DNA of 64,000 nucleotides from Diplonema japonicum. Lineage: Eukaryota; Protista; Euglenozoa: Diplonemea. Position numbers and translations under genes: made by a program. Position 1 is the first letter of the stretch. Every line of letters begins with the position of its first letter. The DNA lies in contig OZ025650.1 of the NCBI GenBank assembly GCA_964019335.1, forward strand, positions 186,001 through 250,000. The letters run 5' to 3'. This document shows positions 1 to 64,000 of the stretch, one piece after another. Below the pieces are notes generated by a model that saw only the letters and a list, made by a program, of their open reading frames with translations, was not told the DNA's origin and did not search any database.

Positions 1-583
1 GGGTGCCCCGAGTGTGTAGTCTCCTTGACATCTACCTCCACACCTGCCTCCTTCAGCACTGGTAGCACTTCCGCCTCTAACAGCCCCTTTGCCTTTCCAC
101 CCCCTCCGTGAGGGTTCACTATCATATACACCTTCTTCACAGTGATCTTCTGCCCTTGACGATCGCCCTGTGTGTTGGAGTATTTTCTTTTTATTGAAAC
201 AGTTTCAATACCTCCCACACCCGTTTGAACGGGGAATGCTTGTCGGGTGGTACACCCGATATGACGGCACCCGCGCACACAGGTGACAAGGCATGGCAGA
301 ACCACAACGCGCCTGCCACAAAGAGGATGATAGCTACGGCCAGCATTGCAGTATACGAGTATACAACGTAACATATCAAAAGGACCACAGGCGTCACAAT
401 GAACAGCATGCAGCATGATAATGCGACGCCATTGAAGCCCGCCGCCCCTTGACACAAACCTGGAACGAGATTGATTCGCTCTCCGGGGTCATCGCTGAAT
501 TCTAGTGTTAGGTGCCCGCTTCGCTCTGACTGAAGGGCTGTGCTGGCCGGTTGGGGTGGCGGTGCCGGCGCTATCGTTGCCAT
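1..583 (-). CDS. Sphingosine/diacylglycerol kinase-like protein with N-terminal TM segments; 3'-partial, intron 168-211
   Basis: ATG at 583. A GT..CAG intron joins VWE|GDRQ to KKVYMIVNPHGGGGKAKGLLEAEVLPVLKEAGVEVDVKETTHSGH, the DAGK-cat NPxGGxG motif. Confidence 0.8.
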
Positions 584-691
584 GCAACCCTGTAGAGACT
601 TACCCTGGGACAAGCAAGGTTTAAAAAAAAAAAAAAAGGAGATAAACAACTAATACTGTTATTTTCACATTAAGGTGTAAATGAAACCCAT

Positions 692-3004
692 TCAGCATCG
701 GTTTACCAGTTCGTTGTGGTAATGCTCCTCGGGGTGCAGGTAGGACTGAATCATGGACGGCGTGCCCTCTATCCGCAATGCTTGGTTCAAACGCTTCGCG
801 AGTTTCAGCGACTCGTTAGAAGGGGGGAGAGTGTCGCTAACAGGAAGCTTGGGTGGGTCAGTGGTGTAGTTGAGGTCGTGCAGCACCTCGACGAGCAGGC
901 GTAGGGGGGTGGTGTCCAAGAAAGAAACAGACAAGGTATTCTGGTATGCCTCAAGGGTGCCTTGTCGTTGTTTGAAGACACCCACACGTGTCGCATGATG
1001 CTCCAGGTCGTAGACGTGGCCGTCGCTGATGTCCTTCTGCACTTCAAGGAAGACTTGTTCCGCCTCCTCTCGCAGCTTGTTGCATTCTCCTTTCAGCTGT
1101 GCAAGAACGTCTTGCACGTCTCCCACCACTCTCTCTTTGAACTCTTTAATGGCGTCTTTCAGCCTGTCTAATGCTTCCAGTAACACCGACCCATAAGCTG
1201 TGAGCCCTTTTTTGTCGATCAGTTCCTGCTCACAATGCGGCCCACCACCCCACAGGCACAGCATCGCCAGTTCCTGTGTCTCATGCTTTTGCATCTCCCA
1301 CCTCTTCTCTACTTCCAAACCCCTGCCTACGTAGCCCACATATTTTTCTAAATCCTTCTCGTTCCTTGTCAGAACTGTGATCTCTGCCTCGATCACAACT
1401 ACGTGTTTCTTAAAGCTCTTCGTCAGCTCCACTTCATCGACCTTCTTTGCGGGGTGCTGCAATGTGATGGCCTTCCATTCCTCTTCAGGTATGTGTCCCT
1501 TTTGGAACAACCCGTAACACCTACACAGCGCATCAACCCTGCTCCCCAGGTGTCCTACTATGGAACACGTTACATTGTGCGCGATGGTGACTGCATCCAG
1601 CCTGTGCGACTGTGGGGTCGTGCGCAAGTTAACTGCCATCGACGTGGTGGAGAGGGACTTGTCGGTGTGTAAGGCTGCTGCCGTGAGGGCTTGAATAGCT
1701 TCTTCTAGCTTCTCAGGGGACCCCGCATAGGTAGGAGGACGCACTAAATGGGACCTCAAGGCTGTTTTCAAAGTGGATCGAAAGACGCTACAAGGGGACC
1801 TCCCCAACACTTCCTCATACATCATGTACAGGGTGAAGATCCGCACCGCGACAGGGAAGTGGTATGTCCTGCGCAACTTTATGGACTCTGATTTTGTCTT
1901 CAGCTTTTGCAAGTTCTCTCTCCTGTGCTGCAGAACAGTTCGCACGGACACTGCTGCAGGTTCATGCTCTTCTGAAAGTAATTTGAGAAGTTTGCAGAAA
2001 CCTTCTTCCACGCTCACGGTGCAGTTGTGGATGGCTCTTTCTATCTCAACAGACTCTTCTTGCAGAGGGGGGTCTACGACCTCCAGCGTGTCAGACAAGA
2101 ACCTGTCCACCATGTCACCTTTGCAAGGCTGCAATATCACGACACCCATTCGACGGCACACATCGAGTGTCACAACTTCGTTGCTCTCGTCACAGAAGCA
2201 CAGCCCAAACGATGCCTTCTTGCCTTTGATGAATGCTTTGTTGAGGTACGGCTGCAGGGCGGGCGTGATAACCTTGTTCATGTCGCACCGGATGAGCAGC
2301 TTGGTGCCGTGTGCCGCCGCGAGATTTATGAGGCCTAGGATGTTAGGGGCAGTGGCGGAGCACACCGTATAGCCCCTTGAGGTAAGCCAGTCACTAAGGA
2401 CATGGAGAGGGTCTTGGATGAGGGGCCACTTACTGCCATGTTCCTCTGTTATCCATAGGGCACAGATGGCATTGGACGTTGAAGGGCCCATTGCGTGTAC
2501 GAGGGGGGGCAGCGTGAGGGGGAAGCGCTGTAAGAAGCTGGTGAGTGTTGTGAAGGCAGTGGTGATGCTGGAGGCAGTGGTAACAGCCTGCCACGACGAG
2601 GTGAGAATACTGTGCTGGTGAGGAGGGAAGAGAGGGAGGTAAACGGTGTGCGCAGCAGCGAGCAGACAGTCGCCGATGAGGTACTTTTCGTAGTTAAGCA
2701 AGTCGTGATGCAGCTCTGTTAGCTCGTGGATTTCATGAGGTGTGCTGTGCACGTGTTTCACCTTTCTCACCGATGCTGTGTCTGCCAGTTTCATCCGCAC
2801 TGCCTGTGTTCTTGTCTCCCACAACCCCTTGTACACTACCCCAAACTCCTCCGGGCAGAATTCCACACTCACCTGGCCACCCTCTGCAGCCACCGTCACT
2901 GCAGTTTCGTGCATCGCCTCCATCACGCTTGCCATGTCGTAGCATGGCTGCCGCACACCCTCCAACCCTTCCCGTATGCGGCACAGCGCATTGCTCTCAG
3001 GCAT
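692..3004 (-). CDS. 770-aa protein with a degenerate dynein heavy-chain stalk-end/AAA5-like region
   Basis: Long ORF. Motifs LIGDCLLAAAHTVYLPLF, KWPLIQDP..WL, HGTKLLI..ITPALQPYL and RRTYHFPVAVR resemble dynein HC signatures. Confidence 0.6.
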   Translation of the reverse strand: MPESNALCRIREGLEGVRQPCYDMASVMEAMHETAVTVAAEGGQVSVEFCPEEFGVVYKGLWETRTQAVRMKLADTASVRKVKHVHSTPHEIHELTELHHDLLNYEKYLIGDCLLAAAHTVYLPLFPPHQHSILTSSWQAVTTASSITTAFTTLTSFLQRFPLTLPPLVHAMGPSTSNAICALWITEEHGSKWPLIQDPLHVLSDWLTSRGYTVCSATAPNILGLINLAAAHGTKLLIRCDMNKVITPALQPYLNKAFIKGKKASFGLCFCDESNEVVTLDVCRRMGVVILQPCKGDMVDRFLSDTLEVVDPPLQEESVEIERAIHNCTVSVEEGFCKLLKLLSEEHEPAAVSVRTVLQHRRENLQKLKTKSESIKLRRTYHFPVAVRIFTLYMMYEEVLGRSPCSVFRSTLKTALRSHLVRPPTYAGSPEKLEEAIQALTAAALHTDKSLSTTSMAVNLRTTPQSHRLDAVTIAHNVTCSIVGHLGSRVDALCRCYGLFQKGHIPEEEWKAITLQHPAKKVDEVELTKSFKKHVVVIEAEITVLTRNEKDLEKYVGYVGRGLEVEKRWEMQKHETQELAMLCLWGGGPHCEQELIDKKGLTAYGSVLLEALDRLKDAIKEFKERVVGDVQDVLAQLKGECNKLREEAEQVFLEVQKDISDGHVYDLEHHATRVGVFKQRQGTLEAYQNTLSVSFLDTTPLRLLVEVLHDLNYTTDPPKLPVSDTLPPSNESLKLAKRLNQALRIEGTPSMIQSYLHPEEHYHNELVNRC

Positions 3005-3122
3005 ACCTGTGAAGCTTTATCACAGACGAATGGTGCAATATCTTGATCCAATAAGAAACCAATGAAGGGGAAAGGGATGGGAATTTCACTTCTTTTTTTT
3101 TTTTAAATTCACAGACATGCCA

Positions 3123-3843
3123 TCAAGCAGTGTCTGGTTCGGTGACCTCCCAGCCCTTTCGAATGTCAAAATATTTCTCCGGGGCCCAGATATGGGAGTA
3201 GCAGCTGCTGGCCAACGCGAAAAGAACCTGTTTTTTTGTTGTTTGCTTTTTTTTTCCCACCCGGAAATACCGTGGAGGCAACTATGGTGCGCATGTTGCT
3301 GCGGTGCCGGAGGGCGGGGATGGCGATTAATGAGGCGAAGGGGGTGATTTTTCTGCTGTCTCTTTCGAAGAATAAGAGGTCGGCTTCTTCAGGGACTTTG
3401 CGGAATTGGTATTTCTCTCTACCCTGTCTGAGGACAGCCTCACGGAGGAAGCCCTCTGTCAAGCACACCACGAACGCTGCAGCAGCGACCCGGTTACCGT
3501 ATGCAGTGGCCCGAGTCGTGCCATAGTGGAACAAGGACAGCCCTGCACTCCGCCAGGTCAAAGCAGTTCCTGCGCTTCGCTGCGTGAGTCCGTTATACGA
3601 ACCAGCGATCGCGCCCCCCAATGTCCCTGCAATGTACCCAACGCCTACCGCGTTCAGCATTCCCGAAAAACTAAAAAATGGGTCGGTGGGGTCTATTTCT
3701 GGTTTAGCGTCCCATCCTTCCCTCAACGTGTTCTCCCCATACAGCACACCCTGCTTGTCCATCACAACCCCTACCACCGTGTGTTTTGATTTGTGCCAAA
3801 AATCGGCTACGAGGCCCACTGATGTCTCGTCGAGTTCTTCCAT
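3123..3843 (-). CDS. Tim17/Tim22/Tim23-family mitochondrial inner-membrane protein; intron 3228-3270
   Basis: GVGYIAGTLGGAIAGSYNG glycine zipper and ATAYGN..AAAAF. Splicing gives C-terminus VLFALASSCYSHIWAPEKYFDIRKGWEVTEPDTA*. Confidence 0.75.
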
Positions 3844-4459
3844 TTAATTTACTCTTGTTTCACCCCCTTTTTTTTTCCCTTTGTTTTCTTTTTGAGGAAA
3901 ATAGGAAGAAAAAAAAAAGAGGAAAAAAAAAAAAAAAAAAAACGGCATCGGGTTTAAACAAAGAATTTCTTTTTTGAAAAAAAAAAAAAATAAAGAAGAT
4001 GGGGGACGAAGAAAGGGAAGGGCGGAAAGAAAGAGAATAAGGAAACAATAAAAATAAATAATAGATAAATAAAAAAAAAATGAGGCCGATTACAAAAGGG
4101 GGGTACACACACAACGCTTGACTAAACCAGAAGAAAAAGCACACAATTGAAGAGAAATAATAAAAGGAAAAAAAAAAACAAGATTACAAATAAACGAAGA
4201 AAAGATGTGTGTTGGGATGGGCAGAAGAGAAAAAAAAAAAGAGAGAGAGAAAAACAGCAAGGAGTGTGTGGTAACTATCAAACTCTTTTTTTTATTCTCT
4301 TTTTTTATATTATTGTTTCCTTTTCTTTCTTTTTGTCCTTCCCTCCCCGCTTTTTTATTTTTTTTTCTTTTTTTTTTCCAGGAGCGAAGACAAAAACAAA
4401 TGTATAATACATAATAATAATAATAATAAAAAAAAAGACCGGCAAGAACAGAGTTGAGG

Positions 4460-4510
4460 AAAATAAAAGGCGATGCTTAAAGGCAAATCCCACGTGAGGA
4501 CCACCCTTAA
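4460..4510 (-). other. Recurrent structured intergenic motif, copy 1
   Basis: 39/43 nt identical to 58119-58161. Two hairpins inside a closing stem on the minus strand. Confidence 0.6.
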
Positions 4511-4580
4511 TAAAAAAAAAATTAAAGACCAACCCTCTCCCCCACCACACACAAAAACCCAGGGTTAGGCGAAAAAACAC

Positions 4581-4734
4581 CGCCTCGTATCTCTAAAATC
4601 CGTTTAGCAGTGGTGACCATAAAAAACCTTTCCCAAAAAATCCTTTTACAAATCTCCCGCTGGAAATGTTTGAAGAAACCTTTCTCGAAAATTTTCCCAC
4701 AAATATTAACCCGGGGTTTTAGAGATACGGGGCG
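4581..4734. repeat. 21-bp inverted repeat pair (MITE-like or long stem-loop)
   Basis: CGCCTCGTATCTCTAAAATCC (4581-4601) versus GGGTTTTAGAGATACGGGGCG (4714-4734); 19/21 complementary, no clear TSD. Confidence 0.55.
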
Positions 4735-4882
4735 TGGGAAACAAAACAAAACAAAAAAAAAAAAAAAAAAAAAACACTTCACTCTCTCTTCTTTTTTTTT
4801 TTTGTTTCTTTCGAAATAACTTTTCCAAAAAACACTTTTTTTTTTTTTTTTTTTCTTTTTTTTCCTTACCCACATTGCACGT

Positions 4883-5755
4883 CTATTTAGAGCAAATAAC
4901 AACATGAAGGAATCCATCAGGGTGAGCCATATACTCGGAGAGCCAGATGAGCGGTGTGGCTGGAGAAGGTGTAACACCTTGGATGAGGAGTCGTGCGGAG
5001 GGGAGCGAGATTGGAGATTCAGACTGCGCCTCCTCGTCGGTGAAGGGAAAAATCTCAGGAAGAATCTCCTTGAGGAACTCAGCAAGGGTAGTTGTAGAAT
5101 CGGAGGTCGGATTGGAAGGCGAACGAAGCCAGATAGTCTCGTTGAAATGAACGAAGATCGGGAGCTTTTTCGGTTCAACCTCCGCCCGACGAAGCTGGGT
5201 TCGAACTGTTGCGTACTTCGCATAATTACATTCTCTGACGGCAACGACCAGATCATTCCATTGAGACATTGATAGGTTTGTCACTGCCATTGTACTGTTG
5301 TACCTTAAGGTGTGAGCTTGTTTTAAAATCTGTGAAAACAAGGACATTGTTTCTTTCTCAGTGTTCATTGCCACCATGGATGGGTCAGGGTATGGCGTGA
5401 AGTGCACCGATAAGGACAAAGGCAGCATTTCCTCCGTTTCTTTTCCCTCGGAAAGCTGCAGGTAATCAAACACAACACCCACAGGGAAATGCCACCTTAT
5501 TGGTGTCACTTTCCCCCCCACATCCCTGCTCAGCCATATATCAGATTCTTGGCCGTGTTTTGTGGCCGCGTGTTGCAAGTGTGCTCTTACCTCCGACAGA
5601 AAAAACGATAAATAACCCACTCGAGGGATCAGTTTGTAAAACGCAGTCGGCCGCTCGTATTCCATCCCCGCTAGGCTGTCCGTGCTCAGCGTGAACTGAA
5701 CAGGTACCTTGCCCCTCCATAGGTCCTTCATGAATTCTTCTCCTGCGGCGCTCAT
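4883..5755 (-). CDS. ATG5: Autophagy protein 5
   Basis: LWRGKVPVQF, PRVGYL, PIRWHFPVGVVFD, LKQAHTLR (conjugation-lysine region), LIQGV..TPLIWLSEYMAHPDGFLHVVI. Confidence 0.93.
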   Translation of the reverse strand: MSAAGEEFMKDLWRGKVPVQFTLSTDSLAGMEYERPTAFYKLIPRVGYLSFFLSEVRAHLQHAATKHGQESDIWLSRDVGGKVTPIRWHFPVGVVFDYLQLSEGKETEEMLPLSLSVHFTPYPDPSMVAMNTEKETMSLFSQILKQAHTLRYNSTMAVTNLSMSQWNDLVVAVRECNYAKYATVRTQLRRAEVEPKKLPIFVHFNETIWLRSPSNPTSDSTTTLAEFLKEILPEIFPFTDEEAQSESPISLPSARLLIQGVTPSPATPLIWLSEYMAHPDGFLHVVICSK

Positions 5756-6209
5756 CTTGTTATTTCAGTTTTTTTTTTTTTCTTCTTCTTCTTCTTCTCT
5801 TTAATTTGTCCCGGACCCCCTCCGCCCCACTCTGTATTGGTGTAAAAAGAAAAAAAAAAAAAAAAAAAAAGGAGGGAAAATAAATTCCTGTAACAGAAAA
5901 TAAAAAACGAGTGAAGCAAACAGAAAATAAAAAAAGAGTCGGTTTTTTTTTTTTTTTTTTTTTTTTTCCCAAAGCATTTGTTTGTACACGCGGCATAAAT
6001 CCTGGGATGAATACTGCATGTTACCAACTACTCTTTTAACAAAAAAAAAAAAAAAAAAAAAAAAAAGCACAACAAAAAGAAATATAAAGGGCCAGGTGGG
6101 GGAAAGGGGCGAGAAGAAAAAAAAAATATAGCGTTACTCCATTTTTTTTTTTTTTTTTCCTTTTTTCTTTTTTTTTCTTCCTGAGAATTTGGTGTCCGCG
6201 CCCCGCCGA

Positions 6210-6974
6210 TCACTCCAGCTTCACGGTAATGTGTAGAAAATGGTGCGGGTGCTTCATATTTTCGTAAAGCCAAGACAGAGTGCTTTCTGGGGAAGGGACG
6301 ATGCCCTGCACAAGGACACGACCCTCCATTTTGGCTAAGGTGGACAACATGGGAGACTTCAAGCTTGGAATTTTATCATACAAAAACTGTTCAAGATCAA
6401 TCGTGCCATCAGGGTCTGCCTCATGGTACATCGTTTGCACTTTCGGTTTTTTGACATTCACGTAAATAACATGAATTGCGATAGGCAGCTTCTGCATGGC
6501 AACCTCTGGTGTGTCGACATGGTCGAAGACTGTTTTGGCGCTTTCCTTGGCTGCTCTTTTTTTTTTTTCAATTTCTTCCGATCCGGCACTGTACATCCCC
6601 ACAATTGATTTTTCCATAATGTGATACGCAGCTTTTGTCCAGTCGTCAAATGGCTTTGACATCCCATCGCAAGGGATCACATACTGCGCTGTAAGGTCCT
6701 TGTCATATGACTGCTGGACCACCTTGATGATGAGAGCGTTTTTGATCTCCTTCCCTGTTTTAAGCGACCAGATATCTACGTTCACCCCGCAGGGGTACCT
6801 CCAGTTCATCCATACCCCATCGCACCACATGGACACCTGGTCGTCCATCAACAGCCCCAACGCGTCATACGGATCGAGAAAACTCTGCCTCCCCACATGC
6901 TGTTCCACGCTCGCCCCGTTGTACTCATACTTCACACACACCGACCCAGACCACACCAAGCTTTGAAGGTCCAT
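6210..6974 (-). CDS. Divergent ATG5-like paralog
   Basis: VWSGSV, WRYPCGV, KLPIAIHV and VLVQGIVPSPESTLSWLYENMKHPHHFLHITV are colinear with the adjacent ATG5. Confidence 0.8.
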   Translation of the reverse strand: MDLQSLVWSGSVCVKYEYNGASVEQHVGRQSFLDPYDALGLLMDDQVSMWCDGVWMNWRYPCGVNVDIWSLKTGKEIKNALIIKVVQQSYDKDLTAQYVIPCDGMSKPFDDWTKAAYHIMEKSIVGMYSAGSEEIEKKKRAAKESAKTVFDHVDTPEVAMQKLPIAIHVIYVNVKKPKVQTMYHEADPDGTIDLEQFLYDKIPSLKSPMLSTLAKMEGRVLVQGIVPSPESTLSWLYENMKHPHHFLHITVKLE

Positions 6975-7165
6975 TTCTTTTCCCCCCCCCCTTCTTGTGT
7001 CTGTTAAGTGAATGGTTTTTCGTATTCACAAAATATGGTAACAATCATCTATGTAAAACTATTAAAAATAAAACTTATTTCTTTTGGGATGAATTTTTTT
7101 TTTTTGTTTCCTCCCTTTTTTTTTTTTTTTTTTTCCCTTTCTTTCTCTTATGAATATTCTAAGTT

Positions 7166-9487
7166 CTAGTTATGGTGTGAGTCTGCCTGTTGCTGCTCGG
7201 CAATAAGCTGGTTCAACTCGTTTTTCAAGGACTGCAACTGTGATGAGGAGCGTGCAGGCGGGCCTGCCGAGGACGACGAGGCGACGGGGGCGGAATGTAC
7301 AGAGACGGGTGCTGATGTGTTGTCAATGCGCCACGAGACAGCCTGCGTGTTGTAGCCTGCAACGCCTGCAGTTGAGGTGTTGGAGGAGTTGTCGGTCTCG
7401 TCTCTGTGGATGCAGCTCTCCCTGTGGCTGGCGAAGTCCCCTTTAAGAAACTCTTCACCGCAGTCATCACACATCATCAGCGCACCATTGCTGCTGCTGT
7501 TGTTGTCCTCGTAGTTCCCACTCCTGTTGTCATTCTGTGTGCAGTGGTTTTCCTCATGGTCTTGTAGATCGCACCCCCTCACTTGTATCCCGCAGAACCT
7601 GCAGTTGCTCATGTCTTCTTCAACTGGTTTCTTAAACCCTGCAAACACGATCTTCCTCGGGGAGTGCACGGTCGGTACGTCCTCCGTCGCCAGCGGCTTC
7701 AACAACGTTGGTTGGTAGCTTTCCAACTCTGCAGTGGAGACCGACTGCCTCCGAGCCTCCTGCCTCCGTCGTTCGCCTCCTTCCTTTTCCAATGCTTCTC
7801 TGATGAGCTTGTCTTCTGCTTGCTTCTTCTTCTTTTCCAGATCTCTTTTCCATTCTTCTTCCTCCCGTTCTCGCTTCTGCCTTGCTTCTTCTTCTTCCCT
7901 TTGTCTCGCTTTTCTTGCCGTCCGGAGTTCTTCCTCTTCACGTTCTTGCCTTGCGCGTCTCTCTTTCCGCTTAATTTCCTCTTCTTCCTCTTCGCGCTGC
8001 AACACGAGGCGCCTCTCTTCATCGGCCTTCTCGCGCTTTGCCATCTCGTCCCTTTTCAGCTTTTCTTGCTTCTCCTGTTCGATACGCTGCTGCTTAAGCA
8101 ATGCCTCCTGCTCGCGGATGCCCCGTTCACGCTCCTCCTGTGCCCTCTTTGCTTCGTCCAGCTCTTGCCTCATCGCGTTTAGCATAGCTTGCTGCTCCCT
8201 CTCGCGCTCTTGCTGTTCTTGGGTACGCCTTTCCTCCGCACGTTTCATCTCATCTGCCATTCGCTTGATTTCAGCATTTTGACGTTCTCGCTCCCTCTTC
8301 AGCGCTTCTTCTGCTTCTGCTTCCCTGTTTCGTTCGGCTTGCTGCACTGCCAGGGAGACGGCTTGCGGAGGTGCATCAGCCGCCTCAGCAGCGACCTGTG
8401 TCGGTGTTGTGGGCGCTCCTTCGTTTGGGTTTGGTGTAGGAACAGCAGTTGGGACAGGTAAAGAGGCTGGTGCAGGCATCGGAACAACAGTTGAGACAGG
8501 TAAAGAGGCTGGTGCTGCTGGTAAAGAAGCCGGTGCGGCAACGGAAACGGGTGCTGAGACCGGTGCTACAGAAGCAGTGGGAGCAACACTACCAGGTGCT
8601 GGGGCCAGCTCTGAACCGGGGGGAAGAATCACAGCACTGTTTAGCGACGCTGCAGCGGACAGCGGTGGACCCTCTTGCACCTCATGCCGACTCCGTCTCG
8701 AGTGCTTCCTGTGTTTGTCCTTTTTGTGAGACCGGCTGCTGACGGACTCCGTGAAGGACGACGCGCTGTCCCCAAAGACAGACGTGAACAGGGAGCCGGT
8801 CTCTGTCGATGACACTGACGAGTCGCGCCGCCTGCGGCGGTGTTTGGAACGCTTCCTGCGTGGCTTGTCATGTCTGCGGCCTCTGTCAAGGAGGTCAAGG
8901 ACGGCCTTTAACTGGAGGGGGTCCGTGTACGGGGAGGGGTGGGCGTACGGGTAGGTGTACGGGTGTGCATCGTCATGTTTCTTCTTCGGTTGAGGCTCCT
9001 CCTTTGGCGTGGGGGGCTTCTCTTCTCTTTCTTCCCTTTTAAGGAGCTCTAGGATAGTCTGAAGCTTGGCGTCCGTCGAGATACGTGAGGCAAGGTCAAG
9101 GGGGTCGACAGTGGGGACAGGTGCAGGAGCAGGAGGGGCAGGTGCAGGGCCAGGAGGCGCGACTGCTGCCCGCTTCAACAATGCGGTGACTTCCTTTTCC
9201 AATCGCTGATTCTCGTCACGCAGCACTCTTGCTGTTCCAGTCAACACCTTCTGCGTGTGGAAGGTGTACTGCAATGCAACCTGCATGACACGCACGATCC
9301 TTCCCACCTGCCGCACCGTCTTGTACTGGAAGTCATCGTCCACAACTTCACCAAAGCTTATGTTCTTAATGACGTCTTGCAGCTTCCTCAGGTCAGACTT
9401 CATCGCGTCCGGATCAGCCCTTGAGAGCTCCTCCACCTGAAACCTCTCTCTACTAAGTCGGAATGTAAATTCATTTTCATTGTGCAT
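7166..9487 (-). CDS. DZIP1/Iguana-like N-terminal domain protein with coiled coil and C-terminal C2HC-type zinc fingers
   Basis: FTFRLSRERF..LQDVIKNISFGEV..IVRVMQVALQYTFHTQKVL resembles Dzip-like_N. CRFC..HEENHC and CDDC..HRESC fingers. Confidence 0.7.
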   Translation of the reverse strand: MHNENEFTFRLSRERFQVEELSRADPDAMKSDLRKLQDVIKNISFGEVVDDDFQYKTVRQVGRIVRVMQVALQYTFHTQKVLTGTARVLRDENQRLEKEVTALLKRAAVAPPGPAPAPPAPAPVPTVDPLDLASRISTDAKLQTILELLKREEREEKPPTPKEEPQPKKKHDDAHPYTYPYAHPSPYTDPLQLKAVLDLLDRGRRHDKPRRKRSKHRRRRRDSSVSSTETGSLFTSVFGDSASSFTESVSSRSHKKDKHRKHSRRSRHEVQEGPPLSAAASLNSAVILPPGSELAPAPGSVAPTASVAPVSAPVSVAAPASLPAAPASLPVSTVVPMPAPASLPVPTAVPTPNPNEGAPTTPTQVAAEAADAPPQAVSLAVQQAERNREAEAEEALKRERERQNAEIKRMADEMKRAEERRTQEQQEREREQQAMLNAMRQELDEAKRAQEERERGIREQEALLKQQRIEQEKQEKLKRDEMAKREKADEERRLVLQREEEEEEIKRKERRARQEREEEELRTARKARQREEEEARQKREREEEEWKRDLEKKKKQAEDKLIREALEKEGGERRRQEARRQSVSTAELESYQPTLLKPLATEDVPTVHSPRKIVFAGFKKPVEEDMSNCRFCGIQVRGCDLQDHEENHCTQNDNRSGNYEDNNSSSNGALMMCDDCGEEFLKGDFASHRESCIHRDETDNSSNTSTAGVAGYNTQAVSWRIDNTSAPVSVHSAPVASSSSAGPPARSSSQLQSLKNELNQLIAEQQQADSHHN

Positions 9488-10480
9488 TGCCTGGAGAAGC
9501 CTTTGTACATATAAGCAAAGGATCAAAATTTAAAAAAAGAGTCTGAAGACAAGAGGAGCGAAAGGGGAAAAGGAGCAGTTGTGTGTGGGGGTGAGCGGGA
9601 AAAAGTAAAGAGAGGAGGAGCAGGGGGTAGAAAAAAAAAAAAAAAAAAAGGAGGAAGCTTTTTGATGTTTTTCGTTCTTGATTCATTCCAAAAAGAAAGA
9701 AAAAAAAAAACTAGTATTTGCCCGCGCTTATTGTTTTACCGAGCAAACTAGCGAAAGAAAAAAAAAATAGAAAGAAGAAAATAAAAAGGGGGTGGGGCAG
9801 GAAATCGTTTGCATAAAAAAAAGGGGGGAGAGGGTGGAAATACTATTAATAAAGGAGCTTAGTTACCGTACATAACGCGGGTATTGTGCCCCTAAAATTC
9901 CGAAAAACCAACAAGAAGAGAAAAAGAAAAAGAAAACCCCCGTCGCATTCACCGACTCCTTCGTGTAGTAAGAGAAAGAAGAAAAAAAAAAGAAACTAGA
10001 GCATTTTAAAAGTATAATAAAAAGGGGGAAGGGGAAACAAAGAGAATTGGGACTAATCTTGTTTCTTTTAATTTCCCCTCATTCCTTTTTTTTTTTTTTT
10101 CTGTCCGTGTAACCAAAAAAAAAAAAAAAACTCGATAGATTTTCAGTGTGCTTGGGGTGCTCACTGTTCATAAAAAAAATTCGATATTTTTTTGTGCAGG
10201 AGCCCCTTCTCCCTTTTTTTTTCTTTTTTTCTCCACCACTATGAAAAGAAAGAAAAAAAAAAAACGTGTCCTTGAATGGAAGCCTGCACATATGACAGGG
10301 ACCGCCTCAAACAAAAAAGAAAGAAAAAAGAAGAAACCGGTACGAAAAACGGGGGAGGGGGTATTTATAAAAAAAAAAATAAAGAGGGAATAATAATAAA
10401 AAAAAAAAAACGTGTAGTCAAACCAACAGGAAATGTGTAATATAAAAAGAGAGGAAAAAGGTATAAAAAAAAAATTAAAC

Positions 10481-12148
10481 CTATGATTCAACATTTGCCA
10501 CTTCAACAGGTACCTTTTTTTTTTTTTTTTTTTAAATTTTTTTTATAAAAAAACCAAACCTCTTTTTTCGCCCAAATAATCTTGTCTGATGCGCCTTGTG
10601 GGGACAAAGGTGGCGACGCGGCCACCTCAACATTTTGTTCATCTTGTTGAGGCGACTGCGGCTTCGTCACACCGTTGGCACTGCTCCCGTTCACCTTGGC
10701 GGTATTGATGTTACAGGTATCTGTATTCGAATTACTAGCAGCATTGGCCGGCTTCTTACCAGGTTTCTCAACAACCGCTTTACCAGGTGGTGGTGTTGGC
10801 TCATCAAGTAATGTGGCCGGGCGACCGCTTCCCTTTACACAAGGTGCTTCAATGTTCTGTACAAGACACAGGGCGGCTGCACGTAAGAGTTCCATCTGAT
10901 GAAGTTCAGGGATGTTACGCCCACCCTTGATGGCGTCCTTGGCCTTTGAAACCCGGATTGGCCGAGTGAACATTTTTTTACAATCGATTGTCTGGCAATT
11001 TCTCGCAGCAGAGACGGTACTGTACTCAAAGAAGCCGTACCGGGTGGGCTGGTTGGGGTCTCCACAAAGCTGGTACTTCCTTATACTCCCGTAGTGCGAG
11101 AGTCGTATCAAAATGTTCTCATCTGACGTGGAAGAGTCGATCCCTACAATGTAAACAGTCCGGTCGCCTGCTTTGATGTTCTCACCCGCATCCCGCTGTT
11201 TCTCATGCATCTCAGTGTTGATGATTTCGTTCAGAGTCATGTTGTACTCCCGTTCGATCTGCGACAGCTTCATGGCCTCCATCTCGTACGCCATCTGCAT
11301 CTCTCTGAACATATGTGGGTCGTGGTAGAATGGGCAGTCGGCTTTCCTACATTTCCCACCTTGCGCGAAGTACCTGCATGGTTCTTTTTCTTTTTTCTGG
11401 TGGTAGTGGTTGTTGCTGTTGTGGTGGTGGCTGCTCCATTTAGGAGATGACGCGGCCTGTTCTCCCATGAGCGTCGGGTACTTTTTGGAGAGTTCTGGTT
11501 CTTGCGGTTTGTTTATCAAAAGCTCGGATGGAACCTTCGCGCGTTTTGAACCCGACGCATCTGGGGAGTTGTGGAGACGGAGGAGAAGTTCTTCGTTGTA
11601 ATCGTACTGCTTCGCCTCAGGCGACGTTTCTTCTTCCTGCTGCCGGGTTGAAATTTTCGACAATCTTGAAGAAAATGTCAGCTCCGTGCGAAGCTTCTCC
11701 GCAGCAAGGCCCATTGCTTCCTTCACAGTCTTTGCTGTCTTTGGACAACTCCCTACTAAAGCATGTGATATCGTTGGGCTCCACGTCCCGGGAGGCCCTC
11801 GTTGGGTTGCAGTGCTACACATTACCACTGGTTGTACTCGTCCTTCAACTTCTTTTGGGGACACAGACAGTGCCGGGCTGGCGCTGTTCGGAGATTTATT
11901 ATCTACCTCTTCCTCATCAGGGAACATGCTTGTGGCCATCCCGGTCAATGCCTGCAGACCCCAGCTGAAATTCTCATTCTCCGCGAACGGATCGTTCATA
12001 ATACCCTCCTCCACCACCTCTTCCTTCCCTTGACTCGACCCAGACGGGCTCCATGGCTTGGCGTCCACATTCAACAGTTTCTGTGGGTTTTTTTTTTTTT
12101 TTTTTTTTTTTTGACTAGATGTACCTCGTTGTCCTCTGCTATAACCAT
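10481..12148 (-). CDS. RNA-binding protein with PAM2 motif, CCCH zinc finger and RRM; two short introns
   Basis: LLNVDAKPWSP (PAM2), CRYFAQGGKCRKADCPFYH, RTVYIVGI..RYGFFEY (RNP2/RNP1). Splicing gives start MVIAEDNE and end VPVEVANVES*. Confidence 0.8.
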
Positions 12149-13619
12149 TCTCCAATTTTCGTTCCTTTCTTTTTTTTTTTTTTTTTTTCTTCCTCTTTTT
12201 CTTTTCCTAAATATTCTGCCTTTTTTTTTTTTTTTTTTTTCCTCTTTTTTTTTTTTTTTTTTTTGCTGTGGGGAGGGTTTTTTTTTGGTTTTATTTGCTC
12301 GAGAACAAAAAAAAAAGGAGGGAAAAAAAGTTTTTTTTTGTTGTTCCCTTCATTTTAACAACACGGGACTTCGAAGGGGCGGGAAGTATTAAAAAAAAGA
12401 GGGGGTAACGAACCTCAAACCTCTTTCTTTTCTTCTTCATTTTCCCTTTTTGTTGGAGGGGGGGGGGGTGCAAAAGGGCTACCGGCCGCAGTTGAAATGG
12501 GGGAAGAGGAGGGGGGAGATACAGTATAGGGGTTTCTTCTTTTTCTTTCGTTCTCAGGCACCTCATCCTTCCCTTTCCTTCTCACCCCTCACGCACTAAG
12601 CACTTGTTGCTTGTACTTCCTTCGCCTTGTGGCTTTTTCTTCCTTCCAATCTTCCTACTAAAGATTCTGTATTTCTTTTTTACCTTTGTTTCCGGTCGAT
12701 TTTCTGGTTTGCAATGGCATTCTTTTGTTTTCTTATTTTTTAAAAAAAATAAAATAAAAAAAACACACAAAGATATATAAAAAAAGACCATTATTATTTT
12801 TTCGGTAATAACCTAAACAACATTATGGAGGGCCATGCATTCTTTCTTTTCTTTTTTAAAAAAAAAAAAGGATTTTTCCTATTTCCCGTTCAGAGTACTT
12901 CTTTTACTACCTGGGGGAAAAAAAAAATCAAGGGGTAGAGAGACTAAGGGAATGGGTGGGGTGATTGTGGAATGGGTGGAGTAAAAAAAAAAAACTCAAA
13001 GTACAGGACAAGCCCCCCGCTAGAGGGCCGCCCTATGGGAGGGGGGGGTCTATCTGTTAATAAAAAATAAATAAAATAAAAAAAAAAAAGAGGGTGCAAA
13101 AAAAAATCATCAGTTTTTGCAAGAAAAACAAAAGGGATACAATAAAAAAAAAAAGGCTTTCTTTTTTCTTCTTTTTTTTTCCGGACACTGTAAAAAAAAA
13201 AAAAAAAAAAGGAGGGGAAACAAGGGGATCACTACTAAACTTATTTTTTTTTCTTTTTTTTTTTTTACGCTCCATATTCGCTAAGTGACCCGCCCAATGT
13301 CCCAAAGGGGTTATAGGGGGCTATAGGGGAAAAAATGTCAAAAATGCCCAAAGGTTCATTGAATTTTTTTTTCCAAAAATTCCATATGTCGAACATGAAA
13401 GAACGGTGAGTTCCAAGGAAGTTCCAAAAAAAATTTTCCAAAAAAAAAAATATTGGGGGCCAACCAAAATGACCTTGGAAGTCGCCATTTTGGGTTTTGG
13501 CCATTTTTGCCAAACTTTTGCAACTGGGCACTTTTCCCTTTGAAAAACATGGTTAACAGGGTTCGATCCCAGAAGCCAGCATCTTCCTGACCAGTAGTTC
13601 AGCCGAAAATATTTTCGAA

Positions 13620-13698
13620 GGTGTAGTAGTCTAGTTGGGGGGGCTTTGCCCTGTACCTAGGCGAAGCGGGTTCAAGCCCCACTCCAGCGGATTTTTTT
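13620..13698 (+). ncRNA. tRNA-like Pol III cassette (degenerate), left end of the TIR element
   Basis: A box TAGTCTAGTTGG, anticodon-like stem TTTGCC/GGCGAA, B box GGTTCAAGCCC, T7 terminator; mismatched acceptor stem. Confidence 0.55.
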
Positions 13699-13893
13699 AG
13701 GCCCCCCACAGGGGAGAAACGGCAACCTGAACCGGTGTTTCCGCAAAAGCTTTTCGTAAGCTTGTGGGAGTCTAGTTGAAGAAAAGTGCAGTTTTGAGGG
13801 AAGGACAGCTCTTAACATTGTAAGATTGTTAGTTGTTAGTCAGTAAGCATAACAGTCCTGTCCTCTGCACTTCGGCCGTAATCACCAAATACA

Positions 13894-14900
13894 AATGGGT
13901 GGAGATGACGAGAAGGTCAAAGAGGGTTCCATAAGGGAGTTTATAGTTGAAGAGACAGATGCGCGTCTACGCCGTCCACCACAGGGCAACGTACAGTCCA
14001 AATGGAATGGCATAGTCATTTGAAAGTGACGTTGCCTTTGGGGCAGAAGTTATTTCTGCTTGGAAGGTACTTATGTGGGAATTACACCGATCACCGGTCA
14101 CGTTTGCGTTGGAAGATCCTTGACCCGCGTGCCCTGGTTTGATGACCAGCCTGAACGGAACGGAGACTATGAAACAAGCAGTGACGACGACCGGAGAATA
14201 CTTCCTACTCCTGAGAGCACACGGGCAACTCGAAGGGAAAGACCAAAGCAAGCCCTTCCAGCCAGCAGAGAGCCTCAGACAACGAGGACTCCAGATGGAC
14301 AGGATCGCGATAGCGGAGTACAGCCACAAGGAGCTCCACTACCGGGTCCACTACACAAAAGAGGGCAAGAAGTGAGATCTCAGAGCAGACGGAGTGGAAG
14401 TGCCATAAGCAGGCAAAAACAAAGGATGGCACCCCAGCCTCATCTTGTACAAGAAGCACAAGACCGAGGAAGCAGGGGAGGGCCACCCGAGGAACAACAG
14501 AGGACATGGATAACCTCCCCAACGCAGCAGCAACAACAGTAACAGCAGCAACAGCAGTAGCAGCAAAGACAGTAGCGACAACAGAAAGTAAAGAAGAAGA
14601 CATCAGTATCTCCTCCCCCTTCCTCCTCCTTCTCCCCTTCCTGCTGTTCTACTTCGGGTGGATCAAGCGTCTGAAGAAACAACAGATTTGACCCCTACTC
14701 TTCAGTGTACTAGAAACGTACACGACGCACCCCTGGAACAGATAACGGAAGGAAACGCTATGCACACCACCTGAGTGGTAGCTCAGGAAGCTGAAGTAGT
14801 ACGACGGACCGAGGAAGACGACAGTCACCACAATAACTCGTACTAGACTTCGAAAACTGGGAAAGGGGTAGATAAGTAGAGATAAGTAGACAAGGACGTT
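13894..14900 (+). pseudogene. Decayed coding-like interior of the TIR element, product unknown
   Basis: Coding-like composition with in-frame stops, e.g. ..HYRVHYTKEGKK*DLRADGVEVP*AGKNKG. Confidence 0.35.
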
Positions 14901-15078
14901 CCAGAACAGGAACCTCCTTTAGCTCATCTCTTATTCTGTGTTTATTTCATCACAGTGTTGATGGGCTGAGGCACGTCGTGAGTGTGTATCGCAAGGATAT
15001 CTGGTGTGAAAAGAAGGGAACCTACTCCACCCACTATGCCGGATGCGTGAGTAAAGATGGGGGGTCAGAGTTTTGAAT

Positions 15079-15167
15079 TCCTGTGTGGTAGAGTGGTTAC
15101 CGTGCTCACCTGTCAGGCCCCCTTGTTCCAGGAGTCGCGGGTTCGAATCCCGACGCAGTGGTTTTTT
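15079..15167 (+). ncRNA. tRNA-Asp(GTC)-like Pol III cassette (degenerate), right end of the TIR element
   Basis: TCCTGTG TGGTAGAGTGG (A box), CT-GTC-A loop, GGTTCGAATCC (B box), CGCAG acceptor complement, T6 terminator; anticodon stem disrupted. Confidence 0.65.
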
Positions 15168-15470
15168 CATCAGGGTTCGAACCCCACTTGTGCCGTGTTT
15201 TTTCCACCGGAGCTGCTTCATTTTGTATAGTACAAAGTAAGGCAAATCACCAAAAAAAATTTTATTACAAAAAAAAATTCCATATGTCGAACATTGGGCC
15301 CCGGACGCAAATAAATCCATTCCAACCCTAGAAAAAGCAATTAGAAATTTTTTTAGCTCTTCAAAATGCGGTTTCTGGTGGGTCACTTAGCGAATATGGA
15401 GCGTTATAAATCGGATTTCTTTTTTTTTTTTTTTCTTCTTTACTCCATGGCAACCACAGTACTCCTACGC

Positions 15471-16417
15471 CTATGGGGCGATCCTCGGGGGGATCCCCCT
15501 GCCCGGGGGGTGTTTGGCTGAGACTCCCTTTCCCAAGGACGCGAGTGCACGCTCATCTCGAGGCGTTTCCGCAACCTTTAATTTAAAAAATCTTTTTATC
15601 CCACCCCACCCCTGTTCATACTCTGTCCAGTGATATTTCCGGTCGTCAGCCTTGCACAGCACGTACCCGCATTTCATGAGGTGTATCACAAAATCGTTCC
15701 ATTTTTTTACTTCTTCAGGTGTGGAATCTAATGTGGGGGGGAAAAAAAATTTTTTTTTTCCCCCTCCCCTTATGAATTCATACCTTTAGATGGGGGTTCT
15801 GGTTTAACAGGGATTTCAGGAACAACGAACAGGCCCAGCTTTGGACCTAGCGCGGCGTCCATCTTGATGGACAGAAGCTCAGCCCTCATCATGGAGCGCC
15901 ATTCTTCCATGTGGTCTGGGAGGTTCTCCAGGACGACCATTGATCCGGAGAAAGGGCACATTGCTTTGGTCCCCATGCGAGTGGACTCTCCTCGGAAGAG
16001 GGATGTGATGAGGTTTGCTGCTGAGGCACGTTGCTCAACAGGCACTTCTGACTGGTATTGACTGGATGCATACTGGGATCGCCTTTCGACATCGCCGTTT
16101 ACATTCAGCCTTGGAGGGCGGAGGGACGAGAGGAGTTGGCCTCTGTAAGCAGTGTCTGCTAAGGGGTCGGGTCTTGCAGGAAGATCTTCTTCTTCAACGG
16201 CCTCGGAATTTCTTAGGAGTCTTTCGCTTTCCCTTGCTAGTCTCTTCCATGCCTTCCTTTCGGACTCCCTGTGCTTCATCGCCTCCTTCTTCCCCACTCC
16301 ATCCTGCACCCTCGCGTCGTCCTTCCGCACCATCATCATCTCCACCCTGTTATTCCCCATCCAGTGAATGGGTACCATCTCAGCCTCTTCATCGTCGAAG
16401 TTCGTCCCATGTACCAT
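15471..16417 (-). CDS. Hypothetical protein; intron 15728-15783
   Basis: A GT..TAG intron joins the 215-aa ORF in frame to the 72-aa ORF (PPSK|DSTPEEVKKWNDFVIHL). Confidence 0.7.
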
Positions 16418-16749
16418 CTTTTCTTTTTTTTTTTTTTGCTTTTCCTTAGTGTTTTTTTTCTCTCCTTTTTTTTTGCATCACAACATGTGAAATGAAAGAA
16501 AAATAAAATGAAAGGGGGGGTATAATGGGTAAAGAAAAGAAAAGGGGGAGAGGGTGGGGTGGGATGTGCAGAATTGGTTTTTTTTTTTTTTTTCTTTTTT
16601 TTCACGGAATAAAATAAAAAAAATTTGTATAGCATAACTATAAGAGATGAGATAATATAAAAAAAAAAAAGTTGTTTCCCTCTTTTTTTTTTTTTTTTTC
16701 CTTCTTTCCCCGTTCTCCTTTTTTTTTTTTTGATTTCTTCGGTCACTCT

Positions 16750-16752
<3 letters not shown>

Positions 16753-16780
<28 letters not shown>
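16753..16780. repeat. (TC)n microsatellite
   Basis: About 14 TC units. Confidence 0.9.
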
Positions 16781-16789
<9 letters not shown>

Positions 16790-17635
16790 TTCCTGATTCC
16801 TTTCGGTTACCCACTTTCTTCGTTTTCCTCTTTTTCTTTTTTAGATAGGCGCTGCTGGTGTCAAGTAGCCTTTTGTTCCCCCCTCGTTGGCCACTCTGGC
16901 TAGTCCCTCCATTTCGCTAATATACTTGTTTACCTCAAGAAAAATATTTTCGGGCAAGAGAAAGAGAGGGAATATGGGGGAGGGGAAGGAAATCGGGAAA
17001 GGGGGGAGGGGGTGGTATTCTTAGCTCATAAAGTTCAACTTTTCTTTCTTTTTCTTCTTCTGCTGCTTGGAAAAAAAAAAGACTCTTCAAGGCTTGCGAA
17101 ATGACAGGAGGCAGGCAGGACAGTATGAACGCAATCATTAGGGGAAAATGAGAAGATTGGAGGGAGGTAGGGGAAGCACACACTGTTTTAAGGGGTAGGT
17201 AGGGTGGGGGGGGTTTTTTTTTCCATCCCTTTTTTTTTCCCCTCTTTTCCCGCATCTGTTGTTCCCTGCTCCTTTTCATTTTTTTTTAAAAAATATTTCT
17301 TGTTTCTTCATAATAATTTCTTCTTGTGGTGGTTTTTTTTTTTCTAATGAAAGAAAGAAAACGCTAGAAAAAAAAAAAGAAAAAAATAGAAAACCGCACA
17401 TGGAAAACAAAGGGGGAAAGGCTGATTCAATGATTGAATTTCTTTCTTTTTTTTGTTTTGTTCAAATCCTTTTTTTCAAAAAAAAAAGGAAAAGACCCTC
17501 CTCCGTTTCCGTTATTTTTCCCCCCCCCTTCCTCTTTCTCTCAACGGGGGGGTTTTTTTTTTCCTTCTTTTTTTCTTCTCCTCTCGTTTTTTTTTTTTTT
17601 TTTTTTTTTTTCCCTTCTTCTTAGTTCTTTTTTTT

Positions 17636-20876
<3,241 letters not shown>

Positions 20877-20954
20877 TTTAATACGCCTGTGTGAGGTGGG
20901 TTGCATGGTTCGACCATCCTTCAAAAAGTGACTTTGACTAAAGTCGTTGCTTTG

Positions 20955-21147
20955 TCACACATCATTCATTCCTTGTGTCACCTCTTCTCTTAGTTTGTCC
21001 ACTTCACCTCGCAGCTTGTTGCGCTCTTTGTCGATCGTTGCCCTTTTGAGCTCAATACGTACGGTGGCCTCTCTGAGCTGCTGCTCCAAAGCGCTTTTCT
21101 CAGCCTCAAAGGCTGTTTGCAAGCAATCAAGGCTTGTCAGGCTCATG
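20955..21147 (-). CDS. Short coiled-coil ORF or terminal exon of the upstream gene
   Basis: MSLTSLDCLQTAFEAEKSALEQQLREATVRIELKR..; splice connection unresolved. Confidence 0.4.
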
Positions 21148-21292
21148 TTACCGCATGCTGTGCGGTGGTGGCACGGTTTGTGAATAAAAGGAAGAAACTT
21201 AGAAAAGAAGAAATAAAGGGAAATGTGTAAATATTTCAGAGATGGTTTCATATAATGCTAATGAGAGATTGTATGGTGCCACACATTATGGC

Positions 21293-22453
21293 TCACTGCT
21301 GTAGTTCGACATGCAGCTCGTAGAGGAAGGCTTCGAAGTGCTCCGCGTTGCGATCCAACATATCGTCGACGTGAGGCAGGCTGCTGGGGTCGGTGGCCGT
21401 GAGCAGTGCCATCAGCCTCTGACGGCGATCCAAGTGCTGTGTCGGTGACACCGCATCGGAGGGGTCCAAGTCCTCGTGGAGCCACCTCAAGAACTGCTCA
21501 GGACAGCCCCTGTACTCGTCGACGACCTCCTGTGCCATATGTATCTGCTCAGGGCATTTCTCCGCAAGAACCAACCGGATCTTGCCCATCAGTGTGCCAC
21601 GCTGTTTCGGATCGAATACGCTGAAAGGCACACAGTGGTGCCCGTGCCTCCGTTCAAGCTCTAAGAAGGCATGCTCGGGCTTAGGATACTCCTGCGTCAC
21701 ATACTCCATGTATTCAGGGGTGAGGTCCTTCTCGACGGCAAAGCTGCAGAACCTCAGCTGGTTGTCAAGGGTGACACAGTGCGGAGTTGTGGGGAGGGTG
21801 CCGTACTTTTCGACAGTGGCACGAAGGAGCTGTGGGAGGTGCGCGGCGTAGGTGGCGAAGATGGTGCCCAGTTGGCCGAGCATGGCAGGGTTGCGATGGG
21901 TGTACAAGTCCCGTACATGGTGCATGTAGTCGATGGCTTCCCCTCCCTGCTTGCCTTCTAGAGAAGTATCACTTCCGCAATTGTAGTGCGACACTGTGAC
22001 CATGGAGATCCCACGCTTTACTTCGCAAATCTTGTCATGGTCAGCAGCGTCGGCTTTGTTTATGAGTTTCTCGCACTGCTCGCACTGCACAACCGTTACC
22101 TCATGACACTCTTCCTGTTGTTCTTCTTTTTCTTCTTCAGAAATTGTCAGCCGCCTCTTTGCATTCCTCCTCTTTTTCTCCCTTAACCTCCTGCTCTGTT
22201 CCAACAACAGTTCGTACGATTCTTGTGTGCTCACGTGTCGATACAAGCCCACCTGCTTCTGCTTTCTCTTCTTCTTGGGCGCCCCAGGCACCTTCCTCTC
22301 TGTTTTTCTATCTGGTGTGCAAATGCCAACAATCTTCCCTAATGTTTTCTTCTTCTCCGATGGCTTTTCTGATTGGCTTTCTTTCTCGGAGTCTGTAAGA
22401 AGCAGTTTGTTCCTTGGGACCCCTACTTTTCTTTTTACATTTGCTTTGGGCAT
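21293..22453 (-). CDS. Hypothetical protein with a C2HC finger and repeated P..L..VD..L..Y helical modules
   Basis: 386-aa ORF; CEQC..HDKIC; three similar modules (HRNPAMLGQL.., KCPEQIHMAQEVVDEY.., TDPSSLPHVDDMLD..). Confidence 0.7.
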   Translation of the reverse strand: MPKANVKRKVGVPRNKLLLTDSEKESQSEKPSEKKKTLGKIVGICTPDRKTERKVPGAPKKKRKQKQVGLYRHVSTQESYELLLEQSRRLREKKRRNAKRRLTISEEEKEEQQEECHEVTVVQCEQCEKLINKADAADHDKICEVKRGISMVTVSHYNCGSDTSLEGKQGGEAIDYMHHVRDLYTHRNPAMLGQLGTIFATYAAHLPQLLRATVEKYGTLPTTPHCVTLDNQLRFCSFAVEKDLTPEYMEYVTQEYPKPEHAFLELERRHGHHCVPFSVFDPKQRGTLMGKIRLVLAEKCPEQIHMAQEVVDEYRGCPEQFLRWLHEDLDPSDAVSPTQHLDRRQRLMALLTATDPSSLPHVDDMLDRNAEHFEAFLYELHVELQQ

Positions 22454-22950
22454 TTCTTTTTGAGACCCCTTCTTGAATGATAAACTATGAAAAAAAAACG
22501 AAATGGGAATTCGAGGGGGGGAAGGAAACTTTCTTTTTTTTCCCCCCGAAAAACACTAAACAACTTTTGAATAACTTCTCGTCTGCAAGGTCCCCACAGC
22601 AGAAAAATTGACCTTCAGCCACGTTGTTATGAGGAAAGATAGTAACGAAGAAGGGAAGTGGGTGGCGGTAGGGAAAGGGGGGATAATTATATTTCCTCTT
22701 GAGTGAAACATAGCACCTCCTCATTTTATTTTATTTCGGGTTCAGATGTTGCAGAGAGAAACGGTGAGGAGGTAACGGACTGCTTTTTTGCCTTTCTGTT
22801 CCAGGGCCTTTTTTTTTGCTTTTCTTGTTTCTTTTCGTTTCTTAATTCAAACAGACAACACTCGGTACAACTTTAAAAAGAAAACAAAATACGAGGGGAT
22901 TGTGCATCCATGTGACTTCTCTGGCTAGGGACAAGTAACAAACTTCAGCC

Positions 22951-24020
22951 TTACAAAGGCGACGGTGCGTTTGGCGTACTGGAGTGTTATTCCTTTACCC
23001 CATCCCATTACATACTCGAGAAGGTTGCTGTCGAAACCTTCAGCGTTCATCTTCACCTTGACGGCTCCTGCAGGCACGCCAACATCAAGCTGTGCAGTAT
23101 TAGCAAGTTTGACTACATCATACCATTTTGAAATAAGAAGCGAGTCGCGGGTCAAGCTTGCACGTGACAGCAGGAGGTGGTGCTGCGCCCCCTGGCGGCG
23201 CTGGTGCCCCCGGCGGAGGCGGCGCCCCAGGAGCGGGAGGAGGCGGAGGCGCGTTGCCACCAGGAGGTGGCGGAGGCATGCCACCCGGAGGCGGAGGAGG
23301 AGCACCACCCGGAGGTGGAGGAGGCATGCCACCCGGAGGTGGAGGAGGCATACCACCAGGAGGTGGAGGAGGCATCTTACCACCTGGCGGAGGAGGTGGC
23401 ATGCCACCAGGCGGCGGAGGGGGCATTTTACCACCCGGGGGCGGAGGAGGCATGCCGCCAGGAGGCGGCGGAGGCATTTTACCACCCGGGGGCGGAGGCG
23501 GCATGCCACCTGGGGGAGGGGGACCTCCAGGAGGTGGAGGCATGCCGCCTGGGGGCGGAGGCGGCCTGCCACCAGGAGGAGGAGGAGGACCACCGGGACC
23601 ACCAGGAGGCGGGGGAGGCATCCCACCTGGTGGCGGAGGAGGCATTTTGCCGCCTGGTGGCGGGGGTGGACCAGGAGGACCTCCACCAGGTGGAGGAGGG
23701 GGACCGCCAGCACCAGGAGGCGGGGGTGGGCCAGGAGGGCCACCACCCGCTGGGGCTGGAGGGGGTGCTGCTGATTTCGGTTCTTTTGGTTCACCGTCAC
23801 CAAGGTCGTCTATCGAGTTCAGTTTGTGGTCTAGCAGGTCGGTGGTAGTTTCTAGTCGCGTGAGGTCCTTTGAAACTTTCTCTAGCTTCTCTTCGCACGA
23901 CTGTGCAAATCTATTCAAGAACTGCGTTGTGTGTATAATAAATTTGTTCACCAGCTCGATGGTTTTCTGGTAGTCCATCGGCTTTTTTAGCGAGTAGTCC
24001 GCCACATCTTGCCTATACAT
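22951..24020 (-). CDS. WASHC3: WASH complex subunit 3 (CCDC53) with an expanded polyproline linker; two introns
   Basis: KTIELVNKFIIHTTQFLNRFAQSCEEKL..LDHKLNSI and DPRLASYFKM|LDVGVPAGAVKVKMNAEGFDSNLL(D)TP. Confidence 0.9.
23170..23770 (-). repeat. Coding tandem repeat GG(K)MPPPPP
   Basis: Roughly twenty polyproline units separated by GG. Confidence 0.9.
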
Positions 24021-24145
24021 CGTTGCAGGCCGAGCACAGGGAGATCGGGCCCTTGCCCTTGTTGCCTGCAGTGAGGTTTAAAGCAAATGAAAAGAAAAAG
24101 AAGAAAGAAGTTCCGAAAACGATAGGATAAACAAAAAGATTCTAA

Positions 24146-27100
24146 TTACCATGGGATAGGGGGGATGCGGGAAGAGGAGAGAGCGGGGTCATGACCGCAG
24201 AGGGCCTTGGGGATGGTGTTGGAGTGGCGCAAGAGGTGCATTGAGATGAAGTCGATCCAGAGGAAGATCCCGAAGCGACGCTCGATGGGCGTAGTGGTGT
24301 CCTGCTTGGACATGTTTACGGAGTTCACGATGACAATGGCACGTTGGGCCTCAGGGCTGAGGGATTCCCATGTTTTCTTGTCCATCAGTACTAAGCCGTC
24401 GCTAATGTCCTTCCATGTATGAGGGAGCTGGCGTGAGACAACATTCGCACCACCGACCTCCAAGATGCTTGCAAAGACATTGTTAGCACAAACATGGACG
24501 TTCCATCCTCTAAAGGCCCCTCCGCCCAGATTCCTCCAGTACTGCACAGCCTTCGCCAAGAACCGTACCCGATCCATCTCCTTCGAGGAGCTTTTTATCT
24601 TCTTGTCTTCGACAATTTTTTGAACCATTTCATGTGACCATTCGTACTCGTGTTCCTCAAGCCACGACCCTTTACTCCCTGATGCCGTTACCCATTCGGG
24701 TGACATGATCCACTTGCCTGATGACATTGCAATGCAAGTATTCTCTGTTGTGATCAACGCCGATGCCACGTAGTGCGTTGCCTCGGCACACGTCTTTACA
24801 ACAATCCCTCCCAGCTCCTCCACAACTGTCGTGAGGAGCTCAATAGAGGTCGTTGAGATGGATATTGAGCTCTTCGCAGACACTGCAAAGCACACCCTTA
24901 TCATCTTTCGTGTCTTTCCGATATCCGTCTTCGTAACGGTGTCGAAGTTCAAGCAACCCCTCGGTGAAGGCGTCTCCGGGTCCTTCAGCACGGCCTTCAC
25001 AACCGGCGTCGGTTGAGACGATGCTACTGAATAGCTTCCCTTCTCTTGTTCTTTCTCGTCCGTTTTCCCCATCTTCGCGCTGTCCGGGAACAGCACCCAA
25101 TCCGTCTCGATAACAAAGTACCCAGAGGCCGCAGAGGCCGCAAGCCATTCTGCTGTCACACCTAGCACGATGCCGTGTCCACCTTTCTCCGCAGCACCCT
25201 TTGCTTTTTTAATCAGCGTGCTCTTGTACCCCTCCTCCTGGTAGTACGCCTTCATCGTCACAATGTGTGTTGTGACATGGGAGTCGTACCCAGCAGTAAC
25301 TTTTCCACCCATGAGATCCACCGCCTTGGCGAGGAGTTGCTGCTCGTAGACAGGTATGCCTGAGAAGCACACGGCTACACCAATGCCCTGCTTCTTAGCA
25401 GTGCGGAGCTTGCTGTGCTGAAGAAACGGTGATGGGGTCATGCCTGTGCCTTTGAACCCGCTCTGGATGTAAGTCTTGCGAATGGGGATGTGGTACATGA
25501 AGTGAGACGATGGGACTGGGAGGGACCCACCCTCGTTGAGGGTCGTAAGGGTTTTGGTGACAAAGATGACGGCCTCCGTGAAGGTCATGGTGTCGACGGG
25601 GAGGCGCGAGCCCCATGCCCGAGCCCTGTCACGGAACACCTTCTCAGACTTTTCTTTTTCAAGCTCGGAAAGCGATTTCTGAAAATTGAAGCACAGTGAC
25701 AGCCAATCTTCTGTGATGACCTGAACACCTTCCTTAACCTCCTCCCGTGTCTCGCTGACGTGCGCCGACGAGTGGTGCGGGACGACGTGGTAGTCTGCAG
25801 ACCTGTCGCCATGCGGCTTGACAACCTCCCCGCCATGCGACAGGATGATCTTGCATGCAGTAAGCTTGCCTGCCTTTGCGTACTCCAGTGAGATGGAGAA
25901 GACCTTCCCTTTGAACATGTTGGACTTGCCGAATAACTTCTGTGCCTTCTCCACGTTGACGGCCCCTGCTGTCGTCGACACAGACGAAGGGGGCTCCTTG
26001 ACGGGCTTGAGCGGTAACGGTGGCGGCATCGTGTCGATTTTCTTAGGCTGGACGGGAGCACGGATAGGAGGAGCAGGCTGAGGGGGGCGCAACGTGAGCT
26101 TTGCCATGCTGGCTCGAGGCTCCTGTGGTTTTTGGGTAAGAGAGTACAGGTACTTATCGGTGGGGAGGCGTTTGAATTGCAGCAAGCTGTCAAAGATCCA
26201 TTTAATGTTGACAACGTTGGTCGGGGGGAAGACAAAAGACGGGGACACGTAGGTGGACCCACCGGTGGCAATCTGTACTATTTGCTGTTGGTGGAGCAAA
26301 GGCCGCGAGTCGGGTGACGCAACAACAATGTGAGTGGTTCTGGGTGTGATGGTGAGGGTGCGGAAGGCCCCAAGGTGCGCGAGACAGGCAGCAGCCCAGC
26401 AACAACTTCGATCGTCAGCGTCGCCCTTGTGAAGGTACACGCACAGGCCTTTGAAGGGAGCAGTCATGAAGCACGTTTTGGATGATTGTTGCAAGGCATT
26501 CTCCAAGCTGCTCTCCAACGATGCTTCTATCTTCGTAGGCACGGCAGGCTCCGTGTTGATGACAGAATGCTTCGAGATACACTTCTCAGAGACGCTTCTA
26601 GCAGACACCGTCTCCTCTACAAACGAGCCCCACACGACGGGTATGCACTGCTTGTACGCATCGCGGACTATCTCACGAGACAGGACCTCTTGCTGCGAGC
26701 TTTCTGGATCTTGTTTGACGACAAGGATGGAACGCTTTGTGGTTAGGTCGAAGCTGAGTTCTCCGCCGTTTTGCATGATCACATCTGCGATTGGGTCTGT
26801 TGTGAGGAAGCCTGACAGGATCACTGTGAAACCTTTCAAAGCGAGGAGGCACATTTCGCAAGGGTCCAGCCTGTCACCCCCCGCACTGCATTGTTCTATC
26901 CATTCCTTGGTGACGCAGTCTATTTTAAGCTCCAGTGCGGCGTGGACTTTTTCTGTGTTTGTGTGCCCTGCTACCAGTACAGTGACCGCGCTGTTGAACT
27001 GTTCAGAGACCATGGCTCCCATCTTCATGACTGTCTCACCTAGGGCGTCTTTGTCCGATTTTGACAACCCTGTGAAGCTCACGACATCTGATGCTAAGGC

Positions 27101-27190
27101 GCCCGCTTTGTCTTTTCTTTTCTTTTTTGATGGATTTTCAGGCGGGGTATCTATCACGTCTATTCTCCGTTTTCTGCCCTTCGGAGGCAT
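24146..27190 (-). CDS. Multi-BRCT protein, TOPBP1-like
   Basis: Several BRCT repeats (VSFTGLS..VTKEWIEQC, TTHIV, VITEDWL, VTAEWL, WIMSPEWV..EHEYEW, AFRGWNV). Confidence 0.75.
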   Translation of the reverse strand: MPPKGRKRRIDVIDTPPENPSKKKRKDKAGALASDVVSFTGLSKSDKDALGETVMKMGAMVSEQFNSAVTVLVAGHTNTEKVHAALELKIDCVTKEWIEQCSAGGDRLDPCEMCLLALKGFTVILSGFLTTDPIADVIMQNGGELSFDLTTKRSILVVKQDPESSQQEVLSREIVRDAYKQCIPVVWGSFVEETVSARSVSEKCISKHSVINTEPAVPTKIEASLESSLENALQQSSKTCFMTAPFKGLCVYLHKGDADDRSCCWAAACLAHLGAFRTLTITPRTTHIVVASPDSRPLLHQQQIVQIATGGSTYVSPSFVFPPTNVVNIKWIFDSLLQFKRLPTDKYLYSLTQKPQEPRASMAKLTLRPPQPAPPIRAPVQPKKIDTMPPPLPLKPVKEPPSSVSTTAGAVNVEKAQKLFGKSNMFKGKVFSISLEYAKAGKLTACKIILSHGGEVVKPHGDRSADYHVVPHHSSAHVSETREEVKEGVQVITEDWLSLCFNFQKSLSELEKEKSEKVFRDRARAWGSRLPVDTMTFTEAVIFVTKTLTTLNEGGSLPVPSSHFMYHIPIRKTYIQSGFKGTGMTPSPFLQHSKLRTAKKQGIGVAVCFSGIPVYEQQLLAKAVDLMGGKVTAGYDSHVTTHIVTMKAYYQEEGYKSTLIKKAKGAAEKGGHGIVLGVTAEWLAASAASGYFVIETDWVLFPDSAKMGKTDEKEQEKGSYSVASSQPTPVVKAVLKDPETPSPRGCLNFDTVTKTDIGKTRKMIRVCFAVSAKSSISISTTSIELLTTVVEELGGIVVKTCAEATHYVASALITTENTCIAMSSGKWIMSPEWVTASGSKGSWLEEHEYEWSHEMVQKIVEDKKIKSSSKEMDRVRFLAKAVQYWRNLGGGAFRGWNVHVCANNVFASILEVGGANVVSRQLPHTWKDISDGLVLMDKKTWESLSPEAQRAIVIVNSVNMSKQDTTTPIERRFGIFLWIDFISMHLLRHSNTIPKALCGHDPALSSSRIPPIPW

Positions 27191-27914
27191 TTTTCACCTC
27201 CCCTTTCCTTTTGATTGTTAAAGGTGTTATGGGGCATTGCGAACATGAAACGAAACACACAAAAAAAAAGAGGAAAAAAAAAAAAAAAAAAAAAAAACAA
27301 GACGAGGAGGGAGTGTTTTGTGATCGAATGGGTACGGGGCGGGTTGGAAAAATGGAAAGGAGAATGAAAGGGGAAAAAAAGGAGAAAGTAGGGGGGGTTC
27401 TTTGTGTATACCTCTTTTTCCTTGATTTGTTTTTTTCTTCTTCTTTTTTTGTGCCTCCTTTTTTTAATTTTTGTTTCTTTTGAAATTTGTGCGGGGGAGA
27501 AGGATCATGAAAGGAAGACGGCAATTTCTTTTGAAAAAACTAACCGAGAAATATTTAAAAAAAAGAAGTGAAGAAAAGAAAGCATGGGGAACCCATAAAA
27601 AAATAGAAGAAGGATGACTTGAAGATGCCATAATCAGGGGCAAAAAAAAAAAAATACATCTGTGGGGAAAAAGAAAAAAAAAGAGAGAAATAAAAAAAAA
27701 AGGAAACCGACACTTAAGAACACGACCCCTTGATCACCTGAATTTCTCCCGCCTCTCTTTCGAAAAAAAAAATAATAAAAAGAACCCGCCCTTATTGCAA
27801 TCCTGCTTACTCTCCGTCAAAAAAAAAGAAAAAAAAAAAAAAAAAAAGAGAGGAAGAAGGAAAAGAGAGGAAAATTCATTTGAAAAAAAAAAAAAAAAAA
27901 AAAATACTATTTAC

Positions 27915-29096
27915 TTACAATTCCATGCGCATCTCAGCAATGACTTCCCTGACGGCACTGAGGAGAGCTTCGCTGTCTTCTGGGAGAATGTCGCCAATGT
28001 GGCCGATACGGAAGCAAGGTGCCTTTGCCGCTTTGCCAGGGTAGATAACGAACCCTCTCTCGTTAAGCTTGTCGTAGAACTTCAGGAAGTTCCAGTTCTC
28101 GTGAGTGGGGAACTTGAAAGAGGTGATGATGTGCCCGAAGGACGGCTTGCTGTCATCGAGGTACAATTCGAAACCGATAGCCTTCATGCCTTCGGTAATG
28201 ATTTTCTGGTTTCTGTTGTACCGTGCAGACCTGGCAGGCACACCACCTTCAACTTGCAACTCCTTCAAAGCCTGATGGAACGCCATGATGACCTGAACAG
28301 GGGGTGTGTTGTTAAACTGCCCTGATGCGTTCAAACCCTTGTCCTGCATGTGAAGGTCAAGAGTGTAACTTCTCGCATTGCCCTCAAACTTCGCCAAAGT
28401 GGATTTCTTTGCGAGGATAATGGAGAACCCGGGCACACCCTGCACACACTTGTTCGAGGAGGACACAAGAGCATCCACACCAAGCTTGTTGCAGTCAATC
28501 TCAACTCCACCAAAGCTGGACATGGCATCCACGAAGTACTGCGCGTTTTTGCAGTTCGCTCTGATGAGATCGCCGAGCTCCTGAATAGGGTTGATGACAC
28601 CAGTGGAGGTCTCGCAGTGTACAATGGAGACCATCGAGGCGTCGGCATGTTCCTTTAGGAAGGCCGCTGCCTGTTCCATGCAGATGGGCCTGTCTTCTTC
28701 ACCTTCAAAGAATGCAACTTCGATGCCCAGCCTCACACAGATGTTCTTCATCCTGTCGCCGTACGCTCCGTTTCTGAAGATCACGATCTTGCCGCCTTTT
28801 GGGATCATTGTGCTGCATACAGCCTCCACACCCATGGACCCGCTTCCCTGTAGTGGAATGCAAGTGAACTCTTCGTTGCTGACGCCTGCAGCATCCAGAA
28901 GGCCCTGTCGTACCTCCGCTACGGCGTCGATGAAGAAGCTGTCCCTGCTGCCGTAGTCCACCATCATCGCCTCCCGAACAGTCGTCGTTGTCGACAGCGG
29001 GCCGGGTGTGAAGAGGATCCCGCCCGCCTTGTCCTTGTATGCTGCCATCTTGCGCAGAGTCGCGCTGAAACATCTCCTTTGCACGTTGCTCAACAT
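27915..29096 (-). CDS. phnW: 2-aminoethylphosphonate:pyruvate transaminase with a mitochondrial-type presequence
   Basis: LFTPGPL, DYGSRD, QGSGS, NGAYG, VHCETSTG, VDAMSSFG, SSNKCVQGVPG, FVIYPGK, FRIGHIG; N-terminus MLSNVQRRCFSATLRK. Confidence 0.93.
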   Translation of the reverse strand: MLSNVQRRCFSATLRKMAAYKDKAGGILFTPGPLSTTTTVREAMMVDYGSRDSFFIDAVAEVRQGLLDAAGVSNEEFTCIPLQGSGSMGVEAVCSTMIPKGGKIVIFRNGAYGDRMKNICVRLGIEVAFFEGEEDRPICMEQAAAFLKEHADASMVSIVHCETSTGVINPIQELGDLIRANCKNAQYFVDAMSSFGGVEIDCNKLGVDALVSSSNKCVQGVPGFSIILAKKSTLAKFEGNARSYTLDLHMQDKGLNASGQFNNTPPVQVIMAFHQALKELQVEGGVPARSARYNRNQKIITEGMKAIGFELYLDDSKPSFGHIITSFKFPTHENWNFLKFYDKLNERGFVIYPGKAAKAPCFRIGHIGDILPEDSEALLSAVREVIAEMRMEL

Positions 29097-29158
29097 TTTT
29101 TTTTATTTTTTTTTTTTTTATATTTTCCTCTTTTTTTTTTTTGGGTTTTTATTGTTAA

Positions 29159-30733
29159 CCCATAAAGGACCGCTATTTTTCGTTTAAAAAGTCGATTTTG
29201 AACTTTTCGTTCAAATACCAAAATAAAATGGCGAGGGTGGAGTTAGAGGGTGTGTACCTATATTATTTTCACTACTCCATTTCTGGAGCGCGAAGCGGCC
29301 TGCATTTCAGCCCCAGACGCGCCCAAACTTTGGTGGTAGAGCAGCATTTGAGAGAAACAACTCTTGCAAAGGGCACATGCTATCCGGAGGTTCCATGGTT
29401 TCGGCGAGCAGCGCTTATTCAGCGTGCAGGGTGGGCTGGTTATTTTTTTTTCACCACTTATGGCCGTTCTTTGAACACAAGGTCTGAGGTGCCGCAGATA
29501 TGCGACTTGTCCAATTTAAACGTATTTCTATTTTCAAGTGGTTTTCAAGAGGTTTTCAGGTGGTTTTTTAAGGTGTCGTTAGTGTGAAAAAATTCGAAAC
29601 AGGGCACAGGGCACAGAGCACAGAGCACAGGGCACATTGCTACGTTGCAATCTCTGCACGAGAACATGGCCTGGGTGCGTTTTTTCTCTAATTTGTTGCA
29701 CACAGTGCAATTCCGTGCCTTTGAGGGGTAGGTTCTTAGGCTCCGGCGGGGAACACTTGATGTGGGTGCCACCCTTTTGCGATGATGTTGTTTGACAAGA
29801 TTTCTTTGCCACACACTTGCTGACGCTGAATGGGTATTCTGGGAGCAATTTCCGGGTTTTCCTGATGGTCCCCATGCAGTGGAAATCCGCATTGTAACAA
29901 GTCGACAATGGGACAAGCGAAAGCAGTTGTCAAAGACAATCCAGTAATTCTGGTGCTGATATTCGGTGAGCAGCTCTGCCTCTTTCCCCCGGGTGCCCGC
30001 GCCGGTACAAACAATCATGTTTAGAGTGTAACCGGTGTCTGATTTGCATTTTGAACCCATAACGCTTCCTCTTCTTCGGCTCATAAACAATGAACCCGAC
30101 ACGGCTTCTACAGCGTATGATGGTTCATCCACAGCAAGGTTTCGCTTGGGTACATACAGGGATGACCAAGAAGTAACCACAAGATTTATAAGATTGCGCC
30201 CTTTAGCCATTCTGTCTCCTTCTCCTCCACCAGGGGGCAACCCGCATTTGGCGCATTATTCTCAGGAGCCTGTTTCTTTCCATTACCGTTCAGAAATATT
30301 GTGAATATGGGGTATCTGTGAGTTCGGAGGGGCGCCCTATCAAAAACAAAGGAAAAACCTCCAGCCCGTTGAGACCCACTACTGGTACACTTGGACCTGG
30401 TACCTTGCGAAATATTTTCCTCCCCACCTTCTCGATTTTGTCATCCCATTCCATATCCGGGATATCCCCATCATCCGGTGACACTGACCCTTCTTCAGAA
30501 GTACTTTCGGTACAACTCCTTATGGTGTAAAAAAAACAATGTCTGTGCCACTATTTTTTTTCTCCCCTTGCAGTTTTAGATACAAAAATTTACGGGCGAC
30601 ATAGCGTTCAGTATAAAAAAAGTCGCGCAATAAGGCCCCTCTTTAAAGAGTGGGCACGCAGAGCACTAAAAGTGCCTTTGCAGAATTTAAAAAAAAACTT
30701 TTAGCTGAATATTCAGCTCCGGTCCTTTATGGG
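29159..30733 (-). mobile_element. Defective piggyBac transposon
   Basis: 14-bp TIR CCCATAAAGGACCG; TTAA at 29155-29158 and 30734-30737. Transposase relics NLAVDE, GYTLN, IVFDN, CMGTIRK and the C-terminal CTVC..CRDCNVAMC..CFEFFH domain. Confidence 0.92.
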
Positions 30734-30983
30734 TTAAAAAACAGATGACAAAAAATATAATGTGTCAAAAAAAAAATGGAAAGGTACATATCTAGGGGAG
30801 TTTTTTTTTTTAAAAAGAAGAAAAAAAAGAAAAAAAAGAAGGGGAGAAAAAAAAAAGGAAAAAAAAAATCTAACTTTTTTTTTTTCTTTCCTCTCTCTTT
30901 TTGTACAGTATCCTTTTTTTTTTCTTTTTTTTTCTTCTTTTTTTCTTCTGTTTGTTTTAACAAAAATGGGTGTTGTATAAAAT

Positions 30984-31658
30984 TCACTCCAACGGAACCA
31001 GTCGGCCTTGGGGGTCGTACCCACGAATCGGTTCTGAGTCAACGGATGAAACAGGTAGCTCAGAAGGGGGTAGAACAAGGGGCGGCGAAGGGGATCGCCG
31101 GCGTTGGTTGAGAAGGGACTGCAGCTCACGGGCACAGTGTGCGAGCTGTCGCTCCTCGTGGAGAATGAGCTCTTGCTGCTTCTGGAGGGCGAGGGCTTCT
31201 TGGTGGAAGCTAAGACATCCGGAAGAAGACCGGATGCTCAGCGACTTTTCTGAATTCGCAAAACTATCGGCATAAGAAGTAGGTACCACCGACTGATCAT
31301 CCAAGATAGAGGCAACAGTGGAGCTTCGTGATTCTTGCACTAATTGTGGTACAGTGTTGGGAATAAACACAGGGTCGGTTTTTAAGGGGTTCACAATGCA
31401 GCTTTCTTGTGTCACAAGCGGTTCTTCTAGTTGTGTGTTAGTTGGCACTTCTGAGACTTGGATTTGTGCTTTTCGTTGATTTTTTCTCTTCTTTCTGCAT
31501 ATTAGTAACACCCCCGCCACCACCAAGCCTCCCAGCACCCCCGCACACAGTGTTGTCTCCCAGCCCCATGAAAAGCCATCGTCGTCCTGTAGTACGGGCT
31601 GTCCCTCTACTAGGCACAACAACGTTGCTGCTGCTACTACTGTCGGACCAGACTTCAT
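30984..31658 (-). CDS. Single-pass type I membrane protein, unknown function
   Basis: Signal-like MKSGPTVVAAATLLCLVEG; TM followed by RKKRK. Confidence 0.65.
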   Translation of the reverse strand: MKSGPTVVAAATLLCLVEGQPVLQDDDGFSWGWETTLCAGVLGGLVVAGVLLICRKKRKNQRKAQIQVSEVPTNTQLEEPLVTQESCIVNPLKTDPVFIPNTVPQLVQESRSSTVASILDDQSVVPTSYADSFANSEKSLSIRSSSGCLSFHQEALALQKQQELILHEERQLAHCARELQSLLNQRRRSPSPPLVLPPSELPVSSVDSEPIRGYDPQGRLVPLE

Positions 31659-32246
31659 TTCATAGTTTTCTTTTCTTCTTCTTTTTTTAGGATTCTTTTT
31701 TAATTTACTTTTTTTTCTTCTTCTTCTTCCCGTTGAAACAAGGATTAACAAAAAAATAAAATAAAAAAGGGAAAAGAGAGGAGTGGAACCATAAAGTGGG
31801 TAGAAGGTGAAGAAGGGGCTTTAAAATAAATAAAATAAGGAATAACACTCAAACAAAAAAAAAAGGGGGGTGAAAATAAAAAAAAGAAAAGCGGCTTTAT
31901 TTATTTTTTTTTTAAATTTCTTTTTTCCTTTTTTTTTTTTACGTTTGCCTCAGTTCTGCGCAGTCCTATTTGGTTTGCCTTCATGCTTCGGTGCGATTAG
32001 GATAGAAAGTTAAAAAAGTAAAATGAATTCCGGAAGCTTCCAGGCATTGCCCGTCTAAGGAACTTCGCCTTTGCACAAAAAAAAAAAAAAAAAATGAGAA
32101 TAAAAATAAAGTAAAATAGAAACCCTTTTGCGTTACGTTAGCCAAATAAAATTCCAATAAAAAAAAAAAAGAGATGAAAAAGTCAAAGATACCATAATTA
32201 AAGAAGTGAACTGGGATTATAAAAAGGGGGAAAAGAAGAAGCAGGT

Positions 32247-32291
32247 ATCACGTGTATTAGGGAGGTAACTAAGGTCAAGTGGCGCAACTTT
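32247..32291 (-). promoter_or_regulatory. Conserved 45-nt block 3' of MVP copy 1
   Basis: Identical to 38636-38680 although the flanks diverge. Confidence 0.55.
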
Positions 32292-32376
32292 TGCACACTT
32301 TTTTTTTTTTTCTCTTTTTTTTTTCGACTCCTTTTCCTTGTTCTTTCTGTACTAAATGTCAAGTAACACCTGATAC

Positions 32377-35081
32377 TTACTGCTGCCCAGGAAGGCCACC
32401 AATCATGCCACCTGCAGTGTTGAAGAGGTTGATGGGGGAGTTCCCGTCCGTAATGAGGTACCTGTTTGGTGTTTTGTATTCAATAGAATTTCCGTGTTAA
32501 AAATCTAGACATACCCCTTCAGGTTCAGCCCCTCGAGGAGCTTTGCCTGCATCTCCGGCCCTGCCCTGGCCATGGCGAGCACGGTCTCGGGCCCGATCGC
32601 GTCCATTGTGTCTGCGAACTTCTTCGCCTCGATCTCGCTGAGCTTCTTCGTCTTCTCCACCTCAAGGTTGTTCAGCCTGTGCTGGTACTCCAGAGTCGCC
32701 TTGTGCTTCGACTTCATCATCTCCATCTCAGCGTCAGCACTGATTCTCTGAGCGTCTGCCTTCAGCTGTGCCTGCTGGAGCTCGCTGTTGGCCTCGATGA
32801 GCATCGCCTCCGCCCTTGCCTCTGCCTCAGCCTTCGCCTGCCCAGTGGCCTCGATGGCCTCACTCTCGGCTTGCAGCTTCAGGTACTCCTTCTTCTGCTT
32901 CTCGGACTCTTGGGCATCCTGTTTTTTTTGTTTTGTTTTGTTTTGTTTTGTTTTGTTCTGTTCACACCCTCAGCTTGCGTCTTTCAAGCTCACTGCCAGC
33001 CTTCTGGGCATCCCTCTCAGCCATGTGCCTCGCCGTAGCCTCCTGGGACTTTGTGGTGATCTCGATGGCGAGCTGCACAGACTTCTGCAGAGAGTCCCTC
33101 GTCTTCTGGTCCACAGGCTCCACAGACTGGATGTCGACGTTCGTGATGGCCAAGTTGTTGGCGACAAACCTGAACTCGTCACGGATCTTCTTGTTCTCGT
33201 TGAATCCGAAGACGGCTCCCCTGATGATCTTGGCGGAGTTCCTGTGGAAGGAGTCGAAGGATTCCATTGCAATCTGCCCACGGATCCTCCCGGCCATCGC
33301 CTTGCAGGCGTCACCCACGAAGTCGGGAACCGAGAACACCTTCTTGCACTCGTCAGCGTCGCTCTTGTCGAGGGCGAACCTCCAGTTGTAGGAGAGGCGC
33401 AGCTCCAGCCTTGCATGGTCGCTCGTCTCCACCGTGATCAGGTCAGTCATGAAGGCGGGCCCGAGGTGCAGCTGCAGCGACCCGATCACGTGCGGGCGCT
33501 TTGGCTTGTCACCGCTGAGGGACAGCACGGTGAAGCTCTCGTCCGGCTGCAGCATCACGAGGTCGGGACCGAACACAATACGCGGCTCCTTTCCAGCGTA
33601 GTCGTAGATCTGGACAGCAGCGTTGTGTGAGATGTTGAACCTCACAGCCTTCGTCTTGTCCCTCGGCACCATCGTCCGTGCCTGGTCCTTCACGTTGTGC
33701 TTCATCCCCTTCGGGCACTGCAGAAGTTCCTCAACCACTGGAGGAAGTTCCTTCTCCCAAAGTACCTCGTCCTCCGCAAGCATGCACGCCTTCCCGGTCA
33801 CCATCGTCACCTTCCCCGTGGTCTCGTTCCTGATGTACACACCCTCGTTGTCGTCAAGAGGGATTGCCCTGCGCTTGTCAATCACCTCCACCTCCGTCGG
33901 GGGGATGTACTCCAAAGGCCCCCTCAGCATCCACTTCTCACCAGGAACCCTCGCCGTCCCGTTGTCTTTGAAGGCCTCCAGTGCCTTCACCAAGATCGCC
34001 TCGTCTGCCCCCAGGATCTCGATGTCGTGAACACAGTCGTCGGCAAGCCTCTCACCGGGGTGCAGGAAGAACGAGGTTCCTTCACCCTCCCCTCGTCGGA
34101 TCTCCCTGTGCCCGAATCGCTGCACTCCATCTGTGATGGGGTCGATCACAACGCAGTACTGCCTGTTCGAGAGGGTGGTGATGTTCACGGTCCTGATCAC
34201 CTTCTCATCCACCTTTTGTTTTTTTTAGTATTGTTATTATTTATCTTGCTGTTGTGTGATCATACCTCAGGGATGAAGGCGGAGGTGTCGTGCAGCGTCA
34301 CAAGCCACCTCTCCCCAGCGCACCTCTTCTTCTTGAAGATGTCAGTGTGGGTCGTGATAGCCTCCACCTCAACAGCCTTCCTGTCCGTCAGAACCTTCGC
34401 CTCCACAGTCCCAACCACTTCCTCCTCCACAGCAGGCATGTACGCCCCGTCTTCCCTGATCAGCCACTCCTCCCCTCCCTTCCTCTCATTCCCGGACTCG
34501 TCCGTGAAGTCCACCTTCGCTCGGATCCTCAAGGCCTCATTCGGCTTCACAACCTTTGCACCCACCTTCGCCACGAAAGCCACCTTCTCGCTGGGAATGT
34601 AGGTCCTGGGACCGAGGAAGAGCCACTCGTCGCCAGCCTTCCTCTCCACCCCGGTATCCGCGTCAGTGAAGTCCCTCTCGGCCTTCAGGCGCAGGGCAGT
34701 GTTCTTTGGTACGACGGTCAGCTTCTTGATGGGTTGTTCTCCCTTCACATCCTTCCCGACAAGCACCTCACCAGGGTACAGGGGGAACGGCATCGTCCAC
34801 TGCTTCCCGTCGTTCACCCTCACCTCCTCGTCCCCGAAGCGAACAGACGCCTGCCCGTGCTCATCGGGGAGGGCCGTCCCGTCCGCATCCCGCTTGATCG
34901 GGTTCTTCACCCTGCAGAAGCACTGCGGCGGGAGGGCGATGAACTTCTCAGGTCCAGCCACCACCCTCTCGTGGTCCCTCTTCGTGAAGGTGTCCGGTCC
35001 CAGCACCGCTGTGATCAGGTTCGCATTGTTGTCAAGCACATGGATGTACTCATCCCTCTTCAGTCGGATTACTTCACCCAT
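32377..35081 (-). CDS. MVP: Major vault protein, copy 1; three introns
   Basis: YIHVLDNN, PFPLYPGE, AGDEWLFLGP, LSLSGDKPK, VETSDHARL, SVPDFVGDACK, QKSVQLAIEITTKSQE, AGPEMQAKLL, LITDGNSPINLFNTA. Confidence 0.97.
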
Positions 35082-35451
35082 CTTTTTCTGCTGTGTATTC
35101 TTGGCCCTGTGTGGTTTTTGTTTCTGTTTTTTTTAAAAGGCCCAGGTTACCGGAAGATGCCATATCCGACGGCACTACAATTCCGCGGGCCATCCTGTCC
35201 TCTCTGGTTGATGGTGGCCACCCGATGCATTGCAGTTTCTGCGCATGGCCATCGCCCGGCTGGATTGGGACTCACCCCCAACAACGACATTCTTGTTAGG
35301 AAAGCACATCGAACAGCCTTCGTTGGAACTTTTTTTTTCCGGGTTTGTCAGAAAGCTTCCAAGAAAGCCCGACTTAAAAATGCTCTCATGCACAATGGGA
35401 ATCACCACGCGCCTCAAATCTCTAGCACACGCTTGTGCTCAACACTGAATA

Positions 35452-37722
35452 CTGTAAAACGAATAATGTCGGACGGAAAAATTCCCGGACACCAAAAAAA
35501 CCCGGACATTTTTCCGTCCGGGAGTTTTTCTGGGGAAAAGTCTTTTTTACGGAAGGGGGGTGGCAGCTCCTGCTTTTTTTCCCATACCACCATGTTTGCC
35601 TGGAAGGGCTTAGCAGACTCGTATGCAGAGCCAAAATGTTTACCCTGCGTGGCAGTTTGAATTTTTTTTCCCTCCCTTTCAATGCACCAACAAACAGCAC
35701 CCACAGGATTCTTAACTTTCTTCAATCTCATAAACCCGTACTTCTTTCGTCAAATGACCAGTTCGACTACCCAAGGCACGTTGAGCAACTGGCTTGTGGG
35801 GCGCCCAACTTTGGTTGCTGACACCTCCGACCAGCTCACCCCCCGAGAGGTGGAGGAGATAAACTCCCTACACCGGGCCAAGAAGGCCAGAACAAACCCC
35901 CGAAAGCAGCTCCAGCTCCCGAAGGATACTAAAGCCCTTATTGGGCGATACGCTGCTACCCACGGCGTCGCGGCGGCCAGGTCGTGGTATCGCACGAAAG
36001 AGGGGGTGGAACTAGCAACGTCCAGTATTTCCGACTGGAAAAAAAACTTTGGGGGCTCTGTTGGGCCTGTTGCTGCCCCCTTTACCGTCGGTCGCAAACC
36101 TCTTCTGGCCGAGGCAGAGACTGCCAAGGTTTTTGCTTGGGTCGATAGGCAAAACGAACTTGGCGAGCCTATCTCAGCGCAACAAATATGCACCTATGCA
36201 GAAGGGCTGCTGCGCGCTAATCCAGCCCGAAAGACAGAGCTGGTAGACTTTGGTGGGACACTGTCCTTTTCCACCAGCTGGGCTGACAAGCTTTGCAGCA
36301 GGAAAGGCTACAAAAGCCGCAGGCCCACCACCGGAAACCTGGAAACGAGAAGGACAAAGAGAGGGCACGCTGTTTCGCCATGCAATTCAGGTCTATAATC
36401 GACACCCATAAAGTAAGGCCTGAATTGGTCTGGAATACGGACCAAACCTCCCTGCAGCTGTTGCCGTTGGGGTTAAAAACCAAAACGAAAAGGGGTGCAA
36501 AGGTCGTAAAAGTCCGTGGCTTGGGGGACAAACGGGCCATAACTGGACAGCTGGCTGTCTCCCTGGCTGGGGATAAGTTGCATCCGCAACTTATATACAA
36601 AGGCAGAACGGAACCTGCAGCCGACAGGGTTTATCCAGGGTCCGTGCCCCGGGTCAAGCACCCGCCCACCGAATGGAGCCTAACGGCATCGCCCAGTCAT
36701 TGGGCTAATTATGATACACTCAGTATCTGGGTCAAAAAGCTGTTTCTTCCTTTTTGCAGTAAAACCATCGATTCTCATGGTTTTGCCCCGAACGAGTCGA
36801 TTCTGCTGCTTCTCGATAACTACAACTGTCATTCGACCGATGAGTTTTTGGAGTTGTTCGAAGGCACAAACGTGCACATTGCTTTTGTCCCCCCTGGGCT
36901 CACCTACATGGTTCAACCGATGGATATTGCGCTGTCTCCGGCCAGTCGATCAGGAACAGCTGGGCTTCCTGTTTTGGCCACTACCTGGAACCCGGATGGA
37001 GCCCTATTTGGGAGTTTTCGGTACTTGCTGCATACGCCGGTGTTGCGTGTGTGCTGGCTGTTGGAAAAACATGGGAGGAAGAGTGGGAAGAGGACTGGGG
37101 CTGGGAGGAGGTCTGGGAAGAGGAGGAAGACGAGTACTCCCTATATGCCAGGCTTGCCCAGGACATGGAGCATGGACGTGTGGAAGTCATCGGCGTAGAT
37201 GCATCTTCCGACACGACCACCGTGTCCGCCGCCTCGACGATAACCGAAGAAACCTTTTCCGTTTCTTCAGACTCGTCAGTGGAGATGCTCCCCAGTCTCA
37301 CCCAGCAACGGCTAGATGACGCTGCCGCCAGGAGAGCCGCCAAGAAGGCAACAGCTAAGCCTGCAAGAATGAAGGCAGCAGCTAAGCCCGCAGGCAAGAA
37401 GGCAGCGGCCAAACCCGGAGGCAAGGTAGCACAGTAGATAGCCCTACCCCTCCATTTTTTTCTTTTCTTTTTGCCTTTTATCAATCAGTTTTATCTTGAG
37501 CTTTATGCCCACACGGTATCTTCTTCCAGGGATAATGCGGACACGAAACACATGACCCAGATACCCAGTGGTTCGGTGGCGGTTTCTTCGCGCGGTTGCC
37601 GTTTGCAGGCCAGTATGTAGGTAGTGGACCACGACCTTACAAAAAAAACTCCCGGACGGAAAAACTCCCGGACACCAAAAAAACTCGGACATTTTTCCGT
37701 CCGGGAGTTTTTCGTTTTACAG
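35452..37722 (+). mobile_element. pogo/Tigger-like (Tc1/mariner superfamily) transposon with disrupted transposase
   Basis: TA|CTGTAAAACGAA...TTCGTTTTACAG|TA. CENP-B-type HTH (FSTSWADKL) and DDE_1 motifs WNTDQT, LLLLDNYNCH, VQPMD, split across frames. Confidence 0.9.
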
Positions 37723-38399
37723 TATTGCTTTTTTTCGAAACACAACTGCAATGAACTCGTTTCGCGACTCTCTAAAGATAGAACGCTCGGTCTGTTTTTA
37801 TGTGCATTTTCCGGAGCAGAATGGAAAAGACGGGTTCTCAAGGAGGAAACGCCTACTTAGCGGTTTTTTGGTGCAATAAGAAAAATAATGAACCACGTTG
37901 AAAAGGGGGGAAAGGAGATGAAAAGGAGGAACTAAAAGAATATGCCTTTTCAGTGTTAAACTAGGGTAAGCCCTGGCAGATGGAGGTGGAAAAAAAAGAA
38001 GAAGAAGAAAAAAAGGGAAAAATAAATCAAAAAGATCGGGTTCCCTTTGCCGAATAAAGAAACCATTGGGGCGGGGCACACTCTAACTCGCCCCCCTCCC
38101 GCGAGAGGGTGTGGGGGAGTGCTTCAAAATTTCTTTCCCGAATTCTTAAAAGAAGAAAAAAAAAAAAAAGAAGAAAAAAAACAAGGTTAGGAGGGTAGCC
38201 GTTGCACTCTCATTCTTTTTTTTTTTTCTCTTCTTTCTGTTTCCCATTCTGCATTTTTTTTTTTTTCCCCACAAGGCAGGATACTGGATAGGGATGCCTA
38301 GGTTGCTATTTTTTTTTAAAACTTTGTTCCATCCCTTCAGAAATAAGAACAAAGGGGGGGGGGGGGGGGGGGTCAGGGTGCTTTTAGAAGAAAAAAAAG

Positions 38400-38586
38400 A
38401 TTACTGGTTGCAGTCTTCCCCAATGTCTGTCGTAGACCTTGCCACACGCATCTCGTTCTGGAGATTTTTCGATCCCCATTGTGCCGTGCTGTCACAGCTT
38501 CCGTCCTGATCCAGAACACATCGGGAGAGGGATCAATGCGTCAGGAGGTAATTATGAGCAGTGGGCTTCTGTTCCTGCCGTCCTCA
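38400..38586. other. GC-balanced, self-complementary ~185-nt island (candidate ncRNA)
   Basis: Nested stems ACCT/AGGT, ACGCAT/ATGCGT and GTTCTGGA/TCCAGAAC plus small hairpins; no convincing ORF. Confidence 0.35.
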
Positions 38587-38635
38587 AAATAAAATAAAAA
38601 GGGGAAGGGGAAGGGTTAAAATAAATAAAACAGAC

Positions 38636-38680
38636 ATCACGTGTATTAGGGAGGTAACTAAGGTCAAGTGGCGCAACTTT
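38636..38680 (-). promoter_or_regulatory. Conserved 45-nt block 3' of MVP copy 2
   Basis: Identical to 32247-32291. Confidence 0.55.
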
Positions 38681-38801
38681 CTTCTCTTCTTACTATTATC
38701 TCTGTTTCTTGTTCTTTCTTTTTTTTTTTTCCCTTGCACTTTATTGTGTCGTCTTCTTTTTTTGATTCGCTTTTTTTCTGGTATCTCTTCTTCTCTTCTG
38801 C

Positions 38802-41506
38802 TTACTGCTGCCCAGGAAGGCCACCAATCATGCCACCTGCAGTGTTGAAGAGGTTGATGGGGGAGTTCCCGTCCGTAATGAGGTACCTGTTTGGTGTTTT
38901 GTATTCAATAGAATTTCCGTGTTAAAAATCTAGACATACCCCTTCAGGTTCAGCCCCTCGAGGAGCTTTGCCTGCATCTCCGGCCCTGCCCTGGCCATGG
39001 CGAGCACGGTCTCGGGCCCGATCGCGTCCATTGTGTCTGCGAACTTCTTCGCCTCGATCTCGCTGAGCTTCTTCGTCTTCTCCACCTCAAGGTTGTTCAG
39101 CCTGTGCTGGTACTCCAGAGTCGCCTTGTGCTTCGACTTCATCATCTCCATCTCAGCGTCAGCACTGATTCTCTGAGCGTCTGCCTTCAGCTGTGCCTGC
39201 TGGAGCTCGCTGTTGGCCTCGATGAGCATCGCCTCCGCCCTTGCCTCTGCCTCAGCCTTCGCCTGCCCAGTGGCCTCGATGGCCTCACTCTCGGCTTGCA
39301 GCTTCAGGTACTCCTTCTTCTGCTTCTCGGACTCTTGGGCATCCTGTTTTTTTTGTTTTGTTTTGTTTTGTTTTGTTTTGTTCTGTTCACACCCTCAGCT
39401 TGCGTCTTTCAAGCTCACTGCCAGCCTTCTGGGCATCCCTCTCAGCCATGTGCCTCGCCGTAGCCTCCTGGGACTTTGTGGTGATCTCGATGGCGAGCTG
39501 CACAGACTTCTGCAGAGAGTCCCTCGTCTTCTGGTCCACAGGCTCCACAGACTGGATGTCGACGTTCGTGATGGCCAAGTTGTTGGCGACAAACCTGAAC
39601 TCGTCACGGATCTTCTTGTTCTCGTTGAATCCGAAGACGGCTCCCCTGATGATCTTGGCGGAGTTCCTGTGGAAGGAGTCGAAGGATTCCATTGCAATCT
39701 GCCCACGGATCCTCCCGGCCATCGCCTTGCAGGCGTCACCCACGAAGTCGGGAACCGAGAACACCTTCTTGCACTCGTCAGCGTCGCTCTTGTCGAGGGC
39801 GAACCTCCAGTTGTAGGAGAGGCGCAGCTCCAGCCTTGCATGGTCGCTCGTCTCCACCGTGATCAGGTCAGTCATGAAGGCGGGCCCGAGGTGCAGCTGC
39901 AGCGACCCGATCACGTGCGGGCGCTTTGGCTTGTCACCGCTGAGGGACAGCACGGTGAAGCTCTCGTCCGGCTGCAGCATCACGAGGTCGGGACCGAACA
40001 CAATACGCGGCTCCTTTCCAGCGTAGTCGTAGATCTGGACAGCAGCGTTGTGTGAGATGTTGAACCTCACAGCCTTCGTCTTGTCCCTCGGCACCATCGT
40101 CCGTGCCTGGTCCTTCACGTTGTGCTTCATCCCCTTCGGGCACTGCAGAAGTTCCTCAACCACTGGAGGAAGTTCCTTCTCCCAAAGTACCTCGTCCTCC
40201 GCAAGCATGCACGCCTTCCCGGTCACCATCGTCACCTTCCCCGTGGTCTCGTTCCTGATGTACACACCCTCGTTGTCGTCAAGAGGGATTGCCCTGCGCT
40301 TGTCAATCACCTCCACCTCCGTCGGGGGGATGTACTCCAAAGGCCCCCTCAGCATCCACTTCTCACCAGGAACCCTCGCCGTCCCGTTGTCTTTGAAGGC
40401 CTCCAGTGCCTTCACCAAGATCGCCTCGTCTGCCCCCAGGATCTCGATGTCGTGAACACAGTCGTCGGCAAGCCTCTCACCGGGGTGCAGGAAGAACGAG
40501 GTTCCTTCACCCTCCCCTCGTCGGATCTCCCTGTGCCCGAATCGCTGCACTCCATCTGTGATGGGGTCGATCACAACGCAGTACTGCCTGTTCGAGAGGG
40601 TGGTGATGTTCACGGTCCTGATCACCTTCTCATCCACCTTTTGTTTTTTTTAGTATTGTTATTATTTATCTTGCTGTTGTGTGATCATACCTCAGGGATG
40701 AAGGCGGAGGTGTCGTGCAGCGTCACAAGCCACCTCTCCCCAGCGCACCTCTTCTTCTTGAAGATGTCAGTGTGGGTCGTGATAGCCTCCACCTCAACAG
40801 CCTTCCTGTCCGTCAGAACCTTCGCCTCCACAGTCCCAACCACTTCCTCCTCCACAGCAGGCATGTACGCCCCGTCTTCCCTGATCAGCCACTCCTCCCC
40901 TCCCTTCCTCTCATTCCCGGACTCGTCCGTGAAGTCCACCTTCGCTCGGATCCTCAAGGCCTCATTCGGCTTCACAACCTTTGCACCCACCTTCGCCACG
41001 AAAGCCACCTTCTCGCTGGGAATGTAGGTCCTGGGACCGAGGAAGAGCCACTCGTCGCCAGCCTTCCTCTCCACCCCGGTATCCGCGTCAGTGAAGTCCC
41101 TCTCGGCCTTCAGGCGCAGGGCAGTGTTCTTTGGTACGACGGTCAGCTTCTTGATGGGTTGTTCTCCCTTCACATCCTTCCCGACAAGCACCTCACCAGG
41201 GTACAGGGGGAACGGCATCGTCCACTGCTTCCCGTCGTTCACCCTCACCTCCTCGTCCCCGAAGCGAACAGACGCCTGCCCGTGCTCATCGGGGAGGGCC
41301 GTCCCGTCCGCATCCCGCTTGATCGGGTTCTTCACCCTGCAGAAGCACTGCGGCGGGAGGGCGATGAACTTCTCAGGTCCAGCCACCACCCTCTCGTGGT
41401 CCCTCTTCGTGAAGGTGTCCGGTCCCAGCACCGCTGTGATCAGGTTCGCATTGTTGTCAAGCACATGGATGTACTCATCCCTCTTCAGTCGGATTACTTC
41501 ACCCAT
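38802..41506 (-). CDS. MVP: Major vault protein, copy 2
   Basis: Same sequence and ORF translations as copy 1, offset 6425 bp. Confidence 0.97.
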
Positions 41507-41622
41507 CTTTTTCTGCTGTGTATTCTTGGCCCTGTGTGGTTTGTATAGTCCTTTGAAATTTTGTTCAGTTTTAATTCTAAACTGCCCGATAAAAATAGGC
41601 ACTGCGATGAACACCTACACTG

Positions 41623-42279
41623 CTACAAACTGTATGCCGGGCTGTCAAGCCGCATCCAGCGAGGATTGGCTTCGGACCCTAGCCGGGCGTAGCCGTGGGA
41701 GAGTAGATAAGTGTCCCATACGGAGTAGGGGAGGCCTGTGGAGATGGCTATGAAGAGAACACGATGAGGGATAGGCTGAGGGGGCTTAGAGGTTTCGTGG
41801 ATGTGCAGGGAGACGATATCGACATTGGGGGGGAAGGAGGAGAGGATGGATGTAAGACTAAAGTGAGGGAGAGAAGGATCGGCTTGCGTTGTAGGTGGGA
41901 ACTGAGGAAGGTACGCCACCAATCGTATCACATTGCGAAGGTCAGATGGGGCCGTGTTCAGCGACCCGCTCACTACTAGCATAGAAGCACCAGGATCTCC
42001 TCCATAGTCATCTATTTCAGTATAACCATTAATTTGCACGTACAACCGAACCGTGCCTTCTGGTAGGTCAAGCCCAAGCCCACCACTTCCCACGGCTACT
42101 TCTTTTGTCTTCTCAACTTTTGTTGCCTCCTTTGCCGCCATTGACCTGTACAATAAAACGCACAATACTAGAACCAAGGCCCCTGCGGCTCCCTTTCTCG
42201 CCCATCTTTTACTTCCTGAAGGCTTTGGAGCCCCCAGGTCCGAGCGCACCCCGGACGCGAAGGGGTTGACTTCTCGCAT
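41623..42279 (-). CDS. Type II membrane protein, unknown function
   Basis: MREVNPF.. with a TM segment (GAAGALVLVLCVLLY) and a lumenal domain. Confidence 0.55.
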   Translation of the reverse strand: MREVNPFASGVRSDLGAPKPSGSKRWARKGAAGALVLVLCVLLYRSMAAKEATKVEKTKEVAVGSGGLGLDLPEGTVRLYVQINGYTEIDDYGGDPGASMLVVSGSLNTAPSDLRNVIRLVAYLPQFPPTTQADPSLPHFSLTSILSSFPPNVDIVSLHIHETSKPPQPIPHRVLFIAISTGLPYSVWDTYLLSHGYARLGSEANPRWMRLDSPAYSL

Positions 42280-42369
42280 CTTCTCTCCCCCTTCTTTACA
42301 AAGTTGTTGATACCAAGTGCAGCGAAGAAGCAAAAATAGAACAAACTTAAAGAAGAAGGCCAGCACCGT

Positions 42370-42406
<37 letters not shown>

Positions 42407-42888
42407 TTCCTTTTTTTTTCCTCATTCTGTTTCTTGTTGTACATCTTCTCTTTTCTTCTTCTTTCTTCAGGCAATTGATCAAAGTAATATGGAATGAAGG
42501 AGTGAGGGCAAGGGAGGAAAAAGCGGATAGTAAGAATAAGCAAAAGGGGGGAGGGTAGAAGGAAGTAAAGGGTTTGAAGTCCCTAAAAGAATAGAAGAGG
42601 TAATGTTATAATAATGAAACAAAAAAAAAGGCTTGCAAACGGGGGGCAAAAAAAAATGTTTCAAAAAAAAAAAAAAAAAAAAAAACGGGAAAGGAAAAAA
42701 AAAGGGGGGGTTTTCGAAGTGTTTCCAATAGAAATTGGACTTTCGTGATTTCTTTTTTTTTTTTTCCTTTTCCTGAAAGAAAAAAAAAAAAAAAAGTGAA
42801 TGAAAAAAAGAAGAAAAAAAAAACTGACTTTAACAGAGAACAAAGAAGCTTCACCCTTTAAAAGGGTTTACTCCCCCTATTTTTTTTC

Positions 42889-44282
42889 TCACCTCGACCT
42901 CACCCCCATTGCAGCAAGGGTCCACCACAGAGTCGTCGTTACGAGGAAAAACAGAAAATAACAGATGAGGCTCACAATGGGAGGTGCGGAGCAGGTGGAC
43001 ACGAGAGACAAGAGGAGGAAGGCAGCGTACACCTTTTTTTTTTTTTTTTTTTTTTTAAATAACATACAATGCAAGCCGCGCAATACCAAACAGAGACTAT
43101 CCAGTCAAGTAGCGTTTCCGAAGTGGTGCCCCACACAGCCTTCCAGATAGTGTGCCCCACAAGCCCAATACCAATAGACCCGAAGACCGCAAAAAGCGAG
43201 TACGTCAAAGCAAAGGCTTGATGGCACGTTATAACACGTGAATCTTCAATAGAAATGGTGATAAGCTGTAAAGTCAACCAGACGGGAGACGTCAGCCCAA
43301 CCAACGCAAGTCCAAATAAAGACTGCCGTATTCCAGCTATCATGTGGGTCCCGCCTCGTATCTTACTGATGACAAGCCGTGAGAACTCCCGGAAGGCGTC
43401 GGTGACGATGACAAGCTTTGAAAAGGAGACAGGAAAGACGATGGTGTACCAGGGAAGAGGACTGCCTTCAAGCTTTATAACACCCAGTGTCACGGTGACG
43501 CACCATGCTACTGTGATCAAGGATACGTATTTCAGCATTTTTGTTTCGGGGGCGGGGCCGCCCATGCCGATGTGTACCATTCTGCTGATCACGAGGAAAC
43601 CTAGGATCCAGGTGTTACACGCGACTACCTTGCCGCATAATGCAGCCACCCCCCACGGTGCGGAGTTCCCGTTGTGAACATGTAAGACCGAAGCGAACAG
43701 TCCTATCGTGATGGCTAGCAAGACAAACAAAATGTAGATAGGCCAGGTTAACATCGTGAGCGATTTCATGAAGGACAGCACACCAAGGATTTTTTCTTCC
43801 CTTGCTTTGCGTCGTTGTAGGAGAAGTTCTTTCTTCCCGACCTTCTCGTATAGGTACATCCATTCCGTTTTGTAAGCCGATTTGAAGCAGCTGTCTGGCA
43901 GTGTGGTGCGGGACAGGATGGGGAGCTGCATCGGCGGCAATGTGGCGTGGGTGGCCTGATCAAGGTCGTCCAGTATCAGATCGCTGAACGGAATGTAAGA
44001 AGTGTTCGAAAAATTCTCGTTGAAAAAAACCCGCCATATGTCATCTGAGGACGTGGCACGGTACGCCTTCCAGCACACACCAGACACAACCACCACCTCA
44101 CGCAGACGGAGGTAGCTGCAAACCAGTTTAAAACACTCCACTGGAACGTCGCCAAACGGTTCATGATCTTCATTGTCCATCTCAATGATCATGCACTCGG
44201 CTTGCTTACTGTCCCACACCCTCACCTCTCCATGGCTCGAGGAGGGCGACACCACGTCAAGTGGATGGTGGCATGCAATCAT
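42889..44282 (-). CDS. F-box protein with multi-pass membrane C-terminus; at least one intron (~43033-43087)
   Basis: VPVECFKLVCSYL..VSGVCWKAY..SDDIWR (F-box); several TMs including KLEGSPLPWYTIVFPV (TMEM185/203-like). Confidence 0.75.
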
Positions 44283-44505
44283 ATTTTCTTTTTTTCTTTC
44301 TTGTGTAAATAGAAGAAGAAAAAAGTGTTTTTTTTTATAAAAAGTATCGCATGCCTTTTTATATATATATATATTTATAAACCCCTCACATCAAAAAAAA
44401 CAATTCTTAATAACTCTCTTTTTTTATCGAAAAGAAGGGGGGGGGGGGTAGACAAAAGAAAGAGGGGGGTCAATCGTGCATGTGAAAGTGTTAGGGCAGC
44501 AAAGA

Positions 44506-44547
<42 letters not shown>

Positions 44548-44552
44548 ATTTC

Positions 44553-45815
44553 TCACATGACGGCACACGAGAACCACCTCTTCATCCTGTATTTCTCTGG
44601 TAAGGCCAGCTCGAGTGACTTTGCTAATCCGGCCGGGGTTTTGCCTTTGTTGTTCTTCACGGTGTGCACTTTCATGCAGGTGAGGCATCTGTCAACAATA
44701 TGCTGTTTCCCTGTCAACAGCGCAATGTGTAAAGGTGTGTTGCCGTCGGCATCAGCAAGTGTGGGGTCCGCACCGAGGGAGAGGAGACGTTTCAGGCCAG
44801 TTATGTTGCCCATACTGGCGGGGTAGAAGATGGGTGCCCAGCCTTTTTTGTTGGGTATGTTCAGAGCATCCTTGCTGACAGACCTGTAACTGGATGCCTT
44901 GTCCCACATTTGCGCCAAAATGTTTAAAGGTGTATTGCCGTTTGAATCCACAACTTTTGTCAGCCCACTTGACGCTCTTATGTACTCTTCCCAAACGTCT
45001 TCAGGCGCAATGCTCACGGCAGCATGCAGGACAGTGCCCCCGTCGATGTCACGTTGGTTCACATCACACCCTGCAGCTAGCAGAAACCTCACCATTTCCA
45101 TGTCCTTTGCAAAGAACAGACCGTTTTCCCCTCTCTGGTTGCTGATCGTCACATTCGCGCCTGCTTTCATCAGCAGTTCAACGCAATAAATGTTGCCATT
45201 GTAAATGGCGTCCAGCAATGGGGTGTTGCCGTGTTTATTGACAGGGGAATGTTGAGCACCTGCTTCAAGGAGGAATGTCACCATGTTTGGATGGCAGGTT
45301 GCACGGTGCAAAGGGGTAGCACCGGAGTTGCTCTTAACATTGAGCAGCCCATCGGACTCGAGGAGGTACCCCATGAGCTCAGTGTTCCCGGAGCGTGCCG
45401 CGGCATGAATACTGGTGTCGCCTATCATGTCAGGGGCGTTGATGCCAACACCTGCAGCAAGGAGGTTTTCGACAGTCCTTTTATCATTTCGTTCGATTGC
45501 CCTCACAAGGCTGCATGGGGTGAGCTCGATTTCAGCCTCGCTGAGTTTTGCCTTTGCCTCCTCCCGCACGGCTCCCCATTTATCATACTCTACTTTTATC
45601 ACATCGTCTTGTGTAATGCCCACGCAGCTCACCCTGCCTTCGCAGCTGTCATCCAACTTGTCCAGATCAATGTCGTTAAACATCAGCCGTAACCTGTCAA
45701 CGTCCAGTTCCAGTTCATCTGCTACTTGTTTTTTAACATCCAACGCTGTGCTGTGCTCGTGTATCACCACCGTGCATTCCCTTCCTGTGTTGGGGACAGC
45801 TGCGAGAACTTCCAT
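44553..45815 (-). CDS. Ubiquitin-like N-terminus plus ankyrin repeats plus CaaX box
   Basis: Repeated G.TPLH motifs; ends KRWFSCAVM. Confidence 0.88.
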   Translation of the reverse strand: MEVLAAVPNTGRECTVVIHEHSTALDVKKQVADELELDVDRLRLMFNDIDLDKLDDSCEGRVSCVGITQDDVIKVEYDKWGAVREEAKAKLSEAEIELTPCSLVRAIERNDKRTVENLLAAGVGINAPDMIGDTSIHAAARSGNTELMGYLLESDGLLNVKSNSGATPLHRATCHPNMVTFLLEAGAQHSPVNKHGNTPLLDAIYNGNIYCVELLMKAGANVTISNQRGENGLFFAKDMEMVRFLLAAGCDVNQRDIDGGTVLHAAVSIAPEDVWEEYIRASSGLTKVVDSNGNTPLNILAQMWDKASSYRSVSKDALNIPNKKGWAPIFYPASMGNITGLKRLLSLGADPTLADADGNTPLHIALLTGKQHIVDRCLTCMKVHTVKNNKGKTPAGLAKSLELALPEKYRMKRWFSCAVM

Positions 45816-45897
45816 TTCACCTCTTTTTATTGTTGTTATTTTTTTTTTTTTTAAATTCTTCGAAGAAAAAAAAAGGGGGGGGGGAATAAAACCACCA

Positions 45898-46449
45898 TTA
45901 GGTCATTTTAATCGTTTTCAAAACACACTCCCCGAGGAGGCGGTAGCCGTTCTCGTTCATATGAACATTGTCGTCGTAAAGGTTGCTGCGGTTCTCTGGT
46001 TTCGCGATTTCGTCGTGAAAATCAACAGTCTTCATGTTCTTCTCCCTCGAGTATGTTTTAATAAGCGTGTTCAAGGCATCGCGAGGCCCGTCTAGAGGGG
46101 AGAATGGTTCGGACAGAGGTGGCACAGTGACAGTGACCACCTCTATAGACTTTGACTGTGCCATATCATACATTTTGTTAAGATCCATGAAAATCTCTTC
46201 TGGTGGCCTTTGGTCTGCAAGGTCGTTGGTGCCCCCTAGCAGCACACAATACTCAAAATCACTGTCCTTTGCCAGTGTCTTCTCAAAATCATTCACTAAC
46301 CCGTCGCATCTCCACCCAGGGTGCCCTATCGAGACTGCTTCTATGTTATTTTCCTCGTTTAAAATATGCGAGTACGGGGTGTTCCTCAGTCCTCCAAGCC
46401 ACCACCCTGCTGTTAGTGAGTCCCCGTAACATAGTACCCTTCTCTTCAT
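45898..46449 (-). CDS. SGNH/GDSL hydrolase
   Basis: YGDSLTAG, GHPG, GGTND, DNVH blocks. Confidence 0.9.
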   Translation of the reverse strand: MKRRVLCYGDSLTAGWWLGGLRNTPYSHILNEENNIEAVSIGHPGWRCDGLVNDFEKTLAKDSDFEYCVLLGGTNDLADQRPPEEIFMDLNKMYDMAQSKSIEVVTVTVPPLSEPFSPLDGPRDALNTLIKTYSREKNMKTVDFHDEIAKPENRSNLYDDNVHMNENGYRLLGECVLKTIKMT

Positions 46450-46512
46450 TTGTTTTCCACCGTTGTGTAGAACTGTTAGGTGCGGGTGGGTATTGGAAAA
46501 ATTAAAGGAGGG

Positions 46513-46543
<31 letters not shown>

Positions 46544-46915
46544 TACGTGGAATACACATCGGATTGCGAGGGGTGGGGGTGGGGAGAACAAAAAAAAAAA
46601 GAAGAAGAAGAAAGAGAAATGACTCGGTCGTTATTATTATTTTTTTTTTCACTTTCGTCATTCTCATCCCCTTTCCCCCCTCTCCCCCCTCATCTGCCCC
46701 CCTTCTCCTATTCCCTTCTTTTACACTAGCGTGGAGTTATTATGAAAAAAAAAAGAACTTTTTTTTTTGGTGAGGGAACAAAGAAAAAGAAGGGAAGACT
46801 TAAAAAAAAAAAAAAGCACACACTAAACAAAAAAAAAAGAAAAAAAAAACTCATTCTTCTTCTTTCCCCCCTCTTCTCTTTTTTTTTCCCCCCCATCGCC
46901 CTTACACCACTATAT

Positions 46916-47197
46916 TCAGACCCAGAGCCCAACAGTCAGGAAAGTGAATAAGACACCTTTTTTTTTTTTTTTTTTTTTTTTTTAAAGTTGTTGTTGTTGT
47001 TGTTTCATACCGATGCTCATGAAGACTGAACTGCAAATGGCAATAAGGAGTTCATTGGCTATGCTTGAGGATTTAGTAGAGGAGCGTGCAGCGAAGAAGT
47101 AGGCCATCAAACTGAAGCCGAGAATGGTGAAAATCACTGCGAGCATCGAGTGCATGGAGTAGCTAACGGGTGGCTGGAAAGGTACGAACTCTGTCAT
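46916..47197 (-). CDS. OST5: Oligosaccharyltransferase subunit OST5/TMEM258; one intron
   Basis: PFQPPV..ELLIAICSSVFMSI|GVLFTFLTVGLWV*. Confidence 0.8.
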
Positions 47198-47979
47198 TTC
47201 TTTTTTTAAATTTTATGGATTTCTCTTTTATAATGTGTTCCCTGCTAATAAGAAGATTGTGAGGTGACTGCGCAGCAAAAAAAAAAAAAAAATGAGAAGG
47301 AAAAAAAAGGAGAAAAAAAGGGGGAGAAAAAACTAAAAGTGCTCTTTTCTTCTTTCTATTCATCCCCCCCCCCCCCCCCCCCCCTTTCCCCCCCCTTTTT
47401 TTTATTCTAAGCTTTTAAACAACCCTGGAATCCCTCCAAAATCCCTCCATGAATATTGTTTAAACATAAATTCTTTCCGCCCCTCCCCTTCGAGTATCAC
47501 AGAAGAAAAAAAAAAAACGAGGTGGTTTTATTATTCGTTGTCAAGGGGGAGGGGGGGAGGGGGTAAAGTATCGGAAGTCCACAACACGCATAGGGGGTTC
47601 GTAAAAAAAATCTTTTTTTGCAGAAAAGCAGAATTTCTTGGACCCTTTTTTTTTATTCATTTGCTAGAACCGTAGCTCGATACTGGACTGGATCAAGGGA
47701 CGCACTGCAACCGACACGCAGAATTCGGGAAGAAAAAAAAAAAAAAACAGCAGCCATCATACAACTTATGCAATGCTATAGGCTCCAGGTGTCGTGCACA
47801 CCTCTTTCTCTCTGTTTTCTCAATTTTTCTTCTTCGTCTTTGGGTGCGTGCATCAGTTCAAGGATTTTGTAGGACAAAAAAAGAATGGGGGGGAAGAAGA
47901 ATCTTTAAAAAATAAAGAGCTAACGTTCGTCTACACTACAAACACACCCTTTTTTGACGCATCTCCAGTAGGAAATTTA

Positions 47980-50037
47980 CTACGCCCTTTTCGCCTTGCT
48001 CTTCTCCATGATCATCTTTGCCCAGAACCCACCCATTACGGGGCGTGCCTTGAACCCATGGGCTTTGTTGCTGATTGTCTCTGTCCAGTCACTGAAGGGG
48101 ACACGGGTGGTCGTCTCGTCGGTCCACTTGTAGATGGTGTCCGACATTGTAATGAACTGCTCTTGCGGGGCCATTGCTGCAATCCACATGGACCAGTCGA
48201 GCTTCGTGAAGCTGGCTCTGTCGTCCAGTGGAATCCCGTAAGTGTTCATCTTCGTCATGTAGTGCGCCAACTCCTTCTGAAGAAGGTCTGCAGGCATCAG
48301 CCCCGTGTTGAAGACACCGTCCCACAGCAGGTTGTACTTCTGGCTCCAAGTCGACGTCAGGTTGTACTGCAGCTTCGTGTGGACCCCATTCGACACGTCC
48401 GTGTCCGTCCCGTTCTTCACCCACACCTGCATGTACTGCTTCGCCAAAGCCATCACCTGCTGCGCCTTGCTAGTGTTGCCACGCATCGTCAGCAGCTGGC
48501 TGTACGCCCCCATCGCCACGATTCCTTTCGCAGCGAGGTTCACGTTGTGCGGGCTGGGACCCTCGAAGTCGTCCGTGCACAGCTGGTTACCAGGGTCGGG
48601 GAGGGCCGTGGGGAGGTACGCACCCCACCCATCGATGATGTTCCACCAGGGAGCAAGCCAGTCCACATCCCTCTGATCCTGTGAGATGTAGTTCGTGAGG
48701 ATCAACAAGTTCCCAGTCTCCTCCACAGGCATCTGCTCCTGCTTGTTGGCAGGCAAGTCGCAGACAGGCCAGTGTCCCAAGTGGTGGGGTGCCCAGGCAA
48801 GGTTGTAAGGAACGTTCTTCCCGTAGATAGCAGTCCCGTTGTTGGCGTAGGTGAAGATGGGGATCAAGATCTTCTTGAAGAGCTCGCTGTTGTAGTAGAA
48901 GATCATCGGGGAAGCGGGGAAGATCACATCCACTGTCGACACATCACCGTCGGAGGAGATCTCCTTCATGAAGACCCATGACTCGTTCTTCACAGGGTTC
49001 CACGTTGTTATCATGGAGCCAGTGACCTGGCGGTAGATGAGGGACCCCATCTCGGCGTACTTCGCTGACCCCTTCTTGGTGAGGTCGGCGGTAAGCTGTG
49101 CGTCGAAGGTGTCGCACCTCTTGTTGATGTCGGCATAGTTGGAGACAGCGTAATCGAGGGCGGTCTGGAAGTTCCCATGGATGTGCTTCCAGTAGGCCGG
49201 GAGGTTCGTCCCGAAGTACTTCATGTAGGTGTCACCCTGGTCGTAGCCAAGAACGACATGCCTGGTTGAAGGGCTGTTGGGGATGGAGGAGAAAGAGTGG
49301 ACGATGGCGTTCACTGGCCACCCGTCGTCACACTTACGAGGGGTGGGCTTGTGGTCAGGGGGGAGCGGCTGCCCCGTGGAGAATGAGGTTCTTGCCTGAG
49401 CAGCATCCGTTCCAATGGTAGTCTGGACGCCAGTGATAGTTCTGTCGTACCCGATGTTGAAATACCCCCAGTTGATGTCATCACCGCCAGAGGTGTCGAA
49501 GGTCTGGGCAGTGTTACCAATTGAAAGGTACTCGTTGTGGGCCGACGCCTGGCGGGACCAGATCACGTTGTTGTCTCTGTTGGCGACGGTAGACTCGCCG
49601 GTCACATCGAAGTAGATGGCCACGGAGTGTGTGGTTCCGTCAAGAGACTCGACAGTGTAGTCCATGTAAGTGGTGGGGAGCGTGATCATCGTGTAGTCGG
49701 GCTCGGGCTCCAGCGCCGACGGCGTCCTAAAGCTCACTGTTAACTTTACCTTTGTCCCGACGGTGAACTGGTAGGTCGTCTTAGTCGCTGTCACGTTCAG
49801 TGCTGTCTGCTGAACAGTTTGGCCACACTGAGTGGCCCCCAGCCACCCCATGCACGCATCGCTGTCTACTTTGATCATTCCATTCCATCCGATGATCCAC
49901 CCGTTCCATCTCTCAGGGAAAGAAGTGTACAAATTGTCAAATGGGGACCAGTAGCTCGTGTACGGGTCCTGCACCATGAGCGGCACCGCAGGGGGCCTCA
50001 ATGCAAGTGTTACCGCTGCCGCGATCACCGCCAACAT
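47980..50037 (-). CDS. Secreted glutaminase-A (GtaA)-like protein (DUF5127/DUF4965/DUF1793 architecture)
   Basis: Signal peptide; RPPAVPL..DPYTSYW, FMKEISSDG..TVDVIFP, APHHLG, MPVEETGN, QLCTDDFEG, WSQKYNL, YGIPLDDR..TKLDW, FKARPVMGG. Confidence 0.88.
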   Translation of the reverse strand: MLAVIAAAVTLALRPPAVPLMVQDPYTSYWSPFDNLYTSFPERWNGWIIGWNGMIKVDSDACMGWLGATQCGQTVQQTALNVTATKTTYQFTVGTKVKLTVSFRTPSALEPEPDYTMITLPTTYMDYTVESLDGTTHSVAIYFDVTGESTVANRDNNVIWSRQASAHNEYLSIGNTAQTFDTSGGDDINWGYFNIGYDRTITGVQTTIGTDAAQARTSFSTGQPLPPDHKPTPRKCDDGWPVNAIVHSFSSIPNSPSTRHVVLGYDQGDTYMKYFGTNLPAYWKHIHGNFQTALDYAVSNYADINKRCDTFDAQLTADLTKKGSAKYAEMGSLIYRQVTGSMITTWNPVKNESWVFMKEISSDGDVSTVDVIFPASPMIFYYNSELFKKILIPIFTYANNGTAIYGKNVPYNLAWAPHHLGHWPVCDLPANKQEQMPVEETGNLLILTNYISQDQRDVDWLAPWWNIIDGWGAYLPTALPDPGNQLCTDDFEGPSPHNVNLAAKGIVAMGAYSQLLTMRGNTSKAQQVMALAKQYMQVWVKNGTDTDVSNGVHTKLQYNLTSTWSQKYNLLWDGVFNTGLMPADLLQKELAHYMTKMNTYGIPLDDRASFTKLDWSMWIAAMAPQEQFITMSDTIYKWTDETTTRVPFSDWTETISNKAHGFKARPVMGGFWAKMIMEKSKAKRA

Positions 50038-50148
50038 TATCGCTGTTGAATATCTCTGTGTGACCTTTAAAGACGAGCAGAAAAATAACTTTATAGCAGT
50101 CTGTTACTACTGGTTAGAAAGGAGAAACGTTACAACTTTTGCCGCTAA

Positions 50149-52724
50149 CTACGTCTTCCGCTTCTTCGAAGGGTTCCCGAAGAAGAGGGCACGGGCTTCG
50201 TCAAGACCGGACTTCTCGGTAGTGAAACGGTTAAGTTCAGAGAGGTCGGACTTAGCTTTGGTGGACTGGCATCTGGGCGTTGTGGCTGCGGTGGACTGTT
50301 TCTTGATGGTCTCGGCTTCTTCGTCGAAGGTCCCAAACGGCTCGAAGGGTGGTGTGGCAGGCTCCGGGGTAGGAGCACGCGGCTGCTGGATCTCCCGTTC
50401 CTCTTCGCCGTCCTCCTGCTCCTTTGCCTCTTCCTCGTCCATGTCGTCCCACTCATGCACCCACTTCCCCCCATCAATTCTCCATGAAGAATTTCTTTGA
50501 AATTTCGCATAGAAGGAAGCTTCCTCATCCTGCGTCACTGCCTTTTCCATTCCCTCTGCCTTCCTCTTCTTTGCGGGACCCTTCACAGCCTTCTTAGCAG
50601 CCTTTTTCACAGGCGAGTCTGGAACAGGCACAGCATTCTTGTACTCATCAGTCTCTTTGTACTCCTTCATAGCTTCTTCGTACCTCGCCCTACGTGTTGT
50701 TTTAGATTTAAAAAAACTCAAACACACCTGTCCTCCTTCGCCATCGTTGCAAAGCGCTCCTTTTCGTCTTGCGAAGTCTCCCGCCACATCTCTCCTAAAA
50801 CCTTGGACATTACCGCTGCAGACACTCCGGGGTTCTCCTTCATCACTCTCTGCCGGGCCTCTTTCAGGAAGTAGAAGTATGCAGTAAGAGGTCGCTTAGG
50901 CGCATTGGGATAAAGCTTTTTCTTTGCGCCTTTGCCGCGGAGAGGTGTAGTGCGGGCGGTCTTGCGGCCTGCCTCTGGAGAACTGATGCGCATGAATGTC
51001 GGCAGTGTCCTCTTGTCTTCTGCCCCGACCTTCTTAGGCGTGACCCCTGGGATTAAGCCCTTGATTAAGGGCTCCGGCGGAGGAGGCAGTTCAGGGAGTT
51101 TTGTCACACGGTCATCCATCCTAGCCATATGGTCTAAAATGCTCGTCTGCATGTTAATGGGCTCAGAGGGAGGTGGCCCTTCGACTTCATCTTCTTCTTC
51201 AGGTGCCTCTGCCTCATCTTCAATGGGAAGGCCGTGGACTGCCAGGTACATGGCGCATGCAGCTGCGTGGCGACACTTACTAATACCATCGTTCATCTCT
51301 TTCTCGCATTCACAGTTCACACCTTCGATCGTAAGCTGCGCTGTGGTACTGGTGATCTTGAACGACACACTGTACTGCCTGCTGAGGTCAGCCGATGTAC
51401 AGCATAGGCACGCCTCCACACCGTCCCACGAGACCATGTCCACCATGTTCTTTTTGAAGAACTTCGTGCCACGTTGGGTCTGTGTGGTTCCAAAGTAGTC
51501 AACAACATAGTCCTCAAGCAGTGCAATGGCACGGCCTGTCTGAGGTGGTGGGAGAGAGCAACAGAAGGCTGATGCGGACTGGTGTGTCATGATTGCCTCA
51601 TGGTACGTGATCGTGGAGGCACTACGCGGTGTGATGACGAAGCTCTCACCCCCTTCGGCTTCCTGAAGGAACGGGTACCTGTTGGAGGGCTCGGTTGTAG
51701 GTTGCGAAATGAAATTTATCCTGGACTTTGTTTTCTCGCTTATCTTGCGCACCACCTCACTGATGTCGGCACCGGATCCAACAGACGAGAGCAGCGCGTT
51801 GGCATCAATATAACGCATGCCAATAGAGCGTGCCAGGTGCCGGAGGCGCTCAGCACCGCTGCCCAACAAGCTAGTGGAGCTCACAATATGGAGGTATTCG
51901 GTGTTGAGGAAATGCCTGCGTTGGAGGTATGCAATGTCGGAAGGCGACAAGCTGCACGGGGCGTACCCGTTTTGCAGGGCAGACTGGATGCAGTCAGGTG
52001 TGGAGGGGGGAGGGTGCTCAACTGACATGGACGCGTAAATGTAGATCGGATAAGGCGCCTTGAGAGCGGCGAGTCCATTGCGGAGGGCAGCAATGATGGA
52101 AGGGAGGGAGGCGTCCGTGCAGCTGCCTTTTTGGAGGAGGTTGATGGAGTTAAGGGTGACGATGACAACTTTAGCAGATGAGGGTATGGTGTACCAGGCG
52201 TGGAGGAGGGTTGAGATCCCAGGCCGGAGGGTGTCTCCTGAGAGTAGTACAGAGGCATCAAGTATAAGCCCTATAGTGTTTAGGGCACAGGGGGACTGGA
52301 GCTTGATCACTTCGCGCTGGATAATATCAAAGCCCTCGGTGACAGAAGGGTTGGCATAGTCGAGGTCTGGGTTGTCACGCGGGGCAAGTTGCCCCGTTGT
52401 TGCTCTAAGCCATTCCCTCTCCCACATCCTCCTCATCTCTCCTCCTACGGGCTCCACAAGAATTCCTTTCACCACCTTTGCCCCTGCCTTCCTCCCTGCC
52501 TCGATCAAGCTCTTCCTTGCTCCCATCCCAACACACACCTCATCGTCAACCACCACACACTTCTTTCCCCCCTCGCATCCCGCTTTGATCTTCTTGCACC
52601 CCCAATGCAGACTCCTCCCTTCTAATCGAACTAAGATTGAATCTGCAGACTTCTTTCTGTCCGTGTACGTGTCGCGGCCGCTGTACCGCTCACCGATCAT
52701 GAGGACCAGCTCCTTCTGCTCCAT
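50149..52724 (-). CDS. Multidomain protein: degenerate P-loop kinase and HAD-like region, SWIM zinc finger, HMG box; intron 50690-50727
   Basis: LVLMIGERYSGRDTY; GLILDASVL..LRPGI..KVVIVT; CEC..CRHAAA (SWIM); PNAPKRPLTAYFYF..LGEMW..EDR|ARY (HMG). Confidence 0.75.
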
Positions 52725-52883
52725 CTTTTTTTTTTTTTTTGTTCAAAGAAGGAAAACGTCCTTTCTATTATTTATGACATCTCATGTCTCATCTCAAGAA
52801 ATAACATTTGTTGCTGCTGGGATAAAAAAGAAACAGAAAAAGAGGAAGGAGGGGGGGACAAAGAAAGACTTTTCCCCCCGGGT

Positions 52884-54212
52884 TTACGCAGGCCCCTTAG
52901 TAACCTGCTCCAGCTTCTCGTGCATCGCAGGGGAGACAACGAGATATTTTTCACTGGAGTGCAGAACGTCGAAGTCGACGGACTTTGAGGTAGAGATGGC
53001 GATGGAGTGGAGCTTTGCAAGCTGCGGAGGAGGGTGGGTGAGCAAGACGCCTTCAGCAAAGGTGACTCGTTTCATTTCGGACTCCCAAGAGAAGATCTGG
53101 TCGACAACCGTGGTGGGGAGGTGGTTTTGCATTTCAGGGTGAGAGTTTGCCTCCAGGTACTGCACGATCTGATAAGCGGAGATGTTTTTACTAAAGGCGC
53201 TTTGGAGACTCTCCCTGGTAAGCCTCCCTGTGGTCATCCCTGTCATCCGAAGCTCGATTTCCGCAAAGAGACTCATCATCTCGATTTTAAAAGGGTCGGA
53301 GGTGTATGTGTAAATCCTATTGTTCGATTCTACAATTATATCGCCGTCCTGGGGCCCTGTTTTCTCCCTGGTGTCAGTGCCCTCGGGCAAGCTCATTTGC
53401 TTACCCAAAGGTGTTACTTGGTACTTGTGATTTGTTTCGCTGTAGTACAGAACCCCCAACCAGGCGAGAATCTGTGCTGTCTTCCTTGTCCTCTCATCGC
53501 ATGGATACCACACAGACGAAGCGTGAAACGGGAGTGAGAACAACATCGCGATCAGCTGCGACTTCACTTTTACAGAAACATTCTTTTGGGTTGTGTTCTT
53601 AATGGCTTCAAGCGCTTTTTTCACATAGACACGAATCAATGCCCAGACCTGCATATGTGTGGGGGACATTAAAAGCTGGAACCCTTTCATGGAAAGCTCC
53701 CCGTCTTTAAGATATCCAGCTTCGTGTAGAAGCTGTGCAGGAAGTTTGGATAGCGGACGGAGTGATTCATCTTCAGGGGTGCGAGTGGGAAGGAGGAGTT
53801 TTAGTATTCTCGACCAATGGCTTACCCCGTCTATGGACCCGATGAAATCGCCATTTGCGATGCCGAGCCGGGGTTTTTTTTTGGGCGGCTCGAACTGGCC
53901 TTCGGATTCAACGCCCTTTCGAAGGCCTTCTTTGAACTTTGGGTTTATACACCAGCCTTTGGTTTTCTCCAGGAAGAGTCCGAGTTTTATAGGAATTTTC
54001 ACCTCTGGTTCGTTCGCCTTGAAAATTCGCTTTGCCGTCTCGGTGAACAACGCCTCATCCTCGTGGCACAGCATCTGCATCACTATGGCTTGCGCCGCTT
54101 CAGTAAGCCGCTTGTACAGCCCCATCGCCACGTACGCATCGTTAAGAATGTTCTGCACAACAGCCGGCTCCTCTTCACACACCCATTCGAAAAAATTCTC
54201 GGATCTTTTCAT
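52884..54212 (-). CDS. GTF2H4: TFIIH subunit p52/Tfb2
   Basis: SMKGFQLLM..QVW, IIVESNNRIYTYT, LTRESLQSAF..ISAYQIVQYL..HP, LPTTVVDQIFSWESE..RV. Confidence 0.92.
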   Translation of the reverse strand: MKRSENFFEWVCEEEPAVVQNILNDAYVAMGLYKRLTEAAQAIVMQMLCHEDEALFTETAKRIFKANEPEVKIPIKLGLFLEKTKGWCINPKFKEGLRKGVESEGQFEPPKKKPRLGIANGDFIGSIDGVSHWSRILKLLLPTRTPEDESLRPLSKLPAQLLHEAGYLKDGELSMKGFQLLMSPTHMQVWALIRVYVKKALEAIKNTTQKNVSVKVKSQLIAMLFSLPFHASSVWYPCDERTRKTAQILAWLGVLYYSETNHKYQVTPLGKQMSLPEGTDTREKTGPQDGDIIVESNNRIYTYTSDPFKIEMMSLFAEIELRMTGMTTGRLTRESLQSAFSKNISAYQIVQYLEANSHPEMQNHLPTTVVDQIFSWESEMKRVTFAEGVLLTHPPPQLAKLHSIAISTSKSVDFDVLHSSEKYLVVSPAMHEKLEQVTKGPA

Positions 54213-54338
54213 TTTTTTTTCCCCCCCCTTCTTGAAAATTATTTTGGAATTCAAATAACCTTCTGTCACTCCGGTGGGCTGAAAGTTCATTTATCCGTTT
54301 CATATCAAATCGTAGGGCGCCGTGAGAAAAAATACTTT

Positions 54339-54630
54339 CTACTTAAAATAACTCGTGTAACCATTTCCCTCTTTAATAGAGCCTGTATACCCGCTGTCGA
54401 GGCAGCTCTTGTTATATCCTTCAATTGTCTGGCCACTCGCGGTTTTCTGTGTGGTTTCATCAGAGGGGAGGGGGGGGGGTAGGAAATATATATACCGTTC
54501 CAACCAGCTTTGCAAACTTCTCGCTCATCTCCTGGGTATTTGCCATTCTGCATGCGGCCCCGTCCCCCACGGACATGTGCCCCCCTGCAATGGGCTGCAC
54601 AACGACGTTTGTTACCTTAATACCGGGCAT
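54339..54630 (-). CDS. Small (~80 aa) two-exon hypothetical protein
   Basis: MPGIKVTNVVVQ..KLVGT|KTASGQTIEGYNKSCLDSGYTGSIKEGNGYTSYFK* via a GTAT..CACAG intron. Confidence 0.55.
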
Positions 54631-54902
54631 TTCAATGTGTAAATAATTCAAAAAGGAAAAGAGGGAACAAAAAAAATATAACCTTTTGAGTTAGTTTTGT
54701 TATGCTGGAGTTAACAAGCAAGGATCAACCGGGGGTGTGCAAGGGATGGGTAAAGGGTGGTGGTAAAAAAAAAGAAAAAAAGTGGAGAGGAAATATACAT
54801 TCTTTTTTTTTTTTTTCTTCTTTCTCTTTTCTTTGAGAAACGCGGGCGAAAGGGCCTTTAAACTTAAAAAAAAAAAAAACAACTTTCCCCCCACCCGCTT
54901 TA

Positions 54903-54945
<43 letters not shown>

Positions 54946-55013
54946 AATAAAAAAAAAACCCCCCAACACTTTTTTTTTTCTTTCTTTCTTTTTTTTTTTT
55001 TTTTTTTTTTGTA

Positions 55014-55958
55014 CTATTCATCTACTTCCTCTCCACCGTTTTGTTCCTCTTCATCGCCGTTGTATGAGATGGTGAGCCCGCCCCGTGCGGACAATTCAAC
55101 CCCTCTCTGTTGCTGGAGGAACATGGTAATGCTGAGCTTTGCGGAGATGAGAAGGGTACAGGCAATGGCGAAAAGACCCGTGGTGTCTATTCTTGATTTA
55201 AGCTGCAGATTTTCGTCGAGTGTGTACTGCGAGGCGATGGAGATAACGGATGAGGACCCTTGGGGCTTAGTATAAGCGGCGCCTAACCGGCATTTTTCAG
55301 AAGCATCGAAAACGGCATTGCAGGTAAATTTTGTCTCTGATTCTGAGTTATTTTGATCACCCCTGAGGTACAAGAAGGCGAGAGACAGGTTTTGAACTGT
55401 TTGGGACATTGCGTAAGCAGATCCAGCAAGCTTGCCAACACCACCGTCGAACAGAAGTTTTACACCAGCACGCATTCCCTGCCATGAGTAGGAAACAGCA
55501 GGGGTTACCATCACTCCTGACGTGGGTTCGCTTTCTTTTGAAGCTTTTAAAGACATGGAAAATCCATTGTCAGATTCTACTGGTTCTTTCTGCCATTCGA
55601 AGGAGTAGGTGTCGTTGTCACCTTCATGCGATAGTTCCGCTGAAAGGTTGAAGCTGTTCCCTTTGAACCCCAATGGGGCTGTGAGGTTACCTGACACTTC
55701 TGTGCTGTTTCCTGCGTTGAGCACCGTCTCCAGCGAGTATTCAGCCTCATACAGTACTCCTTCGTAGCCAAATCCTAGGCTTCCCTCGTTGCTGCCGTCG
55801 TTTAACCGCCGGTGGGATGCGTTAACCACCACATTTCCAGGCTTGCTTCTCCCCGATCCGGTCACTTCGATCACCCCAATGTTTTCCGGATCAAACCCAT
55901 CGAACATCAGCTCATCACCCGCGGCGTAGATATCGTCAAAGTGAGCCACAGAATCCAT
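55014..55958 (-). CDS. Divergent VDAC/porin-3-like beta-barrel protein
   Basis: N-terminal FDDI..AGDEL helix, alternating beta strands, SQYTLD..LKSRIDTTG, C-terminal beta-signal-like RGGLTISY. Confidence 0.65.
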   Translation of the reverse strand: MDSVAHFDDIYAAGDELMFDGFDPENIGVIEVTGSGRSKPGNVVVNASHRRLNDGSNEGSLGFGYEGVLYEAEYSLETVLNAGNSTEVSGNLTAPLGFKGNSFNLSAELSHEGDNDTYSFEWQKEPVESDNGFSMSLKASKESEPTSGVMVTPAVSYSWQGMRAGVKLLFDGGVGKLAGSAYAMSQTVQNLSLAFLYLRGDQNNSESETKFTCNAVFDASEKCRLGAAYTKPQGSSSVISIASQYTLDENLQLKSRIDTTGLFAIACTLLISAKLSITMFLQQQRGVELSARGGLTISYNGDEEEQNGGEEVDE

Positions 55959-56119
55959 TTTTTTTTTTTTTTTTTTTTCCTGATGGGAAAAAAAAAATTT
56001 TTTTTTGGAAGAAAAAAAAAGAGGGGGAAAAAAAAAACCAATGTTTTCTTTTGTGGTTAGGATATAAAAAAAAAAAAATGAGAAATAAATTTTCTTTGAG
56101 GGGAGTTAACTCCCTCTAG

Positions 56120-56150
<31 letters not shown>

Positions 56151-56768
56151 GATTGGAAACTAGTAAAGGGTTTAAAAAAAAAATATTAAAAAAAAAAAAG
56201 GAAAAAGGGGAACTGGCGTTGTGTTTGTACGCGGCTGCTACGTGCCTGATTAAGTTTGCCCACTTTATTTATTTATATATTATTTTATAGCTAGCCCCCC
56301 TTTTTTTTTGGGGAAAAAAAAAACTTAATTCTCAACTGAAAAAGAGAATACACACTTGAGGGCAATTCGTTTCTTATTAGGTCATTACTATTTAATACTC
56401 CACTTCAAATGGAGAGAAAGGCAAATGGTTCCCCCCCTTTTTTTTTGTTTTCCGTATGAAAATATAACCAAAAAGAAAGAAGAAAAAAAATCAAAACAAC
56501 CAACGTACTCAGGTAATGAAAGAAGAATTAAAAACTAAGGATAATTTTTAAAAAAAAATGGGTGGGTTTGGGGTGGGGGGGGGGGACAGGCAAAATAAAA
56601 AAAGAAAGCACTAATAGAATAGTAAGCAGAGCCGTCCTACCCTTTTACAGGGAACACGTCTTCACCCCCTTTTCTACACTTTCTTTCAAGAGGACCGGGA
56701 ACAGGGGGGAGATGAATCAACCGATTGATAAAAAAAAAGGGAGTTTTTTTATTTTTTTTCTTTCTTTT

Positions 56769-56808
<40 letters not shown>

Positions 56809-56847
56809 CACCGCAACCTACATTTCATAAAATATTAAATTTGGACT

Positions 56848-57904
56848 CTATTTGTGAGTGTACAGGAAACCAAACAGGACCTTGATGGGGTCCCAGAAGT
56901 TGCTTGCCCAGCCGTTTTTGACACGGTCGGCTTCGCCCTGTGTTTTTTTTTTTTTTTTTTTTTTTTTTTTCCCAAAAAAAAAAAAAAAATCATACGTGGG
57001 GGATGTTCGTCTGGACGAGGATCATTTCTGTAGCCCCTGCTTCCTCGCTGTTAAGGGTGATATTCACTTCGGAGTACCAGTTGGGGTCCCAGTTGTCAAG
57101 ACGCCACTTCATGGAGAACCCCTTGGGAGCGTCAACAGACAAGAATGTCCCGTTGATCGAGCCCCCAAGATAGCTGAAAGCACCGCCCTCTTTGACCTCA
57201 AGAGTGACATTGGAGCGAGTGTAGGCTGAGGCTTTGGCTTGGTTAGTGAGACAGTCCCAAAGCTCGGTGGGGGGACAGCGCCAGTCAAGGCGGAGGTTGA
57301 GTGTGTCGGTAGATCCCTTCTGCGTCTGGGTCTTGGTTGCTGTTGACACCACTGTCTCTGTCTTGGAGTCGGACACTGTGCTCTGCGTCTTGTTCGCAAC
57401 GTTGTGGACGTCCTTCAGGGTCAGTGCGAACTCTTCCATTCCTTTCCGGACAAATTTTCTACCAGTTGTCCTCACAATGCCCATAACCTTATCGACAAGG
57501 TCACCTGACTCAGCGCATGTGACATCCACTTGCATGTCATCACCTAGTGTGGTGTCGTCCACGTCGGGCACGATCATCTTGCCTGTCACTGTTTGCAGTT
57601 CATCGCCAGTTTTTTCGTCCAAGACTTTCCCCTCCCATCCAATCTCCATTCTCAAATCGAAGCTGCATATCACCTTCTTCTTCCTGTTCATGATGAGGCA
57701 GTCTCCCTCGATGTTGTCGATCTTCGTTGTCTTCACCTCGATGGCCTTGCTCTTCTCGAAGTGGTTCTCCGACAAGATGTCGCTGATCTGCCCCTTGGCC
57801 CACCCCAATATGTCCCTCTCCGTCCAGTGCCAGTTGTTCACATTGGCACCGTCATCCCTATCCTTCACGATCCACCTCGGGTCGCCCTTTCCAACTTCGG
57901 CCAT
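56848..57904 (-). CDS. AHSA1: Activator of Hsp90 ATPase; one intron near the 3' end
   Basis: GKGDPRWIV..NVNNWHWTE, NRKKK, MKWRL..W, spliced GW...FWDPIK. Confidence 0.95.
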
Positions 57905-58118
57905 TTCTTACTTTTTTAATAAAATATGACTGCGAGGAATTTTTCTTTTCTCCCATTTTTTAGGTGAGAAGGGGAATCGAAGCCTTTTAAAAAAAAAAAG
58001 AGAAAAAAAAGGAGTACAACGGACAAGGAAAATGGACGAGTCAAAAAAAAAGAATAAAAAAAAACATTTTGTGTTTCTTACAAAAGGTGTGTGGAGGGAT
58101 AAGCAGAAACATAACTCT

Positions 58119-58165
58119 AAAATAAAAGGCGATGCTTAAGGGCAGATCCCGCTTGAGGACCCCTG
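58119..58165 (-). other. Recurrent structured intergenic motif, copy 2
   Basis: 39/43 nt identical to 4460-4502. Confidence 0.6.
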
Positions 58166-58246
58166 TATGAAAATAAAAAAAGAAAATCTAAAATTCAATA
58201 ATCTAATTGTTACCCTCTCCCATCCTTCCAATTTATATTCTAACAC

Positions 58247-61200
58247 TCACTGCAAGCACTTCACTACCTCTTTGATGCAGTGCATGGTTTGGGGGGGAAG
58301 TCTCTCACCTGACTTCGCAATGACTTCTTGAGAGGCAGCCTTCACCTCAGCAAGAGACGAGGGGGTGAGATGCTGCAAGTCGATTACAATGCGCTTTGGA
58401 GGAACGGACAACAGAGCTTGCGAAGCAAGATCCCGAATTGAAGCATCAGGATCTGAGGTAGTGAGAAGGGCGGTTTTGTACAATGTAGCTTTGTTGGGGA
58501 TGAGGTGGAGGGCCTTAGCCGCGCTGAGCTTGACTGAGTACGACGCAACACGGGGCTTCAAAAGGATCTCTTGTATAAGGCTGACACCCTTCTTGCCGCA
58601 TAGGCATAGAGTACAAGCAGCCACATCGCGCAGCCTACTGTCTTCATGATACACCATCTCGGACGCATGGTCATAGAGAACCCTGGGCTGGGCCCCCTCC
58701 GCTTGCTCCCTTACCGCAGGCGGCATTAATGGGGCATGGAACACCCTACACACAGTCCCCAAAGACAGCAAGGCCTGTTCTCGTAGTTCCGCGCTTTTAT
58801 CTCTCTGGCACCCCTCCACCAAGCACTGCACCACCGCTTCCATGGACGGAACATCATCAGCGACCCTCCCCAGGCCGTACAGGGCGGCCTTCCTGGTCAC
58901 GTCGTCCACAGCTGACATCTTCGAGATTCCTATCATCGCCTCGATGCCCTTCGGTATCCCAGCCATCGTGTGCGCTACTTGGTACCTGTTCGTCTTGCCG
59001 TCGCGCAGCACCGTCAGCAAGGTCTGCAATATCCCCTGCGGCACTTCTCCACAACGGAAGGCTATCACAGCGGCAAGACGCACCTTGGGGTGTGTGTCGG
59101 AGAGACGTGTTACTAGCAACCCATTGACATCCACAGTGGCGCTGCGCACAGAGGAGCGGTGGAGAACAGCGAGGAGCTGCACCATGCTGGCACGCAGGGA
59201 TGCATGGGGTGACTCCATGAGGGGTTTCAAGGTCTTAAAGTTGAGCTCGAGCTCTTCAGGCGGGAACCATCGAAGCACACTTAGCGCCTCACCCTTCACA
59301 ATGACGTCTTGCTGCGAAGACCGGTCGGACATTATTGTGCTTGATAAAGCAGACACAATCCTGCTGACAACACGGTGCGGTACCTCTGGGAGGGTCGTAC
59401 GTTTCTGTGTTGATTTAATACATTGCTGTCATCCATATACATACCGACGACAACGGCCGCACAGTCTCTTTCCACCTTTTCATAGAAAGGCTCATCACAC
59501 CCTGCCCACGTGTCACTGATGTAAACGACCCTAAAAACAACGTCACGTGGCGGTTTTCATCCGGTGTAAGCGCCGTCTAGAAGATAGGGTTTTTTCAAAT
59601 TAAAAAAAGGAAGCATACGTGATGTTTCGCAGCTTGAATAAAAAGTTCTCTTACGCTTTTCCTTGACGGCTGCAGGAAAGCCGGCCGAAGCTGCTGGCCA
59701 ACAGAGAGATCAAGAACACCTTTTGAAACCAACTCCCTTGGGTGTGTGTTTGTGATATCAATACAAAAGGAACATACCTACACTGGCGTATAAAGACACA
59801 TGCATCAACGATGATATGCGTCTCGATGTAAGGAGGGCAGTTGGGTGTTATTTGCGGTTGGAAGTAAAGGACAGCTGGGGGTTGTCCCACCGCGGTGTGG
59901 ATATTGAAATGCTCCAGGGAAGGGAGCTCTGCATGGACGACGGTGGTGCATCCCACAGAGAGCCTTTCGAAGGGGGGCAGCGGCTGATGTTCCTCAGGGA
60001 AGGCCTCGTCGAAGTCCCTTATGGAGCCATCAAGCAAAGGGGTATGCAGCCCCAGCCCCCACACCGCTGCTTGCCGAACCCTGTGCGACGGATGGCTAAG
60101 CAGGCCTTGAAGCAGAGCAACACCCTCCGTGCCTCCCATCATCCTGATCGCCACGCAGACTACCCTTCTGTCGAATCTGCCTGAAGTCAGAACATCACCT
60201 AGCTGTCCCAGAACCCGTGGGTTGTATGTGTAGAGACCTGTTAGAGCGTTGCAAGCGGCTTCTGCTCGTTCAGGGGTACCCTCGCGGAGATCCTTCAGGA
60301 TCAAAGGCAGCACCACGTTCATCGTGATCGCCGGTTGGTTGATGAGTAGAGTCAAGACCATGCTGTTCCACCCACTTACTGCGTGCTCTCGCATGAGATC
60401 TTCGTGAGGCTGAGGTGGCGGGCGGGATGCTTCTTCAAGGATCACTGAAAGGCCTTTTGGCCCAAATGCGAGCAACGTTGACACAACACCAGGGGTGAGT
60501 TCAATCAAGTCAGGGTTGCGCATCAAGGATGCAAGAATGTCAAAAACCTCGTCCATCTGCGGAAGGTGCGTGGCACCCGTCCCTAACAGTCTCAGGATCC
60601 TCAGCAGGAACAACAAAACATCGTAGCTTAACCCATCTGCTCTTCCTAGAAGGTCTAGAACCTTGCTACACAGCGTAGTAGCAATATTCCCAGGTAGTGA
60701 TGACAGTGGTAAGCAGCACAGGAAGGCAGCCGCTTCCTCAAGCTCCAAAGCAGGTGATATTTTCAACCAGTTTGAGTAATGAGCAACAATATCAGCGAGA
60801 TGCAAATGGGCGAGCTGTGCGACATTCTGTGGTGACACGCCGCCGTCTGTCAACGGCAGGCTTTTGCAGCAATCTGGGAGCGGCAGTTGTAGCTCCTCTA
60901 CACTCACGGTCGCCACCCTCGCCCCCGGATTCACAATGTCGTCGTCGACCTCCTCCCACGTCTCCCAACTCATTGCCTTTACCGCTGTCGGTCCCACTCG
61001 CGGCGTGCGGCTAACCGACCCCGACCTGCTCCTTCCTAACCTGTGCCTGTTCGGCGGCATTGTGACGGGTACCTTCTCCTTGTGAACAACAGGCTTCCTT
61101 ATCTTCCCCTGATCTATCTTTATTTTCACCGTAGACCCGAACGCATAGTCCCTATGGTGCAATTTCTCTTTTCTCGACGAACTGCTTCTCTGCTTCAAAG

Positions 61201-62656
61201 CCTCACGAGTGTACCTGTATTTATCTTGCTTCTCTTCCCTGCTATGGGAACGCTTGTTTTTCTTCGGAGATGTTCTGCCATAGCTGTCGCTAGTGAGGTG
61301 GAGGAATTCTGACGGTTTCTTCATCGTGTTGTCGACTTTGGCACCTACCTTCAGCGCTGAGGGGCTCCAAACAGAAGGGCTTTGCAGCCTTGACTGCCTT
61401 TCCCTGACAGGTGACTGACGAGGTGTTCTCGGGCGTGAACGTGGAGTGCCTTCAAGGTTTTCCGGTGGAGGTGAGCTGCAAAGGAGTTCCACCTGACGGG
61501 ACAACCTCTCAGTAATGATACTGTTCTGCTCTTGCATTCGCTTCAGCTCGCCCAGCACTAGCGGCGCATCGCTTTTCTTCTCTTTTTCTGCTTTCTCCTT
61601 CTTTGCTTGTAGCTGCTCTACCTGCTCTGACAGCTCCTTAATCTTCATCTGCTGCTGCTGGTGCAGCTCGAACGCTAGTTTCATCTCTTCCTTGTGCTGC
61701 TCGAGGTCTTCCCCATCCTCGGCATGTTCGTCGGCAGAAGTTGTCTTCGGGGTCTCCTGCAGCATCTGCTGCAGTGCCTGGATCTGTTCCTTGTTCCGTT
61801 GGCTCTCTTCTTCTTTTTTTTGAAGTAAACGTTTCTGCTCTTCGAGCTGCTGCTGCAATTCATCGGGGACAACGTTCCGAGGTGTTTCCTGCTGTGCCTG
61901 TGCCAGAGCCGGCTCATGTCGTAGTGGCGGCGGCGGCGTCGCACGTAACGGCTCCTGCACCAACTCTTGGGACGCAAGAGGCATAAAAGGCGACTTGCCG
62001 GTGCTATTGCTGTAGACGGAATGATACGGTTGTTCCAAGACTTGCACGACAGGCTGCGGTGTCCCGTGTGACCCATTGCTGTGATTCGAGGTGAATGACC
62101 TCTGTGCATCGAAGGACGTGTCGCCGCGTGTAGGCGAGATGGCACGGTGGTTGCGGATGGGAGGGGACGTGACCTTCATACCCGGAAGGCCACCACCAGG
62201 AGATGAGAGTGGAATGGCCGCAGGGGGCAGGGGTGTGCTACGTGCCTGCCTTGCTTTGGCCAGAGCCTCTGAAGCCCTGCGAAGTGCGGCGCTCGGAGAT
62301 TTAATAGGCTGCTCAACACTGGAGGGCACCGACTTCTGTCGCTGTGTAGGTGCACTGCCATAGAGGCTTCCCGTTGCTGTTGTCTGGGCCGAATGGACAT
62401 GTGTGCTGTTCTGTACAGTGCTCGTAGCATGCTGTTGATGCAATGGATGGTTTTGCTGTCGCTGCTCGTCCTGAGGCGGTGTCTGGATGACGTGAGGGTA
62501 CCTCCTCATATGTTCTTCATTTCTTTTGGCACGCTGCTGTTGTAGTTGCTCTTGTTGCTGCCTTAGTTTCTCTGCCTGTTCTGAAAGTGTATCTAAGTTC
62601 AGCCGTCTGAATACACTATTGGCAATATTCTCCAAGGAGTCTAACTGTGAGGCCAT
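58247..62656 (-). CDS. Large multi-exon protein: disordered/coiled-coil N-terminus and HEAT repeats
   Basis: LLSHPSHRVRQAAVWGLG, LSDTHPKVRLAA, DKSAELREQALLSLG, SDPDASIRDLA. Exon joins between ~59380 and ~59780 are not fully resolved. Confidence 0.7.
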
Positions 62657-62786
62657 GACCCCATAGACCCTCCTGTAAGAGTGCGTGACAAGGTACAGTG
62701 GCAATTTAAAAAAATAGTCAACAAGAAGGTGCCATTGAGCACCCTGAGCTAGGTACCGGGCGCGCCGTAAAAAAAAAAAGCAATGA

Positions 62787-64000
62787 TCACTGATCGTCTC
62801 TGTTAAGAGGAAGGCCACAGCGGGTGCACTTCGTGCTTGATGTTGGGTTCACACTTTCACACGTCTCGCAGACGATACCGTCCACTTTGTCCTTGATGGC
62901 AGCAGCATCGGCGTAGAACTCCCCTGTGGGTCATTGTGAGTGGTTCACAGTAGCATACCTTTGCTGCGCTGGTCCCTGTCGATGACTGAATTCCTCTTGT
63001 TGAAGCGTGGCCTGTGGGAAATTGCGTCGAGACGCACCGTGACGTCTAGCTGGCGAAGAAACCTGTTCAACCCGCTTGACACAGGCTCTGGGCGGGAAGC
63101 ACTGCAAGCCACACCAGGCGTGCCTTCGAACACCACTACCCTATCCGCCATGAAGGATGTCATCATCAAGTCGTGCTCCACTACAACAACGATCTTCTTC
63201 ATGCGCACGGCAATTCTTCTTATGGCCTTCGCAGCCACCATTCTCTGCTCTGCGTCAAGAAACGCACTGGGCTCGTCAATCAGCAGCAGCGTAGCAGGAT
63301 TCCCCAGTGCCAAGGCAAGCGATACTCTCTGCATCTCCCCGCCTGACAGCTTGTCCGCGTCCAATATCATCAGGTCGTCGATCTTCAAGGGCAGCAGCAC
63401 CTCGTCACGCAAGATCGCACTCTTCCTCGCACTCTCAGGAAGCCCATCTTGAAGCACTTCCTTCACTGTTTTACCCGAAGGCATCCTAATAACCTGCGGC
63501 TTAAGGTGGCCGTGTTCTTTCAAAAACACATCGCCGCTGTCGGTATTTAAACTTCCAGACATGATCTCGAGTAAAGTGGTCTTTCCGCACCCGTTCTCGC
63601 CAAGCAAGGCAGTCACTTCGCAGGAGTTCAGTGTGCCATTTGTTACATCAAGCTTGAAGTCACCTCTGCACTTTGTCGATGAGGGGTAGGACCACTTGTC
63701 TTCGCCACCGAAGTCGTTCTCTTCGTGCATCTTGAAGACTAAGGGGTGTGAACGGAATCTCACGTTCTCCTGGTCGATGTACCCTTCAAGGAAGGCGTTG
63801 ATGCCGTCACGGACGTTCATTACTTTCGTCACGATACCGAAGGCACTAGGCTTTCCGTGGATCAGGGCGATGGTGTCCGCTAAGTAGTCACACACAGCAA
63901 GGTCGTGTTCCACGCACACGACGTACTTCATTCCTTGGAGCAAGTCCCTGATTACCTCGCACGCCCGCAGCCTCTGCTTCACATCAAGGTACGACGATGG
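62787..64000 (-). CDS. ABCE1/RLI-like ATPase (5'-partial), divergent, with a C-terminal zinc ribbon
   Basis: PSSYLDVKQRL, VEHDL, GENGCGKTT, LSGGEMQRV, DEPSAFLD, RPRFNK..DRDQR. Spliced last exon GEFYADAAAIKDKVDGIVCETCESVNPTSSTKCTRCGLPLNRDDQ*. Confidence 0.88.

What the first reader, a model, noticed from the sequence alone, without database searches (positions are those of the whole stretch)
13268..15403. DNA transposon bracketed by tRNA-like Pol III cassettes and extra B boxes
Seen: inside perfect 24-bp TIRs with TTA duplication, the left end has a solo B box (CAGGGTTCGATCCC, 13557-13570) then a tRNA-like unit with terminator (13620-13698). The right end has a related tRNA-Asp-like unit (15079-15167) then a solo B box (CAGGGTTCGAACCC, 15171-15184). 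All are on the plus strand, antisense to the host cluster, in a mirror-ordered layout around a decayed plus-strand ORF. Established: tRNA genes and B boxes bind TFIIIC and act as barriers, and trypanosomatid tRNA-like boxes serve as promoters for neighbouring small RNAs. Inference: a transposon family carrying its own Pol III/TFIIIC insulators or promoters to shield or express cargo within polycistronic transcription. Best candidate here for an undescribed system.
Basis: partly seen in the sequence, partly recalled or inferred. Interest (0 to 1): 0.8.

Follow-up and report, generated by a model that had tools for sequence, protein, structure and literature searches.

The report
Diplonemid transposon carrying tRNA-like promoters
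A repeated transposon with inverted ends, in a flagellate that is likely a Diplonema, carries two worn tRNA-like promoter units inside its ends that other copies share; these likely dock the tRNA-transcription machinery there, though no activity has been shown and copies lacking them also exist.

Summary
A 2,136-bp element (13268-15403) has perfect 24-bp inverted ends between TTA triplets. It holds all 4 plus-strand B boxes of the 64-kb window and two A-box/B-box/T-run units; shuffles gave any such unit in 1 of 5,000. The units are not tRNA genes (ARAGORN, Rfam negative). Public contigs show a highly repeated family with many internal-deletion derivatives. The right unit is kept 2.6-8 times more often than the DNA just inside it and varies little (p 0.01-0.06, confounded). 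But copies lacking both units exist, down to about 100-bp minis, so the units are not needed for spreading. The interior is decayed coding DNA with no identifiable transposase; a TTA target fits PIF/Harbinger, membership unproven. Insulator or cargo-promoter function is untested. This scan has noted similar tRNA-like modules in DNA transposons of other genomes (unreviewed notes); my ten paper searches found no description. Verdict: a new variant of a known kind, moderately interesting.

The parts
13265..13267 (.). Left TTA, probable target-site duplication
   Evidence: Sequence. Other copies have TTA and CAA before the left end (loose ends in X3 and X7). No empty site was seen.
13268..13291 (+). 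Left terminal inverted repeat, 24 bp
   Evidence: Perfect match to 15380-15403; other flanks attached to this end in X2, X12, X3, X7.
13375..13396 (+). 22-nt subterminal direct repeat, copy 1 (likely a transposase-binding or end-pairing motif; inferred)
   Evidence: Identical to 15273-15294 (family D14).
13557..13570 (+). Left solo B box
   Evidence: A B-box-like version is kept in a diverged copy that differs at 28 places and 12 gaps over 200 nt (tables 5c and 8).
13620..13698 (+). Left tRNA-like Pol III unit: A box 13627-13638, B box 13669-13680, T7 terminator
   Evidence: Most depth in X1, X2 and X12 has A at 13676, closer to the B-box consensus than this copy. No cloverleaf.
13763..13778 (+). 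Partial second copy of the left unit's start (81% to 13622-13637), without a B box
   Evidence: family D18.
14145..14590 (+). Decayed coding region (phase 13770+3k), protein not identified
   Evidence: GC3 0.67-0.71 in this phase, like host genes 0.53-0.79. Three of its stops are sense codons in other copies (14375, 14408, 14511). No true hit in Pfam, PDB, the Atlas or protein collections.
14609..14642 (+). Polypyrimidine tract between two coding remnants, likely a trans-splicing/polyadenylation signal of the ancestral element (inferred)
   Evidence: Only such tract on the plus strand of the element.
14710..14857 (+). Second coding remnant, frameshifted here; elsewhere it continues on both sides into other coding-like sequence
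   Evidence: Loose ends before 14710 and behind 14857 in X2 and X12, insertions at 14734, 14759, 14834 in other copies; no protein hit.
14870..14931 (.). Imperfect hairpin; may be a separate, more abundant small repeat
   Evidence: Minus strand 14860-14985 folds at z -3.2, best of 6 stretches tried; bin 14840-14936 has its own depth peak in X1 and X2.
15079..15167 (+). Right tRNA-Asp-like Pol III unit: A box 15086-15096, Asp-type loop 15110-15115, B box 15140-15151, T6 terminator
   Evidence: 3 variable places in 15079-15190, none in the boxes; depth 2.6-8.2 times that of 14940-15011 in 4 of 4 runs. No cloverleaf.
15171..15203 (+). Right extra B box (15171-15184) followed by its own T6 (15198-15203); resembles a duplicated 3' half of a unit
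   Evidence: Aligns with the 3' halves of both units above 1,000 of 1,000 shuffles, largely through the box itself.
15273..15294 (+). 22-nt subterminal direct repeat, copy 2
15380..15403 (-). Right terminal inverted repeat, 24 bp
   Evidence: no variable place listed in it.
15404..15406 (.). Right TTA, probable target-site duplication
   Evidence: Sequence.

Best explanation
This is one internally decayed copy of a highly repeated family with terminal inverted repeats, likely a non-autonomous cut-and-paste transposon, whose members share two tRNA-like promoter units (A box, B box, T-run) and two extra B boxes near their ends; the units likely still bind TFIIIC and so would keep the end regions open. 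Shown: the ends, the boxes, the loss of the cloverleaf, sharing of both units by other copies, extra retention of the right unit, and copies without units. Inferred: an ancestral element captured or duplicated tRNA sequence once; the paired B boxes give a strong TFIIIC site within about 200-400 bp of each end; Pol III makes short unstable 80-90-nt RNAs; the nucleosome-poor patch helps a transposase supplied from elsewhere reach the ends and may have let the ancestral element be transcribed whichever way it landed in the host's one-way gene clusters. The units would be a helper, not a requirement.
For: Boxes far beyond chance. Contigs bridge end sequence and unit on both sides (X11 records 10 and 16, X12 record 19, X1 record 7). 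No flanking duplication. Right unit: depth 3.8, 5.3, 2.6 and 8.2 times the inner flank in X1, X2, X3, X7; 6 of 13 large deletions end at 14994-15063, just before it, and 0 of 13 inside it (p 0.05 or 0.002 by the null range chosen); 3 variable places of 112 against 35 of 328 elsewhere in the laid part of the element outside the TIR (p 0.010), none in a box. Left unit: majority allele at 13676 is nearer the consensus. Precedent: L. major tRNA-like units keep boxes A and B, do not fold as cloverleaves, are transcribed, and an extra B box adds to activity (PMC4950102, passages); Pol III genes in trypanosomatids lie in open chromatin (PMC5814962, passages).
Against: No binding, transcription or chromatin data. 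Derivatives without either unit exist (3 of 13) and minis of about 100-115 bp. In X2 the right unit has only 6% of the depth of the end. Conservation is weak once confounders are counted: against the upstream 139 nt alone p is 0.06, the next 68 nt are as quiet (2 places), and diverged sister families inflate the subterminal count. Two smaller deletions do cut the right unit (14991>15116, 15110>15146) and one contig joins the left unit to 15082; these were left out of the 13. The left unit shows no clear depth step. The joints are the best-supported rows only (24 plus 12 rows not shown), and contig depth is not a copy number. No transposase was found, so cut-and-paste is inferred from the ends.
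Confidence: 0.5

Rival explanations
1. Passengers: an ancestral element picked up tRNA sequence once, Pack-MULE style, and the units ride along without benefit. They survive because short copies lose the middle and keep whatever lies near the ends.
For: Unit-less derivatives and minis spread; X2 depth rises smoothly toward the end; cloverleaves are lost; the interior also holds captured-looking coding fragments; low variation extends beyond the boxes.
Against: Four B boxes, two A boxes and three terminators are intact while the stems and the ORFs have decayed; no listed substitution hits a box of the right unit; large deletions cluster just outside the right unit.
Confidence: 0.3
2. Divergent promoter, as for trypanosomatid snRNAs: the right unit drives a small minus-strand RNA starting about 104 nt upstream of box A (near 14982) and ending at the T-run near 14864, and the left unit a shorter one from near 13523.
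For: The 104-nt geometry and help from an extra B box are established for L. major U2 (PMC4950102); minus strand 14860-14985 folds at z -3.2.
Against: Best of 6 stretches folded, chosen after the fact; Rfam finds no snRNA there; most copies with the right unit have lost that stretch; the hairpin bin has its own depth peak, as a separate repeat would; the left counterpart is unremarkable (z -1.5).
Confidence: 0.08
3. Independent SINE or tRNA-pseudogene insertions into an ordinary MITE-like element.
For: Both units have SINE-head anatomy; in X7 the right unit has 3.4 times the depth of the end.
Against: No flanking duplication over 6 nt and no tail beyond the terminator; none of the loose ends shown (24 of 124 rows) puts foreign DNA at a unit's edge, and the depth step is explained by joints to the element's own left arm; near-identical units in contigs from other runs.
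Confidence: 0.07
4. Insulator or terminator: the paired units shield the interior from host minus-strand read-through.
For: Pol III gene clusters are linked with Pol II termination at trypanosomatid strand switches (PMC5814962); one unit lies at each end.
Against: The element lies within a one-strand cluster with intact genes downstream; the units are not inverted relative to each other; most copies have little or nothing between the units to shield.
Confidence: 0.05

Closest known systems
PIF/Harbinger group of PHIS DNA transposons and their MITE derivatives (PMC4482050; passages and section 5 read)
   Same: Short TIR (under 60 bp), 3-bp TTA on both sides, nested internal-deletion derivatives, remnants compatible with two ORFs.
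   Different: TIR starts with C (usually A or G); one other copy has CAA at its left end; no DDE transposase or Myb/SANT protein recognised; the passages read mention no tRNA-like units.
Cassandra TRIM retrotransposons (10.1101/2023.07.14.548913; abstract and outline read)
   Same: A non-autonomous element that carries a host Pol III internal promoter in its terminal regions as a family feature.
   Different: Cassandra is an LTR retroelement that needs an RNA copy and uses the 5S promoter; this element has inverted ends, tRNA-type boxes, and no evident need for an RNA intermediate.
tRNA-like promoter units of trypanosomatid snRNA genes (PMC4950102; passages read)
   Same: Boxes A and B kept, cloverleaf lost, 80-110-nt unit ending in a T-run, extra B box nearby, euglenozoan host.
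   Different: Those are single-copy host promoters for a divergent snRNA; here they lie in a mobile repeat and no known snRNA is adjacent.
tRNA-derived SINEs (defining features as stated in PMC3845634, passages; tail and TSD from my own knowledge)
   Same: tRNA-related sequence with an internal Pol III promoter, present in many copies.
   Different: No own target duplication or tail; spread inside TIR-bounded elements.
DNA transposons reported for Diplonema papillatum: MULE, Helitron (PMC10161547; passages read)
   Same: Repeat-rich diplonemid genome with one-way gene clusters.
   Different: The passages name no TIR family with 3-bp targets and say a rigorous transposon survey is still to be done; the supplement with the repeat section could not be read.

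Membership tests
Class II TIR transposon (non-autonomous) | Terminal inverted repeats with many copies at different sites | tested here: met
   24-bp perfect TIR; ends at roughly 1,000-4,000 times unique-flank contig depth in X1 and X2 (not a copy number); different flanks on the same end.
Class II TIR transposon (non-autonomous) | Target duplication confirmed by an empty site | tested here: inconclusive
   TTA on both sides here; no joint across the whole element was listed, and the flanks were masked as repeats.
PIF/Harbinger (PHIS) | TWA target-site duplication | tested here: inconclusive
   TTA/TTA in this copy; of 2 other left flanks shown, 1 TTA and 1 CAA.
PIF/Harbinger (PHIS) | TIR under 60 bp, first base usually A or G | tested here: inconclusive
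   24 bp fits; first base C does not fit the usual rule. Diverged sister ends may begin with G (loose ends behind 15387).
PIF/Harbinger (PHIS) | DDE transposase ORF plus Myb/SANT ORF in the autonomous element | tested here: inconclusive
   Only decayed remnants; no Pfam, PDB or database hit. No autonomous copy could be fetched.
Ginger DNA transposons | 4-5-bp target duplication (PMC4482050) | tested here: not met
   3-bp TTA; no longer duplication.
tRNA gene | Cloverleaf recognised by ARAGORN or the Rfam tRNA model | tested here: not met
Type 2 (tRNA-type) Pol III promoter unit | A box, B box 35-100 nt downstream, T-run of 4 or more after it | tested here: met
   Both units, spacing 42 and 54 nt; consensus patterns recalled, and similar to the boxes printed in PMC4950102.
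Type 2 (tRNA-type) Pol III promoter unit | TFIIIC binding and Pol III transcription | not testable with these tools
   Only contigs of unrecorded library type were available.
tRNA-derived SINE | Own target-site duplication and 3' tail | tested here: not met
   Longest flanking repeat 5-6 nt, chance-level or T-run; no tail.
tRNA-derived SINE | Dispersed copies independent of the host element | tested here: inconclusive
   No foreign loose end at a unit edge among rows shown (24 of 124; 24 of 378); X7 depth peaks over the right unit.
Trypanosomatid tRNA-like promoter of a divergent snRNA | snRNA gene starting about 104 nt upstream of box A on the other strand | tested here: inconclusive
   No Rfam snRNA; an unassigned hairpin lies there for the right unit.
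Cassandra TRIM | LTRs containing 5S rRNA promoter sequence | tested here: not met
   Inverted, not direct, ends; no 5S match in Rfam.
Fanzor/TnpB-carrying transposon | RuvC nuclease ORF and structured guide RNA at the right end | tested here: inconclusive
   No nuclease hit in the remnants; right-end stretches fold no better than shuffles (z about -1.0); autonomous copy not seen.

The most novel reading that the evidence does not exclude
DNA transposons of microbial eukaryotes have repeatedly domesticated tRNA-mimic promoters as a working part: doubled B boxes at each end recruit TFIIIC, hold the ends open for transposase and free the element from the host's one-way transcription. In this diplonemid the mimics are good enough to be recognised as tRNA genes by other machinery: four deletion joints fall 16-25 nt upstream of the right unit, one with a (TTA)n-like filler, where the genome's tRNA-homing LINEs are reported (unreviewed scan notes) to strike.
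Probability: 0.3. Interest if true: 0.75.

Novelty: new variant of a known kind. Interest (0 to 1): 0.48.

Why it matters
Cut-and-paste elements need no RNA copy of themselves, so a kept Pol III promoter inside one asks for another explanation. If the units are selected, they show a way for a transposon to make its own open chromatin with host TFIIIC, the DNA-transposon counterpart of Cassandra's 5S promoter, in a lineage whose trypanosomatid relatives lack DNA transposons (PMC12278014, passages). The family has hundreds of natural variants with two, one or no units, so the question can be tested directly with the assembly and one ChIP experiment. If the units are passengers, it is a well-marked but ordinary MITE family.

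Tried and rejected
No whole genome is held for this window, so copies could not be aligned. The TIR has 0 exact matches in metagenome and viral contigs. The ORF remnant found nothing real: Pfam, PDB sequences, word-indexed protein search, Atlas on the 76-residue stop-free part, metagenome contigs. The single HMMER hit P0010 is a bacterial protein with four LamG repeats whose summed weak matches explain the score; the single viral hit L001 lies antisense to a long phage gene. Both rejected. Single-sequence folds were poor (pLDDT 60 and 45); Foldseek best E 0.7, VIA best Z 4.5: uninformative. Resemblances I noticed by eye to a chromo-barrel, Gypsy RNase H, GPY/F and DIRS-type reverse transcriptase motifs are recalled, were not supported by any search and are not used. 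No RNA holder was listed, and the library type of the runs laid is not on record, so nothing is claimed on expression. Rfam over the region gave only low-complexity matches. The one other B-box match in the window (18301, minus) lies in coding-like sequence next to the P-type ATPase ORF and is rejected. Papers: ten searches returned no description of tRNA-like promoters inside DNA transposons or of Harbinger-like elements in diplonemids; the library lacks most subscription journals and Repbase reports. The repeat section of the D. papillatum paper (Additional file 1) was too large to read; the 7 readable files do not hold the TIR.
Full report
What was checked. The element runs from 13268 to 15403. 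Its 24-bp ends are perfect inverted repeats with TTA outside each, and a 22-nt direct repeat sits about 110 nt inside each end. With recalled A-box and B-box patterns, all 4 plus-strand B boxes of the 64-kb window lie in the element, and so do all 3 A+B+T-run combinations; of 5,000 dinucleotide shuffles of the element none had 4 B boxes on a strand, 1 had one unit and none had two. The patterns were written after seeing the sequence, so the figures are somewhat generous. The units are not tRNA genes: ARAGORN finds none, Rfam lists no tRNA and neither folds better than shuffles. The right unit keeps an Asp-type loop; that resemblance rests on the GTC triplet and recalled tRNA anatomy, as no tRNA gene of the host was available. 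The right extra B box has its own T6 and looks like a duplicated 3' half.

Host. The ORFs with Pfam hits all lie on the minus strand. Six of 10 host proteins looked up are in EukProt, and the nearest named relative of Tfb2 is from Diplonema ambulator at 50% identity. Earlier scan notes also call this genome Diplonema. The species was not determined. D. papillatum has co-transcribed gene clusters and a repeat-rich genome without a rigorous transposon survey (PMC10161547, passages).

Is it a family, and do other copies carry the units? Contig depth is not a copy number, but unique flank depth is 450 in X1 and 95 in X2, while the right end reaches about 1,080 and 3,900 times that and the right unit about 580 and 220 times. 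The ends join several different flanks. Single contigs span end region, solo B box and most of the left unit (13364-13674 in X11, 13365-13675 in X12, 4 differences each) and the whole right unit with its extra box and end region (14963-15371 in X11); a diverged copy covers 15006-15223. No repeat over 6 nt flanks either unit, and no loose end shown places foreign DNA at a unit's edge (24 of 378 and 24 of 124 rows shown).

Are they fixed? No. From I took the 13 large deletions shown (10 of 15 rows in table 5, 3 from table 5c; 5 small ones dropped; 24 and 12 rows not shown). Six keep the right unit, 7 the left, 3 both and 3 neither. Minis of about 100-115 bp join the left TIR directly to the right subterminal block. 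The units are thus not needed for a copy to exist at a new site.

Are they kept by selection? The evidence is suggestive only. The right unit has 2.6-8.2 times the depth of the DNA just inside it in 4 of 4 runs; 6 of 13 right breakpoints fall in the 90 nt before it and none inside (p 0.05 or 0.002 depending on the null range). It has 3 variable places in 112 nt, none in a box, against 35 in 328 nt elsewhere (p 0.010), or 12 in the 139 nt upstream (p 0.06). For the left unit the majority base at 13676 improves the B box relative to this copy, and a diverged copy keeps a version of the solo box. Against this: the 68 nt after the right extra box are as quiet, sister families inflate variation near the end, two small deletions cut the right unit, X2 shows only 6% of end depth over it, and the left unit shows no clear step.

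Interior. Phase 13770+3k is coding-like from about 14145 to 14590 (GC3 0.67-0.71), and three of its stops are sense codons in other copies. A polypyrimidine tract at 14609-14642 separates it from a second, frameshifted remnant (14710-14857) that continues into other coding-like sequence elsewhere. This would fit an internally deleted two-ORF ancestor using trans-splicing signals (inference). No search identified either protein, so the superfamily is open. TTA and a short TIR fit PIF/Harbinger; the initial C and one CAA flank fit less well (PMC4482050, passages and section 5).

Mechanism. In L. major, tRNA-like units with boxes A and B and no cloverleaf are transcribed and drive a divergent snRNA, aided by a further B box (PMC4950102, passages). 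Pol III genes there are nucleosome-poor and associated with Pol II boundaries (PMC5814962, passages). B-box-dependent Pol III complexes also guide retrotransposons in Dictyostelium (PMC5006619, passages). I therefore think it most likely (0.5) that the units still bind TFIIIC and open the chromatin near the ends, as an optional aid to transposition and, in the ancestor, to transcription. Passenger relics (0.3), a divergent small RNA (0.08), SINE insertions (0.07) and an insulator (0.05) are the rivals. Every functional step is inferred.

Comparison and novelty. The closest analogue in print that I saw is Cassandra, a retroelement carrying the 5S promoter (bioRxiv 10.1101/2023.07.14.548913, abstract and outline). 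Ten paper searches found no account of tRNA-like promoters within DNA transposons (listings only, plus passages of PMC3845634 and PMC12278014); subscription journals, Repbase reports and the D. papillatum repeat supplement were out of reach. This scan has noted similar modules in TIR transposons of other genomes, four notes leaning to function and one to passengers; these are unreviewed and are not counted as support, though they supplied the Cassandra and PHIS papers as leads.

Verdict. Real feature; first reading partly supported; a new variant of a known kind. Interest 0.48; 0.75 if the units prove to be selected, working parts (probability 0.3 for the strong form).

Noticed in passing
window 12983-13036: A separate small repeat of about 55 nt just left of the element, with the highest depth of the laid stretch (about 1.08 million in X1 against 450 in unique DNA) and many different flanks; single in this window.
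   Followed up: partly
window 14840-14936: Depth peak in X1 and X2 over an imperfect hairpin; may be a small repeat of its own inside the element.
   Followed up: partly
window 15275-15387: Diverged sister families share this subterminal block but end differently (loose ends behind 15342, 15357, 15387), and minis join the left TIR straight to 15304 or 15323.
   Followed up: partly
window 15054-15063: Four deletion joints end 16-25 nt before the right unit (three, one); one carries a 17-nt (TTA)n-like filler.
   Followed up: partly
window 32224-35117 and 38611-41542: A 2.9-kb duplication at 97.5% identity containing major-vault-protein coding sequence.
   Followed up: no
window 4883-5755 and 6210-6974: Two neighbouring ATG5-family ORFs.
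   Followed up: no
window 35470-35530 and 37653-37713: A 61-nt repeat at 97% identity.
   Followed up: no
runs X11 and X12: Runs filed under other organisms hold near-identical pieces of the element but almost none of its unique flank; low-level DNA of the same flagellate is the simplest reading, transfer not tested.
   Followed up: no
runs X1 and X2: Two runs of one study differ about tenfold in the ratio of interior to end depth; library type or contig-depth capping may explain it.
   Followed up: no
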